From Candidatus Bathyarchaeia archaeon (GTDB lineage: Archaea > Thermoproteota > Bathyarchaeia > Bathyarchaeales > Bathycorpusculaceae): a DNA stretch of 64,000 bases. Location of the stretch: positions 576,001-640,000 of the forward strand of contig JBEKOM010000001.1 in the NCBI GenBank assembly GCA_049521795.1, in the 5' to 3' direction. Each line of letters opens with the position of its first letter. The first letter of the stretch is position 1. Below are positions 1-64,000 of the stretch, in pieces. The notes beneath the pieces were generated by a model. It was not told the DNA's origin. It did no database searches and saw only the letters and a list, made by a program, of their open reading frames with translations. The translations under genes were made by a program, and so were the position numbers.

Positions 1-501
1 TGCCGCCTGCATTATCACGTCAAGTACGTTGACGACACCATCCCCGTTAATGTCTCCAAGAATGTACCCTTCCACACCGAAAACTATGTCGAAACCAAAA
101 GCAGAAATGCCCCCTGCGTTCGGAGAAACATAAAGGCTTTGCGTAACCTGAACAGCCTTGCCCGGTACGACCCCTGCGTCCACGCAGGTCCAAGTGAAAT
201 TCAGAAACTCGGAAGCATTCGCTGGGCTGTAATTCATCGGCGCGATTGTCAGCAGAACTGGCTGATTACCTTCGTTCCGAGCGTAGACCACAACTTCCTT
301 TGTCTGCCCGGGCGATAGAACACCCCAATCTATTGAAGACACTGTCTTAGTACAGCCCGCATCCCAGTAGATGCCGATGCTGCCTGTAGCCACGACTGCA
401 GAGACGTTTGGAACAGAGTTCCTCAGGTAAAGGAATTCAAACGTGCTAACAGCTAGCATCAACACTAGTACCATGAGCAAGTAGGGCACTTTGCTGTGCA
501 A
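1..501 (-). CDS. Secreted protein with dockerin-like EF-hand repeat (3' end runs off the window)
   Basis: Not in ORF track; hand translation from TTG 501 after a G-rich RBS gives a signal-like N-terminus LHSKVPYLLMVLVLMLAVSTF and ends ILGDINGDGVVNVLDVIMQAA (dockerin-type GDxNxDGxVNxxD). Confidence 0.8.
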   Translation of the reverse strand, partial: MHSKVPYLLMVLVLMLAVSTFEFLYLRNSVPNVSAVVATGSIGIYWDAGCTKTVSSIDWGVLSPGQTKEVVVYARNEGNQPVLLTIAPMNYSPANASEFLNFTWTCVDAGVVPGKAVQVTQSLYVSPNAGGISAFGFDIVFGVEGYILGDINGDGVVNVLDVIMQAA

Positions 502-775
502 CCGCCTTCTCCCCCACCATGCGAAACTCCAGACCGGAATATCTGTCTTTCCGTCTTGGACGATTGCAAAGTAGACGTTGCAACAAAAGAAGAAGGCAGT
601 CAAGGTGTGGCATACGAGCTCAAAAGTTCATAGATTGAAAATCCCGCGCATGTCGTGGCCACTTCGCCAGCGCAGCTGAGCGTTAAAGTGATAGCTGATC
701 TCGCGGAAGTTCTGAGGTTTGTCGCTCAGCATGATGCGCACAGAGCGTGTGTCCACTCGCGTCTAACAGAAGTCA

Positions 776-805
776 AACAAAGAAAGAAAAGGCGAGGTTC
801 TCGCC
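776..805 (-). terminator. Probable terminator downstream of alba
   Basis: Minus strand GGCGAG-AAC-CTCGCC hairpin followed by TTTTCTTTCTTT. Confidence 0.5.
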
Positions 806-839
806 AAATGGGGTACTTGGTTTTTTAGGATTTCTTTTT

Positions 840-1127
840 CTAATCCTTTGCCAGCGTTATTTCCATTGTAGAAACCGCTCTTGCACCGCTTTCGCCTTCC
901 CTGGCGGGCATCTGCTCTGTACCTATGGCGATCTTTTGAACTTTCAGGTCCTTGAGGAAGCGGCTTCTCGTTATCTCAGCAACGTCAACCGCTGTCGTGA
1001 TTGCTTGTCCTCTTGCCTTCAGTGTTATCTCTTTGCTGTTGGATGCCGATAGGCTGGTAATGATCGCCAGGACGTAGCTCATTGCTGGTTTCCTGCCAAT
1101 GAAAACAATTTTCGAACTCTCTGCCAT
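840..1127 (-). CDS. albA: DNA/RNA-binding chromatin protein Alba
   Basis: VFIGRKPAMSYV, LKARGQAITTAVDVAE, VSTMEITL motifs; ATG 1127 after AGGAGTGA. Confidence 0.93.
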   Translation of the reverse strand: MAESSKIVFIGRKPAMSYVLAIITSLSASNSKEITLKARGQAITTAVDVAEITRSRFLKDLKVQKIAIGTEQMPAREGESGARAVSTMEITLAKD

Positions 1128-1452
1128 TTTTTTCACTCCTTTTGTTTTTAATTGTGTGTAGCGTTGTGTCTCTGTCTCATGTTCTCAACAGAACGCTACC
1201 GCGCCCTAATAATGCGCAACTCTCCTTTATAAACGCGCTGAAAACAAACTTCTATTCGATGCCTCTAGACAAAATCTGTTCAGGGGCCGTCAATGATCCA
1301 GATTGGTTCAGCCACTATTCGTGTAACCACACACTTACTCGTTTATGATCCGAAGTCAAGTTTTTCCTGTTAAATTCGTGGGCACTGCACGATGACAAAT
1401 CTCTTATGCTCTAATTCGACTGATAAGTAGAGACTGAGAGGTGAATTCGCGG

Positions 1453-1758
1453 ATGGGGTTTGTGAAAGTCGCTTCGACAAGGGACCTGAAGCCAGGTGAG
1501 ATGAGAGAAGCCGGCGCAGGAGGAAAAGAGATCTGCGTTGCCAACGTGGGAGGCAAGTACTACGCGATTGGCAATCGTTGCACACACATGGGCTGCTTGC
1601 TTTCAGACGGCACGTTAAGGGGGGAAAACGTAACGTGTCCGTGTCACGGTTCAGTTTTCAACGTTCTAACCGGTGCCGTGGTGAAAGGACCTGCACAAAA
1701 ATCTGAACCTGCGTATGGAACAAGGGTATTAGAAGACCAAGTGTCGATCGACGTGTGA
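1453..1758 (+). CDS. Rieske [2Fe-2S] ferredoxin
   Basis: CTH...CPCHGSVF Rieske ligands; GAGGTGA RBS before ATG 1453. Confidence 0.9.
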   Translation: MGFVKVASTRDLKPGEMREAGAGGKEICVANVGGKYYAIGNRCTHMGCLLSDGTLRGENVTCPCHGSVFNVLTGAVVKGPAQKSEPAYGTRVLEDQVSIDV

Positions 1759-1798
1759 ATGGGAAGTTACTCCTTTTGAGCAAGCGCATCTGGGGAGT

Positions 1799-3232
1799 CT
1801 ATAGGCTTTTCAGGAAGCCTCTGGTGACGTCCCTTGCGGATTGAAGAAGGGGGTGTTTTATTTCTGTGACAGCTCCAAACTTTCTGAGTCTTTCGACTCT
1901 GAAGTAGATAGGCGGATGTGGATCAAAGCTTATCCATTCTTGAAAGCGATACGCAGGGATCCGCTCATAGAGAAGTCTTTTGAACCCTATTTCTTCTAGC
2001 GCGTTGGCCAGAATGTTTGGTTGTCCCATTACGATCGCTGACGTTAAGTCTGCCCTTGCTTCGAAGAACTTGGCGATGAAATACGTGATCGTCGAGAGCA
2101 CCCAGAAATAGATGAAGAGAAGAACAATGGAGCTTGTTGGAAAGAATCCGAAGATTACGTAGAACCACAGAAGGTATTGCACAGCAGATAGTCCGTAGAG
2201 CCAGAAGGGATCACGCCCTCTTAGGTGTCCAAACTCGTGTCCTAGGACGCTGAGAAGCTCGTCTTCCTCGAGTTGTACGAGAGCCCCCGTGGTAATCAAG
2301 ACTATTCCTCGGCTTGGGCTTGGGCCGGAGGCAGCTGCGTTAGGAGCTAAAGTGTTGGTGACCACGATCTCTGGCACTTTAAAATGGAATTTGTCTGCCA
2401 CCTTTTTTACAAGTTCGTAAACATTTACCTTTGTTGAAGACAGATTCTCTGGGCTGCACTCAAGTCCATACTTTCTAAAAATCTGCCCAGTCGTCTCGCA
2501 GTTGATTTCCCCGTTCTTGGCGATTGTCTCTTGATAAATCTCTTTCTTTATTTCTGCGAGCTTTTTAGGAGGGTACTTCTGCCTGAAATCGTCCTGTCGT
2601 TCAATCGGCACGTTGTATTCAAGAATATGTATTGTCGGGTTCTCTTCGGTGATTCGCCAGTCTGAGGTTCTTTCAATAATCTTCGGTGAATACACGACGA
2701 ATATCAACATAAACGCCAGTAGGACAATCGGCGTGTAAGGACCGATGAGGAAGAACAGGAACAAGCCTAGCGTGATGAATATGACGAAGAGGAAAACTTG
2801 AGTCTCGAGAAAAATGCGGTTCAACGGTTTCTTTTCTTTACCAGAAATCTTTTCTGGTACAATCCTCTCACCTTCTCGCCACGCAAAGAAGAGTGTGCCC
2901 GCTCTAACCTTTTCTTCAAATGATTGAACTGAGATCACGAGGTCCTGCCTAACTTGGGTTATCGTGTCTTCAGGGAGGTTTTCACTTAGCGGCGTCATGT
3001 TTACTTCAATCGGCTTCCCACCATTGACCACCACTTCTAGAAGACGTGTTCCAGACTGATCCAGAGTTGTGAAGGTAAGGGAAGAACGGCCGCCGACCGT
3101 GACTCTTGAGATGTTGGCAAACCTTTGTCCTTGGGGCACGAGGTATTTTTGATAAATATAGTCCAACAAGCTTCCCACGAAGCTTTCGGGAATTTCCATG
3201 TTAATCGAGAAGGAAACAGCTTTGTTGGACAT
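1799..3232 (-). CDS. M48 (HtpX-like) membrane metalloprotease with long N-terminal extension
   Basis: PNAAASG, HEFGH zinc motif, EARAD, HPP motif, several TM segments. Confidence 0.85.
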   Translation of the reverse strand: MSNKAVSFSINMEIPESFVGSLLDYIYQKYLVPQGQRFANISRVTVGGRSSLTFTTLDQSGTRLLEVVVNGGKPIEVNMTPLSENLPEDTITQVRQDLVISVQSFEEKVRAGTLFFAWREGERIVPEKISGKEKKPLNRIFLETQVFLFVIFITLGLFLFFLIGPYTPIVLLAFMLIFVVYSPKIIERTSDWRITEENPTIHILEYNVPIERQDDFRQKYPPKKLAEIKKEIYQETIAKNGEINCETTGQIFRKYGLECSPENLSSTKVNVYELVKKVADKFHFKVPEIVVTNTLAPNAAASGPSPSRGIVLITTGALVQLEEDELLSVLGHEFGHLRGRDPFWLYGLSAVQYLLWFYVIFGFFPTSSIVLLFIYFWVLSTITYFIAKFFEARADLTSAIVMGQPNILANALEEIGFKRLLYERIPAYRFQEWISFDPHPPIYFRVERLRKFGAVTEIKHPLLQSARDVTRGFLKSL

Positions 3233-3327
3233 TCACCTTCCTCTTTCAGCCGCGCATACGTTTCAGTGTCTTACAAACATGTTCATAATAAAGTTGACCG
3301 TCAGACAGGTACAGCCGTAGTCGGAAT

Positions 3328-3939
3328 CTATGGCTTTTCCATGAAAGCGACAAATTCTTCAACGGTGCGCTTTTGCAGTGTGTAGTTCGACCGCCTTTCT
3401 TCGCCGACCGTTGAGTTGGGCTTCGGTCCGTAGTCGTGGCCCGGATAAACTTCGACGTTGTCGTCAAGTTTCATCAGCTTGTCAAAGAGGCTGTGGTACA
3501 TGTCCTCGGAACTTCCATCGCCCAAATCTGTTCTTCCGCACTCGCCTACGAAAAGAGTGTCACCGGTCAGTACTTTCCCGTTGACTAGTAAGCATATGCT
3601 GTCTGGGCTGTGTCCTGGGGTGTGAACGACCTTGATTGAGACTTTGCCAAGCTCCAAAACGTCGCCTTCAACCACTGCTGTATCCTTCCTGGCTCTTGAG
3701 AGTTTGTGGGCGACGATTTTTGCGCCGAAGGCTGACCTTATGTCTTCATTGCCCGCAGTGTGGTCCCCGTGACTGTGCGTGTTTATGACATACTTAGCCA
3801 TCAGGTTTTGGGTGTGCAACAGAAGGCTTATTGCGTCGACGTTGTAACTGGGGTCAACGACCGCGGCTTCTCTGCTGTTCTCATCTGCGATGACGTAGGA
3901 GAAGTTGTCGCCTCGATATTTGATCTGTTTGAAAAACAT
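3328..3939 (-). CDS. Metallo-beta-lactamase fold hydrolase (glyoxalase II-like)
   Basis: THSHGDH, HTPGHS, TGDTLF, YPGHDY motifs. Confidence 0.9.
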   Translation of the reverse strand: MFFKQIKYRGDNFSYVIADENSREAAVVDPSYNVDAISLLLHTQNLMAKYVINTHSHGDHTAGNEDIRSAFGAKIVAHKLSRARKDTAVVEGDVLELGKVSIKVVHTPGHSPDSICLLVNGKVLTGDTLFVGECGRTDLGDGSSEDMYHSLFDKLMKLDDNVEVYPGHDYGPKPNSTVGEERRSNYTLQKRTVEEFVAFMEKP

Positions 3940-3959
3940 GGTTGCACCATCATGCTATC

Positions 3960-5336
3960 TTATTCTTTTCGGATATATGGCTCTGTTGGAAGATGCTCCA
4001 TCTTCATTCCTAGGTCAGCTAGGTCTTTCAAGTTTCCAACGCATCCGACGCTTGCGTCAATGTTGCGGTGTAAAGGATGGAACCACATGTTCTTTGGCAC
4101 GAGGTTGAACTGCAAAGGAATTCTGACTGTGACGCCGTATTTTCCGTTCAGATCCTTGAACAAGGAGCCTGTTGAGCATGCCAGTCGCGTCGTAGTGTAG
4201 CTCTTCAACAACTCTGAAGCGCCGAAGGCTCCGATGCCGTGCCACAGAACAGCGTTTTCCGGTGACGTCAGAGAGTACAGGAAGAACTGGGGTGAAGACG
4301 GCGTTTCCTTGAAGTTGTAGTTGACCAACTTTTCACCTTCCACCGTGAAACTGTCATCAGCTTTTGCTAGGCTGATGTCTGAAGGGTCGATCGCATTCGG
4401 GTAAAGCAGCGTCGTTCGATAGTCGACTTTGACGCTTTTGAGCTTGGTTCCGTCGAAGTAGATCCTCCCTCTCACGGCACGTTTTGACCCGTAGCCCTTC
4501 GGCGAATGTGGAACCGTCAAAAGTGTGGTCAGGTTCTTCATGCTTCTGCCCATGCATCTGTAAACTAGCTCAACCGACGAATAGTCCTTGTGAGCCTCTC
4601 TTATGATGTAGTGTAGCAAGCCGTCTGATGACTCTTTTTCCAGAGCACTCAGTGGTAACCGCATCGAGTAAAGAAGCATGTCGATGCCGAAAGCCTCTGA
4701 CAGCTTTTCCAAGTGTTCATATTTTACGGCGTCTATCATGTCCACGTAGCTCTTGTTGCCAGACTTGAGGTGGCGATATATCCTTTCAACTTCGCCCTTG
4801 CAGAAAAGTGACCCTTCATACTTCTGTGCGAACTGCTGGTCTATCTCAAGCTTCTCTGTGCTCACAGCAGCGGCCGGAAGGGCACTTTGCCCGCTGTTCA
4901 CTATCGACTCTTTAAGCGGGTTCATCGAATACCTGTCCGCCTCGATATCGTCGGTGTTCAGCAGGAAAGAGACGACAAATCCATCAGGAGGCTTCTTCAG
5001 CAATGTGCATATTTCTTCCGTGTCCTGCACGGTCGGCTCATGCAATCCACGCTGGTGAAAGTAGTTAGCGCAGACCTCAAGCAGACGTGTGGCTATGATT
5101 CCCTGAACCTCTTCAACCGTGAGCTGCGGGTTTGAATACTCAACGGAGCATCTTAGGAAGAAGTGTGAGCCGTCACACGGAACGTCGCTTCTCTGCCCGT
5201 TCTTGAGGTAATACAGGTTGACGGGTTTTCTTATATCCTCTTTGAACGTGCCGAGTTCCCGCACTAAGGCATCGACACAAGGCCATGAACTCTTCAGAAA
5301 GTCTTCAACGATTATTCTGCACAGGTCGGACGACAA
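3960..5336 (-). CDS. Hypothetical protein, about 458 aa
   Basis: Long ORF between the GNAT and MBL genes; likely TTG start at 5336 after GAGGGTGA; no motif recognised. Confidence 0.7.
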   Translation of the reverse strand: MSSDLCRIIVEDFLKSSWPCVDALVRELGTFKEDIRKPVNLYYLKNGQRSDVPCDGSHFFLRCSVEYSNPQLTVEEVQGIIATRLLEVCANYFHQRGLHEPTVQDTEEICTLLKKPPDGFVVSFLLNTDDIEADRYSMNPLKESIVNSGQSALPAAAVSTEKLEIDQQFAQKYEGSLFCKGEVERIYRHLKSGNKSYVDMIDAVKYEHLEKLSEAFGIDMLLYSMRLPLSALEKESSDGLLHYIIREAHKDYSSVELVYRCMGRSMKNLTTLLTVPHSPKGYGSKRAVRGRIYFDGTKLKSVKVDYRTTLLYPNAIDPSDISLAKADDSFTVEGEKLVNYNFKETPSSPQFFLYSLTSPENAVLWHGIGAFGASELLKSYTTTRLACSTGSLFKDLNGKYGVTVRIPLQFNLVPKNMWFHPLHRNIDASVGCVGNLKDLADLGMKMEHLPTEPYIRKE

Positions 5337-5343
5337 CTCATGA

Positions 5344-6186
5344 TCACCCTCTCTCCAAAGATTCAGCCATGAGGACGCAATCTCCAGTGACCGATGGACC
5401 ATAAAACATCCTTTCCACTCGGAAGCTTTCATGGAAGCCAGATTCCAGCAACATGGAAACAACCCGCTTTTCCCTTTTCGGAACAAACACTGACGCTTCG
5501 AGACCCTCCACCGCGCCTAAAGTGGCTCTTAACAGATCGAGTGCCGTTTTGGCCTGTCCCCTCTTGCACGCTAGGGGGCCTAATTCAGCTACGCCCCTGT
5601 ACACTTTTGCGGCCGAGAACCCTGAGACCTGCCCATCTTCGGTTGATACGAAGCATAAATTGTCACGGTCCATGAGAATCGGTTCAAGCATCCTTCTACG
5701 GGATGCGCCGAAACAAGACTCGTCGAAGGCGATGACATCCGCCAGTTCTTGTTCTTCAGCTTTTCTCACATTAGCCCCGACTGGCGAAGAAAAGCCTTTC
5801 CCCTTCAAGACTGTGAACTCGGAGTCGCGTTTGAAGCCGAGCCTCCTGTAGAACGGGATTTTCTCCATGTACGCGTACAAGCCGACGGTTTCAACGTTTT
5901 TTTCTGTCAAGTACTCAAGAGCGTGCTTGACCAGCAGTGTTCCTGCACCCCTGTTCCTTTTGCTCTCGTCGACGATGAGGTTTCCAAACCAGCCGAGCTT
6001 GCCATAGCTCACGGCGGTCGCGATTCCCACCCTGTCCGAGCCGTCAAGAAGCACAAAACACCCCTCCGGTTCCAACTCCATCATGAATTCAAAGTCTTGC
6101 TCCGCCAACCCCCAGCCCATCAGGCCGGTGATGCGGACGGCGAACTCGAAATCTGCCCTTGACATTTTCCTTACGTGGAACGTCAT
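5344..6186 (-). CDS. GNAT family N-acetyltransferase (two-domain)
   Basis: LIVDESKRNRGAGTLL acetyl-CoA motif A, FYRRLGF; second domain with LGPL. Confidence 0.85.
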   Translation of the reverse strand: MTFHVRKMSRADFEFAVRITGLMGWGLAEQDFEFMMELEPEGCFVLLDGSDRVGIATAVSYGKLGWFGNLIVDESKRNRGAGTLLVKHALEYLTEKNVETVGLYAYMEKIPFYRRLGFKRDSEFTVLKGKGFSSPVGANVRKAEEQELADVIAFDESCFGASRRRMLEPILMDRDNLCFVSTEDGQVSGFSAAKVYRGVAELGPLACKRGQAKTALDLLRATLGAVEGLEASVFVPKREKRVVSMLLESGFHESFRVERMFYGPSVTGDCVLMAESLERG

Positions 6187-6308
6187 GCGCTCAGCCCTCT
6201 TCACGATGGATTGACGATTCTCAAGACTTATACGAGAGGATAAACTTTACTAACAACTCTCTTCGGGATGAAGACCGCAGGAAGGAACAAACAACGGTAA
6301 CGCCACGC

Positions 6309-6824
6309 TTGCCCGTGAGAATAGTCCGCAAGGCTCCAGTATCAACCTACCCGTTCAAAGATTACTTCAGCGGTTTCGAGAACGTTGAAGCCGTGAAGAA
6401 GATCTTCGGCCAAAAGACGGATGACGTTCTGTCAAATCTGAGGGTAGAGTTCATTGGGCGAAGAGGCTACATGGGCGTCAGCGAGGTCGACGGACACCTC
6501 ATAGCCAGCGCAGATTATTTATGCAGGGGCAACAGGGTCGAGATATACCTCGACATAATCCATGAGTTAGTTCATGTCAAGCAGTTTGCCGAAGGGAAGG
6601 AGCTTTTCGACCACAACTACTCCTACACAGAAAGGCCGACAGAAGTCGAGGCCTACCGATGTGCAGTTGAGGAGGCAAGAAGACTGGGACTGAGTGACAA
6701 AAGAATCTGTGCGTACCTGAAGACCGAGTGGATGACTGACGCCGACTTCAGGCGACTTGCAAAAGCTGTAAACGTTAACTGCGCGAAAAAGCCGAGAAGC
6801 AGAAGTAGTCACAGAGCCCCCTGA
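6309..6824 (+). CDS. Hypothetical zincin-like protein
   Basis: IIHELVHVKQ HExxH motif plus downstream EVEAY; start uncertain (TTG 6309 avoids overlap). Confidence 0.6.
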   Translation: MPVRIVRKAPVSTYPFKDYFSGFENVEAVKKIFGQKTDDVLSNLRVEFIGRRGYMGVSEVDGHLIASADYLCRGNRVEIYLDIIHELVHVKQFAEGKELFDHNYSYTERPTEVEAYRCAVEEARRLGLSDKRICAYLKTEWMTDADFRRLAKAVNVNCAKKPRSRSSHRAP

Positions 6825-6966
6825 CAGCATTTGTGTCCCTTAGAAAAGGGACAAGCTGAAGGACAGCAAGAGACGATCAGCGGAACTAGCCCGTAGCTAC
6901 TCCAAAAGAGCAATATTCCGATTCTGCACAGTAACTGGTGGGAATGAAAATATTGAAAGTTGCGAC

Positions 6967-7983
6967 TTGGAGAGTGCAGCGCCAGTGAAAGGCTCGATCC
7001 AAGGTGCACACTTGATTGGAGTAGACTTGGGAGGTACCCGCGTAAGAGTTGTGCTCTCAGACGAAAAGGGCAACTTCATTGAGAAGAGAAGCGAAGAGGT
7101 TGACAAGAGAAACGCCGAGGCGATCTCCGACCAGATAGTCAAGCTTACGCGTTTCTTATGCACTAAACATGGCTTTGACGTCAAATCATTACTGGGCGTA
7201 GGGATCGTGTCGGCGGGCCCTCTGATTCAAGACGAGGGCGTGCTCTTCAAACCGCCGAACCTGCCGTTTGACCGTATACCTATCACGAAGCCCATCACAG
7301 AAAAGCTCGGCGTACCAGCATGTTTGATCAACGATTGTGTCGGGGCGGTTCTCGGCGAAAAAATGTTCGGCGCCGCAAAAGGGCTGGACAACTGCGTCTA
7401 CATAACCATAAGCACCGGCTTAGGCTGCGGAGCGATCGTTAACGGCACTTTGCTCTTGGGAAAAGATGGGAACGCCCATGAAGTCGGTCATTTCGTCATA
7501 GACTCTCAAGGCAGGCTGACATGTGGCTGCGGAAGACGTGGCCACTGGGAAGCTTATTGCTCTGGGAGAAACATTCCGAACTATGCCAGAATGAGATTCA
7601 AAGAAATGCGTGCGAAAACGGTGAAGGAAAGTTTGCTGTTCAATACAGTAGGAGGCGACCTGTCAAGGTTGGTTGCAGCTGACCTGTTCGCCTGTGCAAA
7701 AAAGGGCGACAGTCTGTCTGTCAAACTCGTCAACGAAATTGGGGTTCTGAACGCAATGGGCTTCGCGAGCGTGATAAACGCCTACGACCCGTCCCTTATC
7801 ACGGTTGGTGGCACTGTAACATTGAGGAACAAGAAAATGATCCTGTCTCCAATCAATAAATACGTGAAAGACTACGCGATAAACAGGGTTCCGAAGATTA
7901 TGGTTACACCTCTGGGCGAGGATGTCGGTGTTTACGGAGCTGTTGCAGCTGCTCTAAAATACATACCATCCGCTGTGAAATAG
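6967..7983 (+). CDS. ROK family sugar kinase (glucokinase-like)
   Basis: GVDLGGT, ND, STGLGCG, EVGH, CGCGRRGHWEAY motifs. Confidence 0.92.
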   Translation: MESAAPVKGSIQGAHLIGVDLGGTRVRVVLSDEKGNFIEKRSEEVDKRNAEAISDQIVKLTRFLCTKHGFDVKSLLGVGIVSAGPLIQDEGVLFKPPNLPFDRIPITKPITEKLGVPACLINDCVGAVLGEKMFGAAKGLDNCVYITISTGLGCGAIVNGTLLLGKDGNAHEVGHFVIDSQGRLTCGCGRRGHWEAYCSGRNIPNYARMRFKEMRAKTVKESLLFNTVGGDLSRLVAADLFACAKKGDSLSVKLVNEIGVLNAMGFASVINAYDPSLITVGGTVTLRNKKMILSPINKYVKDYAINRVPKIMVTPLGEDVGVYGAVAAALKYIPSAVK

Positions 7984-8211
7984 TCAGAAACGATGCTTAC
8001 TTGACTTGATCAGTGGGCCAAAAACAGAACCGTTCTAGGTCGTCAGCTTAGATCGTGGAAGTGCTCGTAGGATCTGAAACGTCCATGTAAGCAAAACTGC
8101 AACATACGGGGCTCATTCTTCTCAAGGAGCACTAGTAGTGATATGAGGCCCCCACCTACTTCTCGCATTCACATCTCGACTTCGAGAGTATGCGCGTCAA
8201 CTCAATAGGAG

Positions 8212-8442
8212 CTACTTGGTTGTTGTTGTTGCCTTTGGTGTTTCCTTCTTCATCAGGGCCCATGCGGCTATTATGATGCCAACCAAGCCGATGACTCCGG
8301 CTAAACCGTAAAAGTACCAACCATTGCCTGAACCGTAGGCTATCCCGAAGTCGTAAGCACCGGAATAGCGGACCGCGCCGAGTATTAGAGCAATGATGAT
8401 CAGTATAGCACCGAGGCCCACACCTATAGTCTTGCTATTCAA
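8212..8442 (-). CDS. Small two-TM membrane protein
   Basis: Two hydrophobic segments; GAGGT RBS; TATA-like TTTTAAATA at 8481-8489. Confidence 0.7.
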   Translation of the reverse strand: MNSKTIGVGLGAILIIIALILGAVRYSGAYDFGIAYGSGNGWYFYGLAGVIGLVGIIIAAWALMKKETPKATTTTK

Positions 8443-8501
8443 TTTTTTAACCTCTTGCCTAGGCGTTTAGGAGTAAGTGCTATTTAAAATACTCGCAGCT
8501 G

Positions 8502-8550
8502 GGTTCTGGTACCTCTTCGTCTGTTTTATCTCCTTGTTACTTTTCGTCTG
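8502..8550 (+). repeat. Left terminal inverted repeat (49 bp, bipartite)
   Basis: Against the reverse complement of 12304-12352: 22/26 identity, 7-nt unmatched spacer, then 15/16 identity; TCGTCTG repeated at 27-bp spacing. Confidence 0.9.
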
Positions 8551-8656
8551 TTACATTCAAAACGGGCCCATATGAGCTTTCTAGACTTTTTTGTCATGGT
8601 TTTTTGTAGCGCGCACCCCGACAAGGTTTTAAATTAGCAATTACAGAGAACATTAT

Positions 8657-8727
8657 AGAAGAATGAGGGGAAGGGCAGGATTTTTTCTCCTTTCTCCCTT
8701 TCTTGCCCTTTCCCCTCTCTCTCTTCT
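8657..8727 (+). ncRNA. Candidate hairpin small RNA inside the transposon
   Basis: GAGGGGAAGGGCAGGA (8665-8680) pairs with TCTTGCCCTTTCCCCTC (8701-8717), extended by AGAAGA/TCTTCT; 20-nt pyrimidine loop; TTTTAAAT box at 8627-8634. Confidence 0.4.
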
Positions 8728-8847
8728 CCTTCTGGTGCAGTCTTGGCACTTAGTATCGCGTACGCTATTACGGCTTATGAAAGATAGTTCTAGAAGAATC
8801 ATCTATTCACTCATGGCTGATTGGCGATTTTTCCTCTGTGAAGTTGT

Positions 8848-9048
8848 TTGGGACATCGCAAAAGCAAATGGGTTGTCGCAAGAAAAGAAGGCAAGCATCC
8901 GATTCGCATTGTTGCTGGAACACATTTTCGCTTGAAAAGAACCGCTATCAAGAAAGCTGGACAACTCAACCGAGCCTTCAGGCCTAGAAAAGATATTCGC
9001 TTCGTCGTTAGGCGTGAGGGTTGGAACAGAAAACGCTGGTATTCCTGA
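8848..9048 (+). CDS. Small, very basic hypothetical protein (transposon cargo)
   Basis: 66 aa, R/K-rich; stop converges on the stop of the next gene with an 11-bp gap. Confidence 0.55.
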   Translation: MGHRKSKWVVARKEGKHPIRIVAGTHFRLKRTAIKKAGQLNRAFRPRKDIRFVVRREGWNRKRWYS

Positions 9049-9059
9049 CAACAGTTGTC

Positions 9060-9317
9060 TTAGGCTTTGCGTTTCCGAGGCAGCGCAAGGTAGAAGCCGA
9101 TCAACATTACTGCGAAAGGATACATCCCAGTTAGAAAGGTGTTTACCGTTGAGAAAGGAAGAAAAAGAGCAAAGGGCTGGAAAATTAATGCGACGACATA
9201 CCTCAAGTTATCCATACCTTGCGCGCTAACCAAATAGCTGACAGAGTTTATCGCAATTCCTGCGCAGAACCCATAGATCACTAAGAATATGCCTATACTA
9301 CGTCGGTTTAGTTTCAT
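9060..9317 (-). CDS. Small membrane protein (transposon cargo)
   Basis: ATG 9317 gives 85 aa with 2-3 hydrophobic segments and a basic tail; avoids overlap with the divergent gene. Confidence 0.55.
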   Translation of the reverse strand: MKLNRRSIGIFLVIYGFCAGIAINSVSYLVSAQGMDNLRYVVALIFQPFALFLPFSTVNTFLTGMYPFAVMLIGFYLALPRKRKA

Positions 9318-9390
9318 TAGCTTCAGAGGAAAAATGCTAAATTCAACCTCTGAGTATGTTTGAATGGAAGAGGGAGAGGGGAGAAGCGTC

Positions 9391-10047
9391 TTGAAAGGCA
9401 TTATAGTGGTAATTGTCGTATACTTGCTTGTCGTGATTTGTCTCTGTAGCCCAATAGCGAATGCTGATTCGACAACGATTCTTGAGCGAAAACAAAACTT
9501 CATCGTTTACCGCGACACCTTGACTGATGGAACGGGATTGATTGGTTCGGACTTCGGCTATGTTATGCATTCTGGTGAAACTCTTTTTGTTTCATGGAAA
9601 ACAACTGAAACTATCTTCCCTGACCCAATCGTATGGCTATTAACGCAACAACAAAAAGACCATTGGAACTTTGCTGCTGGCGGTGCAATACTCTCTCCTT
9701 ATGGGTATCTTTTGAAAAAAAGTGGACATCAGGCGAGTTTCACTTTTACAGCTCAACAAGATGCAACCTATTATGTCGTTATTCATAACATTGCTTGGGG
9801 AGCATTAGATATTAGTGGACCAACATTAAACGTGGAAGCCTACGAGGCTGATCTGACCATCCCAAGTGCTCCATCTAATCCAACTCAGCCAACGAACCCA
9901 TCAGTCGGTGGAACTTGGAGTCCGATAACGAATCTTGATCTGTTTAATCATTGGGAAAGCTTGGTCTTTCTGATGATAGCATTGATAACATTGGTCGTAT
10001 GTGTTCAGAAATCTCATAATTTTTTAAACGCTAGCCATCATAGATAA
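9391..10047 (+). CDS. Secreted, C-terminally anchored protein (transposon cargo)
   Basis: TTG 9391 after purine-rich RBS; signal peptide ending ANA-D, beta-rich domain, P/T linker, SVGG motif and C-terminal TM. Confidence 0.75.
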   Translation: MKGIIVVIVVYLLVVICLCSPIANADSTTILERKQNFIVYRDTLTDGTGLIGSDFGYVMHSGETLFVSWKTTETIFPDPIVWLLTQQQKDHWNFAAGGAILSPYGYLLKKSGHQASFTFTAQQDATYYVVIHNIAWGALDISGPTLNVEAYEADLTIPSAPSNPTQPTNPSVGGTWSPITNLDLFNHWESLVFLMIALITLVVCVQKSHNFLNASHHR

Positions 10048-10184
10048 GTTTACAGTATCTAGAAAAAGAACCATAAGTCAAGGCATGGCAATCGTAGAAA
10101 TAAAAACAAAAATAGAATATCTAGAAAAGGGCTTTAACGAACTCAAAACAAATGCCACTTGGAAGAAAAGCTAGCATCTCCCTT

Positions 10185-11297
10185 CTATTTTTTGCTTGCG
10201 TTTTGAATCAATGTCAACCACTTGTTTTTTCCTTCTACCGTGATACCGCAAGCTTCCGCTGGTGTTCTTCCTTCTAATGCTTCGTGTGGTCTGATGTAGT
10301 TGTGGAAAATCTGATAACCTGAGAGAATCGGCGTTTCTTTGGTTTTGAGTCCTCGCATGGTTTTTTCTCTGTCTCTGATTTCTCCGTTGAACCTTTCCAT
10401 CTTGTTGTTATTTCTATCTCCTCTAAAGGCGATGTGTCTAACGTGTTGGGTTCGTGGGCCCTTCCTTGTCCAGAAGGCTTTTTTGTAAGCATCATGATAA
10501 ATTAGCAAACCATCGGTTATCAATGTGGCAGGTTTCTTTCCCATTAATTGTTCTCCTAGTTCGAAGAGTTTTCTTGCGTCATGCTTGTACTTTGTCTCTG
10601 CAACTTCCTGAGCAATCCAGAAACGAGTCTCATCGTCCAACAAAGCGAAAACATACTTCATGTTGCCTTTGACTTTAACGTATAATTCGTCGGCTCTCCA
10701 TGTGTCGCTTACGTTAGGCTTGAAATTCTCAACATAATCCTTCATCAATTTAACGTACTTCTTGATCCACATGAAAACGGTTTTATGAGTAACTTCCACG
10801 CCTAACAATTTTAGCGATTTCTGAGTATTCCTTAAAGACTCTCCGCTGAAATATAGTTGCATGGCAGAGGTGATAGCTTGAGGATTATGCTTCATTCTTT
10901 CAAAGCCAATGTTAATGGTAAAGTAGTGGTGACAATCTCGGCAATGGAACTTCTGAATAGCTCCTGTCTTATTCCTTCTAATTCCATCTTTCTTGAGGTT
11001 GCTTGAACCGCAATATTGGCAATCCTGAACATTTACCTCTTGAATAACTCGGCTAGTTTGGACTTCTTTTCTGATTTGGCTTGAAAATTCAACTGCAAAA
11101 ATATGTTTGCACTTTTCATGGCGATAAACATGATCTGCACATTCACAGTACCATTCTCCAGAGACTTTGAAAACCTTGTATTCTCCGTTGTTTGACTGTG
11201 ATTTTACAACGTATGTCTCTGCATCGATTCTATTGATCTGGTTTGGCATTTTTGCGATGTCTAAGCCTTTTTGTTCACGTTGGTTCAATGTTGCCAT
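10185..11297 (-). CDS. IS6-like DDE transposase with N-terminal SWIM finger and zinc ribbon
   Basis: CEC...CKH SWIM, CQYC...CRDC ribbon, HTH (SLRNTQ...VTHKTVFMWI), catalytic WRADE / ITDG / MERFN, HNYIRPH. Confidence 0.9.
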   Translation of the reverse strand: MATLNQREQKGLDIAKMPNQINRIDAETYVVKSQSNNGEYKVFKVSGEWYCECADHVYRHEKCKHIFAVEFSSQIRKEVQTSRVIQEVNVQDCQYCGSSNLKKDGIRRNKTGAIQKFHCRDCHHYFTINIGFERMKHNPQAITSAMQLYFSGESLRNTQKSLKLLGVEVTHKTVFMWIKKYVKLMKDYVENFKPNVSDTWRADELYVKVKGNMKYVFALLDDETRFWIAQEVAETKYKHDARKLFELGEQLMGKKPATLITDGLLIYHDAYKKAFWTRKGPRTQHVRHIAFRGDRNNNKMERFNGEIRDREKTMRGLKTKETPILSGYQIFHNYIRPHEALEGRTPAEACGITVEGKNKWLTLIQNASKK

Positions 11298-11420
11298 GTT
11301 ACTACACCACTATCTAGTAGTATAGTATTAAACAGCTATTTAAGGCTTACTACGAACGCACTACCACAACATAATAAGCTAAAACTATTTATACGACCTA
11401 GTAGTATTAACTATCGGTGA
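11298..11420. promoter_or_regulatory. Divergent promoter region with repeated GTAGT/ACTAC operator-like boxes
   Basis: CTAGTAGTAT at 11314-11323 and 11398-11407, TTACTAC at 11299 and 11347; TATA-like boxes on both strands. Confidence 0.55.
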
Positions 11421-11591
11421 TTGAAAACGCCAACAAATGAAAAAGAACAAATCGTAACCTCTCTGAAGGTTAGCCCTCAGTTATGGAAGCAAGCCAAAAT
11501 AGCAGCTCTTGAATGCGACATAACTCTGGGCGAACTCATAGACCAAGCTGTGCGAGATTGGATACAGAAACAGGAGAAAGGCAAAAAATGA
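11421..11591 (+). CDS. Ribbon-helix-helix DNA-binding protein, 56 aa
   Basis: Not in ORF track; TTG after GGTGA gives MKTPTNEKEQIVTSLKVSPQLWKQAKIAALECDITLGELIDQAVRDWIQKQEKGKK; stop overlaps the next ATG (ATGA). Confidence 0.8.
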   Translation: MKTPTNEKEQIVTSLKVSPQLWKQAKIAALECDITLGELIDQAVRDWIQKQEKGKK

Positions 11592-12082
11592 ATGAAGCAA
11601 CAGAAAAATACCTTCAAAACGTACTTGACAAGGGCAAGCAAAAAATAAACAAACAATTTATTCCGAGAATAAACCGCAATTACCATCAACAAACATTGGC
11701 TACGTTTAGAATGGACAGAGCATTAAAACACGATTTGGCATCTGCAAAGGCATTTCACGCTTCAAAAGGATTCATGTTCTACCAGTTTGCTGATATTTAC
11801 ACGATACTCGGTAACCTAGTTCAAAATCTGATGGAGAATGCAATACAGAATATTGCGGATTTGGATCAATTAAAGGAGAGCATTAAAGAAATCCGCGATA
11901 CGCTTGGAATGGATGTGTCAAAGGTGAAGGCTGACATCGAAGGCATTAAAGCAACCGTTAACTCAAAAGAAATTGCTATACTTGCCAAATTTGCGGAAGA
12001 CTTTAACAAACAGGTAGAAGAAACAAAGAGGAAGCTAGAAGAATACGCCAAGAAAATGAGGGAAAACGACCTTGCCTCATGA
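11588..12082 (+). CDS. Coiled-coil hypothetical protein (transposon cargo)
   Basis: ATG coupled to the RHH stop; heptad-rich C-terminal half. Confidence 0.7.
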   Translation: MNEATEKYLQNVLDKGKQKINKQFIPRINRNYHQQTLATFRMDRALKHDLASAKAFHASKGFMFYQFADIYTILGNLVQNLMENAIQNIADLDQLKESIKEIRDTLGMDVSKVKADIEGIKATVNSKEIAILAKFAEDFNKQVEETKRKLEEYAKKMRENDLAS

Positions 12083-12410
12083 TACCGTCACAGAAATCAT
12101 CGATACTCTTACAGAATTAAAACGTATGCATCAGCTTAACTTAGAGCTTCTTGAACAGTTAAGCGTATCCTGTAGTTGGCTTATGGAACATAATGTTCCA
12201 ATACCGAATGCAGAGACCATTTGCTCTTTGCTCAAGAAGGCAACGATACTGTTGAGCGAAATCCAAGCTGACCAGCCAAAGATTCTTCAATATAAAAAGC
12301 TAGCAGACGAAAAGAAACAGCCTTTCAAAACAGACGACAAGGAAACAGAACCCGCAGCTGGAGGCGCAACTGCGCGCTTGAGAGAAAGCGGTTTGACCTT
12401 TAATTCTTGA
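12072..12410 (+). CDS. Helical hypothetical protein reading through the right TIR into host DNA
   Basis: Overlaps the upstream stop; residues ADEKKQPFKTDDKETEP are encoded by the TIR; stop lies 58 nt outside the element. Confidence 0.65.
   Translation: MPHDTVTEIIDTLTELKRMHQLNLELLEQLSVSCSWLMEHNVPIPNAETICSLLKKATILLSEIQADQPKILQYKKLADEKKQPFKTDDKETEPAAGGATARLRESGLTFNS
12304..12352 (-). repeat. Right terminal inverted repeat (49 bp, bipartite)
   Basis: Reverse complement GGTTCTGTTTCCTTGTCGTCTGTTTT...TGTTTCTTTTCGTCTG; followed by TSD CGCAGCTG. Confidence 0.9.
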
Positions 12411-12669
12411 TTCGCTGTTAGTGCGCGCTTTGAAGTCCATTTTCTTGGAAAAAACTCGCAAAACAGTTACGCCACATGTGGACAACCTGACAATGTTAAC
12501 GTGAGTGCGCGGCATGTCCTTTGTGAAGTGCAATGAATGTGCGAATAAGCTGTCAAGTTCGTTGCTCGATTGCTGCAGGTCAGATGCTTATCCGACAAAG
12601 CTTTAAGGCTTATATCCTATGATTCGGATTATTTTCAAAGAAGTGTTTGTGGGGGAATAATGGAAAGCT

Positions 12670-15378
12670 ATGTTGAAACGTTTTGCAGCGTTTTTCATGG
12701 TATTGATAGTTGTCGCAAGCGTTAGCAATGTTGCCTTCAGAGTCTCTGCTGTTCAGAGTTCAAGCTTGCCTCAATCCACGGGGCATAATGGCCTTGTCTC
12801 AGTTAATGGTGATCCAAATCAGTTGGTTATAGGCGTAAATCAGACAACTCCATGGGCCTATGACGAATTGACAAGCCTTGTTCTGAGAACAGGAGGAAAA
12901 AGCGTGAGCAACGTTTCAGTTGAAGGGCAGGCTATCGCGATTGTTGTTGACGTGCCTTCAGACAATTTGTCAATTCTTTCGAATGAGGTCCAAAGGACAG
13001 GGCTGGCCAGATACGTGGAACCCAACATGCTGTTCGAGGTACAGTTCGTTCCGAACGACCCGCTCTACGGCAATCAGTGGGCTCTGCCCAAGATTCAGGC
13101 TGACTGGGCATGGAACACGACCACAGGAAACTCGTCCGTGCTTGTGGCCATCATAGATACTGGGATTGATTATAACCATCCTGACCTGAAGAACAACTAC
13201 GTTGCCCTTGGCAAAAACTGGGTCAACAATAGCAGTGATCCGATCGACGATAATGGACATGGAACACATGTTGCTGGAATAATTGGAGCGGTCTTGAACA
13301 ATGGGGTGGGCATTGCAGGGATTGCTCAGGTCAGCATCATGGCTGAGAAAGCCTTGAACGCCACTGGCTGGGGTCTTGAAACCGACTTGGCGAATGCCAT
13401 AATCGACGCAGTGCAAAAAGGTGCGCGCATTCTGAGCAACAGCTGGGGCGGTGGTTCTGACAGTTCGCTCATTCACGATGCTGTTCGCTACGCGTACCAG
13501 CATGGGGTCCTAGTGCTTGCTGCGGCAGGAAACTCGAATTCTGATGCGAGGTTTTACCCCGCGGCCTACGACGAAGTTGTCGCGGTTGCCGCCACAAACG
13601 CGTTCGACACAAAGGCGGCGTTCTCAAACTGGGGAAGCTGGATTGCGGTTTCAGCACCTGGCGTCAACATTTTTTCAACGATGCCCACATACCATGTGAC
13701 ACTGAACGATTATCCCTACTCTGAGTCTATGAACTATGATTATCTGAGTGGCACATCAATGGCTTGTCCGCAGGCCGCAGGTGTGGCTGCTCTCATCTGG
13801 AGCAGTTTTCCCAACGCGACGAGAGACTGGGTAAGAGGTCAATTGAGCTTCACCTCTGACGATTTGGGAGACCCTGGTTTCGACGTGATCTATGGCGCTG
13901 GAAGAGTCAACGCAAGGAAAGCCGTTGAACAGCAACCGTTACAGCACGATCTGTTCCTGTACAGATATGATATGCCAACTTTTGTTCAACCTGGAGACAT
14001 GGTTCCGATCAGCCTGACTGTTCTTAATTTTGGATCAAGCAGCGAAAGCAACGTTAACGTAAGCATTCTTGTCGATGGGACCGTTGTTGATTCAACGATC
14101 CTTCAACCTTTGGCAAGTGACTCGTTCGCCACGCCGGTTGTGCTCTTTTGGAATCCTCTTGAAAATGGGACCCACAATGTGACCATGTACGTTCAGCCCG
14201 TCACTGGTGAAACCATTGTCAGCGACAACGTAATATCAGTCCAGGTCAACGTGCAATTCTTGGTTAGCTTAAGTCCGTCACGAGGCCCCGTCGGAACAGG
14301 CGTAACAGTCACGGGTGTCCAGTTTACTCCCAGCAGCGTAGTGGAAATCACGTTTAACGACATGTTTCTGGGCTATGCGGCCACAGATTCTGTTGGCGAT
14401 TTCACGTTCACGTTCAACGTGCCATTTTCGACGGCTGAAACATGGATCGTTAAGGCTTTTGACGCTAACGTCTTTGGTGAAACCAACTTCACCGTCGTCG
14501 ATGTCACTCCGCTGAACGTTCAAGTAGATGTTGGCGCGCTTCAATTCAGAGGCGAAGTTGTCACGTTTCTGATATACGCAGCTTTCAACGGGTCCGCAGC
14601 CAACGCCACGGTTTCAAGCGCCTTGCTTTACAAGCCTGACGGTTCCAACCAAACATTGACGGTTCAACCCGTTGCAGAAGGGCTTTCTCAGGCGTCTTAC
14701 ACGTTGCCCGCCGATGCTCAGACAGGCTCCTACGCGTTGGTCATCACTGCGGGCTACTCATCAAGCCTGGTGCAATCTTTGGGAACGGCGTTCAAATCAT
14801 TCTTGGTGAGCCCAACCCTCTCAGGGTGGAACGCCGTGCTCACCACCGTCAACCAAACTGTTGGAACGATACGGACAGATCTGGGCTTAGTGAACGTGCG
14901 CCTTGACGCGCTTGACCTGACTCTAGCGCGCATTGAGGGAGACGTTGTGACGTTAAACTCCTCTTTGGGAACGATTCAGTCTGACTTGGAGACGATAGGA
15001 TTCAAAGTCACAGCGATAAACGGGACGATAGCAACCATGGAAACTGTTCTGGGCACAGTTAACGGGACAGTGACTTCAATCAGGGATGAGAAGGCAACCA
15101 TCATAATTCAAGGAATCGGACAGGTGGAGAGTGACGTTTCCAGTTTGAAGGTTGAGCAAGGAAACTGGACGATACCGCAGTACGCCATCCTAGCCTCAAC
15201 GCTGGTCGCAGCGGCATGCGCGTTGCTGGCGATTGCGATGTTCAGGCGCAGGAGAGCAGCTGCACCCATACACGAAGAACCCAAAAGCGAAGAACCCAAA
15301 AGTCCCGAGGGCCAGCCCGAAAGTTCTGGACAGGATTTGACGACGGGGCAAGAGAGCGGGCAAGAGGGCGTCACCTGA
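12670..15378 (+). CDS. Membrane-anchored S8 subtilisin-like serine protease with CARDB/Ig-like domains and stalk repeats
   Basis: Signal peptide; triad IIDTG, HGTHVAG, GTSMACP; C-terminal TM followed by RRRR. Confidence 0.93.
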   Translation: MLKRFAAFFMVLIVVASVSNVAFRVSAVQSSSLPQSTGHNGLVSVNGDPNQLVIGVNQTTPWAYDELTSLVLRTGGKSVSNVSVEGQAIAIVVDVPSDNLSILSNEVQRTGLARYVEPNMLFEVQFVPNDPLYGNQWALPKIQADWAWNTTTGNSSVLVAIIDTGIDYNHPDLKNNYVALGKNWVNNSSDPIDDNGHGTHVAGIIGAVLNNGVGIAGIAQVSIMAEKALNATGWGLETDLANAIIDAVQKGARILSNSWGGGSDSSLIHDAVRYAYQHGVLVLAAAGNSNSDARFYPAAYDEVVAVAATNAFDTKAAFSNWGSWIAVSAPGVNIFSTMPTYHVTLNDYPYSESMNYDYLSGTSMACPQAAGVAALIWSSFPNATRDWVRGQLSFTSDDLGDPGFDVIYGAGRVNARKAVEQQPLQHDLFLYRYDMPTFVQPGDMVPISLTVLNFGSSSESNVNVSILVDGTVVDSTILQPLASDSFATPVVLFWNPLENGTHNVTMYVQPVTGETIVSDNVISVQVNVQFLVSLSPSRGPVGTGVTVTGVQFTPSSVVEITFNDMFLGYAATDSVGDFTFTFNVPFSTAETWIVKAFDANVFGETNFTVVDVTPLNVQVDVGALQFRGEVVTFLIYAAFNGSAANATVSSALLYKPDGSNQTLTVQPVAEGLSQASYTLPADAQTGSYALVITAGYSSSLVQSLGTAFKSFLVSPTLSGWNAVLTTVNQTVGTIRTDLGLVNVRLDALDLTLARIEGDVVTLNSSLGTIQSDLETIGFKVTAINGTIATMETVLGTVNGTVTSIRDEKATIIIQGIGQVESDVSSLKVEQGNWTIPQYAILASTLVAAACALLAIAMFRRRRAAAPIHEEPKSEEPKSPEGQPESSGQDLTTGQESGQEGVT

Positions 15379-15399
15379 TAACACTTTCTCGTACGACTC

Positions 15400-16050
15400 T
15401 TATCCAAATAGATGGCTATGCCCGTTCGCATTCGAGCGTGTCAGAAACGACAGGCCAAGGTTGGCAAGTTGTTGAGCCGCAAGTGACAGAAAGATTCCCC
15501 CAACAACATCTGTCAAATAGTGTGCCCCGAGAACGATTCTGCTCAAAGAAACTAAGAATATAGCCACCGTTGCCAGTGATTGTCTGATTCCGCTTCCTCT
15601 CGACAGAATTATGAATGCGCCGACGGCTCTGGAAACGTGGCCAGAAGGGTATGAAAACGAAGACATGAGGTCCTCATCATACACGCTGATGCCGGAACAG
15701 TTCGGTCTCGGACGGGCAAAAACCATCTTTATCAAATAGGTGAGCGCGGTCGTAATGATTAGGAAGATCGCAAGTTCACTTGCGGAAGCAAGATACTTTC
15801 TTGACTTGAAGTATGCGTAAAAGAAGTAGATAGAAGCAAGAATGACCCAAACGTAAAAGTCACCTAAGTATGTTAAAACTTGGAAGACTTGTAATCCTAT
15901 GGTCTTTTGAACAAAATTCTGCACGTTAAAGACGATGTTGCATTCCGTTCCATTGAGTGGCAATAAGACAACTAATATGCCTATTAGAAATACCAAGACC
16001 AAGTAGACTGATGTTAAGAAATAAGGATTTCTTAAACGGGTTCGGTTCAA
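15400..16050 (-). CDS. PAP2 family membrane phosphatase
   Basis: KxxxxRxRP, SYPSGH, SRIVLGAHY motifs. Confidence 0.9.
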   Translation of the reverse strand: MNRTRLRNPYFLTSVYLVLVFLIGILVVLLPLNGTECNIVFNVQNFVQKTIGLQVFQVLTYLGDFYVWVILASIYFFYAYFKSRKYLASASELAIFLIITTALTYLIKMVFARPRPNCSGISVYDEDLMSSFSYPSGHVSRAVGAFIILSRGSGIRQSLATVAIFLVSLSRIVLGAHYLTDVVGGIFLSLAAQQLANLGLSFLTRSNANGHSHLFG

Positions 16051-16142
16051 TTAGATGGCTCATGGCAGAATAGCGGAGTTGAGCCTTAAACGTTTTCACT
16101 TATCTAGTGAGGTATCGCCTTGTTTGAAAAACCATGTGAAGA

Positions 16143-16910
16143 CTACTTTCTTCTGCCGAAAGCCCATGTTCCGATCGCTATCATGGCAAGATCGAAGCAG
16201 GTCACCACGAGGAGTTCCACGTAGAGGGGGTAGAGGGGCTGCCACGACCCGCCGAGGATCACTGTTCTCAAAGCGTCAACGGCATAAGTGAACGGGTTGC
16301 AGCTTGCGGCTATCTGCAACCAGCTTGGAACACCCGTGCCCCGAACAAGGAATATTGCCCCGCTCAGGAAGAACATTGGCATGTTAATGAAGTTCACGAT
16401 CAACCCGAAGCTTTCTAGGCTTTCCATGAAACTGGCCACTGTAAGCCCGATGCTTACCAGTCCAAACGTTACTAGAATCATGACTGGCAACGCCTCCGCA
16501 AGAATCAAAGGATTAGTAGTTATCCCCAAAAGTGCGCCCAGCACGAAGACGAGCACTCCCTGGATCATGGCATCAGTGCTGGCACCCAACAGCTTACCTG
16601 TAAAAACGGAGAAACGCGAGATCGGTGCCACCATTATTTCTTTTAGAAAACCGAATTCTCTGTCCCATATCACTGAGATGCCTATAAACATCGAAGTGAA
16701 GAGAAGTGTTTGTCCAACGATTCCAGGTAAGATGTACTGTTGATAGGTTAGCCCTGGTATCGGAATCCGGACCAAAGCGCCGAGGGCGCTTCCAAATATC
16801 ACAAGCCACAGTAGCGGCTGAACGAAGCTACTCACGATTCTTGCCTTGTCCCTGACGTAGCGCTTGATCTCGCGTAGCCAAAGGGTGTAAATCCCCCTGA
16901 TCTCGGTCAT
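16143..16910 (-). CDS. ABC-2 type transporter permease (DrrB-like)
   Basis: Six TM segments, DREFGFLKE, PMFFLSGAIF, NPFTYAVDALR. Confidence 0.9.
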   Translation of the reverse strand: MTEIRGIYTLWLREIKRYVRDKARIVSSFVQPLLWLVIFGSALGALVRIPIPGLTYQQYILPGIVGQTLLFTSMFIGISVIWDREFGFLKEIMVAPISRFSVFTGKLLGASTDAMIQGVLVFVLGALLGITTNPLILAEALPVMILVTFGLVSIGLTVASFMESLESFGLIVNFINMPMFFLSGAIFLVRGTGVPSWLQIAASCNPFTYAVDALRTVILGGSWQPLYPLYVELLVVTCFDLAMIAIGTWAFGRRK

Positions 16911-17905
16911 TTGATACGTCTCCTTTGGACAGCCGCCATACCATGCAGCTCCTCACCGCCTTCAACACGAATCGCTCGACCAGTATAGTGTAAGAAGACG
17001 TCTCCGAGGTTCGGTTCTCGCAACGAGACCGATTCAACGAAAATGCCGCTTTTCGCCGCTGCTTCCACTATTCTGGGCAAGAGAGCCTTTCCACCATGAA
17101 CCGTGAGTTCAAGTCTCTCGCCTACTACGTTGGTCTTCAGAATGCCTGCAGTTCCAGCAACAGCAGAAGAGAGCTTCGACGCCTCCTTGGTGTTCACCGT
17201 TATGACGTCACCCTCAAGCGTTTCCTTCAGCGCGGTAGGAGTGCCTGAAGCCACAATCTTGCCGAAATCCATAATCGCTATGCGGTCAGAAAGCCTGTCA
17301 GCCTCATCCATGTAATGTGTCGTTAGAACCATGGTAACGTCATGAGACTTTCTCAACCCCTCAATATGCGACCAAATGTGCTCCCGCGTCTGAGGATCAA
17401 GTCCAATCGTAGGCTCATCCAGAAACAAAACCTTGGGAGAATGAATCAACCCCCTCGCAATCTCCAACCGCCGCCGCATCCCGCCCGAATAAGTCCGCAT
17501 TAGATCGTCAGCTCTGTCCTCAAGCTCAACGAGCTTCAAAACGCCGTCAATACGCGACCTCTGCTCGCCCGGCGGCACACCGTACAGATTGGCATGCATG
17601 TAGAGGTTTTCACGTCCCGTCAACCTGTCATCAATACTTGGATCTTGAAAAACAATGCCAATCGACTTCCGCACCTGCATGTCCTGCTTAACAATGTCAA
17701 AACCATTGACCCTCGCGGTTCCAGAAGTAGGCTTCAAAATGGCACAAAGCATCGAAATCGTCGTCGTCTTGCCGGCGCCGTTAGGCCCCAGCAACCCAAA
17801 GACCTCCCCACGCTCAACCGAAATGTTCAGCTTGTCAACTGCCACAAGGCCGTTAAAGCGCCTCGTCAGCTCGGTCGTCTCTATAGCATTCTCCAACCGC
17901 TTCAC
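16907..17905 (-). CDS. ABC transporter ATP-binding protein (DrrA-like)
   Basis: GPNGAGKTT, YSGGM, LFLDEPT, TTHY. Confidence 0.93.
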   Translation of the reverse strand: MKRLENAIETTELTRRFNGLVAVDKLNISVERGEVFGLLGPNGAGKTTTISMLCAILKPTSGTARVNGFDIVKQDMQVRKSIGIVFQDPSIDDRLTGRENLYMHANLYGVPPGEQRSRIDGVLKLVELEDRADDLMRTYSGGMRRRLEIARGLIHSPKVLFLDEPTIGLDPQTREHIWSHIEGLRKSHDVTMVLTTHYMDEADRLSDRIAIMDFGKIVASGTPTALKETLEGDVITVNTKEASKLSSAVAGTAGILKTNVVGERLELTVHGGKALLPRIVEAAAKSGIFVESVSLREPNLGDVFLHYTGRAIRVEGGEELHGMAAVQRRRIK

Positions 17906-18100
17906 TTTCGATTTTTACGACGCTCTTAGCCAAAGAAAAGGCTAAGGCCACAATAAAAGTTTACGTAAAGACATTTTGCATTGAGACTCTTCGCGGGAGG
18001 AAAAAGGAGGGCTCTCTGCGATGATTCTGGCGTCTGTGGCAACCAAGGGCCGCTTGAGCAAAAACATACAAGTCTCAACTGTCTGACTAGTACTCTTGTC

Positions 18101-19162
18101 ATGAAGCGGATAAGAATTTTGGGTGCTGGTCTTTCTGGTCTTGTAGCCGGAATAAACCTTGCAAGAAATGGGTACGAGGTGGACGTTTACGAGAGAAATG
18201 AAGATGTAGGTATGAGGTTTAACGGCGACGTGCAAGGTTTAGAGAACTGGTCTGAAAAGAAAGATTTACTAGAAGAACTGAGAGAAATGAACATTGAAAC
18301 AAGTTTTGACTGTGACCCTTTTTCAAAAATGACCCTGACCAATTGCTCAAAAACCAAGACAATCAATTCCCTAAGACCGCTGTTCTACTTGGTCAAAAGG
18401 GGTTCCTTTTGCGGAACAATCGACTATGGTCTGAAAGCGCAAGCGTTGAAACTAGGCACAAACCTGCATTTTCGACAGACACTTTCCCAGGAAGAAGCTG
18501 ATATTGTGGCGACAGGTCCTGCACATTGGAAAGTCCGCGGGATCGTTAAAGGGATTGTTTTCAACACCGATGTTGCTGATACAGCAATCGTGGTGTTTAA
18601 CAACAATCTAGCTTTCAAAGGATACTCCTACCTCGTAGTCACCAAAAAATATGGGTGCATGTGCACAGTAGTACTCGATGAAATCTGGCGAGCCAATGAG
18701 TGTTTTGAGAAGACAAGAGAATATTTCGCGAGAAAACTCGACCTAAAGATGAGGTCAATCAAAGAGGTTGCGGGGTTTGGAAATTTCTCATTGAAATGTG
18801 CCAGGGAAAGAACTCCCCTACACGTCGGAGAAGCTGCCGGGCTGCAGGACTTTCTTGGGGGATTCGGAATGAGGTTTGCTATCACGTCGGGTTATCTTGC
18901 AGCTCAGAGTCTTATTGAAAACAGAGACTATGGAAGCATTGCGAAAGGACGTTTTCAAAACAAGTTGAAAGCAGGTGTTGTCAACAGATATTTGTGGGAA
19001 AACGTCCTGTCCAAGGGAAATTATGCGTTTCTAATCAACATTTCAGAATTTGTAAAGGTCAATCTCCGCTCGATGTACAATTACAGTTTGTTGCAGAGAA
19101 TGATTTACCCACTCGCTTTTGCCAAATTGCAGAAAACGTACCCTCAACTTGAATGCTTCTGA
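18101..19162 (+). CDS. FAD-dependent oxidoreductase (geranylgeranyl reductase-like)
   Basis: GAGLSGL...VYE Rossmann start at ATG 18101; VGEAAG...GFGMRFAITSGYLAA. Confidence 0.8.
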   Translation: MKRIRILGAGLSGLVAGINLARNGYEVDVYERNEDVGMRFNGDVQGLENWSEKKDLLEELREMNIETSFDCDPFSKMTLTNCSKTKTINSLRPLFYLVKRGSFCGTIDYGLKAQALKLGTNLHFRQTLSQEEADIVATGPAHWKVRGIVKGIVFNTDVADTAIVVFNNNLAFKGYSYLVVTKKYGCMCTVVLDEIWRANECFEKTREYFARKLDLKMRSIKEVAGFGNFSLKCARERTPLHVGEAAGLQDFLGGFGMRFAITSGYLAAQSLIENRDYGSIAKGRFQNKLKAGVVNRYLWENVLSKGNYAFLINISEFVKVNLRSMYNYSLLQRMIYPLAFAKLQKTYPQLECF

Positions 19163-19357
19163 CATAAGCTGGCATCGATAATAATGTAGAGACGACGAAA
19201 AATGGTTTCTTAAGGACCCGGCGCATTTCGGAAATGCTTGAAGATCTCGGTTCCGCTGTAACCGCCTCCCTAGTTGGTTGTGAGAATTGGATTGGACCGA
19301 AGCATTAACTCTAAGAGTTCGGCGAATGATACAGTGGGTAGCTATGTGGTGAAAGGG

Positions 19358-20227
19358 ATGAAGAGAACAGTGAAGCAGATTCTGAAGAGTAAGGTAACGA
19401 TGGAGGGCGCGGGTGTCCGACTCAAGCGAGTTTTTGGCTATAATGAGGTTCCTCTGTTTGACCCCTTTCTGCTTTTGGACCATTTTGGTTCAGAAAACCC
19501 TGAGGACTATATCAGAGGATTTCCGTGGCACCCTCATAGGGGGATTGAAACTGTCACTTACATGCTGAGTGGGGAAGTTGAGCATGGTGACAGCATAGGT
19601 AACAGCGGCGTGATTAGGTCCGGTGACGTTCAATGGATGACTGCTGGGTCAGGGATAATCCATCAGGAAATGCCCAGAAGATATGAGGGCTTGATGCAGG
19701 GATTCCAACTTTGGGTGAATCTGCCCGCAAAGAAGAAGATGATTGACCCAAGATACCGCGGAATCGCTGAGGACCAAATTCCAGTGTTGGAAAAAGAAGG
19801 AGCTGAGATCAAGGTAATAGCAGGGATTTTCGATGGGACTGAGGGGCCAGTTCAAGATCTTGTGGTTGACGTTGAATATTTCGATGTCGAACTAGCTGCT
19901 TCCAAAACGTTCGAACACTCAACAGAAACGGATTGGAAAACGTTTGCCTACGTGGTTAAAGGTTCAGGCTATTTCGACGACAAGCTAATCGAATCCCAAC
20001 AATGTGCCTTGTTCGGTAGGGGCAACAGCGTCAGAATAAAGACAAAAGATGGCATCCGCTTCTTGTTCGTGTCAGGAAAGCCGCTAAAAGAACCTGTAGC
20101 TTGGGGAGGGCCTATTGTCATGAACACTCAGGAGGAGTTGGCAAGAGCCTTCCGGGAGCTTGATCAAGGCACCTTCATCAAAAACGGCAGAACAGTAAAA
20201 CCGACAAGAAACTTCTACCGAAGCTAA
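19358..20227 (+). CDS. Pirin family protein
   Basis: DPFLLLD, GFPWHPHRGIETVTY, WMTAGSGIIHQE, QLWVNLP. Confidence 0.95.
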   Translation: MKRTVKQILKSKVTMEGAGVRLKRVFGYNEVPLFDPFLLLDHFGSENPEDYIRGFPWHPHRGIETVTYMLSGEVEHGDSIGNSGVIRSGDVQWMTAGSGIIHQEMPRRYEGLMQGFQLWVNLPAKKKMIDPRYRGIAEDQIPVLEKEGAEIKVIAGIFDGTEGPVQDLVVDVEYFDVELAASKTFEHSTETDWKTFAYVVKGSGYFDDKLIESQQCALFGRGNSVRIKTKDGIRFLFVSGKPLKEPVAWGGPIVMNTQEELARAFRELDQGTFIKNGRTVKPTRNFYRS

Positions 20228-20368
20228 ACATGGTGACCTGCTGGAAAGTGCATCCAAAAACTATATCTCCAGCACTGCGCAACCTCACGCAGAACAGCTG
20301 TACAGAATGGGGCTAATCAGTTCAATGAGACTGTGTGAAGAGGATGGTTGTGTGCGGGTGTGCTTGGA

Positions 20369-21334
20369 ATGATTCCGGTTGAAATCTCTTCAGTCAAGAA
20401 GTTCTACGGCGAAATCAAAGCTGTTGACGGGGTGTCTTTTTCCGTTAACGAGGGCGAGGTTTTTGCTCTTCTCGGCCCGAACGGCGCTGGCAAGACGACG
20501 CTAATAGAGATTTTGGAGGGTTTGCGGAAACGAGACGATGGTATCGTGAAGGTGCTCGGTCTCGATCCGTGGGGAAACAGCTACGCGCTTCACAGGAGAA
20601 TTGGGGTGATACCGCAAGACTTCACGTTCTTTGACAAAGCTAATCCAAGAGAGGCGGTGAGATATTACGCGGATCTTTTCGGTGTCAGTGTTGACCCGGA
20701 TCAGATCTTGAAAGAAGTTTTACTGGACGATTCAACAGGTGTACTTTTTGAAAATCTTTCAGGAGGACAGAAGCAGAAGATGGGTCTTGCTCTCGCTTTG
20801 GTGAATTCTGCTGAGCTTCTTTTCCTCGACGAACCGACCACGGGACTTGATCCGAACGCGAGAAGAGCGATGTGGGACGTGATAAGAGGGTTGAGGAGCA
20901 AGGGCAGGACGGTTATTCTGACCACTCATTACCTCGATGAGGCCCAGCAGCTTTCCGACAGGGTTGCCATAATGAATCATGGACACATAGTGGCCATAGG
21001 AACTTCTGAGGACATCATTGAAATTCATGGTTCTGGTGAAAGGTTGGAAATCCACGGAACAGAGGAGCTGGCTGCCTACGTCAGGGCGAACACGAATCTG
21101 AAGGCTGAGTACAACGGCAAGGGTTTGGTCAGCATAGCGATCAGTCAGAAGCATGATGCGTTGGCGGCCTTGACGGCTGTTGAGCGGTCAGGACTCGAAT
21201 GGCGCGACCTTCACACGCGCCGTGACAGTTTGGACGATGTGTTTGTCAAACTTGTAAGCGGAAGGATCGATGAGAAGGGCGAGATCAGCGTTGACAATGC
21301 TAGTGAGAATTCACGTGATCAGGGCAGGCGTTAG
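20369..21334 (+). CDS. ABC transporter ATP-binding protein
   Basis: GPNGAGKTT, LSGGQ, LFLDEPTTGLD. Confidence 0.93.
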   Translation: MIPVEISSVKKFYGEIKAVDGVSFSVNEGEVFALLGPNGAGKTTLIEILEGLRKRDDGIVKVLGLDPWGNSYALHRRIGVIPQDFTFFDKANPREAVRYYADLFGVSVDPDQILKEVLLDDSTGVLFENLSGGQKQKMGLALALVNSAELLFLDEPTTGLDPNARRAMWDVIRGLRSKGRTVILTTHYLDEAQQLSDRVAIMNHGHIVAIGTSEDIIEIHGSGERLEIHGTEELAAYVRANTNLKAEYNGKGLVSIAISQKHDALAALTAVERSGLEWRDLHTRRDSLDDVFVKLVSGRIDEKGEISVDNASENSRDQGRR

Positions 21335-21339
21335 GGCGA

Positions 21340-22443
21340 ATGGCTAGTGCAAGAAGAATCGTTTCTGACCTTCGCCTTTTCGGCCGGGGATATCTGAGAA
21401 ATCCCGCAGGACTGTTCTTCGGTCTGATTTTCCCAGTGATTCTCATACTCATTTTCGGCGCCATTTTCTCGTCAGGCTTTTCAGGAACGATAACATTGTA
21501 TTATCAGAACAAGGACGGTGGTTTGTACTCAACTTCCTTTTTGGACGCGCTTAACAGGACAAACACACTTAGCCTTGTATATGTGAACGCGTCTGAAGAC
21601 TTCTCTCACTACCTCTCAACGCATTCTGCGTCAGACGGACTAGTTATTCCGGCGGGTTTCTCGGCGAACTATTCATCAGGCAACCCCGTTAACGTGACGA
21701 TCTATGGCAACCCTTCCCAAAGCTCCAGTAGCATCGTGAGCGGAGTCGTCACGGGGGTGATAAACTTGTTTAACCTAAAATATTACGGAGGTCCGCAGGT
21801 TTCACCGATAATCGGTGTGAATCAGACTACAGGGAATGCTCAGGTGACGAAGTACATCGATTTCCTAGTTCCGGGACTCATCGGCTTTTCAATACTCATC
21901 AGCCCGATGTTTTCCCTGGTAAACATATCCTCCGAGTACAAGAGAACAAAGCTTTTCAAACAGTTATCTTTGACTCCTCTCACCAAGATCGAGTGGCTAG
22001 CTTCCAAAGTACTCTTCTATATTCTCCTGTCAGTGGCGTCATTCCTGTTGATGGTTGCCGTAGGGGTCATCGCCTTCGGCGCACATGTTGCGTTCTCACT
22101 GTGGCTCATACCGTTCCTGATACTTGGACCGATGTTCTTCGCTTCGCTGGGCATGCTAGTTGGAACCATCTCAAAGAGCACCGAAACAGCCAGCGTTGTC
22201 GGAAACATCATAACCTTCCCAATGATGTTTCTCTCAGGCACGTTCTTCCCAATCTCGCTCATGCCCACGTACCTGCAACTCTTGGCGCACGTCTTACCCC
22301 TCTTCTACATCATCGACGGACTCAACGCGGTTATGATATACAACAACTATGCACAGGCAACGATAGACCTGATAGTAGTCTCGACAATCACGATCGTCGC
22401 CTTCGTAGCTGCCGCGAGAGTATTCAAGTGGAGAGAAGACTAG
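21340..22443 (+). CDS. ABC-2 transporter permease with extracellular loop
   Basis: N-terminal TM, large loop, five C-terminal TMs, FPMMFLSGTFFP. Confidence 0.9.
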   Translation: MASARRIVSDLRLFGRGYLRNPAGLFFGLIFPVILILIFGAIFSSGFSGTITLYYQNKDGGLYSTSFLDALNRTNTLSLVYVNASEDFSHYLSTHSASDGLVIPAGFSANYSSGNPVNVTIYGNPSQSSSSIVSGVVTGVINLFNLKYYGGPQVSPIIGVNQTTGNAQVTKYIDFLVPGLIGFSILISPMFSLVNISSEYKRTKLFKQLSLTPLTKIEWLASKVLFYILLSVASFLLMVAVGVIAFGAHVAFSLWLIPFLILGPMFFASLGMLVGTISKSTETASVVGNIITFPMMFLSGTFFPISLMPTYLQLLAHVLPLFYIIDGLNAVMIYNNYAQATIDLIVVSTITIVAFVAAARVFKWRED

Positions 22444-22608
22444 CATCCGCAACAAGTACCCATGGTGATTTCAAGAATCGTCAATGAAGAGATTCGAAAG
22501 AGCGCGTTGCTACTCAACACGGTGCGAGCTTCTAGTACGTGTCATTTGAACGATTGTGAAACACGAAAGGTTTTATTCACACGTACGTCGTTGTTCTTTT
22601 GTGAGTAA

Positions 22609-23136
22609 ATGAGCGGTACAAATTCTCTCCTTGAAATCAACGATCTCGTGTTGAAGAAGAAGATACTGTCTGTGCGCGAGCACTACGATTTGGAGGATGT
22701 GAATGGGACGAAATTGGGAGAAGCTGATGGCAATCTCTTTCAGTTTCCAGCGAAGTTCGTCGTCATCGATACCAACGGTTCGGAGCTGATGCACCTCGAA
22801 GGGAAAATACTTTCGCTCCGAAGGCAGTTCACTTTCCATGACAATGCCGGAGTGGAACTAGGAACCATACAAAAGAAGATAGTCAAGCTGATTGGAGAAG
22901 AGTACTGGGTGGAAAGAGACGGGCGTGAGTTCATGCGTATCTACGGGAATTTCACGGAGCACGACTATCAGATGCAAGTCAACGGCGTCCAGGTCGCCTC
23001 TGTACACAAGAAGTGGGTCTCGGTGCGAGATCAGCTCGAGGTCTCGATAACAGGAGACGCTGATCACCGAGTGGTGATCGGAGCGGTGATCGTGATCGAA
23101 CACGTGGAGGTCACTGAGAAGCAGAGCCAGCACTGA
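22609..23136 (+). CDS. LURP-one / Tubby-C-like protein
   Basis: LKKKILSVREHYDL, GNFTEHDYQM, VHKKWVSVRD pattern. Confidence 0.75.
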   Translation: MSGTNSLLEINDLVLKKKILSVREHYDLEDVNGTKLGEADGNLFQFPAKFVVIDTNGSELMHLEGKILSLRRQFTFHDNAGVELGTIQKKIVKLIGEEYWVERDGREFMRIYGNFTEHDYQMQVNGVQVASVHKKWVSVRDQLEVSITGDADHRVVIGAVIVIEHVEVTEKQSQH

Positions 23137-23440
23137 ACTGCAACACAGGTCAACCTTGATCTGGGCAGTTTGTCGGATTTCTGGGCTCCTCCTAAAGTAT
23201 TAGCCATAGAGACCAGCAACGTTCCGGGTGCGGAACCTGCGGGTGCATACGCTAAACTCCTTCCATCTAGTTCCAATAAAGGAGAAACAGATCTTTGACC
23301 TAGGTGAGGAGTAATGGGTCGGACAGACCAGAAATCACGTTGCCGAGGTTATGTCTATGCGCGCGCTCGCTGGCTTCAAACTCTTCTTTGACAGCAGATA
23401 AGTCATGTATCGAACCAAAACAGCGGGGTGTTCAATGATG

Positions 23441-23455
23441 GTGCGGGGGGTGGGA
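23441..23455. repeat. att site: duplicate of the tRNA-Leu 3' end
   Basis: GTGCGGGGGGTGGGA identical to 34905-34919; here the minus strand continues ...GCACCA (CCA at 23439-23441). Confidence 0.85.
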
Positions 23456-23467
23456 CCCCCACCCAAC

Positions 23468-23479
23468 TTTACCGGTAAA
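23468..23479. promoter_or_regulatory. 12-bp palindrome TTTACCGGTAAA, left copy
   Basis: Perfect palindrome 12 nt inside the left att; identical copy at 34890-34901. Confidence 0.7.
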
Positions 23480-23765
23480 AAGACCATGACTATGGCGGGT
23501 CCGAGGGTATCTATACCTAGTTGAGTGCAGATACCTATACTACCATTATCTAGCGCGCACGTGCCTATTAGCGAGCGATATTCTATTCCAGCACTGTCCG
23601 TCTTGTTATGGTTAAGGCCACTATATGTTTGCGCGTTTTGAAGAGGAAAATTGACTATTTGCTGAACTGCACTTCTCAAAAACCCTTAAGAACCCGCGCG
23701 CGTAAGAGCTATTCCGAGAAAGAGAAGATATCTGTTTGAGTTTCTGATGATTTAGGAGGTTCAAG

Positions 23766-24122
23766 GTGGCCGTTAAAGTCAAGTTGAACTTCAAGTTGTT
23801 ATCGGCAGCGAAGATTGCGGGTGGTCACTTGTTGACGTTGAACCTGAAAAACGTTGGAAGTAGCATCTTGAAGAACTTAGTTGTGCGGCTGCACTCCCCG
23901 GATCTGGGCGTTTCAGTTGATTGTGCTGGGTGCTTTATCTACGCTTTGATGCCCAGTGCAGATGAGAATGTAAAGTTTCGGGTTTTTGCCTCTTCATTAG
24001 CGCTGGCTTACTTTTCGGTCTCCGGGTATGCGAGCGGGGACGCGTATTTTTCCGTGGAATCGCCTGCAATGGCGGTTCAGACAAGAAAGCGCGAGCGCGA
24101 GAATAGCATGTTGTTGATGTGA
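23766..24122 (+). CDS. Hypothetical beta-rich (CARDB/Ig-like) protein
   Basis: AGGAGG RBS; LTLNLKNVG...NLVVRL pattern; no clear signal peptide. Confidence 0.6.
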   Translation: MAVKVKLNFKLLSAAKIAGGHLLTLNLKNVGSSILKNLVVRLHSPDLGVSVDCAGCFIYALMPSADENVKFRVFASSLALAYFSVSGYASGDAYFSVESPAMAVQTRKRERENSMLLM

Positions 24123-24196
24123 CTGTTTCTGCGCTTTTCAGCTTTGGTTGCTGGGTGGTCATGAAATCTGGGCAGAGCATTTGATTAGTTCAGAAT

Positions 24197-25090
24197 TTAT
24201 TTCCTGGGCATCAGTTCGTTAAGTTCATACGTCGCTAAGCACAATACACTGTCGGCGCCTCCGTAGTACACTAAGACTTTGTCGTTGATGAGTACGTTTC
24301 CGCAACTGAATACCACGTTCGGTACTTTGCCGAAGCGTTCGCAGTCGGCGACGGGTGTCAATATTGGTGTTTCGGAGCGATAGAGGATGGTTTCGGGGTT
24401 GTCCCTATCCAGTAGGAGTACGCCGAGTGAATAGACTTTTTCGAAGCTTACGCCGTGGTAGATAACGAGCCAGCCTTCGTTAAGTTCAATTGGGGGTCCG
24501 GCTGCGCCTATTTTCCAGCAATCCCAGCTTTTCGTTCTTGGTCTCATCAAGGCTCTGATGTCGTACCATCGTATGAGGTCGTCAGAGTACGCCACACACA
24601 CGTCTGGGTCCAAGCGGTGGAACATAACGTATTTGCCTCCGATTTTCTTGGGGAAAACAACAGCGTCTTTGTTGCGTACACCTCTGAAGGGCAGCAATCG
24701 TTCATTCCATTTCCATTGTTTGCTCAAGAAATCATCGACTGAGATGGATGTTAGGGAGATTTGGTAGAGCTGTTCATGGTCAATTTCAGTTAGAGCTGTG
24801 TATGCCATTATTATTTGGTTGTCGAAGCGGGTTAGTCTCGGGTCCTCGCATCCGTAGTCTTCAGCTTTATTGTTGGGTTCAAAAACGGGGATTGGCGACC
24901 GCTCGTCGATTATGTATCCGTCAGAGGAGGCGGCGTATCCGATGCGGGATATGCCGTCGTTTCCTATCGCCCTGTATAGAATGTGAACTCGTTTGCCCAC
25001 TGCGATGGCGGCAGCGTTGAACACTGTTCTGGATTCCCATGGGTTTGATGCTATTGCCTGAAGGATTGGATTGTCTTGGAACCGTCTCAT
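24197..25090 (-). CDS. GH130-like glycosidase / beta-mannoside phosphorylase
   Basis: VFNAAA, LYRA, GCEDPR, NKDAVVFP, HRL, YHGV, VPNVVF, YYGGAD motifs. Confidence 0.88.
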   Translation of the reverse strand: MRRFQDNPILQAIASNPWESRTVFNAAAIAVGKRVHILYRAIGNDGISRIGYAASSDGYIIDERSPIPVFEPNNKAEDYGCEDPRLTRFDNQIIMAYTALTEIDHEQLYQISLTSISVDDFLSKQWKWNERLLPFRGVRNKDAVVFPKKIGGKYVMFHRLDPDVCVAYSDDLIRWYDIRALMRPRTKSWDCWKIGAAGPPIELNEGWLVIYHGVSFEKVYSLGVLLLDRDNPETILYRSETPILTPVADCERFGKVPNVVFSCGNVLINDKVLVYYGGADSVLCLATYELNELMPRK

Positions 25091-25104
25091 TTTTTTTCTG
25101 TGTC

Positions 25105-25500
25105 CTAGCAGTATTTTGATGTGGTGAGTCCAAAGAGTTCATCGAGGAGTCTTCTGACGGAGAGTAGGCCCACTAGTTCTCCTTTGCTGTCTACCACTGG
25201 CAGGTGTCTGATTCCGTGTGAGATTATGAGTCGTCTCGCTTCCTCCAGCGAAGCCTCTATTCCGATCGTGGCGACATTTTTCGTCATCACTTGTTCGATG
25301 GGGGTGTCAAGTGAGACGTCGCTGGCTATCATTCTTATGGCGTCTCGCTCGGTGAAGATTCCCATGCATTTTTCGTTGTTGTCCGTGATGACAATTGAGC
25401 CCACGTGTTTTTCTTGCAGTGTTCTGACGGCATCTTTGACAGTGATGTTGGGCTTCGCGGTTACCACGTCTTCGATCATTATGTGCTTTACCATTAGCAC
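25105..25500 (-). CDS. CBS domain pair protein
   Basis: GIFTERD, IRHLPVVD...LVGLLS. Confidence 0.92.
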   Translation of the reverse strand: MLMVKHIMIEDVVTAKPNITVKDAVRTLQEKHVGSIVITDNNEKCMGIFTERDAIRMIASDVSLDTPIEQVMTKNVATIGIEASLEEARRLIISHGIRHLPVVDSKGELVGLLSVRRLLDELFGLTTSKYC

Positions 25501-25638
25501 GTTTGTTTTGCCTCTGTGGCTAGTTGTGGTTTTCTTGACTAATAAGGCGAACTGTCTGAGGATTCACAAAAAATGCTGTGCGGGAGACTTTCCGCGCGAA
25601 CAAGGGCGAGAACGTTTCGGATCTGGTGTTTGCGGGTT

Positions 25639-26667
25639 CTATTTGGAGGTTTGAAGCTCGATGCGGGCGGAAAGGTAGCAAACGATGGCTTCGGCTCCTT
25701 GGTTGTAGTTCAGTCCTTTTTCAGTTATTCCGTCGTAGCAGCCGCCCGTTGTGGAATTATAAACAAAGGCGTTTTGGGTGTTCTTCCCGAGAAACCAGTT
25801 GAAGATTGTTCGTGCCATAATTTTGTAGTGGCGGTTGCCTGTTTCGCGGTAAGCTGACAACGCTGCTTCCGTCATTGAAGCTGCTTCCACGGATTGCTGA
25901 TCGTATATGGACCGCGGTTCTCCTTTTTTGTACCAGCCGTGGTTGCCTATGGGTATGAATTTGTCGTTTAGTATCTGAACTTCAAGGAGGAACTTTAGCG
26001 ATTCATCTGCAACTCGAATGTATTTGGCTTGTTTTGTTTCTCGGTAGGCTTCGAAAAGGGCTTGCGGGATTCTACCGTTTACGTAGGTGAGGTAAGGTTC
26101 AAACCAGCGCCAGTCGTTGGAGCGCGTGTTTGTGTAGTATTCGAGCAGTTTGTCTGATAGTGTCTTTATGTTCTGGGTTAGGTTTTCGTCTTTTGTGTAA
26201 GCCTTGTGGTAATGACTTAGGCCAAGTATTGCGAAGGCTTTCGCTCTGGGGGATTTGAAGAAGCATGCCCATCGAAAGGCTTTATCGAAGATTTCTTTTG
26301 CTAGAAGTCTCCTCTCGGTTGATAGCTTGCTATTTATTACGTATCCGCAGGCCCATAGGGTGCGACCTTCACAATCTTCGGAGCCTTCGTCGTCGATGAA
26401 GTTTCGATCGTAGCTTAGGAAGTTATGCATTTTGCCGTCTGCTCTTTGCATGTGCAATAGGAAGCTTAGGTATGTGTCTATCAACCTGTCCGATTTGGAG
26501 TTTCCTTTGATTTGGCTGTGCTTGCTGATGGCTATTAGGGCTCGGGCGTTGTCGTCGGTTGTGTATCCTTCTAGCCGATTTGGTGTTCCGAATTTCGAAT
26601 GTTGAAAGATACCAGTATCGTCTGTGATTGCTTTGAGGAAGTTTAGTTTGATAGGTGGGAGATTCAC
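25639..26667 (-). CDS. Glycosyltransferase-associated (alpha/alpha)6-barrel protein
   Basis: TDDTGIFQH, GYTTDDNARAL, WFEPYLTY, DQQ, GGCYDG, NQGAE motifs of the domain often fused behind GT4 enzymes. Confidence 0.75.
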   Translation of the reverse strand: MNLPPIKLNFLKAITDDTGIFQHSKFGTPNRLEGYTTDDNARALIAISKHSQIKGNSKSDRLIDTYLSFLLHMQRADGKMHNFLSYDRNFIDDEGSEDCEGRTLWACGYVINSKLSTERRLLAKEIFDKAFRWACFFKSPRAKAFAILGLSHYHKAYTKDENLTQNIKTLSDKLLEYYTNTRSNDWRWFEPYLTYVNGRIPQALFEAYRETKQAKYIRVADESLKFLLEVQILNDKFIPIGNHGWYKKGEPRSIYDQQSVEAASMTEAALSAYRETGNRHYKIMARTIFNWFLGKNTQNAFVYNSTTGGCYDGITEKGLNYNQGAEAIVCYLSARIELQTSK

Positions 26668-26679
26668 GTGAGCGTCCTC

Positions 26680-27858
26680 TTAAGCGTGTATCGCTTGTTT
26701 GAGTATGTCTGTGTATTTTTGGGCGACCTTTGGCCATATGAAGCTTCGACTGTATCTGTAAGCTTTCTTCTCTATGTCTCTTCTCAGGTCTTCGTTTTCT
26801 AGAAGTCTGTTCACTTCTTCGGCGATTGAGCCTGGGTTTTTAAACTCGCAGAACAAGCCTCGTCCGTGAGACAGCACCTCTTTAGCGTGGAGGTAGGGAG
26901 TTGATACTACTGCTCTACCGGCTCCTAGAGCGTAGACTAATGTGCCGCTGCTGATTTGGTTTGGGCCGATGTAGGGTGTGATGTAGATGTCTGTGGCGTG
27001 GAGGTACCTTATTAGTTCTCTTTTTGTTAGGAAGCGGTTGTGAAATCTGACGTGATTCTTTAGCCCCAGTTGGTCGACTAGTTTGATGAGGTTCATGCGG
27101 TATGATTCGCCTTCGATTTTTCTTACTTCGGGGTGTGTTTCGCCGATTATTAGGTAGAGTATGTTTGGATGTTTTTCAACTAGGGGTGGGAGTGCTTGAA
27201 TGGCGTACTCGATGCCTTTGCCTCCGTTTATTAGGCCGAAAGTGGACAGGATGGTTCTTCCTTTCAAACCCAGCGAAGGCTTTACGCTGTCACTAGTTAA
27301 GAAAGGGATGTCTGGGCAACCGTGTTGGACGACGTTGATTTTCTTGTTCGGGACGTCGTATTCCTTGAGAATGTTCTTGCCGGCTTTAGCCATGACCACG
27401 ATTGCTTTGCTGTAAGCGGTGATTTCTTTCAGCACGTTTCGTGCTTTCGGCTCAAAGTCTGGTTGGACTGTATGAAGTGTGGTTATGACCGGTTTCTGTA
27501 CGCTTTGTAGGAAGGAGAGAATATACTTTCCCCATTCTCCTCCGTATATTCCGAATTCATGTTGCAGGTTTACTACGTTGATTCGGGATGAGTTGATGTA
27601 GTTGGCGGCTTGAACATAATCCTCTTCATAATCCTGCCTTATCTGTTGTTTGACTCGGCTGTCGTAGTCGTAGATTGTCTCTATTTCGTTTACGCTTATG
27701 ACTCGGGCTGGGGCAAATTCAGCGAGAAGGTCTATGGAGTCGATTAGGTCTTTCGTGAAGGTGGCTATGCCGCATTCTCTGGGGGTGTATGTGCCTAGAA
27801 AGGCAATGTGTTCTTCGTTTGATTCTGGAACTCGAGGTTTTGTGGACAATTCTGACAT
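26680..27858 (-). CDS. GT4 family glycosyltransferase
   Basis: PRECGIATF, QHEFGIYGG, KGIEY, GETHP, QISSGTL, STPY. Confidence 0.9.
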   Translation of the reverse strand: MSELSTKPRVPESNEEHIAFLGTYTPRECGIATFTKDLIDSIDLLAEFAPARVISVNEIETIYDYDSRVKQQIRQDYEEDYVQAANYINSSRINVVNLQHEFGIYGGEWGKYILSFLQSVQKPVITTLHTVQPDFEPKARNVLKEITAYSKAIVVMAKAGKNILKEYDVPNKKINVVQHGCPDIPFLTSDSVKPSLGLKGRTILSTFGLINGGKGIEYAIQALPPLVEKHPNILYLIIGETHPEVRKIEGESYRMNLIKLVDQLGLKNHVRFHNRFLTKRELIRYLHATDIYITPYIGPNQISSGTLVYALGAGRAVVSTPYLHAKEVLSHGRGLFCEFKNPGSIAEEVNRLLENEDLRRDIEKKAYRYSRSFIWPKVAQKYTDILKQAIHA

Positions 27859-28086
27859 TACCTTGCCTGAATTAGCGCGCGCTAAGTGTTAAATACTTTT
27901 CAGACTTCGCATACAATGATTACTGAGTAGCGCGCGCGGAAACGCAAAGGAAACACCGCTAGCCCGCATCATAAACGATTATGATTGGCAAAGAAAAGCT
28001 CTGATTAAGACTCTAGTAGAAAAAGGACCGATGGGGCTGCGCGCGCCAGTCCGTTGCTAAATTAGCTTTTATGTGTTTATTCCGCT

Positions 28087-28805
28087 GGTTCTGTTAACTC
28101 TTGGGCGCTATAGTGAGCTTTGGAAATGTCTGTTAACCATCGGCGCTTTTTTTGCACGAGATAATGATGTGTCTTGATACAAATGGCGATTAGGGAATTA
28201 ACCGAGCAGAAAAAAGAGGGAAGCCTGAAACCAGAATAGGATCAGTTGAGGTTATTTTTCCTTCTTCGGCGTGGGCATAAGGCCGAGTTGCTGCATCAAG
28301 CTCAAAGTATCATACCTTGACCAGCCTTCCACGAACTTGCCCCCGGCGAAGCGGTCAATCTGGATCTCCCACACCGTTATCTTCTTGTTGGTAGGAGGGA
28401 TTCCCATAAATGCACCTTTGTTTGTGCCAGTCCCTGTAAGGCGCACTGCTACCTTGTCTCCTTCGGCGACCATGTCATCAATGGTGAAATGAAGGTCTGG
28501 AAAAGCGCTGTAGAACTCGCTGATATGTTGTTTATAGTCCTTGATGCCGTGTATATCCCTGCCAGTGCTACTGTGATAGACGATGTCGGTGGCGTATAAC
28601 TCGTCTATTACGGCCAGGGCCGCTTCCTTCCCCTCGTTGCACTCCTCATACAAACGACGCTCGAGTGCCTTAATTTCTTTCGCTGACATGACAAATCACC
28701 TGCTTATTGCATTAACTGTATCTGTTATTTATAACATTAAAGTATCCTCTCAGGTAGCACGTGCTACTTCGTAGTCCATGCGCGCGCCGAAGGGTTAACA
28801 GAACC
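28087..28805. mobile_element. Non-autonomous IS6-type mini-transposon carrying one gene (719 bp)
   Basis: Ends GGTTCTGTTAACTCTTGGGCGC and (rev. comp.) GGTTCTGTTAACCCTTCGGCGC, 20/22 identical; flanks ATTCCGCT (28079-28086) and ATTCAGCT (28806-28813); no transposase. Confidence 0.82.
28252..28689 (-). CDS. SnoaL-like ester cyclase (NTF2 fold)
   Basis: AFPDLHFTIDDMVAEGDKVAVR, GAFMGIPPTNK, LMQQLG; AGGTGA RBS. Confidence 0.9.
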   Translation of the reverse strand: MSAKEIKALERRLYEECNEGKEAALAVIDELYATDIVYHSSTGRDIHGIKDYKQHISEFYSAFPDLHFTIDDMVAEGDKVAVRLTGTGTNKGAFMGIPPTNKKITVWEIQIDRFAGGKFVEGWSRYDTLSLMQQLGLMPTPKKEK

Positions 28806-29280
28806 ATTCAGCTCATTTTGCAAGTAATGTTATGGATCGTGCTTTTTCTACGATTTGCATCCTGAGTGCAGCAACCGCATTCAGAAGTTTGACAATCCTT
28901 ATCAGACAATGGTTAAGCTGGATTATAAGGGCGAAGTTTCAAGAGCCATCGAAGCTGAAACTGGTGAAAAACTGGCTTTTCCTAGGTTGCCGCAGGACAT
29001 TCAGGATCGCTATGAGAATTGGAGGGCCGAGTGTAACAAGCGGTTTGATGAGGGTGAAGGCGAATGGCGACTAAGAAGCATTTTGAACGTGTTGACTGAT
29101 GAGGCTAAGGAACTGTTGACCTCCATAGTTCAGCATGGCAGTTACGAGCGACAGTCCATCATCACCGACATGAAGAAGGGGGACGAGTTGAAGCTGTTGA
29201 TTAACTGCGGTTTGGTGGAGAAGTTTGGGGACACGATTGTTCCGACTAAACAAGCTCGGAAAATGGTGAAGCTAGTTTGA
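28806..29280 (+). pseudogene. Disrupted Cys-rich protein with C-terminal winged-helix-like tail
   Basis: Removing the cassette joins ATG 28071 in frame: MCLFSSFCK*CYGSCFFYDLHPECS..., with one TAA at 28825-28827. Confidence 0.55.
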
Positions 29281-29531
29281 TTACATTATTCCCATTTTCT
29301 TTTCGTAAGGCTTGCTCGTTCCTGCATAAACAGCAATAGTCTTGTCTGACACGATCATCGTAAACCGTTTCAAGTCATCCCGAGTCATCTCATACTCTTC
29401 TGTCAACTGCTTCACCCTCTCCGCTCTCTCTCGATGAGGCCACGTGGCATCCTCGGTTTTTCCATTTGCAAGTGACTCCTTCACAAAAAGCTAAAAGCAC
29501 GGGGATACGGGGTATCTTTCGGTTGTCGCTC

Positions 29532-30617
29532 ATGAAAACTCAGATAGTCTATGAAACAAACATCGATTTTGGGGCTTCAGTTGAAAAGATCGCAGAGTCC
29601 ACACTTATTGTTTGGGATAGAACTGAAAGAGCCCTTGTTTGGTTTCAGATCAAAGGAACTACAACGGTCTTCGTGCTGTCTCCTCGCGGTAAGATGCAAG
29701 TGAAATGGGAAAACCCGGAGGAAAAGAGAATCTTCATGAAAGTGATAGAAAACATACTTGTTCCCAGAGATGGACAAAAGCTAGAAACCAAACCGGTTAG
29801 CCAGCAGGCTTTTGTTAAGTATCCGCCTCCAGAGAAGTTCAGGTTGTATTGGTGTGATGAAACAACGGAATATGAAAGGCAGGCCCTCCAAAAAGAGATG
29901 TATGGAGATGCGTTTGCAACCGCTCTCTCCACTGGAAAATTCGTGCTGGCAACTGTTGGCAAATCGGAGATTCAGCGGGAGGTATGTGAGATGCGGTTGG
30001 AGCAGATTGAGCGATATCTACAGAACTCTTCTTTGTCAACGCGTCTGGCAACGAGAGGAGAAGAAGCGCGGTTCTTTCTAACAAACCTCGTATCAGAGTT
30101 TAGCGAAAATGCACAGGAATTCTCAGTTATGATGCTTCAGTCAAAAGAAGGTACGCGTGTTCAATTAACTGAAGAAGAAATGCTTCACCTGCTAGGGAAG
30201 GCAGAGAAACGTGATTTGATTCGCAGTGTGTTCAATGCGCGATGGAATCTGGCTCGATCTCATCCCACAAAAGACGACTTACCAATCGCGGACCAAAGGT
30301 TCGGTGAAACATGGATCGTTCTGCGTTGGAAACCGGCCCCGAGATTGCCAAGAAAGAGGCTTGACACTGTGAGTTTTGCTCGCGAAGAGAAATGTTTTGT
30401 CGAATGGTTAGGACAGTTCAAGAGACTGTCATATAACAAGAAGCTTGTCGATTACGCGATGGGGCCAGGACCTCGCGGTACTGCGGATTGGCTGTCTGCA
30501 ACCGATCATTGGAGTTCTGAAGACAAAAAGAAATTCAGTTTACTAAGAGAAAAGTATTCTGAATACCGAAGAAAGAAGAGCAGAATTGAAACCATCTATT
30601 TTAGAGGATTGTCTTAG
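29532..30617 (+). CDS. Hypothetical protein with possible N-terminal single TBP-like domain
   Basis: ATG 29532; QIVYETNIDFGASVEKIA...VFVLSPRGKMQV...EEKRIFMKVIENIL resembles one TBP repeat by eye. Confidence 0.6.
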   Translation: MKTQIVYETNIDFGASVEKIAESTLIVWDRTERALVWFQIKGTTTVFVLSPRGKMQVKWENPEEKRIFMKVIENILVPRDGQKLETKPVSQQAFVKYPPPEKFRLYWCDETTEYERQALQKEMYGDAFATALSTGKFVLATVGKSEIQREVCEMRLEQIERYLQNSSLSTRLATRGEEARFFLTNLVSEFSENAQEFSVMMLQSKEGTRVQLTEEEMLHLLGKAEKRDLIRSVFNARWNLARSHPTKDDLPIADQRFGETWIVLRWKPAPRLPRKRLDTVSFAREEKCFVEWLGQFKRLSYNKKLVDYAMGPGPRGTADWLSATDHWSSEDKKKFSLLREKYSEYRRKKSRIETIYFRGLS

Positions 30618-30692
30618 AAGCGCGCGCTATTTACTCCTCAGAGGCTTTTTACACTATCAAGGTAAGATAAATATCCAGCGACAAACCTTTCA

Positions 30693-31724
30693 ATGGCAAT
30701 GATTTCCAACAAAAAACGTGAAAAGAAATCAAAAAAGAACTACGAAAATGCTTGCTCGAAAGGATACTGTCCGAGTTTAGCAGAGAGGGAAAACAGCAGG
30801 GTAAAAGAGCTGGCAAATAGGCTCAACGCAACTTCAGATAAAGAGGTTTTGACAAATGTGTTGGAATGGCAGGATAGAAATATAGTTTTTTGGTTCGAAC
30901 GGTATCCGTTAGCTCTTGCCATATGGGGCGCTTTCTTGGGCGTTGCTATATTGGGGGCAATCATTGTTCTCTTGGTTACAAATCCCTTTGTGAGTTTGAT
31001 TTCCCCGATATTGTTCGAGTGTTTTACTGTTGTTGCTTCAGTTTTTGTAACCTTATCGTTAATAGCGATTTACATGATTCATTCTTACAGAAAACTTCCG
31101 TTAAAACACCTGCGCGACATCTTTGCATTTAGTCTCTCGATAAACTCGATTCTTGAAAATAAACTGTGTGTTTGCAGAGACTACGCAAAACTAACGGCCT
31201 GTTTATTGTTTAAAAAATATCCTCAACTGGAAATCTATTTCGTTCAAGCCCCGAATCATGTAGCAACTGGAATGATGATTGATAAGAAGTTGTACATTCT
31301 AGACCAGCGGCTACCAGTAGTTACCATTGATAGGTGGCACAAACGATGGCATAAATATAAATTTTCAAAGAAAACCGTTGAAAGGGTTAAGGGAACGAGT
31401 CTGGAATCAGTTTGCCTCAATTGCCTTTTGTCAAAAACGAACTTACCAGAACTGGATAAAGATAAACTAGCGAATGAACTGAAAAGGCGTTTAAACATTC
31501 AAAGTTCGACGATTGACACAGAAGGTGTTCCATTGAAAATAATGCAGTGGAAAAAGGGAGCTATCCTCTATGAGGATGACGAAATCGTCAATTACTCTCT
31601 TGCGCGACGACTTAAGATGCTAATTTCTCGCGAAATGTTAGATGTAAATAATGTAATAAATATCAAAATAGACCAAAAGAAAGACGACTTAATTTTTCGA
31701 GTTGACCTCAAATCGAATAAATGA
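30693..31724 (+). CDS. Membrane transglutaminase-like protein (DUF553-like)
   Basis: VCRDYAKLT, NHVATG, YILDQ give a Cys-His-Asp triad; two TM segments. Confidence 0.8.
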   Translation: MAMISNKKREKKSKKNYENACSKGYCPSLAERENSRVKELANRLNATSDKEVLTNVLEWQDRNIVFWFERYPLALAIWGAFLGVAILGAIIVLLVTNPFVSLISPILFECFTVVASVFVTLSLIAIYMIHSYRKLPLKHLRDIFAFSLSINSILENKLCVCRDYAKLTACLLFKKYPQLEIYFVQAPNHVATGMMIDKKLYILDQRLPVVTIDRWHKRWHKYKFSKKTVERVKGTSLESVCLNCLLSKTNLPELDKDKLANELKRRLNIQSSTIDTEGVPLKIMQWKKGAILYEDDEIVNYSLARRLKMLISREMLDVNNVINIKIDQKKDDLIFRVDLKSNK

Positions 31725-31833
31725 ACCAATCTTTTGTCCAAGATTTTCAAAATAAAGACGGTTTGTATTTGCTGTTTGTTTGTGTGATATGTATGTGCGC
31801 GAGCGTTCCCCAAAAAGGAACCGTGAATCTGGA

Positions 31834-32853
31834 CTAGTGCGCGCTATCGAGATGTCTTCTCAGGGTTCTTATCGTGTCCAACTTGAGTTGTGGGGCTGAA
31901 AAGGGATTTATCAAAAAGTACTGCTTGCGAAAAGGGCGCGCGTTGATTATTAATCCCTGAAGGCATTTTGCCTCATTCAGGAAGAATAGTCCGTCTTTCA
32001 GTGGATAAGTTAACCTAGGTACCAATCCAGTATCATTAAATAGCTCTCCGTTCTTTGCAAATGCTCTATAGATATCGTCAAAACCTACAAAAAGTCTGCT
32101 GGCAATGGCAGGGTCGTCTACAGTAGTTCCATACACAACTCGTTTGAAATCAATATCATCTGTACCGTATTGCCATCTCTCAACATCTATGACCCAAAAA
32201 ACAAATTGCTCGGACAAGAATTGGTGCATCTTGTCCCAAAAATCTTTAAAGACTTTTTTCCTAAGCGGCTCAAAAGGTATTATGATTGCTTCTTTCATTG
32301 TTGAAATTACTCCTGTTCTTTCCGAACCAAGAGTTTTTTTCTTCTGGATTGTTATGTCAGTATCGTCAAGCGAAAATGAACCAGTTTGTTGGCTCTTGAT
32401 TTTTGCGGTGACAAATTCTATTATCGTATCGACTTTCTCTTTGTCCAACAAAGCATACTCAACTGTTACCATGAAATCTGACGGTATAGCCCAGAGTTCT
32501 TTATAGATTCTACTAGCTTCATCAGTGTCAGCGAGTAATTTCACTTCGAAAAAAATACTCTCTCCATTCAGAGTTATTTTCAAATCTGGTCTATTCTCTG
32601 CCTGAATGAACTCAGGGTTCAAGGTCTTTATGCTTCTTGCAAACTCAAGTTCGGAAATAGTGCTTTCAAAGTTTGAGGCATCCTTCAGTATCTTGATTTT
32701 GCTAATCAAGTTTGGGACAGAATCTAACTCACCAAGAAGTTTGTCAAAATACGTTTTGTATTCAGAATTCAATTCAAAAGAAATTAGTAGAGGATGGTCA
32801 TCGCCAAAAGAGTTAAGATATTTCTCAAGGTAGGTATTTGAAGAAAAATCCAT
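31834..32853 (-). CDS. Hypothetical PD-(D/E)xK nuclease-fold protein
   Basis: ISELEFA...RPDLKI...FFEVK motif; AT-rich. Confidence 0.6.
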   Translation of the reverse strand: MDFSSNTYLEKYLNSFGDDHPLLISFELNSEYKTYFDKLLGELDSVPNLISKIKILKDASNFESTISELEFARSIKTLNPEFIQAENRPDLKITLNGESIFFEVKLLADTDEASRIYKELWAIPSDFMVTVEYALLDKEKVDTIIEFVTAKIKSQQTGSFSLDDTDITIQKKKTLGSERTGVISTMKEAIIIPFEPLRKKVFKDFWDKMHQFLSEQFVFWVIDVERWQYGTDDIDFKRVVYGTTVDDPAIASRLFVGFDDIYRAFAKNGELFNDTGLVPRLTYPLKDGLFFLNEAKCLQGLIINARPFRKQYFLINPFSAPQLKLDTIRTLRRHLDSAH

Positions 32854-32895
32854 ACTTTCACAAAATAGTGCTGATTGCCCTTCGTTCTCTTATAT

Positions 32896-33371
32896 TTTGT
32901 GTGATATGTGTCTGTGTGATATGTCTGTGTTGTATGTAAGTAGTTAAGAAGAAGAAGAGAAGAGAGAGAAAGTGTGTGTTTGGGGGCAAACTTTACATCT
33001 TTTTCTTCTTCTTCACTTCTCTTATTACTATTAATTATCTCTCTTACTTTCTACACCTTGACACAAACAAAAAAACAAAAACAAACAAAAACAGCGCGCG
33101 CGCTCTAACATCACGAGAATAGTTGAGATTGCCAACATCCTAAATCCAGCAAGAACTGGCAGAAGGAAATGGACAGTTCAAGAAGTTGAAAAAATCATGA
33201 AGTGATATCCCTTTCTGTGTGTCTGTCTGTGCGTGTCTGTTTGTCTGTCTGTGTGTGTCTGTCTGACTGTCTGACAGAAGATAGTAGTAAGTAGGTAGTA
33301 GTAAGGGGAAGGAAGTAGTCGTAGTCGTAAATAAATAAGGAGAGAGAAGAAAAAGGGTAAACTTTACCCGC
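32896..33371. repeat. Low-complexity array: two TG/TC-microsatellite plus purine-tract units
   Basis: 32896-33000 and 33214-33371 share the order (TGTC)n, AGT repeats, purine tract, GG(T/C)AAACTTTAC. Confidence 0.7.
33107..33205 (+). pseudogene. Fragment resembling a serine-recombinase DNA-binding helix
   Basis: NITRIVEIANILNPARTGRRKWTVQEVEKIMK* with no start codon, beginning just after (GC)5. Confidence 0.35.
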
Positions 33372-34328
33372 TTATATTCCCAATTTAGGAATACACGCCA
33401 AATATGCACGCTTCAATTCATAGTGGTCTATGTGGTCGTATATGTCCATGGCTTCTTTGCGCCTGTCTCCCCTCAACTCCTTGACGAACTCTCGTGGCAT
33501 ACCGTTCCTTCGGAGCCACGTTGTGAACCAGTGCCTGAAGCAGTGTGGGCTGAAGTGGTCTTCTAGTCTAAGAGAATTTGGATTGTGGAAACCCAAGCTC
33601 GTTGCATATTTCACTATGGCTGTGTAGAGGCCGTTTCTGTCAAACCTCTTCAGACTTTGATAGCTGACAAACAAAGCCTTTGTACGTGGATTCAGCTTCT
33701 CTCTAACCTTCAGCCATCTCTTCAAAACGATAGCACACTCATCATCGAAGAACACGACTCTGTTGCTTCTCTTAGGCGTGCGTTTCAACGTAATAAAATA
33801 CTCAATCCAATTGATGTCGTCAACGTCTAAACTTAGTAGTTCGTTTCTTCGGATTCCGGTCTTCGCAAACAACACGGCGATTGCTCTGTCTCTAGGATCT
33901 AGAATAGAGTTAACTAGCATGCTCATCTCTTCAACGGTCAACAGCTTTCTTCCGGGATCATTGGCGTCATCTTTGTAGTTTCTCAAGTATCTCTTTCTGA
34001 ATGATGGCACAGGATTCATTTTCAGCAAGTCCTCAAAGATGAGATAATCATAGAAAGCTGATATAGAGGAAAAATAGTTTTCAACCGTTTTCTCCTTCAC
34101 ATGCCTGTCACCCCGAACGTAATGTAGAAATTCTTTCAGAACCCATTTATCAACTTCTCTAATGGACGCACCTCGACCACCTAAGAAGTCTCCGAATATT
34201 GATAAGCAGGACTTGTACCGTCTTACGCTTTCAACGGTCATGTTCCTCAACCTGCAATCATCACAAAATCCTTCAACCAGCCTGCTCATATCAGGAACAA
34301 GTACCAAGTTCAACCTTTCCACCTCCAT
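33372..34328 (-). CDS. Tyrosine recombinase / integrase
   Basis: N-terminal SAM-like domain; TGIRRNEL, KRSNR, HCFRH, LRGD (in place of LGH), DIYDH. Confidence 0.93.
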   Translation of the reverse strand: MEVERLNLVLVPDMSRLVEGFCDDCRLRNMTVESVRRYKSCLSIFGDFLGGRGASIREVDKWVLKEFLHYVRGDRHVKEKTVENYFSSISAFYDYLIFEDLLKMNPVPSFRKRYLRNYKDDANDPGRKLLTVEEMSMLVNSILDPRDRAIAVLFAKTGIRRNELLSLDVDDINWIEYFITLKRTPKRSNRVVFFDDECAIVLKRWLKVREKLNPRTKALFVSYQSLKRFDRNGLYTAIVKYATSLGFHNPNSLRLEDHFSPHCFRHWFTTWLRRNGMPREFVKELRGDRRKEAMDIYDHIDHYELKRAYLACIPKLGI

Positions 34329-34849
34329 CCGCGTCCACTGTACGCAACTAGTCCGTAAGCTTCCAGCACTTCAAGCTGATTGCTTAACGCCTTGGCCAAT
34401 TCTGCATTTGCCCGGTCGATACCGAGACGAACCAGAATCTCCTCCGAGCTGTAAGACTTGCCCTTCTTGAGCAGTTCGATAAGCTCTTGGTCATACTGTC
34501 GAGTTCCCTCAAAATCCTTGACCAGAAAAGGTTCTGACCTGTAACGCTTCAGCTCTGTCTCCTGGTTCTCCACAAGCTTTTTCAACATTCTATTCTCTTT
34601 CGTCAATCCGTTGAATTCATCCTCTATCGTCTTTAGTCGCTTGACCAATTCCAGTCGACTCAGATACCCTTCTTCTCCTTCATCTCTCCTGATAGAATCC
34701 TCAACACGATCAATAACAAACTTTGACAGGGATGTCTTGGCAGCCTCAGATCGCTTCCGCCAATCATTAACCATCTCAAGTGAAGGCAAGTAGATGTAGA
34801 CGGTCCTTTCTTTGATAGTCTTAGTCTTGGGAAGAACACGCCCCGACAT
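34310..34849 (-). CDS. Integrase-associated RHH / coiled-coil / winged-helix protein
   Basis: TVYIYLP strand plus SLSKFVIDRVE helix, heptad middle, C-terminal LEAYGLV...GWRWK; overlaps the integrase start by 19 nt. Confidence 0.75.
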   Translation of the reverse strand: MSGRVLPKTKTIKERTVYIYLPSLEMVNDWRKRSEAAKTSLSKFVIDRVEDSIRRDEGEEGYLSRLELVKRLKTIEDEFNGLTKENRMLKKLVENQETELKRYRSEPFLVKDFEGTRQYDQELIELLKKGKSYSSEEILVRLGIDRANAELAKALSNQLEVLEAYGLVAYSGRGWRWKG

Positions 34850-34889
34850 ATCTTATCAATAACGTAGAAAGCATGGGACCTATTTAAGA

Positions 34890-34901
34890 TTTACCGGTAA
34901 A
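34890..34901. promoter_or_regulatory. 12-bp palindrome TTTACCGGTAAA, right copy, abutting the TATA box of the integrase operon
   Basis: Minus strand reads TTTACCGGTAAA-TCTTAAATA, about 30 nt upstream of ATG 34849. Confidence 0.7.
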
Positions 34902-34905
34902 TTAG

Positions 34906-34990
34906 TGCGGGGGGTGGGATTTGAACCCACGAACCCCTGCGGGATAGGCGCCTCAGGCCTACGCCTTTAGCCATGCTTGGCAACCCCCGC
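34906..34990 (-). tRNA. tRNA-Leu (anticodon GAG), no intron
   Basis: GCGGGGG acceptor stem, anticodon arm TAGGC-CTGAGGC-GCCTA, long variable arm, GGTTCAAATCC T-loop. Confidence 0.96.
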
Positions 34991-35090
34991 CCTTGTGAAC
35001 CGGTCGCTCTATCTCGTAACCTTTAGTCTGAATTAAATCTTGCCCATTGTACGTTGAACAATAAAAAGGAATAGTTGAGCGTTTGGTTCT

Positions 35091-35534
35091 TTAGATTATG
35101 CGAAAATCTTCTTTAATCGTGGTCAACACGACATGCGTGTTCGTTCGTTCCACGTTAGCTAGTGACAAGAGACGTTTTGTGAATCTGCTGAGGTCTTCGC
35201 GGTTCTTGAATTTTGCGATTATCGCGGCGTCTGACAGGCCGGTCAGGTCGTAAACGCAGCACACGTTAGGAATGCGGGCGATCTCGTTTTCCATCTCTAG
35301 AAGTCTTCCCTTGGAAACAGTTATTTCTGTCACAACCGTCAGCTCGTAGCCGAGTTTTTCTTGGTCGAGGAGCGCTGTGTATCCCTTTATTATGCCTTCG
35401 TCTTCCATCTTCCTTATTCTTGACAGCGCCGTGCCCACAGAAACGCCACATTGCTTGGCTATCTGCCTCGAGGAAAGCCTCGAGTCCAGGGTCAACGCCC
35501 TTAAAATTTTGACGTCTGTTTCGTCCAACTGCAT
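35091..35534 (-). CDS. Lrp/AsnC transcriptional regulator
   Basis: LDETDVKIL HTH, GIIKGY, C-terminal RAM domain. Confidence 0.93.
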   Translation of the reverse strand: MQLDETDVKILRALTLDSRLSSRQIAKQCGVSVGTALSRIRKMEDEGIIKGYTALLDQEKLGYELTVVTEITVSKGRLLEMENEIARIPNVCCVYDLTGLSDAAIIAKFKNREDLSRFTKRLLSLANVERTNTHVVLTTIKEDFRII

Positions 35535-35715
35535 ATTTCATCACAGTCATTGTGCATTTATCCAATTGCTGCAAGAAAGACTTAACATTTGCCTTCCAAA
35601 TCAGTAATGAAGTATAACTTTGTACAGACGGCTTCGACTCTCATGTAAGCTCCACAAGGCAGTTCCAATGGGTTTGCTGGGCCTAGACGACCCATATGTC
35701 ATTTCAAATTGATTC

Positions 35716-36474
35716 TCACACTTTAGGTTTCTCAAGCAAATCTTTCATTTTTGCTTCTTTCAGTAGTTTAACGTGTCTAGCAAGTTCTCTGACAACTGCT
35801 TCGAAGTCCTTTCTGCCCTTCGCGACAGAAGCTGTTGAAGTTTTACCGAAAGCGCCCGAGCTCGTTTCATCCACGGTCCCTAAGGGAAGCGTTATGCCAG
35901 CGGCCTCCAGTTTGTGCTTGCCTGGTTCTTCATCTACCGCTCTACTCATGTTCACCAAATGCGGGTGCATGGCAAGGTTCAACGAGGTCTCCTCAGCAGC
36001 CGCGTGCCTTCTCTCGTCCTCTGCGAAAAGCTTGGGCAAAAGTTTGCCCGTGGCCGTCCACCATTGAAAGACAGACACGAAAACTCCGTCTTCTCTCAGC
36101 TCTCTCGCCATCTCGGTGAGCGCAGCCAGGTTGCCTCCGTGGCCGTTGACGATCACTATTCTGCGTACTCCGTAGTATTGTAGTGCCAGACAAGTTTCTT
36201 TAACGTACTTCTTGAAGGTTCTGGCAGAAACAAAAATCGTCCCCCAGAACTGCTTGTGATGAGGGCTCACGCCAAACGGTATAACTTGAAGGCACATCAC
36301 CCCTGTGCGTTTGGCCACTTCCTCAGCAATGCCTTTGGCAATCAGGTGGTCCGTGCCTAAAGGGTTAGGAGGCCCGTGCTGTTCGTTTGACCCTACTGGG
36401 ATAATGGCGATGTCGCTCTTAGCAAAATATTCCTTGGCTTCCTGCCAACTCATCTCATGAAGCAAGACTTTCAA
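35716..36474 (-). CDS. Creatininase family amidohydrolase
   Basis: PVGSNEQHG...LGTD, NGHGGN, HAAAEETS; TTG 36474 after GGTGA. Confidence 0.9.
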   Translation of the reverse strand: MKVLLHEMSWQEAKEYFAKSDIAIIPVGSNEQHGPPNPLGTDHLIAKGIAEEVAKRTGVMCLQVIPFGVSPHHKQFWGTIFVSARTFKKYVKETCLALQYYGVRRIVIVNGHGGNLAALTEMARELREDGVFVSVFQWWTATGKLLPKLFAEDERRHAAAEETSLNLAMHPHLVNMSRAVDEEPGKHKLEAAGITLPLGTVDETSSGAFGKTSTASVAKGRKDFEAVVRELARHVKLLKEAKMKDLLEKPKV

Positions 36475-36553
36475 GTCGTTCACCTTTTCACGAAACGGTT
36501 TTATTATGAGCCAACTGAATATAAGTCTGCACTCTGGACTCAGGGGAAAAAAT

Positions 36554-37639
36554 TTGAAGGCAGTAATCCTCGCTGGCGGGTTCGGCACAAGACTCAGACC
36601 TCTAAGCTGCACGCGCCCGAAGATTCTTTTTCCAATACTTAACAAGCCACTGCTCCAGTGGACTTTCGAAAGACTCGCGATGAACAATGTTAAAGACGTA
36701 ACACTTGCAGTCTTCTATCAAACCGAAGTCTACATAAAACATCACAGGGTTCCAAGGTCTGGGGTACACGTCAACTATTCTCACGATCCACTGAGAAAGC
36801 CGCTCGGAACTGGCGGGTCAATCAAGAAGGCTGAAAAGCGAATTGGACACGAATCCCCGTTCATAGTCCTTAACGGTGACATATTCGCCGACGTTAACTA
36901 CAGAGAAATCCTGAGTCTACACGAGAAGAAAAAAGGTGTGGCAACCATAGCGCTTCACAAAGTGCAGGACCCAAGCAGGTACGGAGTTGCAGAGCTGTCA
37001 GAGGGCGACCGCATTTCGAGATTCATTGAGAAACCCCCGGCGGGAAGCGTTTCCCCCGCCCTAATCAATGCTGGAGTCTACGTTTTCAGCCCGAAAATCT
37101 TCGACTATATTCCGGAAGGGCGAGCGGTGTCGATCGAACGAGAGGTTTTTCCAAGGCTTGCGCAAGAAAAAGCACTCTATGGTTACGTTTTCGATGGTTT
37201 TTGGGCGGACATAGGCAAGCCAGAGGACTATCTGGAACTGAACAAGATCATGCTCAATCATGCTGGTAGTCAAAGAAAGATGAAAGGCGGAGACAACGTT
37301 GAAATCAAGAATGCTGTGGCTTTCGGCAAGAACATCTCGATAGGGAAACAGTCGGTTATCGGTCCATACGCTGTTCTAGGATCAAAAGTTGCAGTTGGAA
37401 GGAACGTTCGCATTCAAGACTCCATTGTTCTGTCTGGAACAGTGATATCCGATTTTGCCACGATAGATGGCGCCATAATCGGCGAGGGCGTTCATGTTGG
37501 AAAGAGTGTCTGCATTCCGAAAGGCTGTATAATCGGCGACTACGCTGAAATAAGAGACGACGTTTCATTAGCCCCGGGAACTTCGATCTGCCCAGCGAAG
37601 GAAGTCAGTGAAAGCGTGTTGATTTCCAATTCGGCTTAA
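36554..37639 (+). CDS. NDP-sugar pyrophosphorylase (mannose-1-phosphate guanylyltransferase-like)
   Basis: ILAGGFGTRLRPL...PK, NGD, FIEKP, C-terminal hexapeptide repeats. Confidence 0.9.
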   Translation: MKAVILAGGFGTRLRPLSCTRPKILFPILNKPLLQWTFERLAMNNVKDVTLAVFYQTEVYIKHHRVPRSGVHVNYSHDPLRKPLGTGGSIKKAEKRIGHESPFIVLNGDIFADVNYREILSLHEKKKGVATIALHKVQDPSRYGVAELSEGDRISRFIEKPPAGSVSPALINAGVYVFSPKIFDYIPEGRAVSIEREVFPRLAQEKALYGYVFDGFWADIGKPEDYLELNKIMLNHAGSQRKMKGGDNVEIKNAVAFGKNISIGKQSVIGPYAVLGSKVAVGRNVRIQDSIVLSGTVISDFATIDGAIIGEGVHVGKSVCIPKGCIIGDYAEIRDDVSLAPGTSICPAKEVSESVLISNSA

Positions 37640-37661
37640 AGGCAATAGAGGAAGTTTGAAC

Positions 37662-39038
37662 ATGTTAAGTGCGAGACGCTTGTTCGGCACGAACGGCATC
37701 CGTGGGCTTGTCAATGAAGAATTGACACCTGAAATGGCGGTGAAAGTTGGATGCGCAATAGGCACGTTCTTTAAGAATGGGACTCTCTTGGTGGGCTATG
37801 ATGCCAGAACCAGCGGGCCAATGCTTGAAAAGGCTGTTGTAGCCGGGTTGACAGCAACAGGATGCGACGTGCTTCTAGCAGGGATGGCACCTACACCAGC
37901 GCTGCAGTACGCAGTCAGGTACAACAGGCTCAGAGGCGGAGTAATTATAACGGCATCGCACAACCCGCCAGAGTACAACGGGATAAAAGTTATCTGGAAT
38001 GATGGCGTGGAAATCTCGCGCGAACAGGAAATTGCGGTCGAGGACGTATATTTCAACGAAAGGATCAGGTTTTCGAAATGGAGCGATGTCGGAGAGACGC
38101 GCGACCTGCCTGGAGTAATCGACGACTATGTCAACGCTGTAGAAAAGCACGTGGACACTGCAGCAATATCTCGGAAACACTTCCACGTTGTGGTTGATGC
38201 AGCAAACAGCGTGGGCGCGTTGGCTGCGCCGCGATTGCTTCGCGAACTAGAATGCAAGGTTACAACCATAAACGCAAACATTGATGGAACATTTCCCGGT
38301 AGGCCTCCTGAACCCCGCCCTGAGAACCTCAGGGACTTGGCTTTGACCGTGAAAGCCATGAGAGCAGATTTGGGCGTGGCATACGACGGTGACGCTGATC
38401 GGTCCATTTTCGTCGATGAAAAAGGACATATCCACATGGGCGATGAGAGCTTCGCTCTCGTAGAAAAATACTTCCTGAAAGACAACCCGAATGAAGAGGT
38501 TGTCACTCCTGTGAGTTCTTCAAACTTGATAAAGGACATAGCCGACGCGTACAAGGGAAAAATCGTGTGGACCAAAGTGGGAAGCGTCACAGTTGCGCAA
38601 ACCATGAAGAAGTTGAAGGCCAAGCTCGGCGGAGAAGAAAACGGCGGAATCTTCTACGGACCTCATCAGCCAGTTCGAGACGGGGCAATGTCTACCGCTC
38701 TAATATTACAGATAATGGCCAAAACTGGGGAGAAGCTTTCAAGACTAATTCAAGAGCTGCCACAGTACTTCATTAAAAAAGACAAAGTCGAATGCAAAGA
38801 GGAACTCAAGGAAAAGGTTCTGGAAAAGCTGATCTCACAGGTGAAAGAATTGAACATAAATACCATCGACGGCGTCAAAATTTGGTTCAAAGACGGGCAA
38901 GCCATCCTGATCAGACCAAGCGGGACAGAACCTATCTACCGACTGTACGCAGAAGCCAAGACAGAGCGAAAAGCCCAAAAACTCGTCAAAGAGTACACTC
39001 TAAAGCTTAAGAAAATAGTTTCCAGCCTGAACCGTTAA
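37662..39038 (+). CDS. Phosphohexomutase (PMM/PGM/GlmM family)
   Basis: FGTNGIRG, TASHNP, DGDADR, GEENGG, RPSGTEP. Confidence 0.92.
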   Translation: MLSARRLFGTNGIRGLVNEELTPEMAVKVGCAIGTFFKNGTLLVGYDARTSGPMLEKAVVAGLTATGCDVLLAGMAPTPALQYAVRYNRLRGGVIITASHNPPEYNGIKVIWNDGVEISREQEIAVEDVYFNERIRFSKWSDVGETRDLPGVIDDYVNAVEKHVDTAAISRKHFHVVVDAANSVGALAAPRLLRELECKVTTINANIDGTFPGRPPEPRPENLRDLALTVKAMRADLGVAYDGDADRSIFVDEKGHIHMGDESFALVEKYFLKDNPNEEVVTPVSSSNLIKDIADAYKGKIVWTKVGSVTVAQTMKKLKAKLGGEENGGIFYGPHQPVRDGAMSTALILQIMAKTGEKLSRLIQELPQYFIKKDKVECKEELKEKVLEKLISQVKELNINTIDGVKIWFKDGQAILIRPSGTEPIYRLYAEAKTERKAQKLVKEYTLKLKKIVSSLNR

Positions 39039-39070
39039 ACCTCCAATACCTTCTGGGAGACAAGAATCAC

Positions 39071-40450
39071 ATGTCGTTGCCGATAATGAACGCAAAACCT
39101 GAAGACCTCAACACCGTCGAGAAATGCGGAAAATACACCGTGTGCATAGTAGGCTGCGGACAGGTCGGACTTCACCACGCTGCACTCTTCGCCGAAGCTG
39201 GTTTCAAAGTCGTATGCTTTGACGCAGACCAGATCGTGGTCAACAACGTTGCCAGAGGAAGAACTCCGTTTTCACAAAGCGAAACAGAGGCGAAGATAAA
39301 AGAGCAGGTGAGAAAAGGCCGCTTGACTGCAACAAGCGACATTAAGAAAGCAGTCTCCCCGAGTGACATAATCGTGTTCACAATTCCAGTGCGAACTGAC
39401 GGTAGGAAAAAGCCTGACTACTCAAACGTGGAGGGTGTGTGCAAACGAATAGGCTCAAGTCTTCGACTCGGGTCGCTTGTCATCTTCGTGAAGCTAGCTG
39501 GGATAGGCATCGTCGAGGGCACTGTTAAAGAGGCGCTTGAAAACAGTTCCGGTTTCAGGGTTGGTACAGACTTCGGATTGGCATACAGTCCGTTCCACGG
39601 TTTATCCAGTCAGGGTCAAGCAACAACCGCAGACCGCCCCCGACTAGTGGCGGCAACTGAAGGAAAGAGTCTGAACGCTGCCTCAGCCGTGTTGGCTCTA
39701 GTCTCAAGAGGCGGTCTAGAAAAGACTGCAAACATGAAAGCAGCAGGGGCGGCTTCCCTCTTCCAAATTCAGCAAAAAGATGTCGCCGTTGCCCTTGCAA
39801 ACGAGCTAGCCCTCTTCTGCGAGAAAATCGGCGTTGACTATTTTGAGGCAAACGAGCTCTTGGCTGGAAGTGTAAGCAGTCTTCTCGAACCGCCCGTCTT
39901 TTCCAACGAGAACATCCAAGAAGAACCATATCTATTGCTGGCGGACGCCGAGAATCAGAACGTGAAGTTGCGGATTCCAGCAATCGCCAGAGAGATAAAC
40001 GAACAGATAGCAAAGCACGTTGCCAACTTGGTGAAGGATGCTTTGAGAAGCTGTGGAAAAACGCTTAGAAGGTCCAGGGTTTCTCTCCTTGGGCTGTCGC
40101 AGATGCCCAACACAAGGAGCCATCCGAAGAGAATCGTGAAGCAAATCGTACAGATTCTCACTGCTAGGGGGGCCAGGATAAGACTCTACGACCCATACTT
40201 CTCGGAGAACGAGCTGGGCGACTTGAAACCGCTATTCAAGAAAAACCTTACCGAAGCCCTTGAGGCCGCAGACTGCATCGTGATACTCACAGGCCACGAC
40301 CAGTTCAAGCGGCTAGGTCTCAACAAACTGAAGGTCATGATGAAAAAGCCAAGTGCTATTGTTGACTTAGAAAGAGTCGTAGAACCAGCGAAGGCAGAAA
40401 AGGAAGGTTTCATATACCGTGGCCTGGGAAGAGGGGTGTGGACAAAATGA
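39071..40450 (+). CDS. Nucleotide-sugar dehydrogenase homolog with degenerate active site
   Basis: GCGQVG Rossmann fold and full domain layout, but no GGHC or AExxK motif. Confidence 0.8.
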   Translation: MSLPIMNAKPEDLNTVEKCGKYTVCIVGCGQVGLHHAALFAEAGFKVVCFDADQIVVNNVARGRTPFSQSETEAKIKEQVRKGRLTATSDIKKAVSPSDIIVFTIPVRTDGRKKPDYSNVEGVCKRIGSSLRLGSLVIFVKLAGIGIVEGTVKEALENSSGFRVGTDFGLAYSPFHGLSSQGQATTADRPRLVAATEGKSLNAASAVLALVSRGGLEKTANMKAAGAASLFQIQQKDVAVALANELALFCEKIGVDYFEANELLAGSVSSLLEPPVFSNENIQEEPYLLLADAENQNVKLRIPAIAREINEQIAKHVANLVKDALRSCGKTLRRSRVSLLGLSQMPNTRSHPKRIVKQIVQILTARGARIRLYDPYFSENELGDLKPLFKKNLTEALEAADCIVILTGHDQFKRLGLNKLKVMMKKPSAIVDLERVVEPAKAEKEGFIYRGLGRGVWTK

Positions 40451-41394
40451 AAAAGCTAGGCGTAGCAGTCGTCGGGACTGGTTTCTGGGGGAAGAACCAC
40501 GCCAGAGTCTACAAGGAACTGCAGGAGACGGAGCTTCTGGCCGTCTGCGACATAGACGCTGAGAGGGCAAGAAGCGTGGCCGCCCAGTTTGGGGCAAAAC
40601 CTTACACGAGCTTTCGAAAGATGCTTCAGGACAGAAACATTGAAGCTATCAGTGTGGCAACGTGGTCAACGAGTCTTGCTAAGGTAGCGACCGAAGCGGT
40701 GAAAGCTGGAAAACACGTTCTAGTGGAGAAGCCCATGGCTGCAAGCGTCGGACAGGCTGAGAAACTGCTTGAAGCGGCGAAGAAAAAACAAGTGCATGTG
40801 AGTGTTGGTTTCTTGATGCGTTTTATTCCGGGGCTTCAGCACATCAAGAAGGCGGTTGAGGACAAAACAATCGGTGAACTCGTGTGCGCTACGGCGAAGA
40901 GAGTTTCTCAGTGGCCTGAGCGGATCGGCGACGTGGGCGTGGTCAAGGACACAGCGATCCACGATATCGACGTTATGCTGTACCTCTTCAATAAGGACCC
41001 CATAGCCGTTTACGCGAAAACCGGAAGCATGAGGTACAAGAAGTTTGAGGACTACGCGCAGGTTATGCTCACGTTTGAAGGCGGGAAGACCGCTTTTATA
41101 GAATCCAACTGGCTTACGCCTTACAAGACCAGGGTACTCATAGCTACGGGAAGCGAGGCCATAATGAACCTTGACTACATCACTCAGGAGCTGAAGATCG
41201 AGAATGCAAAGGAAACACTGCAGCCGAGATACCCAATGCAAGAACCGCTGAAGCTTGAACTCCGCCACTTTGCAAACTGCGTTCTGGAAAAAGAGAAACC
41301 TCTGGTCACAGGGTTAGACGGCCTGCGAGCCCTCAGAATAGCTGAAGCAGCTCTGAAATCTTCAGCAACAGGCAGAATAATCAAGCTCAAGTAG
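40447..41394 (+). CDS. Gfo/Idh/MocA oxidoreductase (UDP-GlcNAc 3-dehydrogenase-like)
   Basis: GTGFWG, HVLVEKP, DTAIHDID. Confidence 0.88.
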   Translation: MKKLGVAVVGTGFWGKNHARVYKELQETELLAVCDIDAERARSVAAQFGAKPYTSFRKMLQDRNIEAISVATWSTSLAKVATEAVKAGKHVLVEKPMAASVGQAEKLLEAAKKKQVHVSVGFLMRFIPGLQHIKKAVEDKTIGELVCATAKRVSQWPERIGDVGVVKDTAIHDIDVMLYLFNKDPIAVYAKTGSMRYKKFEDYAQVMLTFEGGKTAFIESNWLTPYKTRVLIATGSEAIMNLDYITQELKIENAKETLQPRYPMQEPLKLELRHFANCVLEKEKPLVTGLDGLRALRIAEAALKSSATGRIIKLK

Positions 41395-41408
41395 AAGCGT
41401 GTCCGACG

Positions 41409-41684
41409 CTAGCTTTTCCCGAGGTTGAAGGGTTTTCCCTCTGAAAGAATCTTATCCGGAACCTTCTCCTTCCATTTCTTCAAGAAGGGCAAGTCTTCCT
41501 TCTCTTTCCGCAATTCGTCGGGCAACATTTCCGGAATCTCATCACGAATCGGATACCACCTCAAACATTTCGTGCACACGATCAGGCCTTCAACGATTTC
41601 CTCTTTCTCCTCAAAAACATGCAGCTCAAGCGGGTAGTACTTATCAATCGGACACGCGAGTATGTCCATCAGCTTCTTTTTTAT
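41409..41684 (-). CDS. Trm112 family methyltransferase activator
   Basis: LMDILACP...CTKC...YPIRDEIPEMLP; start uncertain (ATA 41684 after GGAGTGA, or ATG 41720). Confidence 0.85.
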   Translation of the reverse strand: MKKKLMDILACPIDKYYPLELHVFEEKEEIVEGLIVCTKCLRWYPIRDEIPEMLPDELRKEKEDLPFLKKWKEKVPDKILSEGKPFNLGKS

Positions 41685-42077
41685 AATGTCACTCCCCAAC
41701 TCTATTTTTGCCCTAAACATTAAAGCTTTTTCATGAAAGTGGTGATTGTCTGTTGCGCGCGCAACCTGAGGCGTTTCGCGTCGCGCGCTACAGATGCAGG
41801 AACCGACGGGCTACCGCGAAAATGCGCGGTCGCCAAGCCATATTTCAGGGCACCCCTCTGTCTTTTCAACGCCAAAAAACGACCGGGTACCCGAACGTTA
41901 CCAAGTGCACGAGTCTTCAAAGTTCCTCCACCTCCCATTTTGAGATTAAGACGACCAAGCAAGACGAGCCTGCCAGCTTCCACCTAAGGACTAGGTCAAC
42001 AGTACCCTCTGGAGAAAAACCTAGGAGGAGGGGAGTGAGCGTGTCAGACGGGTCAAAACACGAAGCAGGTAATGTTC

Positions 42078-42953
42078 TCAACCTAGCCATGTACGCGCGC
42101 CACCGGGCTTGGCTTTGATGTCCAAGACTACTTGGTACCAGTTTGGGCCAGTTTCTCTCACGACACGACCGAATGGAATCTCAAATGAGGCGCAAATGTC
42201 CAGAAGTTTCTCAGACACTTTCGCCCTAACCTTGTCAACAGCGTCCTCGTCCTTCGCGGCATGTTCAAAATCATAATAGTGCACCCATCCCCCTTTCTCC
42301 CTGAGCGCCAGCAGAGCATAAGGAAGATACTCAAGGGCTTTCGCGGGCAGAGGCATGAGAACCCTGTCAGCCACATGGCACAGTCTCTCTTCAACAACGT
42401 CTCTTGCATCGCCAAGCATCGGGACAACCCTCCCATATGCTCTGTTCACCCTGATGTTTTCCCGCATCTGCTGAACCGCGTCCAGATTAACGTCTATAGA
42501 ATACACCTTTTCGACCTCAGCATGCTTTGCCATCACTATCGAAAAACATCCCACGCCCGCAAACATGTTCACAACCGTCTCCCCATCCTCAGTCAGCCTT
42601 GCAATACGCATTCTTTCATAGAAGAGCCTCGGCGAAAAATAGCACTTCTCAACGTCAACGCTGAACAGGCATCCTGACTCCGTGTAAACAGTAAGCGTTT
42701 TCTTTTCACCAGCAACATACTCCAGGCTGCGAAGCCTAAACTCTCCGTGAACAGCGCCTGCTTGCGCCAAGACGGTTTTGACGTTTTTGTGAACAGCCAT
42801 GATGGCGTCTGCAATCTTTTCAGAATACTTTCTTGATCTTTCTGTCAAGCGCACGATTGCGATGTCACCGACAACATCGTAAGAATTACAGACGCACGCA
42901 GAATCTTGTGGAGAAGGAATCTCCGTGAGCGTTTTACGCAAACGTTTCCTCAA
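42078..42953 (-). CDS. Trm5/Taw2 family tRNA methyltransferase
   Basis: YDVVGDIA, YFSPRL, NMFAGVG, DRVLMPLP. Confidence 0.85.
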   Translation of the reverse strand: MRKRLRKTLTEIPSPQDSACVCNSYDVVGDIAIVRLTERSRKYSEKIADAIMAVHKNVKTVLAQAGAVHGEFRLRSLEYVAGEKKTLTVYTESGCLFSVDVEKCYFSPRLFYERMRIARLTEDGETVVNMFAGVGCFSIVMAKHAEVEKVYSIDVNLDAVQQMRENIRVNRAYGRVVPMLGDARDVVEERLCHVADRVLMPLPAKALEYLPYALLALREKGGWVHYYDFEHAAKDEDAVDKVRAKVSEKLLDICASFEIPFGRVVRETGPNWYQVVLDIKAKPGGARTWLG

Positions 42954-43037
42954 GGCCCGTCATTCCGCGGATAGGATAACAATGGTCGGAAACGTTTAAA
43001 AGCAAAATGGCTTTCCTCAGTACGAAGAGGGAAACTC

Positions 43038-43202
43038 TTGGAAAAGTCGGCAGGCATAGTCTACGAATGCGTTAGATGCGGAGCAAAGGTTCCATCGGAC
43101 GAGTTGGACATGCGCGGCGGAGAAATAAAATGCATCGTCTGCGGCTACAGGATTCTGAAAAAGGTAAAGCCGCCGGTCGTCAAACGCGTTCCTGCCAAGT
43201 AG
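43038..43202 (+). CDS. rpoP: RNA polymerase subunit P (Rpo12)
   Basis: Not in ORF track; MEKSAGIVYECVRCG...IKCIVCGYRILKKVKPPVVKRVPAK. Confidence 0.92.
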   Translation: MEKSAGIVYECVRCGAKVPSDELDMRGGEIKCIVCGYRILKKVKPPVVKRVPAK

Positions 43203-43272
43203 AAACAAAAAAGAGAAGATAAACCAGCTGAGGCTGGCTCAGCCTTGAACGCTAAAGGCGTCACTTGTCCCA

Positions 43273-43569
43273 CTAGAAGATCTCTTTTTCTCCAATCTTG
43301 CGGAGAGCTCTGCCGCGGAGTTTTATCGCCGGTCCAATGACCTCGTCCGGAGGCTTTTCAACAGTCTTCCTCTTTATGGTCTCTCCGCAGATTCCTTTTG
43401 GCAGCAGTCGTCTTTTCACGCAGATAGCATAGGTGCAGTCTGCAACGTTGCACGCGTCTTCAGTCCATCTGCACCAAACACCGTCCTGACGCTGCAGGGT
43501 CGCGTTTTTTGCACACTTGAAGGCTTCACATTTTTGAGAACAAGTTTTGACCTGTGCCAACACATGCAC
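43273..43569 (-). CDS. Cys-rich small hypothetical protein
   Basis: Eight Cys in CxxxCxxFKC...CRWxxDxC...C pattern. Confidence 0.7.
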   Translation of the reverse strand: MHVLAQVKTCSQKCEAFKCAKNATLQRQDGVWCRWTEDACNVADCTYAICVKRRLLPKGICGETIKRKTVEKPPDEVIGPAIKLRGRALRKIGEKEIF

Positions 43570-43662
43570 AACCTTTGATCAGTTCTTTAATAAAACTTCA
43601 TCGTTACGAGTCTCGCTTCTCTCAACAATACTTCTACAGAGTTTTCATATAAACTTTTTTCC

Positions 43663-45741
43663 CTAAGACTCCTTATTTGAACTCTCAGTCTCACTCTTCT
43701 CCGTCTTCAAACGTCTAAACCTGTACACTTCCAATGCCAGAATAAACACGATTGCCAACACAATCACGAGTACCGTGGCGAACTCGCTTGTTTCAACTAG
43801 CAATCCTCCTAGGACTATGTACTTGTCTATTCTGACTTGAATCGTCGTTGAATTCTGGACGGTTAATCCTTGGGTCACGATCGGCTGGGCTGAATCACCT
43901 ATGTACAAAGCAACTTCCAAGGTTCCTCCAATCACGTTGTTGAACGTCGCAGTTCCGTCCCCTTGCGTCGACGGTGCAGACATCGTAGGCTCCCCTTCCC
44001 TCAGCAGTTTCACGTTCACGTTTCCAATGCCCTGACCAAAGTAATCAACCACCTTCACGGAGAGTGTTAAGCCGTAGAAGTCGCATTGCACCAACGTGCT
44101 CTGGTTCTGGAACACATCTACAGTTGTTTCGTTCAGTGTTATCCCGCTCTTGTCGACCACCATTACATAATACCTGCCCAAAGGAAGGTTAAACGTAGCA
44201 CTCCCATTTGCGTCAGTATACTGTGTGTCAAAAAGAGGTTCACCAGACAATTCTTGAACCCTTACTAGCGTGTTATTGAACGGTTGTCCGCCTGACTTCG
44301 TGGCGTTGACCTGCAACGTCAAAGTGGGAAGGCTGACCGTCACGTTATACCACGCCACAGCCGTTTTGTTCACTAGAAGCTGCGATATCGACGTCTCGTT
44401 AAACAGTGTACCGTAGCGGGTTACGTTCAGATCATACTGCAAATCGGGCAGAAGAGAGCGAATTATGGCAGTGCCGTTGATGAGTGTAGTCACTGAATAG
44501 CCACCCGGGTTCAAGGATACTCCAGCATCAGGAATACCTATCTCAGTTCCATTCACGACGTATACGACTTGAACATTTAAGTCGGTGAGGTTGCAGACGA
44601 GGTTCAACGAAGCAGTGTCATTGACCTCTATCTTCAGTTCCCCAACGTTCTCGTTCTGCGCGTACGCCTCGCAAGTGTAGTTTCCAACCTCTAGGTTCAG
44701 AGTTGCCAAGCCTGTTGCGGAAGTTGTTTCATTGTCCGCAACGTTCCCGTTCTCAAGCGCGTTGATGTTCACGTTTGGAACAGGTTCTTCTGCAAGATTC
44801 CTCGCAGTGACGTTGACTGCGAAGCCGGGCACTGTGAAGTTTTGGGTGTCGGGCGGGTTCTTGACAGTGTGTCCAGATAACGAAAAGACATTGACAGTGT
44901 AGTTGCCTATCGATGCGTTTGCGGGCACAAGCCAGTCATAGTTAATCAAGCCTGAAGGATCCGTCAGGTTCACAGAGTTGTAAATGTTGTTTCCTGCTAT
45001 CGTGACGTTGACATTTTCGTTCGGCTCATAGGCAGCCTTGATGTTCACTGTCTGGGTCCTGTGATACTGAGTAGAGTTTGTCAAACCCACTGAGAAAGTC
45101 TGATTACCCATCGTGGTGTTAAACGATACCGCATAGTTACCCACGAAGCTCGTGTTGGCGCCCGCCGAAAAATCGCTTGGATAGTTTGCAATTGCAGTCC
45201 CGTTTCCCAGAGTCGACGTTCCAACGTTAAGCATGTTCACGTACGACACATTGGTCGGAGCTTGAACAGTGACGTTTGCGACATAGGTCTTGCCTGATTC
45301 GCCGCCAGTTATGTTGATAGAAATCGGTATCGAGTCATTTTCCTGTAACGGTTTTGCCATTGCAGGTATGACAAGCGAGTATGACGTTGTAACTGTGAAA
45401 GTTGCAGTGGCGTTGTCATGAGTTGCAACGTCAATGACTGTAACATTGTGGTCGCCTGCAGTGGTTTGAGGGACAATAAATGTTGCGCTTACGCTGCTTG
45501 CGTTGGCAGTGCCGCTCGCTCTGAGGTCTTGGTCAAAATACACATCATAATTGCCGTTCGCCGTGGTCACGTTTGCAGTTACAGCTACTAGTGTTCCAAC
45601 GTTTCCAGTATTAGGGTTCACTCCTAATATCGACATTCCGGCAACCGCTTTGGGCAAGAGTGAAAGGGTGATCAAACCCGATGTCAAGATGAGAATTAAG
45701 CATGTCAATAGTTGAATAGTTTTGAGGCGAGTTTTCAACAA
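43663..45741 (-). CDS. Secreted, membrane-anchored surface protein with carboxypeptidase-regulatory-like repeats
   Basis: Signal peptide, many NxT sequons, repeated TDxNG/TxxxG-A-F motifs, C-terminal TM. Confidence 0.8.
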   Translation of the reverse strand: MLKTRLKTIQLLTCLILILTSGLITLSLLPKAVAGMSILGVNPNTGNVGTLVAVTANVTTANGNYDVYFDQDLRASGTANASSVSATFIVPQTTAGDHNVTVIDVATHDNATATFTVTTSYSLVIPAMAKPLQENDSIPISINITGGESGKTYVANVTVQAPTNVSYVNMLNVGTSTLGNGTAIANYPSDFSAGANTSFVGNYAVSFNTTMGNQTFSVGLTNSTQYHRTQTVNIKAAYEPNENVNVTIAGNNIYNSVNLTDPSGLINYDWLVPANASIGNYTVNVFSLSGHTVKNPPDTQNFTVPGFAVNVTARNLAEEPVPNVNINALENGNVADNETTSATGLATLNLEVGNYTCEAYAQNENVGELKIEVNDTASLNLVCNLTDLNVQVVYVVNGTEIGIPDAGVSLNPGGYSVTTLINGTAIIRSLLPDLQYDLNVTRYGTLFNETSISQLLVNKTAVAWYNVTVSLPTLTLQVNATKSGGQPFNNTLVRVQELSGEPLFDTQYTDANGSATFNLPLGRYYVMVVDKSGITLNETTVDVFQNQSTLVQCDFYGLTLSVKVVDYFGQGIGNVNVKLLREGEPTMSAPSTQGDGTATFNNVIGGTLEVALYIGDSAQPIVTQGLTVQNSTTIQVRIDKYIVLGGLLVETSEFATVLVIVLAIVFILALEVYRFRRLKTEKSETESSNKES

Positions 45742-45949
45742 CAGTTTTCCCTCGCAGTTTATATGAAAGGTGTTAACAACTCTAACGCTGAGACCATTTT
45801 AAACTTTACCTTTGTTTTCTCATGCTACAACGATCTGCCCGCGGCATGAACATTTCGAGCGCAAACAATATGAGCTGTTGTGATGGGAGTTGCCGAAAGA
45901 TGAATTAAGGTCGCTTAGCGATATTACTGCCTAATCTGGGTTGCTAGGT

Positions 45950-47131
45950 ATGATCGATGAGATTCTAGAACTCGTTCAGAGCCATGAAGAGTGGCGTGGA
46001 AAGCAATGTTTGAACTTAATACCCTCCGAGAACGTCATGAGTCCGGCTGTTAGAGCCCTGCTCTCATCCGAGCTTGCACATCGCTACACGGCAAGAGACC
46101 GTTTCTACATGGGCACACGTTTCACGGACCAAATCGAGCAGTACGGTGAGAAGGTTGCGAGGGAACTCTTCAAAGCTGAAACTGCGGATTTACGCCCTCT
46201 CTCAGGCCACATTGCCGACCTGATCGTTCTAGCTAACCTGACGAAACAGAATGAAACATTGATGTGTGTTTCTCCGGATGACGGCGGGTACCCTGGAATG
46301 TGGAAAGACGGCCTAGCAGGCCTCCTTAGGCTCAACGCGACACCTTTCCCGTTTTCGAAGAAAGACATGAACATAAAAGTTCAGGCGGCCCAAGAAATCA
46401 TGCCTAAGGCAAAGCCAAGAGCCGTTATCTTCGGTGCAAGTCTGATCACCTTTCCCCATCCCGTCAAAGATCTGGCCGAAGTTGCACGCGAAAATGGTGC
46501 AATCGTTGGGTTTGACGGTTCGCACGTTCTGGGACTGATCGCCGGCGGCCAGTTTCAGGACCCCTTGAGAGAAGGCGCACAGGTTCTTTTCGGGTCGACT
46601 CACAAGAGCTTTTTTGGTCCTCAAGGAGGCATAATCCTGGCAAACAAGGAAACTGGAGAGTTCCTGAAAGAAAAAATATACCCGGCCTTCGTTGACAACG
46701 CTCACTGGAATCGAATCGCCGCACTGACCCTGGCTCTGGCTGAGATGAGAAACTTCGGCAAAGACTACGCTTTACAACTCGTTCGGAACTCAAAGAGTCT
46801 GGCCAAGAGTCTGCATGACCTCGGCTTTCCAGTTATTTGCAGCCATCTTGGCTTCACTAAATCGCACCAGGTAATCTTGGACTATGGAAACGTTAAAGAA
46901 GCAAGAAGCGTCGCTGAAAAACTCCAGCGTGCAAACATAATCGTTGACTGCGTCATCAGAGTCGGCACTTGCGAGGTTACAAGGCGTGGAATGAAGGAGG
47001 CTGACATGCTGAGAGTAGCTGAATTACTGAGAAGGGTAGTCATAGACGAGGAAAGGCCAGAAGCGGTCAAGAAAGACGTGGCTAAACTGTGCAGTGAATT
47101 CCAGACAGTCGAATACTGTTTTGCTCAGTAA
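45950..47131 (+). CDS. glyA: Serine hydroxymethyltransferase (archaeal type)
   Basis: LNLIPSEN, DGSHVLGLIAG, GSTHKSFFGPQGG. Confidence 0.88.
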   Translation: MIDEILELVQSHEEWRGKQCLNLIPSENVMSPAVRALLSSELAHRYTARDRFYMGTRFTDQIEQYGEKVARELFKAETADLRPLSGHIADLIVLANLTKQNETLMCVSPDDGGYPGMWKDGLAGLLRLNATPFPFSKKDMNIKVQAAQEIMPKAKPRAVIFGASLITFPHPVKDLAEVARENGAIVGFDGSHVLGLIAGGQFQDPLREGAQVLFGSTHKSFFGPQGGIILANKETGEFLKEKIYPAFVDNAHWNRIAALTLALAEMRNFGKDYALQLVRNSKSLAKSLHDLGFPVICSHLGFTKSHQVILDYGNVKEARSVAEKLQRANIIVDCVIRVGTCEVTRRGMKEADMLRVAELLRRVVIDEERPEAVKKDVAKLCSEFQTVEYCFAQ

Positions 47132-47194
47132 AACTCTTTATCTTGCGCGTTGCTGGATTTCCAAAGGTTCACACGGTGTTTAAGAGTGACAGCA

Positions 47195-48157
47195 ATGGAG
47201 ACACTGGCGCCTTCTTCGCTCATTGATGCTCTGAAGAGGCAGAAGTATCACTTTGTTGGCAAGCATTCGGCAGTGAAAAGGTGTAGATGGTTCCATGAAA
47301 CCCTGGTCCACGATAGAGTGTGCTACAAGCAAAAGTTCTACGGTATCAAGACGCATCAGTGCATACAAATGACGCCCGCAGCGTTCTATTGCACTCAACA
47401 GTGTCTTTTCTGCTGGCGAGCTCAAAGCGGAGAACTTCGAGCCTCATGGGAAGAAACAAAAATGCCAACGTGGGATTCTCCGGAAGAGATCGTGCAGGAA
47501 AGCCTCAAAGCCCAACATGCGATCTTGAGTGGATACAGAGGGAACCCTGGAACAAACTGGCAGAAATACGCGGAAGCATTGAGGCCCAAACACGTAGCCA
47601 TAAGCCTGACTGGCGAGCCGACTCTCTACAAACCTCTTGGAGAGTTGATCCAAGTCTTCCACAGGAAGGGGTTCACCACATTCCTGGTTTCAAACGGGAC
47701 TCTTCCTTCCGCTTTGGCAGAACTGACCGAAGAGCCCACTCAGCTTTACATTTCCGTCTGTGCTCCAGACGAAGAAACATACAAGCGTGCATGCCGTCCC
47801 CAGATCTCGCGAGGCTGGGAAAAACTAAACGAAACCCTTTCGCTGTTGCCCAGCTTCAAATGTCCAACAGTAATGCGAATAACGTCAGTCCGCGGCCTAA
47901 ACATGAAAAACCCAAAGGGATACGCTGCACTTATCGAGAAGGCAGACCCGACCTACGTTGAAGCTAAAGCCTACATGCACGTAGGCTTCTCCAGACTTAG
48001 ATTAGATCATGAAGCCATGCCGAGCCACCGCGAGATGCAACAGTTTTCGGCGCAGTTGGCGAGCGAAACAGGCTACAACTTCATCGATGAATCGCCAGAA
48101 AGCCGCGTCGTACTGCTGAGCAGGCTTCAAAACCCGATAAAATTCTGCAACGATTAG
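47195..48157 (+). CDS. taw1: 4-demethylwyosine synthase (radical SAM)
   Basis: HSAVK, CYKQKFYGI, CTQQCLFCWR, SLTGEPT, KAYMHVG. Confidence 0.93.
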   Translation: METLAPSSLIDALKRQKYHFVGKHSAVKRCRWFHETLVHDRVCYKQKFYGIKTHQCIQMTPAAFYCTQQCLFCWRAQSGELRASWEETKMPTWDSPEEIVQESLKAQHAILSGYRGNPGTNWQKYAEALRPKHVAISLTGEPTLYKPLGELIQVFHRKGFTTFLVSNGTLPSALAELTEEPTQLYISVCAPDEETYKRACRPQISRGWEKLNETLSLLPSFKCPTVMRITSVRGLNMKNPKGYAALIEKADPTYVEAKAYMHVGFSRLRLDHEAMPSHREMQQFSAQLASETGYNFIDESPESRVVLLSRLQNPIKFCND

Positions 48158-48298
48158 ACCGCGTTGCAAGCAATTCATGTTCAAATAGCCTTGAAGTAGT
48201 TGAATGTGTTTCTTTGAATTAAGTGAGAACAAATCTTAAATATTCCCTCGTTCATTAGCCTTGACCTTGAACTGAAAATTGAATCGAGGTGTTAACAA

Positions 48299-48490
48299 AT
48301 GGTTTGTGATGGAAGAGGCCGCTTGTTCCGAAGAAAGGACGGAAAGTACTTGATCTACCTGCCCAAGGACTTTGCAGAAGACAGCATGTTTCCGTTCAAA
48401 GGCTCTGACTCCGTGTTTGTGAAAGTAGCCTTCAAGCTCGGGGACAACAAGCTGCTGATAGAGAAATGGAAAGAACCCGCGGTCGAATAG
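48299..48490 (+). CDS. Small AbrB/SpoVT-like protein
   Basis: GAGGTG RBS; KYLIYLPKDFAED...VKV...LLIEK swapped-hairpin pattern. Confidence 0.65.
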   Translation: MVCDGRGRLFRRKDGKYLIYLPKDFAEDSMFPFKGSDSVFVKVAFKLGDNKLLIEKWKEPAVE

Positions 48491-49009
48491 AGAAAGACTC
48501 TTCGAGAACAATGACTCCTAATCCCCATTCTAAGATGGTGACATTTCATTTTGAACAATTGAAGATAGCGCGTTTTCCCATTCTAGAATTCGAGCGCGGT
48601 GTGGGTTGTACTTCTTGAGTTGCTTCGTTTGCAGCTGATATTGTGTCTCGGGAAACGAGAAGCATCGTTTGGAGGGCGTGACTCAACCTTTACAATACTT
48701 CAGGAAAGAAATTTGAGGACATAGATGCGCTCCGGTCAATGATTCTCGGGTTTCCGGTGCTTTTGCGCTTACGCCCTCCCCCTCCCGTTCACAATATGAT
48801 CCAAATATGATTCAGCAAAAACCTTGATGCGTATCTGTGCGACCTGACTCTCAACTTGACAGAGGAAACTCGGGAATACAATTGCGCAAATCCGCCAAGT
48901 ATCATTGAATAAAATATCACAGCCGAGCGTTTATCTTCAATTGTCCCCCTCGACACCAAACATTATATTCTGATTTTCGCATTGTTAACTGTGAACAGGT
49001 GCTGTTCCT

Positions 49010-49654
49010 ATGCCAACCCTAAAAGCTGTCTTGAACGCCGTAAGAAAGGAACTCATCCTCAGAGACGAAATGCGCGAGAAGTCCCATGGAGACATGAGGA
49101 AAGCGACAAGCCTTTCGAAGCAGGCGATACTTTTGATTCATCAGAAACGGTTGGAGGAGGCCGAGAAGCTTGTCGCGAGAGCAAGTGAGACTCTTTCAAG
49201 GCTTTGGGACACTTCAGCTGCTCATCCAGACATCATTTACACTGGCATGTTTAGCGCTGCGCTTCAAGAGTATTCTGAGGCAAACATTTTCTTGAAGCTT
49301 GTCGAGGAATCTAAATTCTTAACCCCTAAAGAAATCCAAGTGCCCCCAGCAGACTATGTCCTGGGGTTAGCAGACGTCATAGGCGAGTGCAGGCGCCTAG
49401 CGCTCGACGCCCTGCGTGAAGGGAACACTGAAAGAGCTGAAAAATGTTTGCAGAAAATGGACGAAATCTACATTGAACTTATGCGTATGGACGAGTCTTA
49501 CATGCTGGTTCCTGGTTTGAGAAGAAAATGTGATGTCGCGAGAAAGATCATTGAGATCACGCGGGGGGACGTAACCCAGGAAATTCGAAGAAGCATGCTT
49601 GAAGAACACTTGAAACAAGTCGAAAAAAGCCTGAGAAAACGAATACGCACTTGA
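49010..49654 (+). CDS. Translin/Trax (C3PO-like) RNase
   Basis: ALQEYSEA and DYVLGLADVIGECRR catalytic motifs, LRRKCD. Confidence 0.88.
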   Translation: MPTLKAVLNAVRKELILRDEMREKSHGDMRKATSLSKQAILLIHQKRLEEAEKLVARASETLSRLWDTSAAHPDIIYTGMFSAALQEYSEANIFLKLVEESKFLTPKEIQVPPADYVLGLADVIGECRRLALDALREGNTERAEKCLQKMDEIYIELMRMDESYMLVPGLRRKCDVARKIIEITRGDVTQEIRRSMLEEHLKQVEKSLRKRIRT

Positions 49655-49661
49655 GACAATT

Positions 49662-50372
49662 ATGAAAGATAGAATGACACGCACCAGACTGAAACCCGTG
49701 TTCTCAGCGAAGAAGGCTCATGAAGCTCAGAGGCGCCTATCTGAACACATAATTTCTGAGGACAAGGTTCCACAGAGAATCCAGTTGATAGGAGGCGTTG
49801 ACGTTGCTTATGTTGAAGGCGCCTCAATCGCTGCTGTGGCAGTTTTGGATTTTGGTTCCTTGAAGCTGAAAGAGTCACAAACAGCTGTCTGCCGGACACG
49901 TTTTCCTTACGTTCCAACATTGCTTGCCTTCAGAGAAATCCCTCCAGCTATCCTGTGTATTCAAAAGCTGCGTGTTCAGCCTGACGTCTTGCTTGTCGAC
50001 GGACATGGTTTTGCTCATCCAAATCGCTGTGGATTTGCGAGCCATCTCGGACTCGTGATGAGAAAGCCTACGATAGGAGTTGCAAAAGAGATTTTGGTCG
50101 GGGAGGTTGAGCGAACGAAGGTTGAAGGAGACGTTGCCTTCATAAGTGACAAGGGAGAAGTGATCGGTGCTCAGATCGTCTCAAAGCGTGGACTCAAACC
50201 CATCTATGTCAGCGTTGGGCACATGATTTCGCTGGGGACAGCCATAGAGATCGTTAAGCGATGCACACTCCACAACCGTCTTCCGGAACCAGTCTCACAT
50301 GCTCACAGAATAGCCACAGCTGAAAAAAGAAAAGTCAATATCTCCACTACAACAGTAACAAGTAGCGAGTGA
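49662..50372 (+). CDS. nfi: Endonuclease V
   Basis: GGVDVAY, FPYVPTLLAFRE, VDGHGFAHP, GVAK, LPEP. Confidence 0.95.
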   Translation: MKDRMTRTRLKPVFSAKKAHEAQRRLSEHIISEDKVPQRIQLIGGVDVAYVEGASIAAVAVLDFGSLKLKESQTAVCRTRFPYVPTLLAFREIPPAILCIQKLRVQPDVLLVDGHGFAHPNRCGFASHLGLVMRKPTIGVAKEILVGEVERTKVEGDVAFISDKGEVIGAQIVSKRGLKPIYVSVGHMISLGTAIEIVKRCTLHNRLPEPVSHAHRIATAEKRKVNISTTTVTSSE

Positions 50373-50379
50373 ATGAAAA

Positions 50380-51087
50380 TTGCTGAACCCACAACTTAGA
50401 GAGTTGGCGAACAAGATCCGTGACAAGTCTCTTCGAAAGAAAACCATCGCTTTGCTTGAGGCACCAACATTCGAAGCAAACGGCAAAACGTACTCGGGAA
50501 TGCCTCTTGAAATCTCGCCGGCTGGGAGAATCCGCCATCATTCCTACCCTGGAGGTTACATGGAGCATGTTGTTTCAGCGACAAACATCGCATTAGCAAT
50601 GTGTGAATCTGCGGAGAAGATCTACCGTGGGAAAGTGAACCATGACCTCGTCATAGCTGGGATGTTGTTGCATGACGTTTTCAAGCCGGCAACATACTTC
50701 GTGAACAAGGACGGAAGTTACGGGTCGACACCTCTGGCAGATTATCTGGATCACCTGTTGATTGCAACTTCAGAGCTTGTTCGAAGAGGTTTCCCGCTGG
50801 AGTTGATTCACATAGTGGCCGCCCATCACGGAGAGTACGGCCCGATTAGGCCTCGAACGCTTGAAGCCTTGATCTGCCACCTAGCAGACTTTGCGGACTC
50901 GCGACTTAACGGTGAAGTCTTGAGCGCGGCGGCCTACCTGACGAGAAGGGTTGCCGGTCAGGAACTGTTTGGAATGACTTCGAAGGAAGCCTTCGAAATA
51001 GTCCATTCGAAGTCTGTCGAAGGTTGGGAAGGCGTTGCAAGAACTGTGGAAAGGTTAAGCCGCAAGAAGAAAGGGCGCAAGCCTTAA
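50380..51087 (+). CDS. HD-domain phosphohydrolase (YhaM-like HD domain, no OB fold)
   Basis: HHSYPGGYMEH, LLHDVFK, AHHG, HLADFADS. Confidence 0.85.
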   Translation: MLNPQLRELANKIRDKSLRKKTIALLEAPTFEANGKTYSGMPLEISPAGRIRHHSYPGGYMEHVVSATNIALAMCESAEKIYRGKVNHDLVIAGMLLHDVFKPATYFVNKDGSYGSTPLADYLDHLLIATSELVRRGFPLELIHIVAAHHGEYGPIRPRTLEALICHLADFADSRLNGEVLSAAAYLTRRVAGQELFGMTSKEAFEIVHSKSVEGWEGVARTVERLSRKKKGRKP

Positions 51088-51128
51088 TAGTTGACTCAAA
51101 TGAGAAGAGCCAAAAAGGTGATTGGCAG

Positions 51129-51455
51129 ATGGAGATATCGTTTGAGGAGTTTCAGAAGCTTGACATTCGCGTCGGGAAAATCTTGGAAGCGAATCAGATT
51201 CCAGGCTCCCGAAACCTCATTAGAATAATTGTTGACTTTGGAACTGAAAAGAGACAGGCGGTTGCAGGGCTGCTGCAATGGTACAAGCCTGAACAGCTCG
51301 TGGGCAAGAAATGCGCCTTCATCCTCAATTTACAAAGACGAAAACTCATGGGAATAGAATCACAGTGCATGATCTTCGCGGCCGAAGACGACAAAGGTAA
51401 TGTTGTGATCCTTCAACCAGAGAAGGATATTGCTGAAGGCAGCAAGGTACACTAA
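51129..51455 (+). CDS. OB-fold tRNA-binding protein (Trbp111/CsaA family)
   Basis: ISFEEFQKLDIRVGKI, NLQRRKLMGIESQCM; ATG 51129 after GGTGA. Confidence 0.9.
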   Translation: MEISFEEFQKLDIRVGKILEANQIPGSRNLIRIIVDFGTEKRQAVAGLLQWYKPEQLVGKKCAFILNLQRRKLMGIESQCMIFAAEDDKGNVVILQPEKDIAEGSKVH

Positions 51456-51470
51456 TCTGGGCAACTTTTC

Positions 51471-52739
51471 TTAGCCAGTCAATTTGGTTATTGCCTCAGC
51501 TTTTTCTTCGCTTCCAGCTACGTATTCAACCATTTCCTGGTCTAGGTCAAGCCACTTGGCAAGTCCAGCCGCCATGTTCACGTTGTTATTGAAGATGATT
51601 TCCAAGTAGGGAAGTACCTCTTTCGATGCTCTGACAGCTGAAATGTGGCACCTTCGCTTGATCTTGGCTCCTATGCTGCGCTGAATCGCACGTTCAGCCC
51701 TGGACCTGGACAACATCTGTATGCGTTGGGGAAACTTGAACGGTATCCACCCAGATGTTTTAGTGCCCTGTCTAGCCATGGCCACGCCGGCGGTCATGAA
51801 GTCAACTACATAACGCAAGAAGCTCCAGTCTCGAGTTGCACGGATTCTGCCACGATAGACATCCGCCACTGCCAATGCATCCATGGCATTAGCGAGGTCA
51901 TGCGGGTCTGTAAAGTGAGCTGGAACGTTCTCATAGATCCATTCAAAAAGCATGTCAACGTCAACGTCAGCCATGTCCACTGCCTGCTTTGCGCCGAAGC
52001 ATGTTTTACCGTAGAAGATCATTCTTAACACGTTGAAAATGCTGTCTTGTCGGTCGCGGTAGCCAAGCCACGAAACATCTTCGTAGGTTAGCCTCTTTTT
52101 ATCCTGTCCGAGAGCCTGAAGGTCGTTCACTGCTGAACGTATGTCGCCTCCAGAGCGTTGAGCTATTAACTTAAGCGCGTTTTCATCTGACTGTATTCCC
52201 TCTTTTTCGCAGATCTTTTTCAGGTGTTTCGCGACTTCGTTTGCAGGCGGTTTCTTGAACTCTATGAGAAGGCAATAGTTGCGAAGGCTAGAAAAACGAG
52301 GCTCGTACGCGTTGTTGGCGGTCAGAACGATAGGGCACTGTGCAGTTTTCACGACATCAGTTATCGCTTTGACGCCTCCCCGGTCTGCAGTTCCAGTTAA
52401 ACCGTCTAGTTCGTCTAGAAGGATGATTCTTTTTCCGCCGAACAAAGATCCATACTGCGAAGCGAGGCCAGCAAAGCGGTTTATCGCTTCTTCGGTTCGG
52501 TAGTCGCTGGCGTTGTTCTCTACAAACTCCATTTTATAGTCGTTTGCGGCAGTTTCCACGGTGACAGTTTTTCCAACGCCTGGCGGTCCATAGAGAAATG
52601 CGCATCTCTTTTTTGGTACGCCTTTTTCCCATGATTTTTTCCAGTTGACAAACTGCTGGATGGCTTCAGCGTTTCCTACGATTTCGGTCAGTGATTTTGG
52701 TTTATGTCTAACGGTCCATGCGTCGTACAAGTCTAGCAC
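51471..52739 (-). CDS. rfcL: Replication factor C large subunit
   Basis: YGPPGVGKT, NASDYR, LLDELD, GDIRSAVNDLQ. Confidence 0.93.
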   Translation of the reverse strand: MLDLYDAWTVRHKPKSLTEIVGNAEAIQQFVNWKKSWEKGVPKKRCAFLYGPPGVGKTVTVETAANDYKMEFVENNASDYRTEEAINRFAGLASQYGSLFGGKRIILLDELDGLTGTADRGGVKAITDVVKTAQCPIVLTANNAYEPRFSSLRNYCLLIEFKKPPANEVAKHLKKICEKEGIQSDENALKLIAQRSGGDIRSAVNDLQALGQDKKRLTYEDVSWLGYRDRQDSIFNVLRMIFYGKTCFGAKQAVDMADVDVDMLFEWIYENVPAHFTDPHDLANAMDALAVADVYRGRIRATRDWSFLRYVVDFMTAGVAMARQGTKTSGWIPFKFPQRIQMLSRSRAERAIQRSIGAKIKRRCHISAVRASKEVLPYLEIIFNNNVNMAAGLAKWLDLDQEMVEYVAGSEEKAEAITKLTG

Positions 52740-53711
52740 CTATTCTGCGTTCTTTAGTTTGTCACCTTCTTCAACAAGCTTGGCCAATAGTGCGCTCAAC
52801 TGCACTTCTTCGTCCGCGCCCTCGACAAGTCTATAGTCCACTTCACCAACGATGTCGGCGAGCCTGATCTTCCACTTTTCAGGCGTGTCTGATCTGAAGA
52901 TTTCTGTGTGGATTTGGCGAATGAGGTCACTTCCAGACACGCCGTATTTCTGGATCATTTCGCGCAACTGCTTTCTCGATTCCACAAAATCGCCGTCTAT
53001 AGCAACCTTGATCATTTTTTGCACGTCTGCCGGACTGGCCCTTCCAGTTATTGAGTACACGATTTTTGCATCTATGGGTTTACTCAACGACGCGGCTGAC
53101 TGCAGAGTGTTGATTGCCTTTCTCAAGTCTCCGCCACAGACTTCAAAGATAGCGTCTAAGCCATCGGATGAGATCTTCAATTTTTCTTTTTCAGCAATCT
53201 CCTTCAAGTAACGGTCCTGCTCTTCTCTTGGCAAATGAGTGAAACGAAAAGGTGCGCATCTTGATTGAATGGGTTCTATTATTCTTCCGCTATAGTTTGC
53301 GCACAGGACGAAGCGGCATGTTTCCGTGAAGCGTTCCATCGTCCGCCTGAGAGCTTGCTGTGCGTCTGAGGTCATGTTGTCCGCTTCGTCTAGAATCATT
53401 ATCTTAAACGGGATGTCTCCGATGGATCTCACTCTAGCGAAAGTCTTCACAGTTTCTCGAACAACATCAATTCCTCTTTCGTCACTTGCGTTTAACTCCA
53501 TAGTGTGCTCTCTGTACGCGTCTCCGTAAAGATCTCTTGCTAGGCAGAGAGCAGCCGTTGTTTTTCCCGTTCCAGGCGGGCCAGCAAAGATGCAATGCGG
53601 CACGTTTCTTGACTTAGTGAAACTCTTTAAGCGTTCGACAATCTCCTTTTGATCGACCATCTCGCTTAACTTTTTGGGCCTGTACTTTTCAGCCCACATC
53701 TCAAAACTCAA
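52740..53711 (-). CDS. rfcS: Replication factor C small subunit (no intein)
   Basis: WAEKYRP, GPPGTGKT, ELNASDERG, DEAD, SRC. Confidence 0.96.
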   Translation of the reverse strand: MSFEMWAEKYRPKKLSEMVDQKEIVERLKSFTKSRNVPHCIFAGPPGTGKTTAALCLARDLYGDAYREHTMELNASDERGIDVVRETVKTFARVRSIGDIPFKIMILDEADNMTSDAQQALRRTMERFTETCRFVLCANYSGRIIEPIQSRCAPFRFTHLPREEQDRYLKEIAEKEKLKISSDGLDAIFEVCGGDLRKAINTLQSAASLSKPIDAKIVYSITGRASPADVQKMIKVAIDGDFVESRKQLREMIQKYGVSGSDLIRQIHTEIFRSDTPEKWKIRLADIVGEVDYRLVEGADEEVQLSALLAKLVEEGDKLKNAE

Positions 53712-53925
53712 CCTGAATTATCCTCCTGGCTTATACCTAGTTTTCATGTGCTAATAAAAGTATATTTGAGCAGAAAAGCCTGCATTCCTCTGTTTTCGTG
53801 GCTTTGTGTTGGAAAAATCGTTGGTTCTGAAGGATGTTTTCTTTCCCGCCTAAAGTAACGCTTAAATGCTGACTGATTTTACTCACTGTGCGCTAAAAAC
53901 TGGAAATTTGAAGGGAGAGAGAAAA

Positions 53926-55533
53926 ATGTCGGAACGTGTGCATAAAAACAGTGCTTATCTGAACGGCAAGTCAACGTGTGGAACGCAAACGCGTGTCAAA
54001 GATACAAGCCCGACTAGCGGAATGTGCCCAATTTGCATTCGAGACTGTCCATTCTTGTGCGAAATAAGCATGTCAGCTTTCAGAGGAAGAGAGGCACTTT
54101 ATCCGGAACCGGTACAGTTTGGTTACAGCACCGCTGGTGCGCTGAAAGACTTCGGTTTGGACTGGTCGCACTTCAACGTACAAGCAGGCCTTTTCGATGC
54201 GCAGGGCATTGAGCCTAACTCGGACCTGACCGTTTTCCCGAACGTGAACATAGAGACCAAAGTAGGCGGCATACCGTTGAAAGTGCCGATCCTAAATGGT
54301 GCATTCGGTTCAACAGACGTTGCAAGACTGAACTGGGAAGGCTTGGCCGTCGGAGCTGCGCTCTCTGGTGCGTCCGTAATCGTTGGAGAGAACGTTTGTG
54401 GTATGGACGCTAACGCCCAGATCACAGGTGGAAAAGTCACCCATTCGGAAGAGTTGAAGCGAAGAGTGGATCTGTTCCGAAAGTTCTGGGACAAGAAGTA
54501 CGGAGAAGTGGTGGTTCAAACAAACGTGGAAGATCAGAGGCTTGGCGTCGATGTCTACGCTATCTCGAAGCTGGAAGTGAACGTCATCGAGAGAAAGTGG
54601 GGACAGGGTGCGAAGGCAATTGGCGGCGAAGTGCGAGTCAGAGACTTGGAAAAAGCCATACTGTTGAAGAAGAGAGGCTACATCGTGATTCCAGATCCGG
54701 AAGACAAGGCTGTTCAAGAAGCTTTCAAGGATGGAGTATTCAAGTCCTTTGAAAGACACAGCAGAGTGGGCATTCCAAAGGAGAAAAGCTTTGTCGAGGA
54801 CATAGAGTGGCTGAGAAAGCAAGGCGCAAAGCACGTAACGCTGAAAACAGGGGCCTACAGGCCTTCAGCCGTCGCATGGACTATGAAGATAGCGTCTGAG
54901 GCAAAGATCGATTATGTGTCATTCGACGGTGCAGGCGGCGGAACAGGCATGAGCCCTGTGCCGATGATGGACGAAATGAGCATACCGACAGTCTACCTGG
55001 AAGCTCTGGTTCTAAAATGTGCACAGATACTGAAGAAGAAGGGCCGCTATGTTCCAGACTTGGTTATGGCAGGAGGCTTCATAGAAGAGACATCGATCTT
55101 CAAGGCGATAGCGATGAGCAACTTCGGAGAAGGCCCGTTCATCAAAGCAGTGCTTCTCGGACGCTCGCCGATAACTGCAGCTTTCAAAGGAAGCTACTTC
55201 AAGCAGCTGGCTGAAGAGGGGAAGCTGCCAAAAGCATTCGCAGACAAGTTCGGAGCTACACCGGACAAATTCTTTATTGCCGCACCAGATTTGAAGACCA
55301 AGTACGGAGCACGCTTCAAAGATATTCCATGGGAAGCCGTAGGAGTCTACACCTACCTAACTGACAGAATAGGCGTCGGGCTCAAGCAAATGCTGGCTGG
55401 AAACAGAAAGTGGAAGCTGGATCTCATCAGCAGAAACGACCTGATGAGCCTGTCTGAAAGAGCTGCAAGAGTTACAGGCGTACCGATGCCAGACGAAGTA
55501 GAAAAGGATGCAGTCGAAAAAATCCTCGGCTAG
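53926..55533 (+). CDS. FMN-binding glutamate synthase family protein
   Basis: N-terminal CPICIRDCPFLC, KWGQGAKAIGGE, LKTG, DGAGGGTGMSP. Confidence 0.85.
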   Translation: MSERVHKNSAYLNGKSTCGTQTRVKDTSPTSGMCPICIRDCPFLCEISMSAFRGREALYPEPVQFGYSTAGALKDFGLDWSHFNVQAGLFDAQGIEPNSDLTVFPNVNIETKVGGIPLKVPILNGAFGSTDVARLNWEGLAVGAALSGASVIVGENVCGMDANAQITGGKVTHSEELKRRVDLFRKFWDKKYGEVVVQTNVEDQRLGVDVYAISKLEVNVIERKWGQGAKAIGGEVRVRDLEKAILLKKRGYIVIPDPEDKAVQEAFKDGVFKSFERHSRVGIPKEKSFVEDIEWLRKQGAKHVTLKTGAYRPSAVAWTMKIASEAKIDYVSFDGAGGGTGMSPVPMMDEMSIPTVYLEALVLKCAQILKKKGRYVPDLVMAGGFIEETSIFKAIAMSNFGEGPFIKAVLLGRSPITAAFKGSYFKQLAEEGKLPKAFADKFGATPDKFFIAAPDLKTKYGARFKDIPWEAVGVYTYLTDRIGVGLKQMLAGNRKWKLDLISRNDLMSLSERAARVTGVPMPDEVEKDAVEKILG

Positions 55534-55616
55534 CACCAACCCTATTTTTCTTTTTTGATTTCTAAGCGACGCGCAACATTAATAACGTCAAGCAGACCTG
55601 AGGATCGCTGGAGTAA

Positions 55617-56873
55617 TTGTCTATGGTAGGGACGCAGACAGCCTTAGCAGTCGCATTGGAGCAGTTGAGAATAGCTGCTGAGAAACTTGACCTTGACCCC
55701 GGATTGCACTGTATGTTAGCACGTCCCAAGAGATCCCTTATAGTCTCCATCACGGTGAAAATGGACGATGGCAACATTAACGTTTTTACCGGTTGTCGAG
55801 TGCAGCATTGGGATGCGAGAGGCCCGTTCAAGGGTGGAATAAGGTATCATCCGAACGTCACGTTTGATGAGGTCACTGCCCTAGCGATTTGGATGACGTG
55901 GAAATGTGCGGTCGTGGACATTCCGTACGGCGGCGCCAAGGGTGGAGTGTGCTGCAACCCGAAAAAAATGTCGAAAGGCGAGCTGGAACGGCTCACTAGA
56001 CGATTCACGACGCTTCTCTATGATTTTATAGGGCCGTACCGCGACGTGCCCGCACCGGACGTGTACACCGACGCTCAAACCATGGCTTGGATAATGGACA
56101 CCTACAGCCAGATCAGAGGTTACAGCGTCCCAGAATGTGTCACGGGGAAACCCATAAGCGTCGGCGGTTCAGAAGGCAGAGCTGAAGCCACCTCGCTCGG
56201 CGTGGTAGTGTGCGCAAGAGAAGCAGCGAAGCAGATGGGCCTGAAGCTCAGAGGAGCCACGGTCGCGGTGCAAGGCTTTGGCAATGTGGGCTGGAACGCT
56301 GCCAAGATAGCCTATGACCTTGGCTCCAAAGTCGTCGCACTGAGTGATTCAGTAGGAGGAATCTACTCTGCAAGGGGTCTGAACCCTTACGATGTCTACA
56401 AGCACAAATCGAAAACGGGTTCGGTGATCAACTACAAGGGGAGCCAGAACATAACGAACGAGGATGTCCTTGAAGCAAAATGCGAAATACTTATCCCCGC
56501 AGCCTTAGAAAACCAGATAAAGAAAACGAACGCAGACAAGATCAAAGCCAAAATTGTTGTTGAGGGTGCAAACGGGCCGACATCGCCTGAAGCCGACAGG
56601 GCTCTTCACGAGAAGGGAATCGTTCTCATTCCTGACATCTTGGCAAACTCTGGGGGCGTTGCCACAAGCTATTTTGAGTGGGTTCAGAATCTGACGCGAG
56701 AACATTGGACGTTGGAGGATGTGAACCGGAAACTGGAAGGCAAGATGATCAAAGCCTTCAATGACGTTCACAAGACGGCCGAGAAAGAGGAGAGTGACAT
56801 GCGAACAGCCGCATTAATGCTCGGTGTGGGAAGAGTAGCTGAGGCGATTAAGACGCTGGGTCTCTGGCCGTAA
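55617..56873 (+). CDS. gdhA: Glu/Leu/Phe/Val dehydrogenase (glutamate dehydrogenase)
   Basis: GPFKGGIRY, GGAKGG, PAPDV, QGFGNVG, EGANGP. Confidence 0.92.
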   Translation: MSMVGTQTALAVALEQLRIAAEKLDLDPGLHCMLARPKRSLIVSITVKMDDGNINVFTGCRVQHWDARGPFKGGIRYHPNVTFDEVTALAIWMTWKCAVVDIPYGGAKGGVCCNPKKMSKGELERLTRRFTTLLYDFIGPYRDVPAPDVYTDAQTMAWIMDTYSQIRGYSVPECVTGKPISVGGSEGRAEATSLGVVVCAREAAKQMGLKLRGATVAVQGFGNVGWNAAKIAYDLGSKVVALSDSVGGIYSARGLNPYDVYKHKSKTGSVINYKGSQNITNEDVLEAKCEILIPAALENQIKKTNADKIKAKIVVEGANGPTSPEADRALHEKGIVLIPDILANSGGVATSYFEWVQNLTREHWTLEDVNRKLEGKMIKAFNDVHKTAEKEESDMRTAALMLGVGRVAEAIKTLGLWP

Positions 56874-57032
56874 TGGCGCAGAAACACTTTCAGTCCTCTT
56901 TTTTCTCTGAAGAGCAAGAGATCGGATGCAGTTTCCAACTTTGTTATGCTCTTTAATCTAAACTTTTAAACTGCTCTTCTTATATCTGCTCTAAGGACTT
57001 GCTTTAGAGTCAAGCGCTAGAAGGGACAGGAG

Positions 57033-57599
57033 ATGGCGAAGACAGCTTCGATGAGAATGGGCAGTCTGGACTTCATATTCATGAATTCGCCCGTGAGAAT
57101 TGTGGCCAACAGAAATTGTGCAGAGATCAAGCTTGCGGGGTTGAGTATTGGGCCCTTCGAGGAAGGAAACGAGTACGAGGTTAGTTATTGGGTGGCTTCA
57201 GAGCTTGCAAAATCTGGAATTGTTCACTTTCACGCGGAAGACCAGCTTGACACTGGTAGGTTGGGCAAGATTCAGTGGACAGAGCGTGTTCAAACGGCTG
57301 GGCAGGTGTCTAAGCTTCCTGAGGGTTTTTATCCGAGGCTTCGGCGGTGTCTTGCAGAGCTGCGAGAAGGCGCTGCCAACAACCCGGAGAAGATGAGGGA
57401 GTATGAAAGAGCTGATCAGTTGGCGACGGACATCGTTAATTCAAGGTTGAGGAAGGTCGTGTCGATCGCGTCGGCGCCGGCGCAGACTGAGAGCAGGCTG
57501 AGAGACTTCACTGCAGAGGAGAGGCTTCTGTACGAGCGGCTTTTCAGCGTTATCAATCATTGGAAGACGAAGATACTGAAGCGCGCGGAAGGGGAGTAG
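57033..57599 (+). CDS. GINS complex subunit (Gins23-type)
   Basis: N-terminal beta domain (GPF...EVSYWVA) then helical domain (LPEGFY); directly upstream of MCM. Confidence 0.8.
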   Translation: MAKTASMRMGSLDFIFMNSPVRIVANRNCAEIKLAGLSIGPFEEGNEYEVSYWVASELAKSGIVHFHAEDQLDTGRLGKIQWTERVQTAGQVSKLPEGFYPRLRRCLAELREGAANNPEKMREYERADQLATDIVNSRLRKVVSIASAPAQTESRLRDFTAEERLLYERLFSVINHWKTKILKRAEGE

Positions 57600-59636
57600 A
57601 TGGTGGAAGAACTGGAAGTTGGAGACCCGCAGGAGCGTTTCCAGAATTTCTTGAAGACTGAACAGTACCGGCAGAGGCTTTCGCAGATGGCTATGTCTGG
57701 AAAGACATCTTTGACGGTTGATTTTGAAGACCTCTTGGCTTTTGACCAGAAGCTGACTGAAGAGCTTCTTGAAAGGCCCGACGAGTACTTGAAGCATGCT
57801 AGCAACGCGGCCTATGCGCAACTGCAGATTGAAGACCCTGAGTACGCAGAAAAGATCGAGGGGTTAGTTGTCCGAATTGTGAAGCTCTTAGAAGCGGCGC
57901 CGCTGCGAAAGCTCGGCTCAAAGCAGATAGGCAAACTTGTCATGGTTGAGGGCATAGTTGTTCGCTCGTCGCCGGTGCGGCCGATGGTGATGCAGGCCGT
58001 TTTCAAGTGTAAGAGGTGCGGGACGACGAACCCGGTGAACCAAGTAGGCACCTTTCTCCGAGGGCCTTTTGCTTGCACCAGTCCAGACTGTGGGTCTAAG
58101 GGTCCTTTCGAGTTCGTTCAGGAGGAATCCACTTTCATAGACTCACAAGACCTGCGGATTCAGGAGAGGCCAGAAGACCTTCCGCCGGGGCAGTTGCCCC
58201 GAACGTTAGGCATCAAGCTTGTCGGAGAGGAGATCGTTGACATTGCTAGGCCCGGTGACGATGTCTCCTCTGTGGGTCAGGTTCGTGCTCAGGCATCGAC
58301 GCTTCCGGGGGTTGGGAAGCTTCGCACGTTCATTCTTCACTTGGAAGCTAACTCGATCGAGGTGTTGGGCAAGGAGCCTGAGACTGCTATGCCGTCGCCT
58401 GAGGAGGAGGAGAAGATCGTTGCGCTTGCGAAGGACCCTTGGGTGCATCGAAAAATAGTGAGTTCGATTGCTCCGTCGATTTATGGTTACGATCACATCA
58501 AGGAGGCGATTATGTACCTTCTCTTCGGCGGAGTGCCCAAGACTCTGCCGGACATCACGATACGAGGTGAGATGAACGCCTTGTTGGTTGGGGACCCTGG
58601 GACTGCCAAGTCTCAGCTGTTGATGTACGTTGCGCGGATCGCGCCGCGCGGATTGTACACTTCTGGCCGTGGCACGACCGCTGCGGGCTTGACTGCTGCG
58701 GTGATCAGGGAAAAGGGCGGCGGGATGAGTCTTGAAGCCGGGGCCTTGGTGCTGGCTGACAAGGGAATCGCCTGCATCGATGAGATGGACAAGATGCGCC
58801 CAGAGGACAGGGTGGCCATTCATGAGGCTATGGAGCAGCACACGGTTTCAGTGGCGAAGGGCGGCATCGTTGCTACGCTTAACGCGAGGGCGGCTATACT
58901 TGCAGCGGCGAACCCTGCGTTGGGGAGGTACGAGCCGCATCGCACGGTCGCTGAGAACATCTCACTGCCGGTTACGATACTTTCCAGGTTTGACCTGATC
59001 TTTGTTCTGAGAGACGTTCCGAACAAGGAGTCAGACAGCAAGATGTCGCTGCACATCCTTGAGCTTCATAGGAAGGGTTCAAGCCCGGTTGAGCCGCCGA
59101 TCTCTGCGGAGCTACTGCGGAAGTACATCAGTTATGCTAAGAGCGTCAAGCCTGTGTTGACTGATGAGGCTTTGAAGCGTCTGAACGATTTCTACTTGGC
59201 TATGCGAGCGGCAAGCGAGACTGAGGGCTCGCCCGTTGCGATCACCGCGCGTCAGTTGGAGTCGCTTGTTCGCACGGCCGAGGCAAGAGCCCGCGCGGCT
59301 CTAAGAAAGGAGGTGCTGGCTGAGGACGCTGAGGCTGCGGTTGCGATAATGAAGAAGTCGCTGGAGGAAGTTGGGATAGACTTGTCTTCCTACAAAATAG
59401 ACATAGACATCATAATGACAGGAAAGTCCAAGAGCATGAGGGACAGGCTGCAAGTGATCCTGACCACGCTGATGGACATGGAAAAGCAAACGGGAATGGT
59501 TGAAAGGGCCGCGTTAGAAACTGAGCTTGAAGAGAAGTACAAGGTTTCGAGGAATGACGCGGAGCGCCTTCTCGGACAATTGCTACGGGAGGGCACGATC
59601 TACGAGCCCAGGGAAGGCTACCTGAAGAAGACATAA
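57600..59636 (+). CDS. mcm: MCM replicative helicase (no intein)
   Basis: Zinc finger, GDPGTAKSQ, IDEMDKM, SRFD, TARQLE. Confidence 0.97.
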   Translation: MVEELEVGDPQERFQNFLKTEQYRQRLSQMAMSGKTSLTVDFEDLLAFDQKLTEELLERPDEYLKHASNAAYAQLQIEDPEYAEKIEGLVVRIVKLLEAAPLRKLGSKQIGKLVMVEGIVVRSSPVRPMVMQAVFKCKRCGTTNPVNQVGTFLRGPFACTSPDCGSKGPFEFVQEESTFIDSQDLRIQERPEDLPPGQLPRTLGIKLVGEEIVDIARPGDDVSSVGQVRAQASTLPGVGKLRTFILHLEANSIEVLGKEPETAMPSPEEEEKIVALAKDPWVHRKIVSSIAPSIYGYDHIKEAIMYLLFGGVPKTLPDITIRGEMNALLVGDPGTAKSQLLMYVARIAPRGLYTSGRGTTAAGLTAAVIREKGGGMSLEAGALVLADKGIACIDEMDKMRPEDRVAIHEAMEQHTVSVAKGGIVATLNARAAILAAANPALGRYEPHRTVAENISLPVTILSRFDLIFVLRDVPNKESDSKMSLHILELHRKGSSPVEPPISAELLRKYISYAKSVKPVLTDEALKRLNDFYLAMRAASETEGSPVAITARQLESLVRTAEARARAALRKEVLAEDAEAAVAIMKKSLEEVGIDLSSYKIDIDIIMTGKSKSMRDRLQVILTTLMDMEKQTGMVERAALETELEEKYKVSRNDAERLLGQLLREGTIYEPREGYLKKT

Positions 59637-59860
59637 AACACGTGAAACGGCTGACGCTACATCCCTTTATTCGCGTTTTTCCCCTTCTATTTTACCCCCC
59701 TCCCCCCTAGGGTACTGGTACTGCATATAGCCCTCGTTGAAGGACCTCGGGGCTAAGCGCGGGTTCCAGGCCGACCGTTTGCAAAGCGCTCGGCAGAGGG
59801 TCTGGGCAATAGTCGTAACTTTCAATGCGCTTGCCGGTAATCGCATGAACCCGCATACGC

Positions 59861-61246
59861 TTAGGCCATTTTCTTGGGGGCGAGCAGTCTGTCTAGGTCT
59901 CCCTTGATCTTCATGTTTGTGTCCTCTATGACTTGTTTTATGGTTTTGCCAGTCTTCGCCGCGATCAGTGCAATTTCTGAAGCTTTGTCGTAGCCTATTA
60001 TCGGAACCAGGTTTGTGGCGATCATCAGGTTGCTTTCAAGCTGGGATCTTATGTGCTTCTTGTTTGCTTTCAGCTCGTTCAGGCAGTTTTTCACGAAGGA
60101 ATGAATCCCGTTCGTGAGAAGTTCAATCTCCTCGATGAGGTTGATGATCATTAACGGTTTGGTCACGTTCAGGTCGAGTGTGCTGCCGAAGGCTTCGGCA
60201 AACGAGATGGTTGTGTCGTTTCCCACGACTTGCAGGCAAACCTGTATCAACGCTTCGGCCTGAGTGGGGTTGACCTTGCCGGGCATCATAGACGAGCCCG
60301 GTTCGTTTGCGGGAAGTGTGAGTTCTCCTAAGCCCGCACGTGGACCGCTTCCCATCCAGCGGATGTCGTTGGCCATCTTTAAGGTCGAAAGGGCTAGGAG
60401 GCGTAGTTCGCCGCTTGCTTTCACGATTGAGTTGTGAGATGCGATTCCTTCAGCCTTGACCGGGTTGAGTCTGAAAGGAAAACCTGTGATCTGTTTCAAG
60501 TGGGTGACCGTCAGCTTGCCAAAGCTTTTGTCAGCGTTCAATCCTGTGCCGACTGCCGTTCCCCCGATGGGGACGAAATAAAGCTCGTCGCAAGCGTTTT
60601 TCAGGCGTAGCTGGCTCAGTTCAACCTGTCTTTCATAAACCTCAAACTCTGTGGACAGGCGGATAGGTACTGCGTCTTGAAGGTGCGTCCTGCCGACTTT
60701 CACTACGCCTCTGAATTCCGCTATTTTTCGTCGAAGGCTCTTCCTTAAAGTCTCCAGGGCGGGAAGCAGCTTAGAGTTCATAAGCTCTAAGGCACACAGG
60801 TGCATGGCCGTTGGTATCACGTCATTCGAGGACTGACTCCTGTTCACGTGATCGTTCGGGTGGACGGGAAACTTGTTTCCCAACGGATGCCCCAGGATCT
60901 CATTGGCTCTGTTCGTTAAGACTTCGTTCATGTTCATGTTTATCTGAGTCCCGGAACCCGTTTGAAAAACGTCAAGCGGAAACTGATCCAACCACTTGTC
61001 TTCTTCTACGAGTTCATCAATCGCTTGAACTATGGCGTTCGCTCTGCCTTCGTCTATTTCGCCAAGTTGAACGTTTGTCTTCACGCACGCCTTCTTCACC
61101 TTGGCCAAAGACGTGATGAAAGACTTCGGGAACCTTCTGCCGCTTATCTGGAAGTTTTGAATCGCTCTCTGCGTGTTTATTCCCCAGTACGCGGCCTTTG
61201 GAACCGGCATTTCCCCGAGTACGTCTCGTTCTTTTCTCGTCTTCAT
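59861..61246 (-). CDS. fumC: Class II fumarate hydratase / aspartase family
   Basis: QTGSGT, HPNDHVN, GRTHLQDA, GSSMMPGKVNP. Confidence 0.85.
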   Translation of the reverse strand: MKTRKERDVLGEMPVPKAAYWGINTQRAIQNFQISGRRFPKSFITSLAKVKKACVKTNVQLGEIDEGRANAIVQAIDELVEEDKWLDQFPLDVFQTGSGTQINMNMNEVLTNRANEILGHPLGNKFPVHPNDHVNRSQSSNDVIPTAMHLCALELMNSKLLPALETLRKSLRRKIAEFRGVVKVGRTHLQDAVPIRLSTEFEVYERQVELSQLRLKNACDELYFVPIGGTAVGTGLNADKSFGKLTVTHLKQITGFPFRLNPVKAEGIASHNSIVKASGELRLLALSTLKMANDIRWMGSGPRAGLGELTLPANEPGSSMMPGKVNPTQAEALIQVCLQVVGNDTTISFAEAFGSTLDLNVTKPLMIINLIEEIELLTNGIHSFVKNCLNELKANKKHIRSQLESNLMIATNLVPIIGYDKASEIALIAAKTGKTIKQVIEDTNMKIKGDLDRLLAPKKMA

Positions 61247-61369
61247 AGGTATCACAGCTCTTTTGTCGAACCTTCTCGGATACAAATGTTTCTACGAGCC
61301 GTAAATGAGCGCGAACTTGAAAAACGCTCTATATAAGGCGCGGGCGTGCCATCTAAGCTTGGGGAAGTC

Positions 61370-61780
61370 ATGAGGGTACTGTTTGTGTGCTCTGGAAACG
61401 CTCACCGCAGTCCGTTAGCAGAAGCACTGCTGAAGAAGCTGAGACCCGACTTAGAAGTAGAGTCAGCCGGAATAAGCACTTCCATTCCGATCTCAGAAGA
61501 GGTGAAGGAATACTTGGCAAAAGAGAATGCGGGAAAATATCTTAAGAGAGTTCCCGAAAACTTGACGAGCAAGCGACTCAAAGATTACGATCTGATCGTA
61601 GCCATGGAGCAACGTCACAAGGACGCCGTTGTAGCCATGTGTGCAGAATGTGAACAGAGAATAGTTGTGTGGAGTGTTGAAGATCCATACTTCTTAGGTC
61701 ATAAAGATGCGGAGAGAATCTACAAACAGGTTGAAGATAGAGTTAGAGAACTAGCCAAATCATTGCCACCCGCACGTTAG
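61370..61780 (+). CDS. Low-molecular-weight phosphatase / ArsC family protein
   Basis: VLFVCSGNAHRS P-loop, EDPY. Confidence 0.85.
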   Translation: MRVLFVCSGNAHRSPLAEALLKKLRPDLEVESAGISTSIPISEEVKEYLAKENAGKYLKRVPENLTSKRLKDYDLIVAMEQRHKDAVVAMCAECEQRIVVWSVEDPYFLGHKDAERIYKQVEDRVRELAKSLPPAR

Positions 61781-61851
61781 CCAAAGTTACATATTCGCGT
61801 TGTTTGGTTTAGAGTCGCTTTTTTTCTGACTGAAAGTGGTCTAGATACCTG

Positions 61852-62277
61852 TCAAAGACGCATTTTACTCTGGTCTAAGAATTTTCTTATCTTGGCTGCA
61901 ACCCTGTCCAGTTCGTTCTGTTCAACGGTTTCACGGGGTCTGTGTGAATCCTGTCCCTCATATCTGGGAATGATGTGAACGTGAAAGTGAAATACGATTT
62001 GATGAGCAGCCTCTCCGTTGTTCTGGACTATGCTTATTCCATCAGCTTTTTCGCTGTTCGAAATGCCGTAAGCCACCTTCTTCACGATCTTGAAGAGATT
62101 TGCAACCTCTTCTTCTGGAACCTCGAAAATATCTTCATAATGCTTTCTCGGTACTACGAGCGTGTGACCTTCATTAACCGGTCTCGAATCCAAGAATGCT
62201 ACGACATCTTTGTCTTCGTAAACAAAACTCGCATGCTCTTCTTTTCTGCCTATCCTGCAGAATACACAGTCTTCCAA
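61852..62277 (-). CDS. HIT family hydrolase
   Basis: CVFC, GHTLVVP, HFHVHIIPR. Confidence 0.93.
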   Translation of the reverse strand: MEDCVFCRIGRKEEHASFVYEDKDVVAFLDSRPVNEGHTLVVPRKHYEDIFEVPEEEVANLFKIVKKVAYGISNSEKADGISIVQNNGEAAHQIVFHFHVHIIPRYEGQDSHRPRETVEQNELDRVAAKIRKFLDQSKMRL

Positions 62278-62408
62278 AGGGCAGCCGCTCCTTTCTACGT
62301 ATCAGAGCGCAAACTGCATTTTAGTTTTACTTGACTTCTTGCGTTTTCCATCTTCGCGCCTGCTGAGGTAAATCATAAAAGTTGAAGGGCGATCACAGTA
62401 GTGAGAAC

Positions 62409-63884
62409 ATGAAAGACGATAAGAATCATGGGCTTTACATAGACGGTGCGTGGGTCGATTCTGTTTCTCATGAAACATTTGCAAGCGACAACCCTTCTAG
62501 GCCGAAACAAGTTCTTGGAATCTTTCAGAAAGGGTGCAAAGAAGACGTTGACAAGGCTGTGGAGGCTGCAGAAAAAGCCTTTGAAAGATGGAGTGAAACA
62601 CCGGCGCCGAGAAGAGGGTCAATTCTTCTCAAGGCTGCCCAGTTGCTACGAGAGAACAAGGAGCAATTTGCAAAGGAAATGACTATGGAGATGGGAAAGG
62701 TCATCCTAGAATCCAGGGGAGACGTTCAGGAAGCGATAGACATTACGGAGTATATGGCCGGTGAGGGCAGGCGCCTGCTGGGCTTTACAACGCCGTCAGA
62801 ATTGAGGAAGAAGCTCTGCTTAACCGTGAGGATGCCGGTTGGCGTAAGTGGGTTGATAACCCCATGGAACTTTCCTATGGCTATTCCAGCGTGGAAGATC
62901 ATGACTGCGCTGATCTGCGGAAACACTGTGGTTTTTAAGCCTTCGTCTGACACGCCGCTCTGTGCAACGAGACTCGTAGAGATCTTGGAGAAGGCTGGGT
63001 TGCCTAGAGGCGTCTTGAACATGGTTACGGGCTCAGGTGATGATGTGGGAATGAGCCTTGTGAGGCATGAGAAAGTCGGAGCGATTTCATTCACGGGGCA
63101 CAAAGACACTGGCGCCTTGATTCTGAGAGAAGCGGGTCTAAAGAAGGTCGGTCTGGAATTGGGCGGAAAGAACGGCATCATAGTGATGGATGATGCTGAC
63201 TTGAGCCTTGCCTTGGAGGGAGTGATATGGGGCGGGTACGGCACAACGGGACAGAGGTGCACTGCAGCTTCTAGGGTAATAGTTCATGAGAGGGTCAGAA
63301 GCAAGTTTGAGGAGATGCTGATAAACAGAATAAGAAAACTGCGGCTGGGTGATGGACTACGAGCTGAAACAGACGTTGGTCCCTTGGTAAACAGGGCCGC
63401 GCAGGAAAAGAGTGCGAAGTACGCTGAAATCGGAAAAGACGAGGGCGCCAAACTGGTGATTGGCGGTGGAATTCCAAAGCTGGACGGCTTCTTCTTCGAG
63501 CCAACGTTGTTTACGGACAGCACGATTGACATGAGAATCGCACAGGAGGAAATATTCGGTCCGGTTGTCTCGCTCATCTCTGTGAAAGACTTTGACGAAG
63601 CAATAGACGTGATGAACTCGGTCGAGTATGGATTGAGTTCCGCGATCTACACCCGTGACATAAGCAGGGCATGCGAGGCCATCACGAAAATCAGGGCAGG
63701 GTTGACCTACATCAACTCGAGCACGATTGGATCAGAGGTTCACCTTCCCTTCGGAGGAGTCAAGCACACAGGCATCGGAACAAGGGAAGGCGGAATTCAA
63801 GGGATAGACGAGTTCTCTGAAACCAAAACGGTCTACATCGACTATTCTGGAAAATTGCAAAAGGCACAGATTGACCTAGAATGA
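62409..63884 (+). CDS. NAD(P)-dependent aldehyde dehydrogenase
   Basis: [32 protein letters not shown]. Confidence 0.95.
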
Positions 63885-63901
63885 CATTTCCTAAATCAGG
63901 C

Positions 63902-64000
63902 TCATCCAGCCGCCCAGGCTTTACGGTCTCTTTCGGTTAGAATGCCGAATCCTAATAGATCCAGCACTCCCAAGTAATTAGCTTGGAAATCTTCAGTCAG
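63902..64000 (-). CDS. 3' end of a gene entering from beyond the window
   Basis: Only open minus-strand frame: LTEDFQANYLGVLDLLGFGILTERDRKAWAAG*. Confidence 0.4.
   Translation of the reverse strand: MTEDFQANYLGVLDLLGFGILTERDRKAWAAG

Follow-up and report, generated by a model that had tools for sequence, protein, structure and literature searches.

A cargo-carrying archaeal transposon with a distantly IS6-like, N-terminally extended transposase and paired sites predicted in each end

The 64-kb stretch of archaeal DNA analyzed here (hereafter, the window) contains a region that is very probably one intact, single-copy, autonomous transposon of a large archaeal family, whose N-terminally extended transposase is distantly related to IS6/IS240. 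The element itself is real (Table 1). Its perfect 8-bp duplication, CGCAGCTG, reported around 3851 bp in an initial sequence-only reading of this DNA, is read directly at both junctions; because CGCAGCTG by itself is common (four copies against 2.2 expected), what counts is that its copies directly abut the two ends. The left end opens with GGTTCTGG and the right end, in reverse complement, with GGTTCTGT. That reading also described two-block ends with TCGTCTG in each block, and a repeat search and alignment by hand agree on them: the search recovered the inverted arm pairs 8501-8527/12327-12353 (27 nt, 85%) and 8535-8553/12301-12319 (19 nt, 89%), the alignment gave 22/26 matches, a 7-nt unmatched spacer and then 15/16, and TCGTCTG was found in all four end blocks. 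In the end 3' of tnp, the inner site copy is offset from the outer by 27 bp. Allowing up to three mismatches, the 26-nt end pattern occurs in the 64-kb window at the two element ends only, and it was absent from 100 shuffled sequences. GC content is 37.5-45% within the element and 48-54% outside. Six ORFs besides tnp were counted inside, roughly as claimed, one of them running out through the right end.

Table 1. Features of the element and its flanks; all coordinates are positions within the 64-kb window.
Feature	Position	Strand	Basis or remark
TATA-box-like hexamer TTTAAA, host flank	8483..8488	.	5 nt from duplicated target
Left target-site duplication copy, 8 bp CGCAGCTG	8494..8501	.	
Transposon, whole element	8502..12352		3,851 bp between two copies of CGCAGCTG
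Outer transposase-binding site (predicted) and cleavage tip GGTTCTG, end 3' of tnp	8502..8527	+	
Inner direct binding-site copy (predicted), end 3' of tnp	8535..8553	+	TGTTAC..TCGTCTGTT
Passenger gene, 66-aa very basic protein	8848..9048	+	recurs in cargo of L004, L005 (BLAST cluster)
Possible 86-aa membrane protein gene, weakly supported passenger	9060..9320	-	ORF
Passenger gene, 227-aa protein	9364..10047	+	unique to window element among 55
Transposase gene tnp, 370 aa	10185..11297	-	Pfam, NCBIfam, family alignment
Divergent promoter/operator region (putative)	11298..11420	.	two TATA-like boxes, repeated ACTAC / GTAGTAT motifs
Gene D, 56-aa ribbon-helix-helix (RHH)-like protein	11421..11591	+	weak Pfam RHH matches, syntenic homologs
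Gene E, 164-aa helical/coiled-coil protein	11588..12082	+	start overlaps gene D stop
Gene F, 112 aa	12072..12410	+	runs out through right end of element
Inner binding-site copy (predicted), end 5' of tnp	12301..12319	-	
Outer binding site (predicted) and tip, end 5' of tnp	12327..12352	-	
Right target-site duplication copy, 8 bp CGCAGCTG	12353..12360	.	

The transposase combines a SWIM finger (C51, C53, C63, H65) and a zinc ribbon (C93, C96, C119, C122) with an HTH region and an IS240/IS6-type DDE core (D203, D262, E306). Pfam DDE_Tnp_IS240 matches it at 60.2 bits (cut-off 27) and among NCBIfam models IS6 fits best, its 117.5 bits falling just under the cut-off of 125, in keeping with the IS6-like assignment made from the letters. 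The additional SWIM and zinc-ribbon domains proposed there are borne out by CxC...CxH and CxxC...CxxC motifs that are invariant across 31 relatives. Pfam matches SWIM in 29 of these 31; the window protein lies below Pfam SWIM detection at E <= 1, with all motif residues present. Its structure model is confident for residues 1-78 only. The catalytic-E stretch NN..E......[KR].R..M.G.K is visible in the family alignment, 5,389 homologs were found, and among annotated plasmid proteins the closest are IS6-family transposases, with 26-30% identity. Strict membership of IS6 is ruled out by length, end structure and identity (27-30% to IS26 and IS6100, across half of the protein).

The family sample comprised 79 related loci, mostly from Bathyarchaeia, and the window; an end pair was defined as GG-tipped inverted repeats (IRs) of at least 17/26 bracketing the transposase gene, with an 8/8 flanking duplication. 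The design envisaged in the sequence-only reading, one transposase gene and cargo within long duplication-flanked ends, recurs in 54 of the 79, with GGTTCTG tips and perfect 8-bp duplications. In none of these 54 delimited relatives do both ends lie tight against tnp, an arrangement that the same reading had named as telling against it. Including the window, element lengths range from 1,983 to 6,554 bp (median 3,625), and within the delimited elements tnp has 364-4,785 bp on its 5' side and 45-3,837 bp on its 3' side. Across the window and all 79 loci, 8/8 duplications flank 56 of 3,114 GG-tipped IR pairs, as compared with one for a decoy flank. No duplication-flanked pair was found in the other 25 loci: in eight, good IR pairs lack a duplication; in three (L035, L054 and L071), the duplication is shifted by 1 nt; the remainder are either truncated or unresolved. 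No two full-length elements in the species-dereplicated collection are near-identical, and none is a second copy of the window element itself, so it is the duplication and the family pattern that suggest that its cargo would move as one unit.

Among 110 ends of 55 elements (the window element and 54 relatives), each end holds two direct copies of a ~20-bp site, within which a 6-nt box varies among elements and co-varies inside one element. At the inner position, the 8-mer belonging to the element itself recurs with at least 7/8 identity in 64 of the 110 ends, and it matches the opposite end in 65 of 110 tests; in the control, the box of another element matches in 112 of 1,081 (~10%). The start of the inner 8-mer falls at 43-45 in 45 ends and at 52-55 in a further 18, two spacing classes that differ by one helical turn. 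Because the box co-varies within an element, the earlier proposal of two transposase-binding sites per end is supported at the level of sequence. We envisage that the transposase would bind the outer and inner sites of each end, probably via its zinc-ribbon/HTH part, with the 6-nt box deciding which transposase recognizes which element. It would then synapse the four sites, cut at the GG tips and join them to the target with an 8-bp stagger, a chemistry that we infer.

Insertions lie at a fixed distance of 5 nt from a TATA-like hexamer. An outward-facing ORF (8212..8442, minus strand) starts 40 nt from the window's TTTAAA and reads away from the element, and the hexamer is probably its promoter. 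Such a hexamer occupies positions -11 to -6 in 35 of 55 insertions versus 3.7% of random positions, and is sharply position-specific. The consensus was derived from the sites that it scored, a circularity removed only partly by two tests: in 39 of 110 flanks (2.7 expected), a hexamer made up of A and T alone ends 6 nt before the duplication, and 18 of 27 held-out sites exceed the background's 95th percentile. The start codon of an ORF reading away falls 15-70 nt from the hexamer in 19 of 40 cases, versus 324 of 1,234 (26%) when every such hexamer in these loci is counted, and ORFs reading across the target site show no enrichment (9/40 vs. 25%). Family elements tend to land beside gene promoters, and tethering to the promoter may be the cause. 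Integration would take place beside a hexamer of the TTTAAA/TATAAA type, in most cases immediately upstream of an outward-reading gene's promoter, and the target duplication would leave that promoter whole.

Somewhat short of an even chance, in our estimation, is a competing account in which the hexamer is a mere sequence or bendability preference, a half-site on either side that is unrelated to promoters or transcription factors, and in which pile-ups arise by targeting of resident ends in the manner of IS30. The motif does occur on either side (26 times on the tnp-5' side, 16 times on the opposite side), as a two-fold symmetric target complex would give, whereas the excess of outward ORF starts and the unenriched ORFs reading across argue against a preference of this kind. 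As for the pile-ups, IS30 both inserts beside IRs of its own and generates IR-IR junctions (PMC9333248), and in the tandem arrays, where different family members are stacked with the same 8 bp between them, the spacer at the junction is as long as the duplication. However, in 9/9 arrays with a defined element, A/T-rich sequence occupies the motif position in the flank beside the tnp-bearing element, and in seven of these nine the motif score is at least 5/6; array partners on the side away from the motif are often truncated, as a re-used motif-anchored target predicts and end-targeting alone does not.

The claim of cargo on both sides of tnp holds for the window-left side, which is free cargo, but not for the window-right side (5' of tnp), which is a divergent operon led by a regulator. 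Its first gene, D, gives weak, sub-threshold matches to Pfam RHH models (E 0.02-0.04); it has syntenic homologs in six other loci, one of which reaches RHH_1 (E 5.6e-4), and it is likely a repressor. A direct-repeat search placed the ACTAC/GTAGTAT motifs at 11309-11323 and 11393-11407, and ACTAC..CACT..GTAGTAT is invariant among five related elements, consistent with an operator between the divergent promoters. Protein D (RHH; AbrB/MazE in most relatives) would probably bind these ACTAC/GTAGTA repeats and so repress both tnp and its own operon. Genes D and F are under purifying selection (pN 0.13-0.26 vs. pS 0.43-0.79 for D; 0.23-0.34 vs. 0.76-0.84 for F). Gene F, with syntenic homologs in six other loci, encodes a conserved 65-residue helical hairpin (modeled as helices H3-39 and H47-65, pLDDT 85-95; no PDB fold match found) and then a disordered tail, encoded first by the end repeat and beyond that by host DNA; all 55 homologs besides the window's own cluster diverge directly past the ..TEP residues encoded by the tip. 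Gene E evolves fast: it has only three homologs among 5.8 billion proteins, is syntenic in two other loci (L002 and L014), and gave weak coiled-coil-type matches only in Pfam/NCBIfam and nothing in an Atlas structure search. A homologous D/E/F module recurs 5' of tnp in the closest relatives, and E and F would be subfamily-specific genes.

That D-E-F is an addiction or defence cassette, toxin-antitoxin (TA)-like with an RHH antitoxin and carried as ordinary cargo with no control of transposition, seems to us unlikely, if by no means far-fetched. A small RHH or MazE/AbrB gene first, overlapped by the next start, is a type II TA-like layout; L010, L064 and L067 carry restriction-modification genes there, behind the small gene; and the E/F families of different subgroups have no detectable homology (hhalign probabilities 0.2-29%). 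Yet E and F have no toxin or defence match in PADLOC, Pfam or NCBIfam, and a small DNA-binding gene keeps its place 5' of tnp in most of the family as its fold varies (MazE/AbrB in 14 loci, RHH in two, and DUF7557, zinc ribbon and DUF2080 in one each). Further, the repeated motifs overlap both divergent promoters, fitting a regulator that also acts on tnp, and the cassette and regulator roles are compatible with each other.

The DNA 3' of tnp varies between elements, and its genes appear to be interchangeable passengers. The region of the 66-aa basic gene matches L005 at the nucleotide level, and the gene has no PADLOC match; the 86-aa ORF has no Pfam/NCBIfam match and no homolog among the 54 other elements. 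The 227-aa protein has an N-terminal signal/anchor, a beta-rich domain, a Pro/Thr linker and a C-terminal membrane helix; Atlas scores of 0.84-0.89 with TM 0.44-0.50, under the Atlas's own reliability line, make a GOLD/emp24-like fold only a lead. Restriction-modification or restriction genes occur in the passenger regions of 15 relatives, on either side of tnp.

It is highly improbable that tnp belongs to a short ordinary IS with tight ends, lying by chance inside a larger island or between solo ends/MITEs, to which the distal repeats and the CGCAGCTG pair are foreign: IS6 members known from PMC7986276 span 0.7-1.76 kb and inverted repeats do lie near the gene (10191-10210/11418-11437, 20 nt, 85%; 10186-10199/11634-11647, 14 nt, 100%), but these have neither GG tips nor a flanking duplication, GG-tipped, duplication-flanked ends are always distal in the 54 loci (at least 364 bp 5' of tnp), in the closest relatives the ends, F, D and tnp are all shared and identically ordered, and the gene F frame is conserved up to the tip.

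As a single transposon reaching from tip to tip, the window element resembles the IS6/IS26 family (IS26, IS257/IS431, IS6100) in its IS240-type DDE domain with upstream HTH, its 8-bp target duplication and the stretch around the catalytic E. It differs, beyond the low transposase identity, in size and content (3.85 kb and at least six genes, vs. about 0.8 kb and one gene), in ends that are bipartite and 49-52 bp long rather than a single 15-20-bp IR, in a 130-residue SWIM and zinc-ribbon N-terminal extension, and in carrying genes inside one copy, whereas IS26 moves genes between two direct copies. Directly repeated sites in each end, of which the outer one alone adjoins the point of cleavage, are known from Tn7, Mu and IR/DR elements (Sleeping Beauty); the predicted sites here are likewise directly repeated, but the transposases are unrelated and the sites number exactly two, at a distance of 27 or 37 bp. 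The retroelements Ty3 and Tf1 insert a short, constant distance away from core promoter elements and leave genes intact, their integrases tethered by transcription factors; here, in contrast, the promoter link is known from a DNA motif and gene orientation statistics alone.

The ends also share GG tips followed by a TGT motif with the IS6/IS26 consensus given by Varani et al. 2021 (PMC7986276). The best plasmid match to the window transposase is a clostridial IS6-family transposase with a zinc-finger extension (residues 54-360, identity 26.6%), and the clostridial clades h and i of that survey similarly place an extra N-terminal CxxC zinc-finger region before the IS6 core; those elements are bacterial and 1.2-1.76 kb long, and, in the available portion of the account, no passenger genes are reported and no SWIM module or bipartite ends described (PMC7986276). 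ISDsp3, the only IS6 member named there as having a passenger gene (a 'tIS'), likewise holds one transposase gene and non-transposition DNA within one end pair, but it is one element with one hypothetical passenger, as opposed to 54 delimited relatives, a regulator-led operon and variable cargo including restriction-modification (PMC7986276). An Arc (RHH) repressor encoded in IS605-family transposons, and proposed to repress their genes (bioRxiv 10.64898/2026.09.24.754181), parallels gene D as a small RHH protein inside a transposon; the two cases differ in transposon family (HUH TnpA/TnpB for Arc) and in how the genes are laid out, and the repressor role of D is only inferred. Finally, the archaeal IS6-like ISs of ISfinder, from Halobacteria, Thermococcales, Methanococcales and Sulfolobales, share with our elements archaeal hosts and TIRs that are longer than bacterial ones and often have a GG start and G at position 7, and they too are distantly related to bacterial IS6; as Harmer and Hall 2019 characterize them in the accessible part of PMC6807381, they are short and single-gene, and their signature after the catalytic E is E--F---K-R, whereas the window protein has E-F-then-R with bacterial spacing. 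The elements studied here appear to form a large, uncatalogued family of archaeal transposons related to the IS6 insertion sequences.

The window element, a 3,851-bp transposon present as a single copy in the window, is delimited by two copies of CGCAGCTG that lie flush with its tips (coordinates of all features are collected in the table). The left end begins GGTTCTGGTACC and the right end, reverse-complemented, begins GGTTCTGTTTCC; both tips read GGTTCTG(G/T)T. The two ends match at 22 of 26 positions, differ over a 7-nt stretch, and then match again at 15 of the next 16 nt, with TCGTCTG present in all four end blocks. In a repeat search, the outer arm pair ranks first and the inner pair fifth among the inverted repeats of the region (I1 and I5), and the outer and inner blocks of one end also form a direct repeat, 27 bp apart (D14). 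Even at a tolerance of three mismatches, the 26-nt end pattern has no other occurrence in the 64 kb and none in 100 shuffles. The 8-mer by itself is not rare (4 copies in the window vs. 2.2 expected), and its significance therefore lies in its being flush with both tips. Over 8200-12700 of the window, the GC content of the element (37.5%–45%) is lower than that of the flanking genes (48%–54%); the flanking host genes encode a ROK-family kinase and an S8 subtilase with a CARDB domain. The duplication, bipartite ends, 7-nt spacer, and TCGTCTG blocks described in the sequence-only reading can all be read directly in the window, and the element is real and intact. The element also contains a CT-rich/GA-rich low-complexity stretch, to which a 16-nt segment 640 nt away is 94% complementary (I15); Rfam searches over 8300-12600 returned only sub-threshold miRNA-type noise, around this CT-rich stretch.

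The product of tnp, the transposase gene of the element, matches the Pfam domain DDE_Tnp_IS240 (PF13610) over residues 198-336 (E 3.1e-16; 60.2 bits vs. a cut-off of 27). The best NCBIfam transposase model is IS6, at 117.5 bits and so below its curated equivalog cut-off of 125, with IS1 next at 55.8 bits; the IS6 alignment covers transposase residues 132-334 and model positions 1-200 of 202. Profile matches place a helix-turn-helix in front of this catalytic IS240/IS6-type domain, and residues 93-127 match IS1/IS1595-type zinc-binding domains (NCBIfam). The extra SWIM and zinc-ribbon domains proposed earlier are borne out by an alignment of 31 sequences, in which the SWIM signature (C51-x-C53...C63-x-H65), the ribbon residues (C93, C96, C119, C122), and D203, D262, and E306 are all invariant. 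Among the 31 relatives, 29 have a Pfam SWIM (PF04434) match (best E 8.4e-7); the window protein itself has none at E <= 1. In the AlphaFold model, confidence is limited to the N-terminal module (residues 1-78, four strands then helices; the SWIM region, residues 21-82, has the same order of strands and helices at pLDDT 64-86). Mean pLDDT for the whole protein is 60 and pTM is 0.26, with the catalytic core unreliable; a PDB sequence search with the transposase profile returned nothing below E 0.38. A database search with the transposase recovered 5,389 protein clusters at E <= 1e-3, and the best 120 of these are all 366-387 aa long and 71%–81% identical. The best match among 72,556 plasmids is a clostridial “IS6 family transposase” (26.6% identity, residues 54-360), and IS26 and IS6100 are 27%–30% identical over residues 152-331. 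Given this low identity to plasmid IS6 transposases, the enzyme is a distant relative of IS6 transposases with an N-terminal extension.

One scan of species-representative genomes yielded 79 related transposase loci (L001-L079). Their hosts are mostly Bathyarchaeia, and also include Nitrososphaeria, Methanoperedens, Methanotrichaceae, Atabeyarchaeia, and two contigs binned as a Limnocylindrales bacterium. The latter (L036 and L064) come from one MAG, and each carries a full element of this otherwise archaeal family; their bacterial placement could reflect mis-binning or cross-domain transfer. For each locus, all position pairs on either side of tnp were scored both for 26-nt inverted repeats and for a flanking repeat of 8 bp. 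A GG-tipped pair (at least 17/26) with a perfect 8/8 duplication was found at 54 of the 79 loci, as in the window. These delimited elements are 1,983-6,554 bp long (median 3,625), with 364-4,785 bp between tnp and the end on its 5' side and 45-3,837 bp on its 3' side. Across the window and the 79 loci, an 8/8 duplication accompanies 56 of 3,114 GG-tipped candidate pairs, compared with 1 when a decoy flank is used. Independent support for the 8-bp duplication comes from 15 junctions at which the ends of two elements abut, 12 of which have exactly 8 bp between the ends. Three of the 25 loci with no standard pair (L035, L054, L071) have an 8-bp duplication that is offset at one end by a single base, and eight (L008, L018, L031, L042, L048, L049, L066, L077) have good inverted-repeat pairs (19-26 of 26) with the duplication absent, a non-diagnostic pattern that recombination between copies or replicative events could leave behind; the rest are on short contigs or are unresolved. 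Homologs with both ends tight against tnp, which the sequence-only reading had set against its own proposal, are absent among the 79 loci. Four elements (L014, L060, L037, L050) are tight on the tnp 3' side only, which puts the minimal element at ~2.0-2.3 kb. Current annotation labels the family only as “transposase-like protein”, and its extent of 2-6.5 kb is missed.

Each end of the 55 elements (the window element and 54 relatives) has an outer site, composed of GGTTCTGTnAnnTCTnCG and a 6-nt box, and an inner site, a direct copy composed of TGTnAnnnnTCG and the same box. The tips read GG(T/A)(T/A/G)CTGT, and the outer 26-bp site and inner copy together span 49-52 bp in the window element and up to ~62 bp in relatives. 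The box is TCTGTT in the window element and TCGGAT, TTTGGT, GTTGAT, GGTGAT, TCAC.., or GCGCAT.. elsewhere; it varies between elements and is common to the outer and inner sites at both ends within one. The 8-mer of an element recurs at the inner position (at least 7/8) in 64/110 ends and at the other end in 65/110 tests, compared with only 112 of 1,081 control tests in which the box of another element was used. Inner 8-mers start at positions 43-45 in 45 ends and 52-55 in 18, spacings that are one helical turn apart. Such co-variation is what two sites read by one sequence-specific protein should show, and it supports the two putative transposase-binding sites per end claimed in the sequence-only reading. 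The co-varying boxes also constitute a natural experiment on transposase-DNA specificity.

The genes inside the window element were compared with all ORFs of the 55 elements using BLAST and HMM searches. The order and orientation of the three genes to the window-right of tnp (D, E, and F) are kept in the closest relatives. Differences in the D, E, and F comparisons fall mostly at third codon positions; purifying selection acts on D and F, and E is faster-evolving. To the window-left, the gene pair spanning 9060..10047 has no counterpart in the 54 other elements, and the gene for a 66-aa basic protein recurs only in the cargo of two relatives, at other positions. The claim that cargo lies on both sides of the transposase therefore needs to be divided: It stands for the window-left genes, which vary freely between elements, and does not stand for D, E, and F, which form an operon recurring in the closest relatives. 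A second family of small, very basic proteins (cluster 9) occurs in L001, L002, L009, L015, L020, and L045; members of both families are ~65-70 aa long and are passengers at varying positions in different elements, and no function was found for either.

D matches ribbon-helix-helix (RHH) profiles below cut-off (Pfam RHH_10, E 0.021; Antitox_RHH, E 0.036), and its homolog in L020 matches RHH_1 at E 5.6e-4 (20.2 bits vs. a cut-off of 20.5). The 123 bp between tnp and D contain two TATA-like boxes and a repeated motif, and five related elements all have the sequence ACTAC..CACT..GTAGTAT without change between the start codon of tnp and the TATA-like box of this gene. We infer that D may be a repressor of both divergent promoters; the RHH protein Arc, according to a preprint, reportedly represses genes in IS605 elements. 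Apart from the window's own cluster, the protein database contains 55 homologs of F, which are conserved up to the residues encoded by the element tip and random beyond. The F-reading strand of the end repeat has almost no T and no stop codon in any frame; for this reason, the last gene (F in the window) runs into host DNA, and each new insertion gives its product a different tail. Such read-through of the end by the last gene is seen in 19 of the 55 elements. The F model has a confident helical hairpin (H3-39 and H47-65) and a disordered tail, with no matches at E <= 10 in a PDB fold search. Comparison of E and F genes of different subgroups with hhalign detected no homology; a single weak F match, spanning 19 columns, is probably the peptide encoded by the shared end repeat. 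ESM Atlas scores for E were uninformative (<= 0.78), those for the 227-aa passenger gave a GOLD-like lead only (score below 0.9, TM <= 0.5), and PADLOC returned no matches for any of the eight element proteins. Overall, Pfam, NCBIfam, ESM Atlas, and PADLOC provided no usable functional lead for E, the 227-aa protein, or the other passengers.

Coordinates of features in the window and in related loci (L numbers), with counterparts among the elements and substitution values where available
Feature	Sequence	Coordinates	Strand	Remark	pN	pS
ROK-family kinase gene	window	6967..7983		flanking host gene
Neighbor gene	window	8212..8442		starts 40 nt from hexamer, reads away from element
Hexamer TTTAAA	window	8483-8488
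8-bp duplication, left	window	8494-8501
Element	window	8502..12352
CT-rich/GA-rich stretch	window	8650-8730
66-aa basic protein gene	window	8848..9048	+
Its counterpart	L004	6039-6245
Its counterpart	L005	11866-12063
Possible 86-aa protein gene	window	9060..9320
227-aa protein gene	window	9364..10047
Partner of CT-rich stretch	window	9367-9382
tnp	window	10185..11297	-	370 aa
Repeated motif, copy 1	window	11309-11323
Repeated motif, copy 2	window	11393-11407
D	window	11421..11591		counterpart in 6 other loci	0.13-0.26	0.43-0.79
E	window	11588..12082		counterpart in 2 other loci	0.40-0.44	0.69-0.79
F	window	12072..12410		counterpart in 6 other loci	0.23-0.34	0.76-0.84
8-bp duplication, right	window	12353-12360
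S8 subtilase gene	window	12670..15378		flanking host gene
8-bp junction	L001	7246-7269
8-bp junction	L003	8883-8906
8-bp junction	L003	12394-12417
8-bp junction	L005	13053-13076
8-bp junction	L010	11523-11546
8-bp junction	L020	8826-8849
8-bp junction	L024	9592-9615
8-bp junction	L029	16166-16189
8-bp junction	L050	8807-8830
8-bp junction	L053	2489-2512
8-bp junction	L058	1948-1971
8-bp junction	L072	8030-8053

Gene maps and Pfam scans of 281 ORFs from the relatives point to a shared plan in which the first gene diverging from tnp encodes a small protein. This protein matches MazE/AbrB in 14 loci, RHH in two, and DUF7557, a zinc ribbon, and DUF2080 (“putative transposon-encoded protein”) in one locus each; the AbrB-like version belongs to a BLAST cluster with 22 upstream members. 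A divergent ORF of 40-90 aa lies within 260 nt of tnp in 50/55 elements, a raw count without a control. Behind the small first gene are either subgroup-specific genes or recognizable cargo. The latter includes N6 methyltransferases, often with specificity subunits or HsdR-type domains, in eight loci (L004, L012, L044, L061, L064, L067, L070, L075); N4/N6 methyltransferases, some with Mrr or BsaWI-type nucleases, in five (L003, L010, L039, L068, L074); and GmrSD/HNH in two (L022, L063). Passengers of other relatives include ParE, PIN, SocA/Panacea, GNAT, NYN, NOV_C, and DUF3800. Because restriction-modification or restriction genes lie inside the ends of 15 of the 54 related elements, the family is likely a vehicle for defense genes in uncultured archaea. 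The comparison of cargo between copies proposed earlier thus found that the non-transposition genes inside the ends differ among related elements, as expected of a unit transposon with one transposase and its passengers inside one pair of ends. All-against-all blastn of the 55 elements found no near-identical full-length pair that would prove directly that a given cargo has traveled.

When the reconstructed targets of the 55 insertions were aligned, a TATA-like hexamer, T-W-T-A-A-R, was found exactly at -11 to -6 from the duplication, leaving a gap of 5 nt. At least 5 of its 6 positions match on at least one side of 35/55 targets, compared with 3.7% of random positions in the same loci, and hits at the correct offset number 26 and 16 on the two sides, vs. 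at most 8 at any other offset. The hexamer consensus came from the same sites, so two less circular tests were added. In 39 of 110 flanks (2.7 expected), a hexamer made up of A and T only finishes 6 nt ahead of the duplication. With a matrix trained on half of the sites, 18 of the 27 sites held out scored higher than the 95th percentile of the background. On 19 of 40 motif-bearing sides, an ORF reading away from the element starts 15-70 nt from the hexamer, compared with 26% for all such hexamers in the loci; no enrichment is seen for ORFs that read across the site (9/40 vs. 25%). On this evidence, the hexamer is probably the TATA box of the adjacent outward gene. The placement of the element just upstream of that box is likewise probable, and moderately supported.

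The same target may be used more than once. The 12 junctions with exactly 8 bp between abutting ends were found in 1.29 Mb of related loci, in which there is one spacer each of 6, 12, and 15 bp and ends abutting in the opposite orientation show no spacing peak. The 8 bp at the junction equal the duplication of the transposase-bearing element, and the neighboring elements are other members of the family, each with a box of its own; three elements stand in a row with the same 8 bp between them in L003 and L029. Beside the transposase-bearing element, the hexamer position is A/T-rich in all nine defined arrays and matches at least 5/6 in seven. The partners away from the hexamer have a full transposase gene in two cases and fragments only in at least five. 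The window element is solitary and outside any stack. Re-use of one motif-anchored target, regenerated by duplication beside the motif, is an economical explanation for the stacks; an alternative is targeting of resident ends, as described for IS30 in the part of PMC9333248 consulted.

Re-use of a motif-anchored target can be extended to a model, tentative and in our view rather unlikely to hold, in which the family is an archaeal promoter-homing transposon, with promoter-guided insertion, repeated hits of one target, stacking, and fusion. The SWIM/zinc N-terminal module of the transposase would read the BRE/TATA region, or the TBP/TFB complex on it, and guide insertion to a point exactly 5 bp away from the TATA hexamer, upstream of an outward-reading gene. 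Duplication would restore the target beside the TATA box, and the same 8 bp could then be hit repeatedly, giving tandem stacks of different family members with the youngest nearest the promoter. With loss of inner ends, stacked members might fuse into longer transposons that ferry restriction-modification and other genes. The fixed distance to the TATA-like motif makes promoter homing by a prokaryotic DDE transposon a testable idea; if true, such homing would parallel, in a prokaryote, safe-haven targeting of the Ty3/Tf1 type.

IS6 elements are insertion sequences with a single gene, and they move other genes only in composites of two copies; IS6/IS26 elements form cointegrates replicatively, the passengers being moved between two direct copies of the IS. 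In the portions of Varani et al. (2021; PMC7986276) consulted, members average ~800 bp (0.7-0.9 kb), with seven of 1,230-1,460 bp and three of 1,710-1,760 bp; their ends are 15-20-bp inverted repeats with GG tips and a conserved TGT motif, they make 8-bp repeats, and their transposases are 40%–94% identical. The same portions list ISDsp3 as the sole member with a passenger gene and zinc-finger extensions in clostridial clades, and the portions of Harmer and Hall (2019; PMC6807381) consulted consider archaeal and long clostridial members too distant for the IS6 family. Within the parts of the literature searched, including PMC7986276 and PMC6807381, with ISfinder and paper supplements lying outside the search, no description of this element design was found, nor was it described in the sections consulted of surveys of archaeal IS and integrated elements (PMC13343696, PMC6563490, PMC11529989, PMC8813620). 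Supplemental Table S1 of PMC11529989 lists five IS-like transposons of Atabeyarchaeia. The Aloposons of Heimdallarchaeia were considered as relatives and rejected, since they integrate at tRNA genes and have giant genes (PMC8813620, sections consulted). The label “IS6-like” given in the sequence-only reading is apt for the catalytic domain type (IS240), the 8-bp duplication, and the GG tips with TGT motif. Strict IS6 membership fails for length and gene number (3,851 bp with at least six genes, vs. 0.7-0.9 kb, 1.76 kb at the longest, with a transposase only), for end structure (bipartite, 49-52 bp, vs. a single 15-20-bp inverted repeat), and for identity (27%–30% to IS26/IS6100, below the 40%–94% within-family range), the IS6 values again being those in the portions of the sources consulted. 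The window element is best described as an IS6-related archaeal unit transposon with a regulator-led operon, passengers, and two sites per end. Its design combines one transposase and a putative built-in regulator with two putative binding sites at each end and space for passengers. In archaea, a very abundant relative of IS6 thus moves genes differently from two-copy composites, with its passengers inside one pair of ends.
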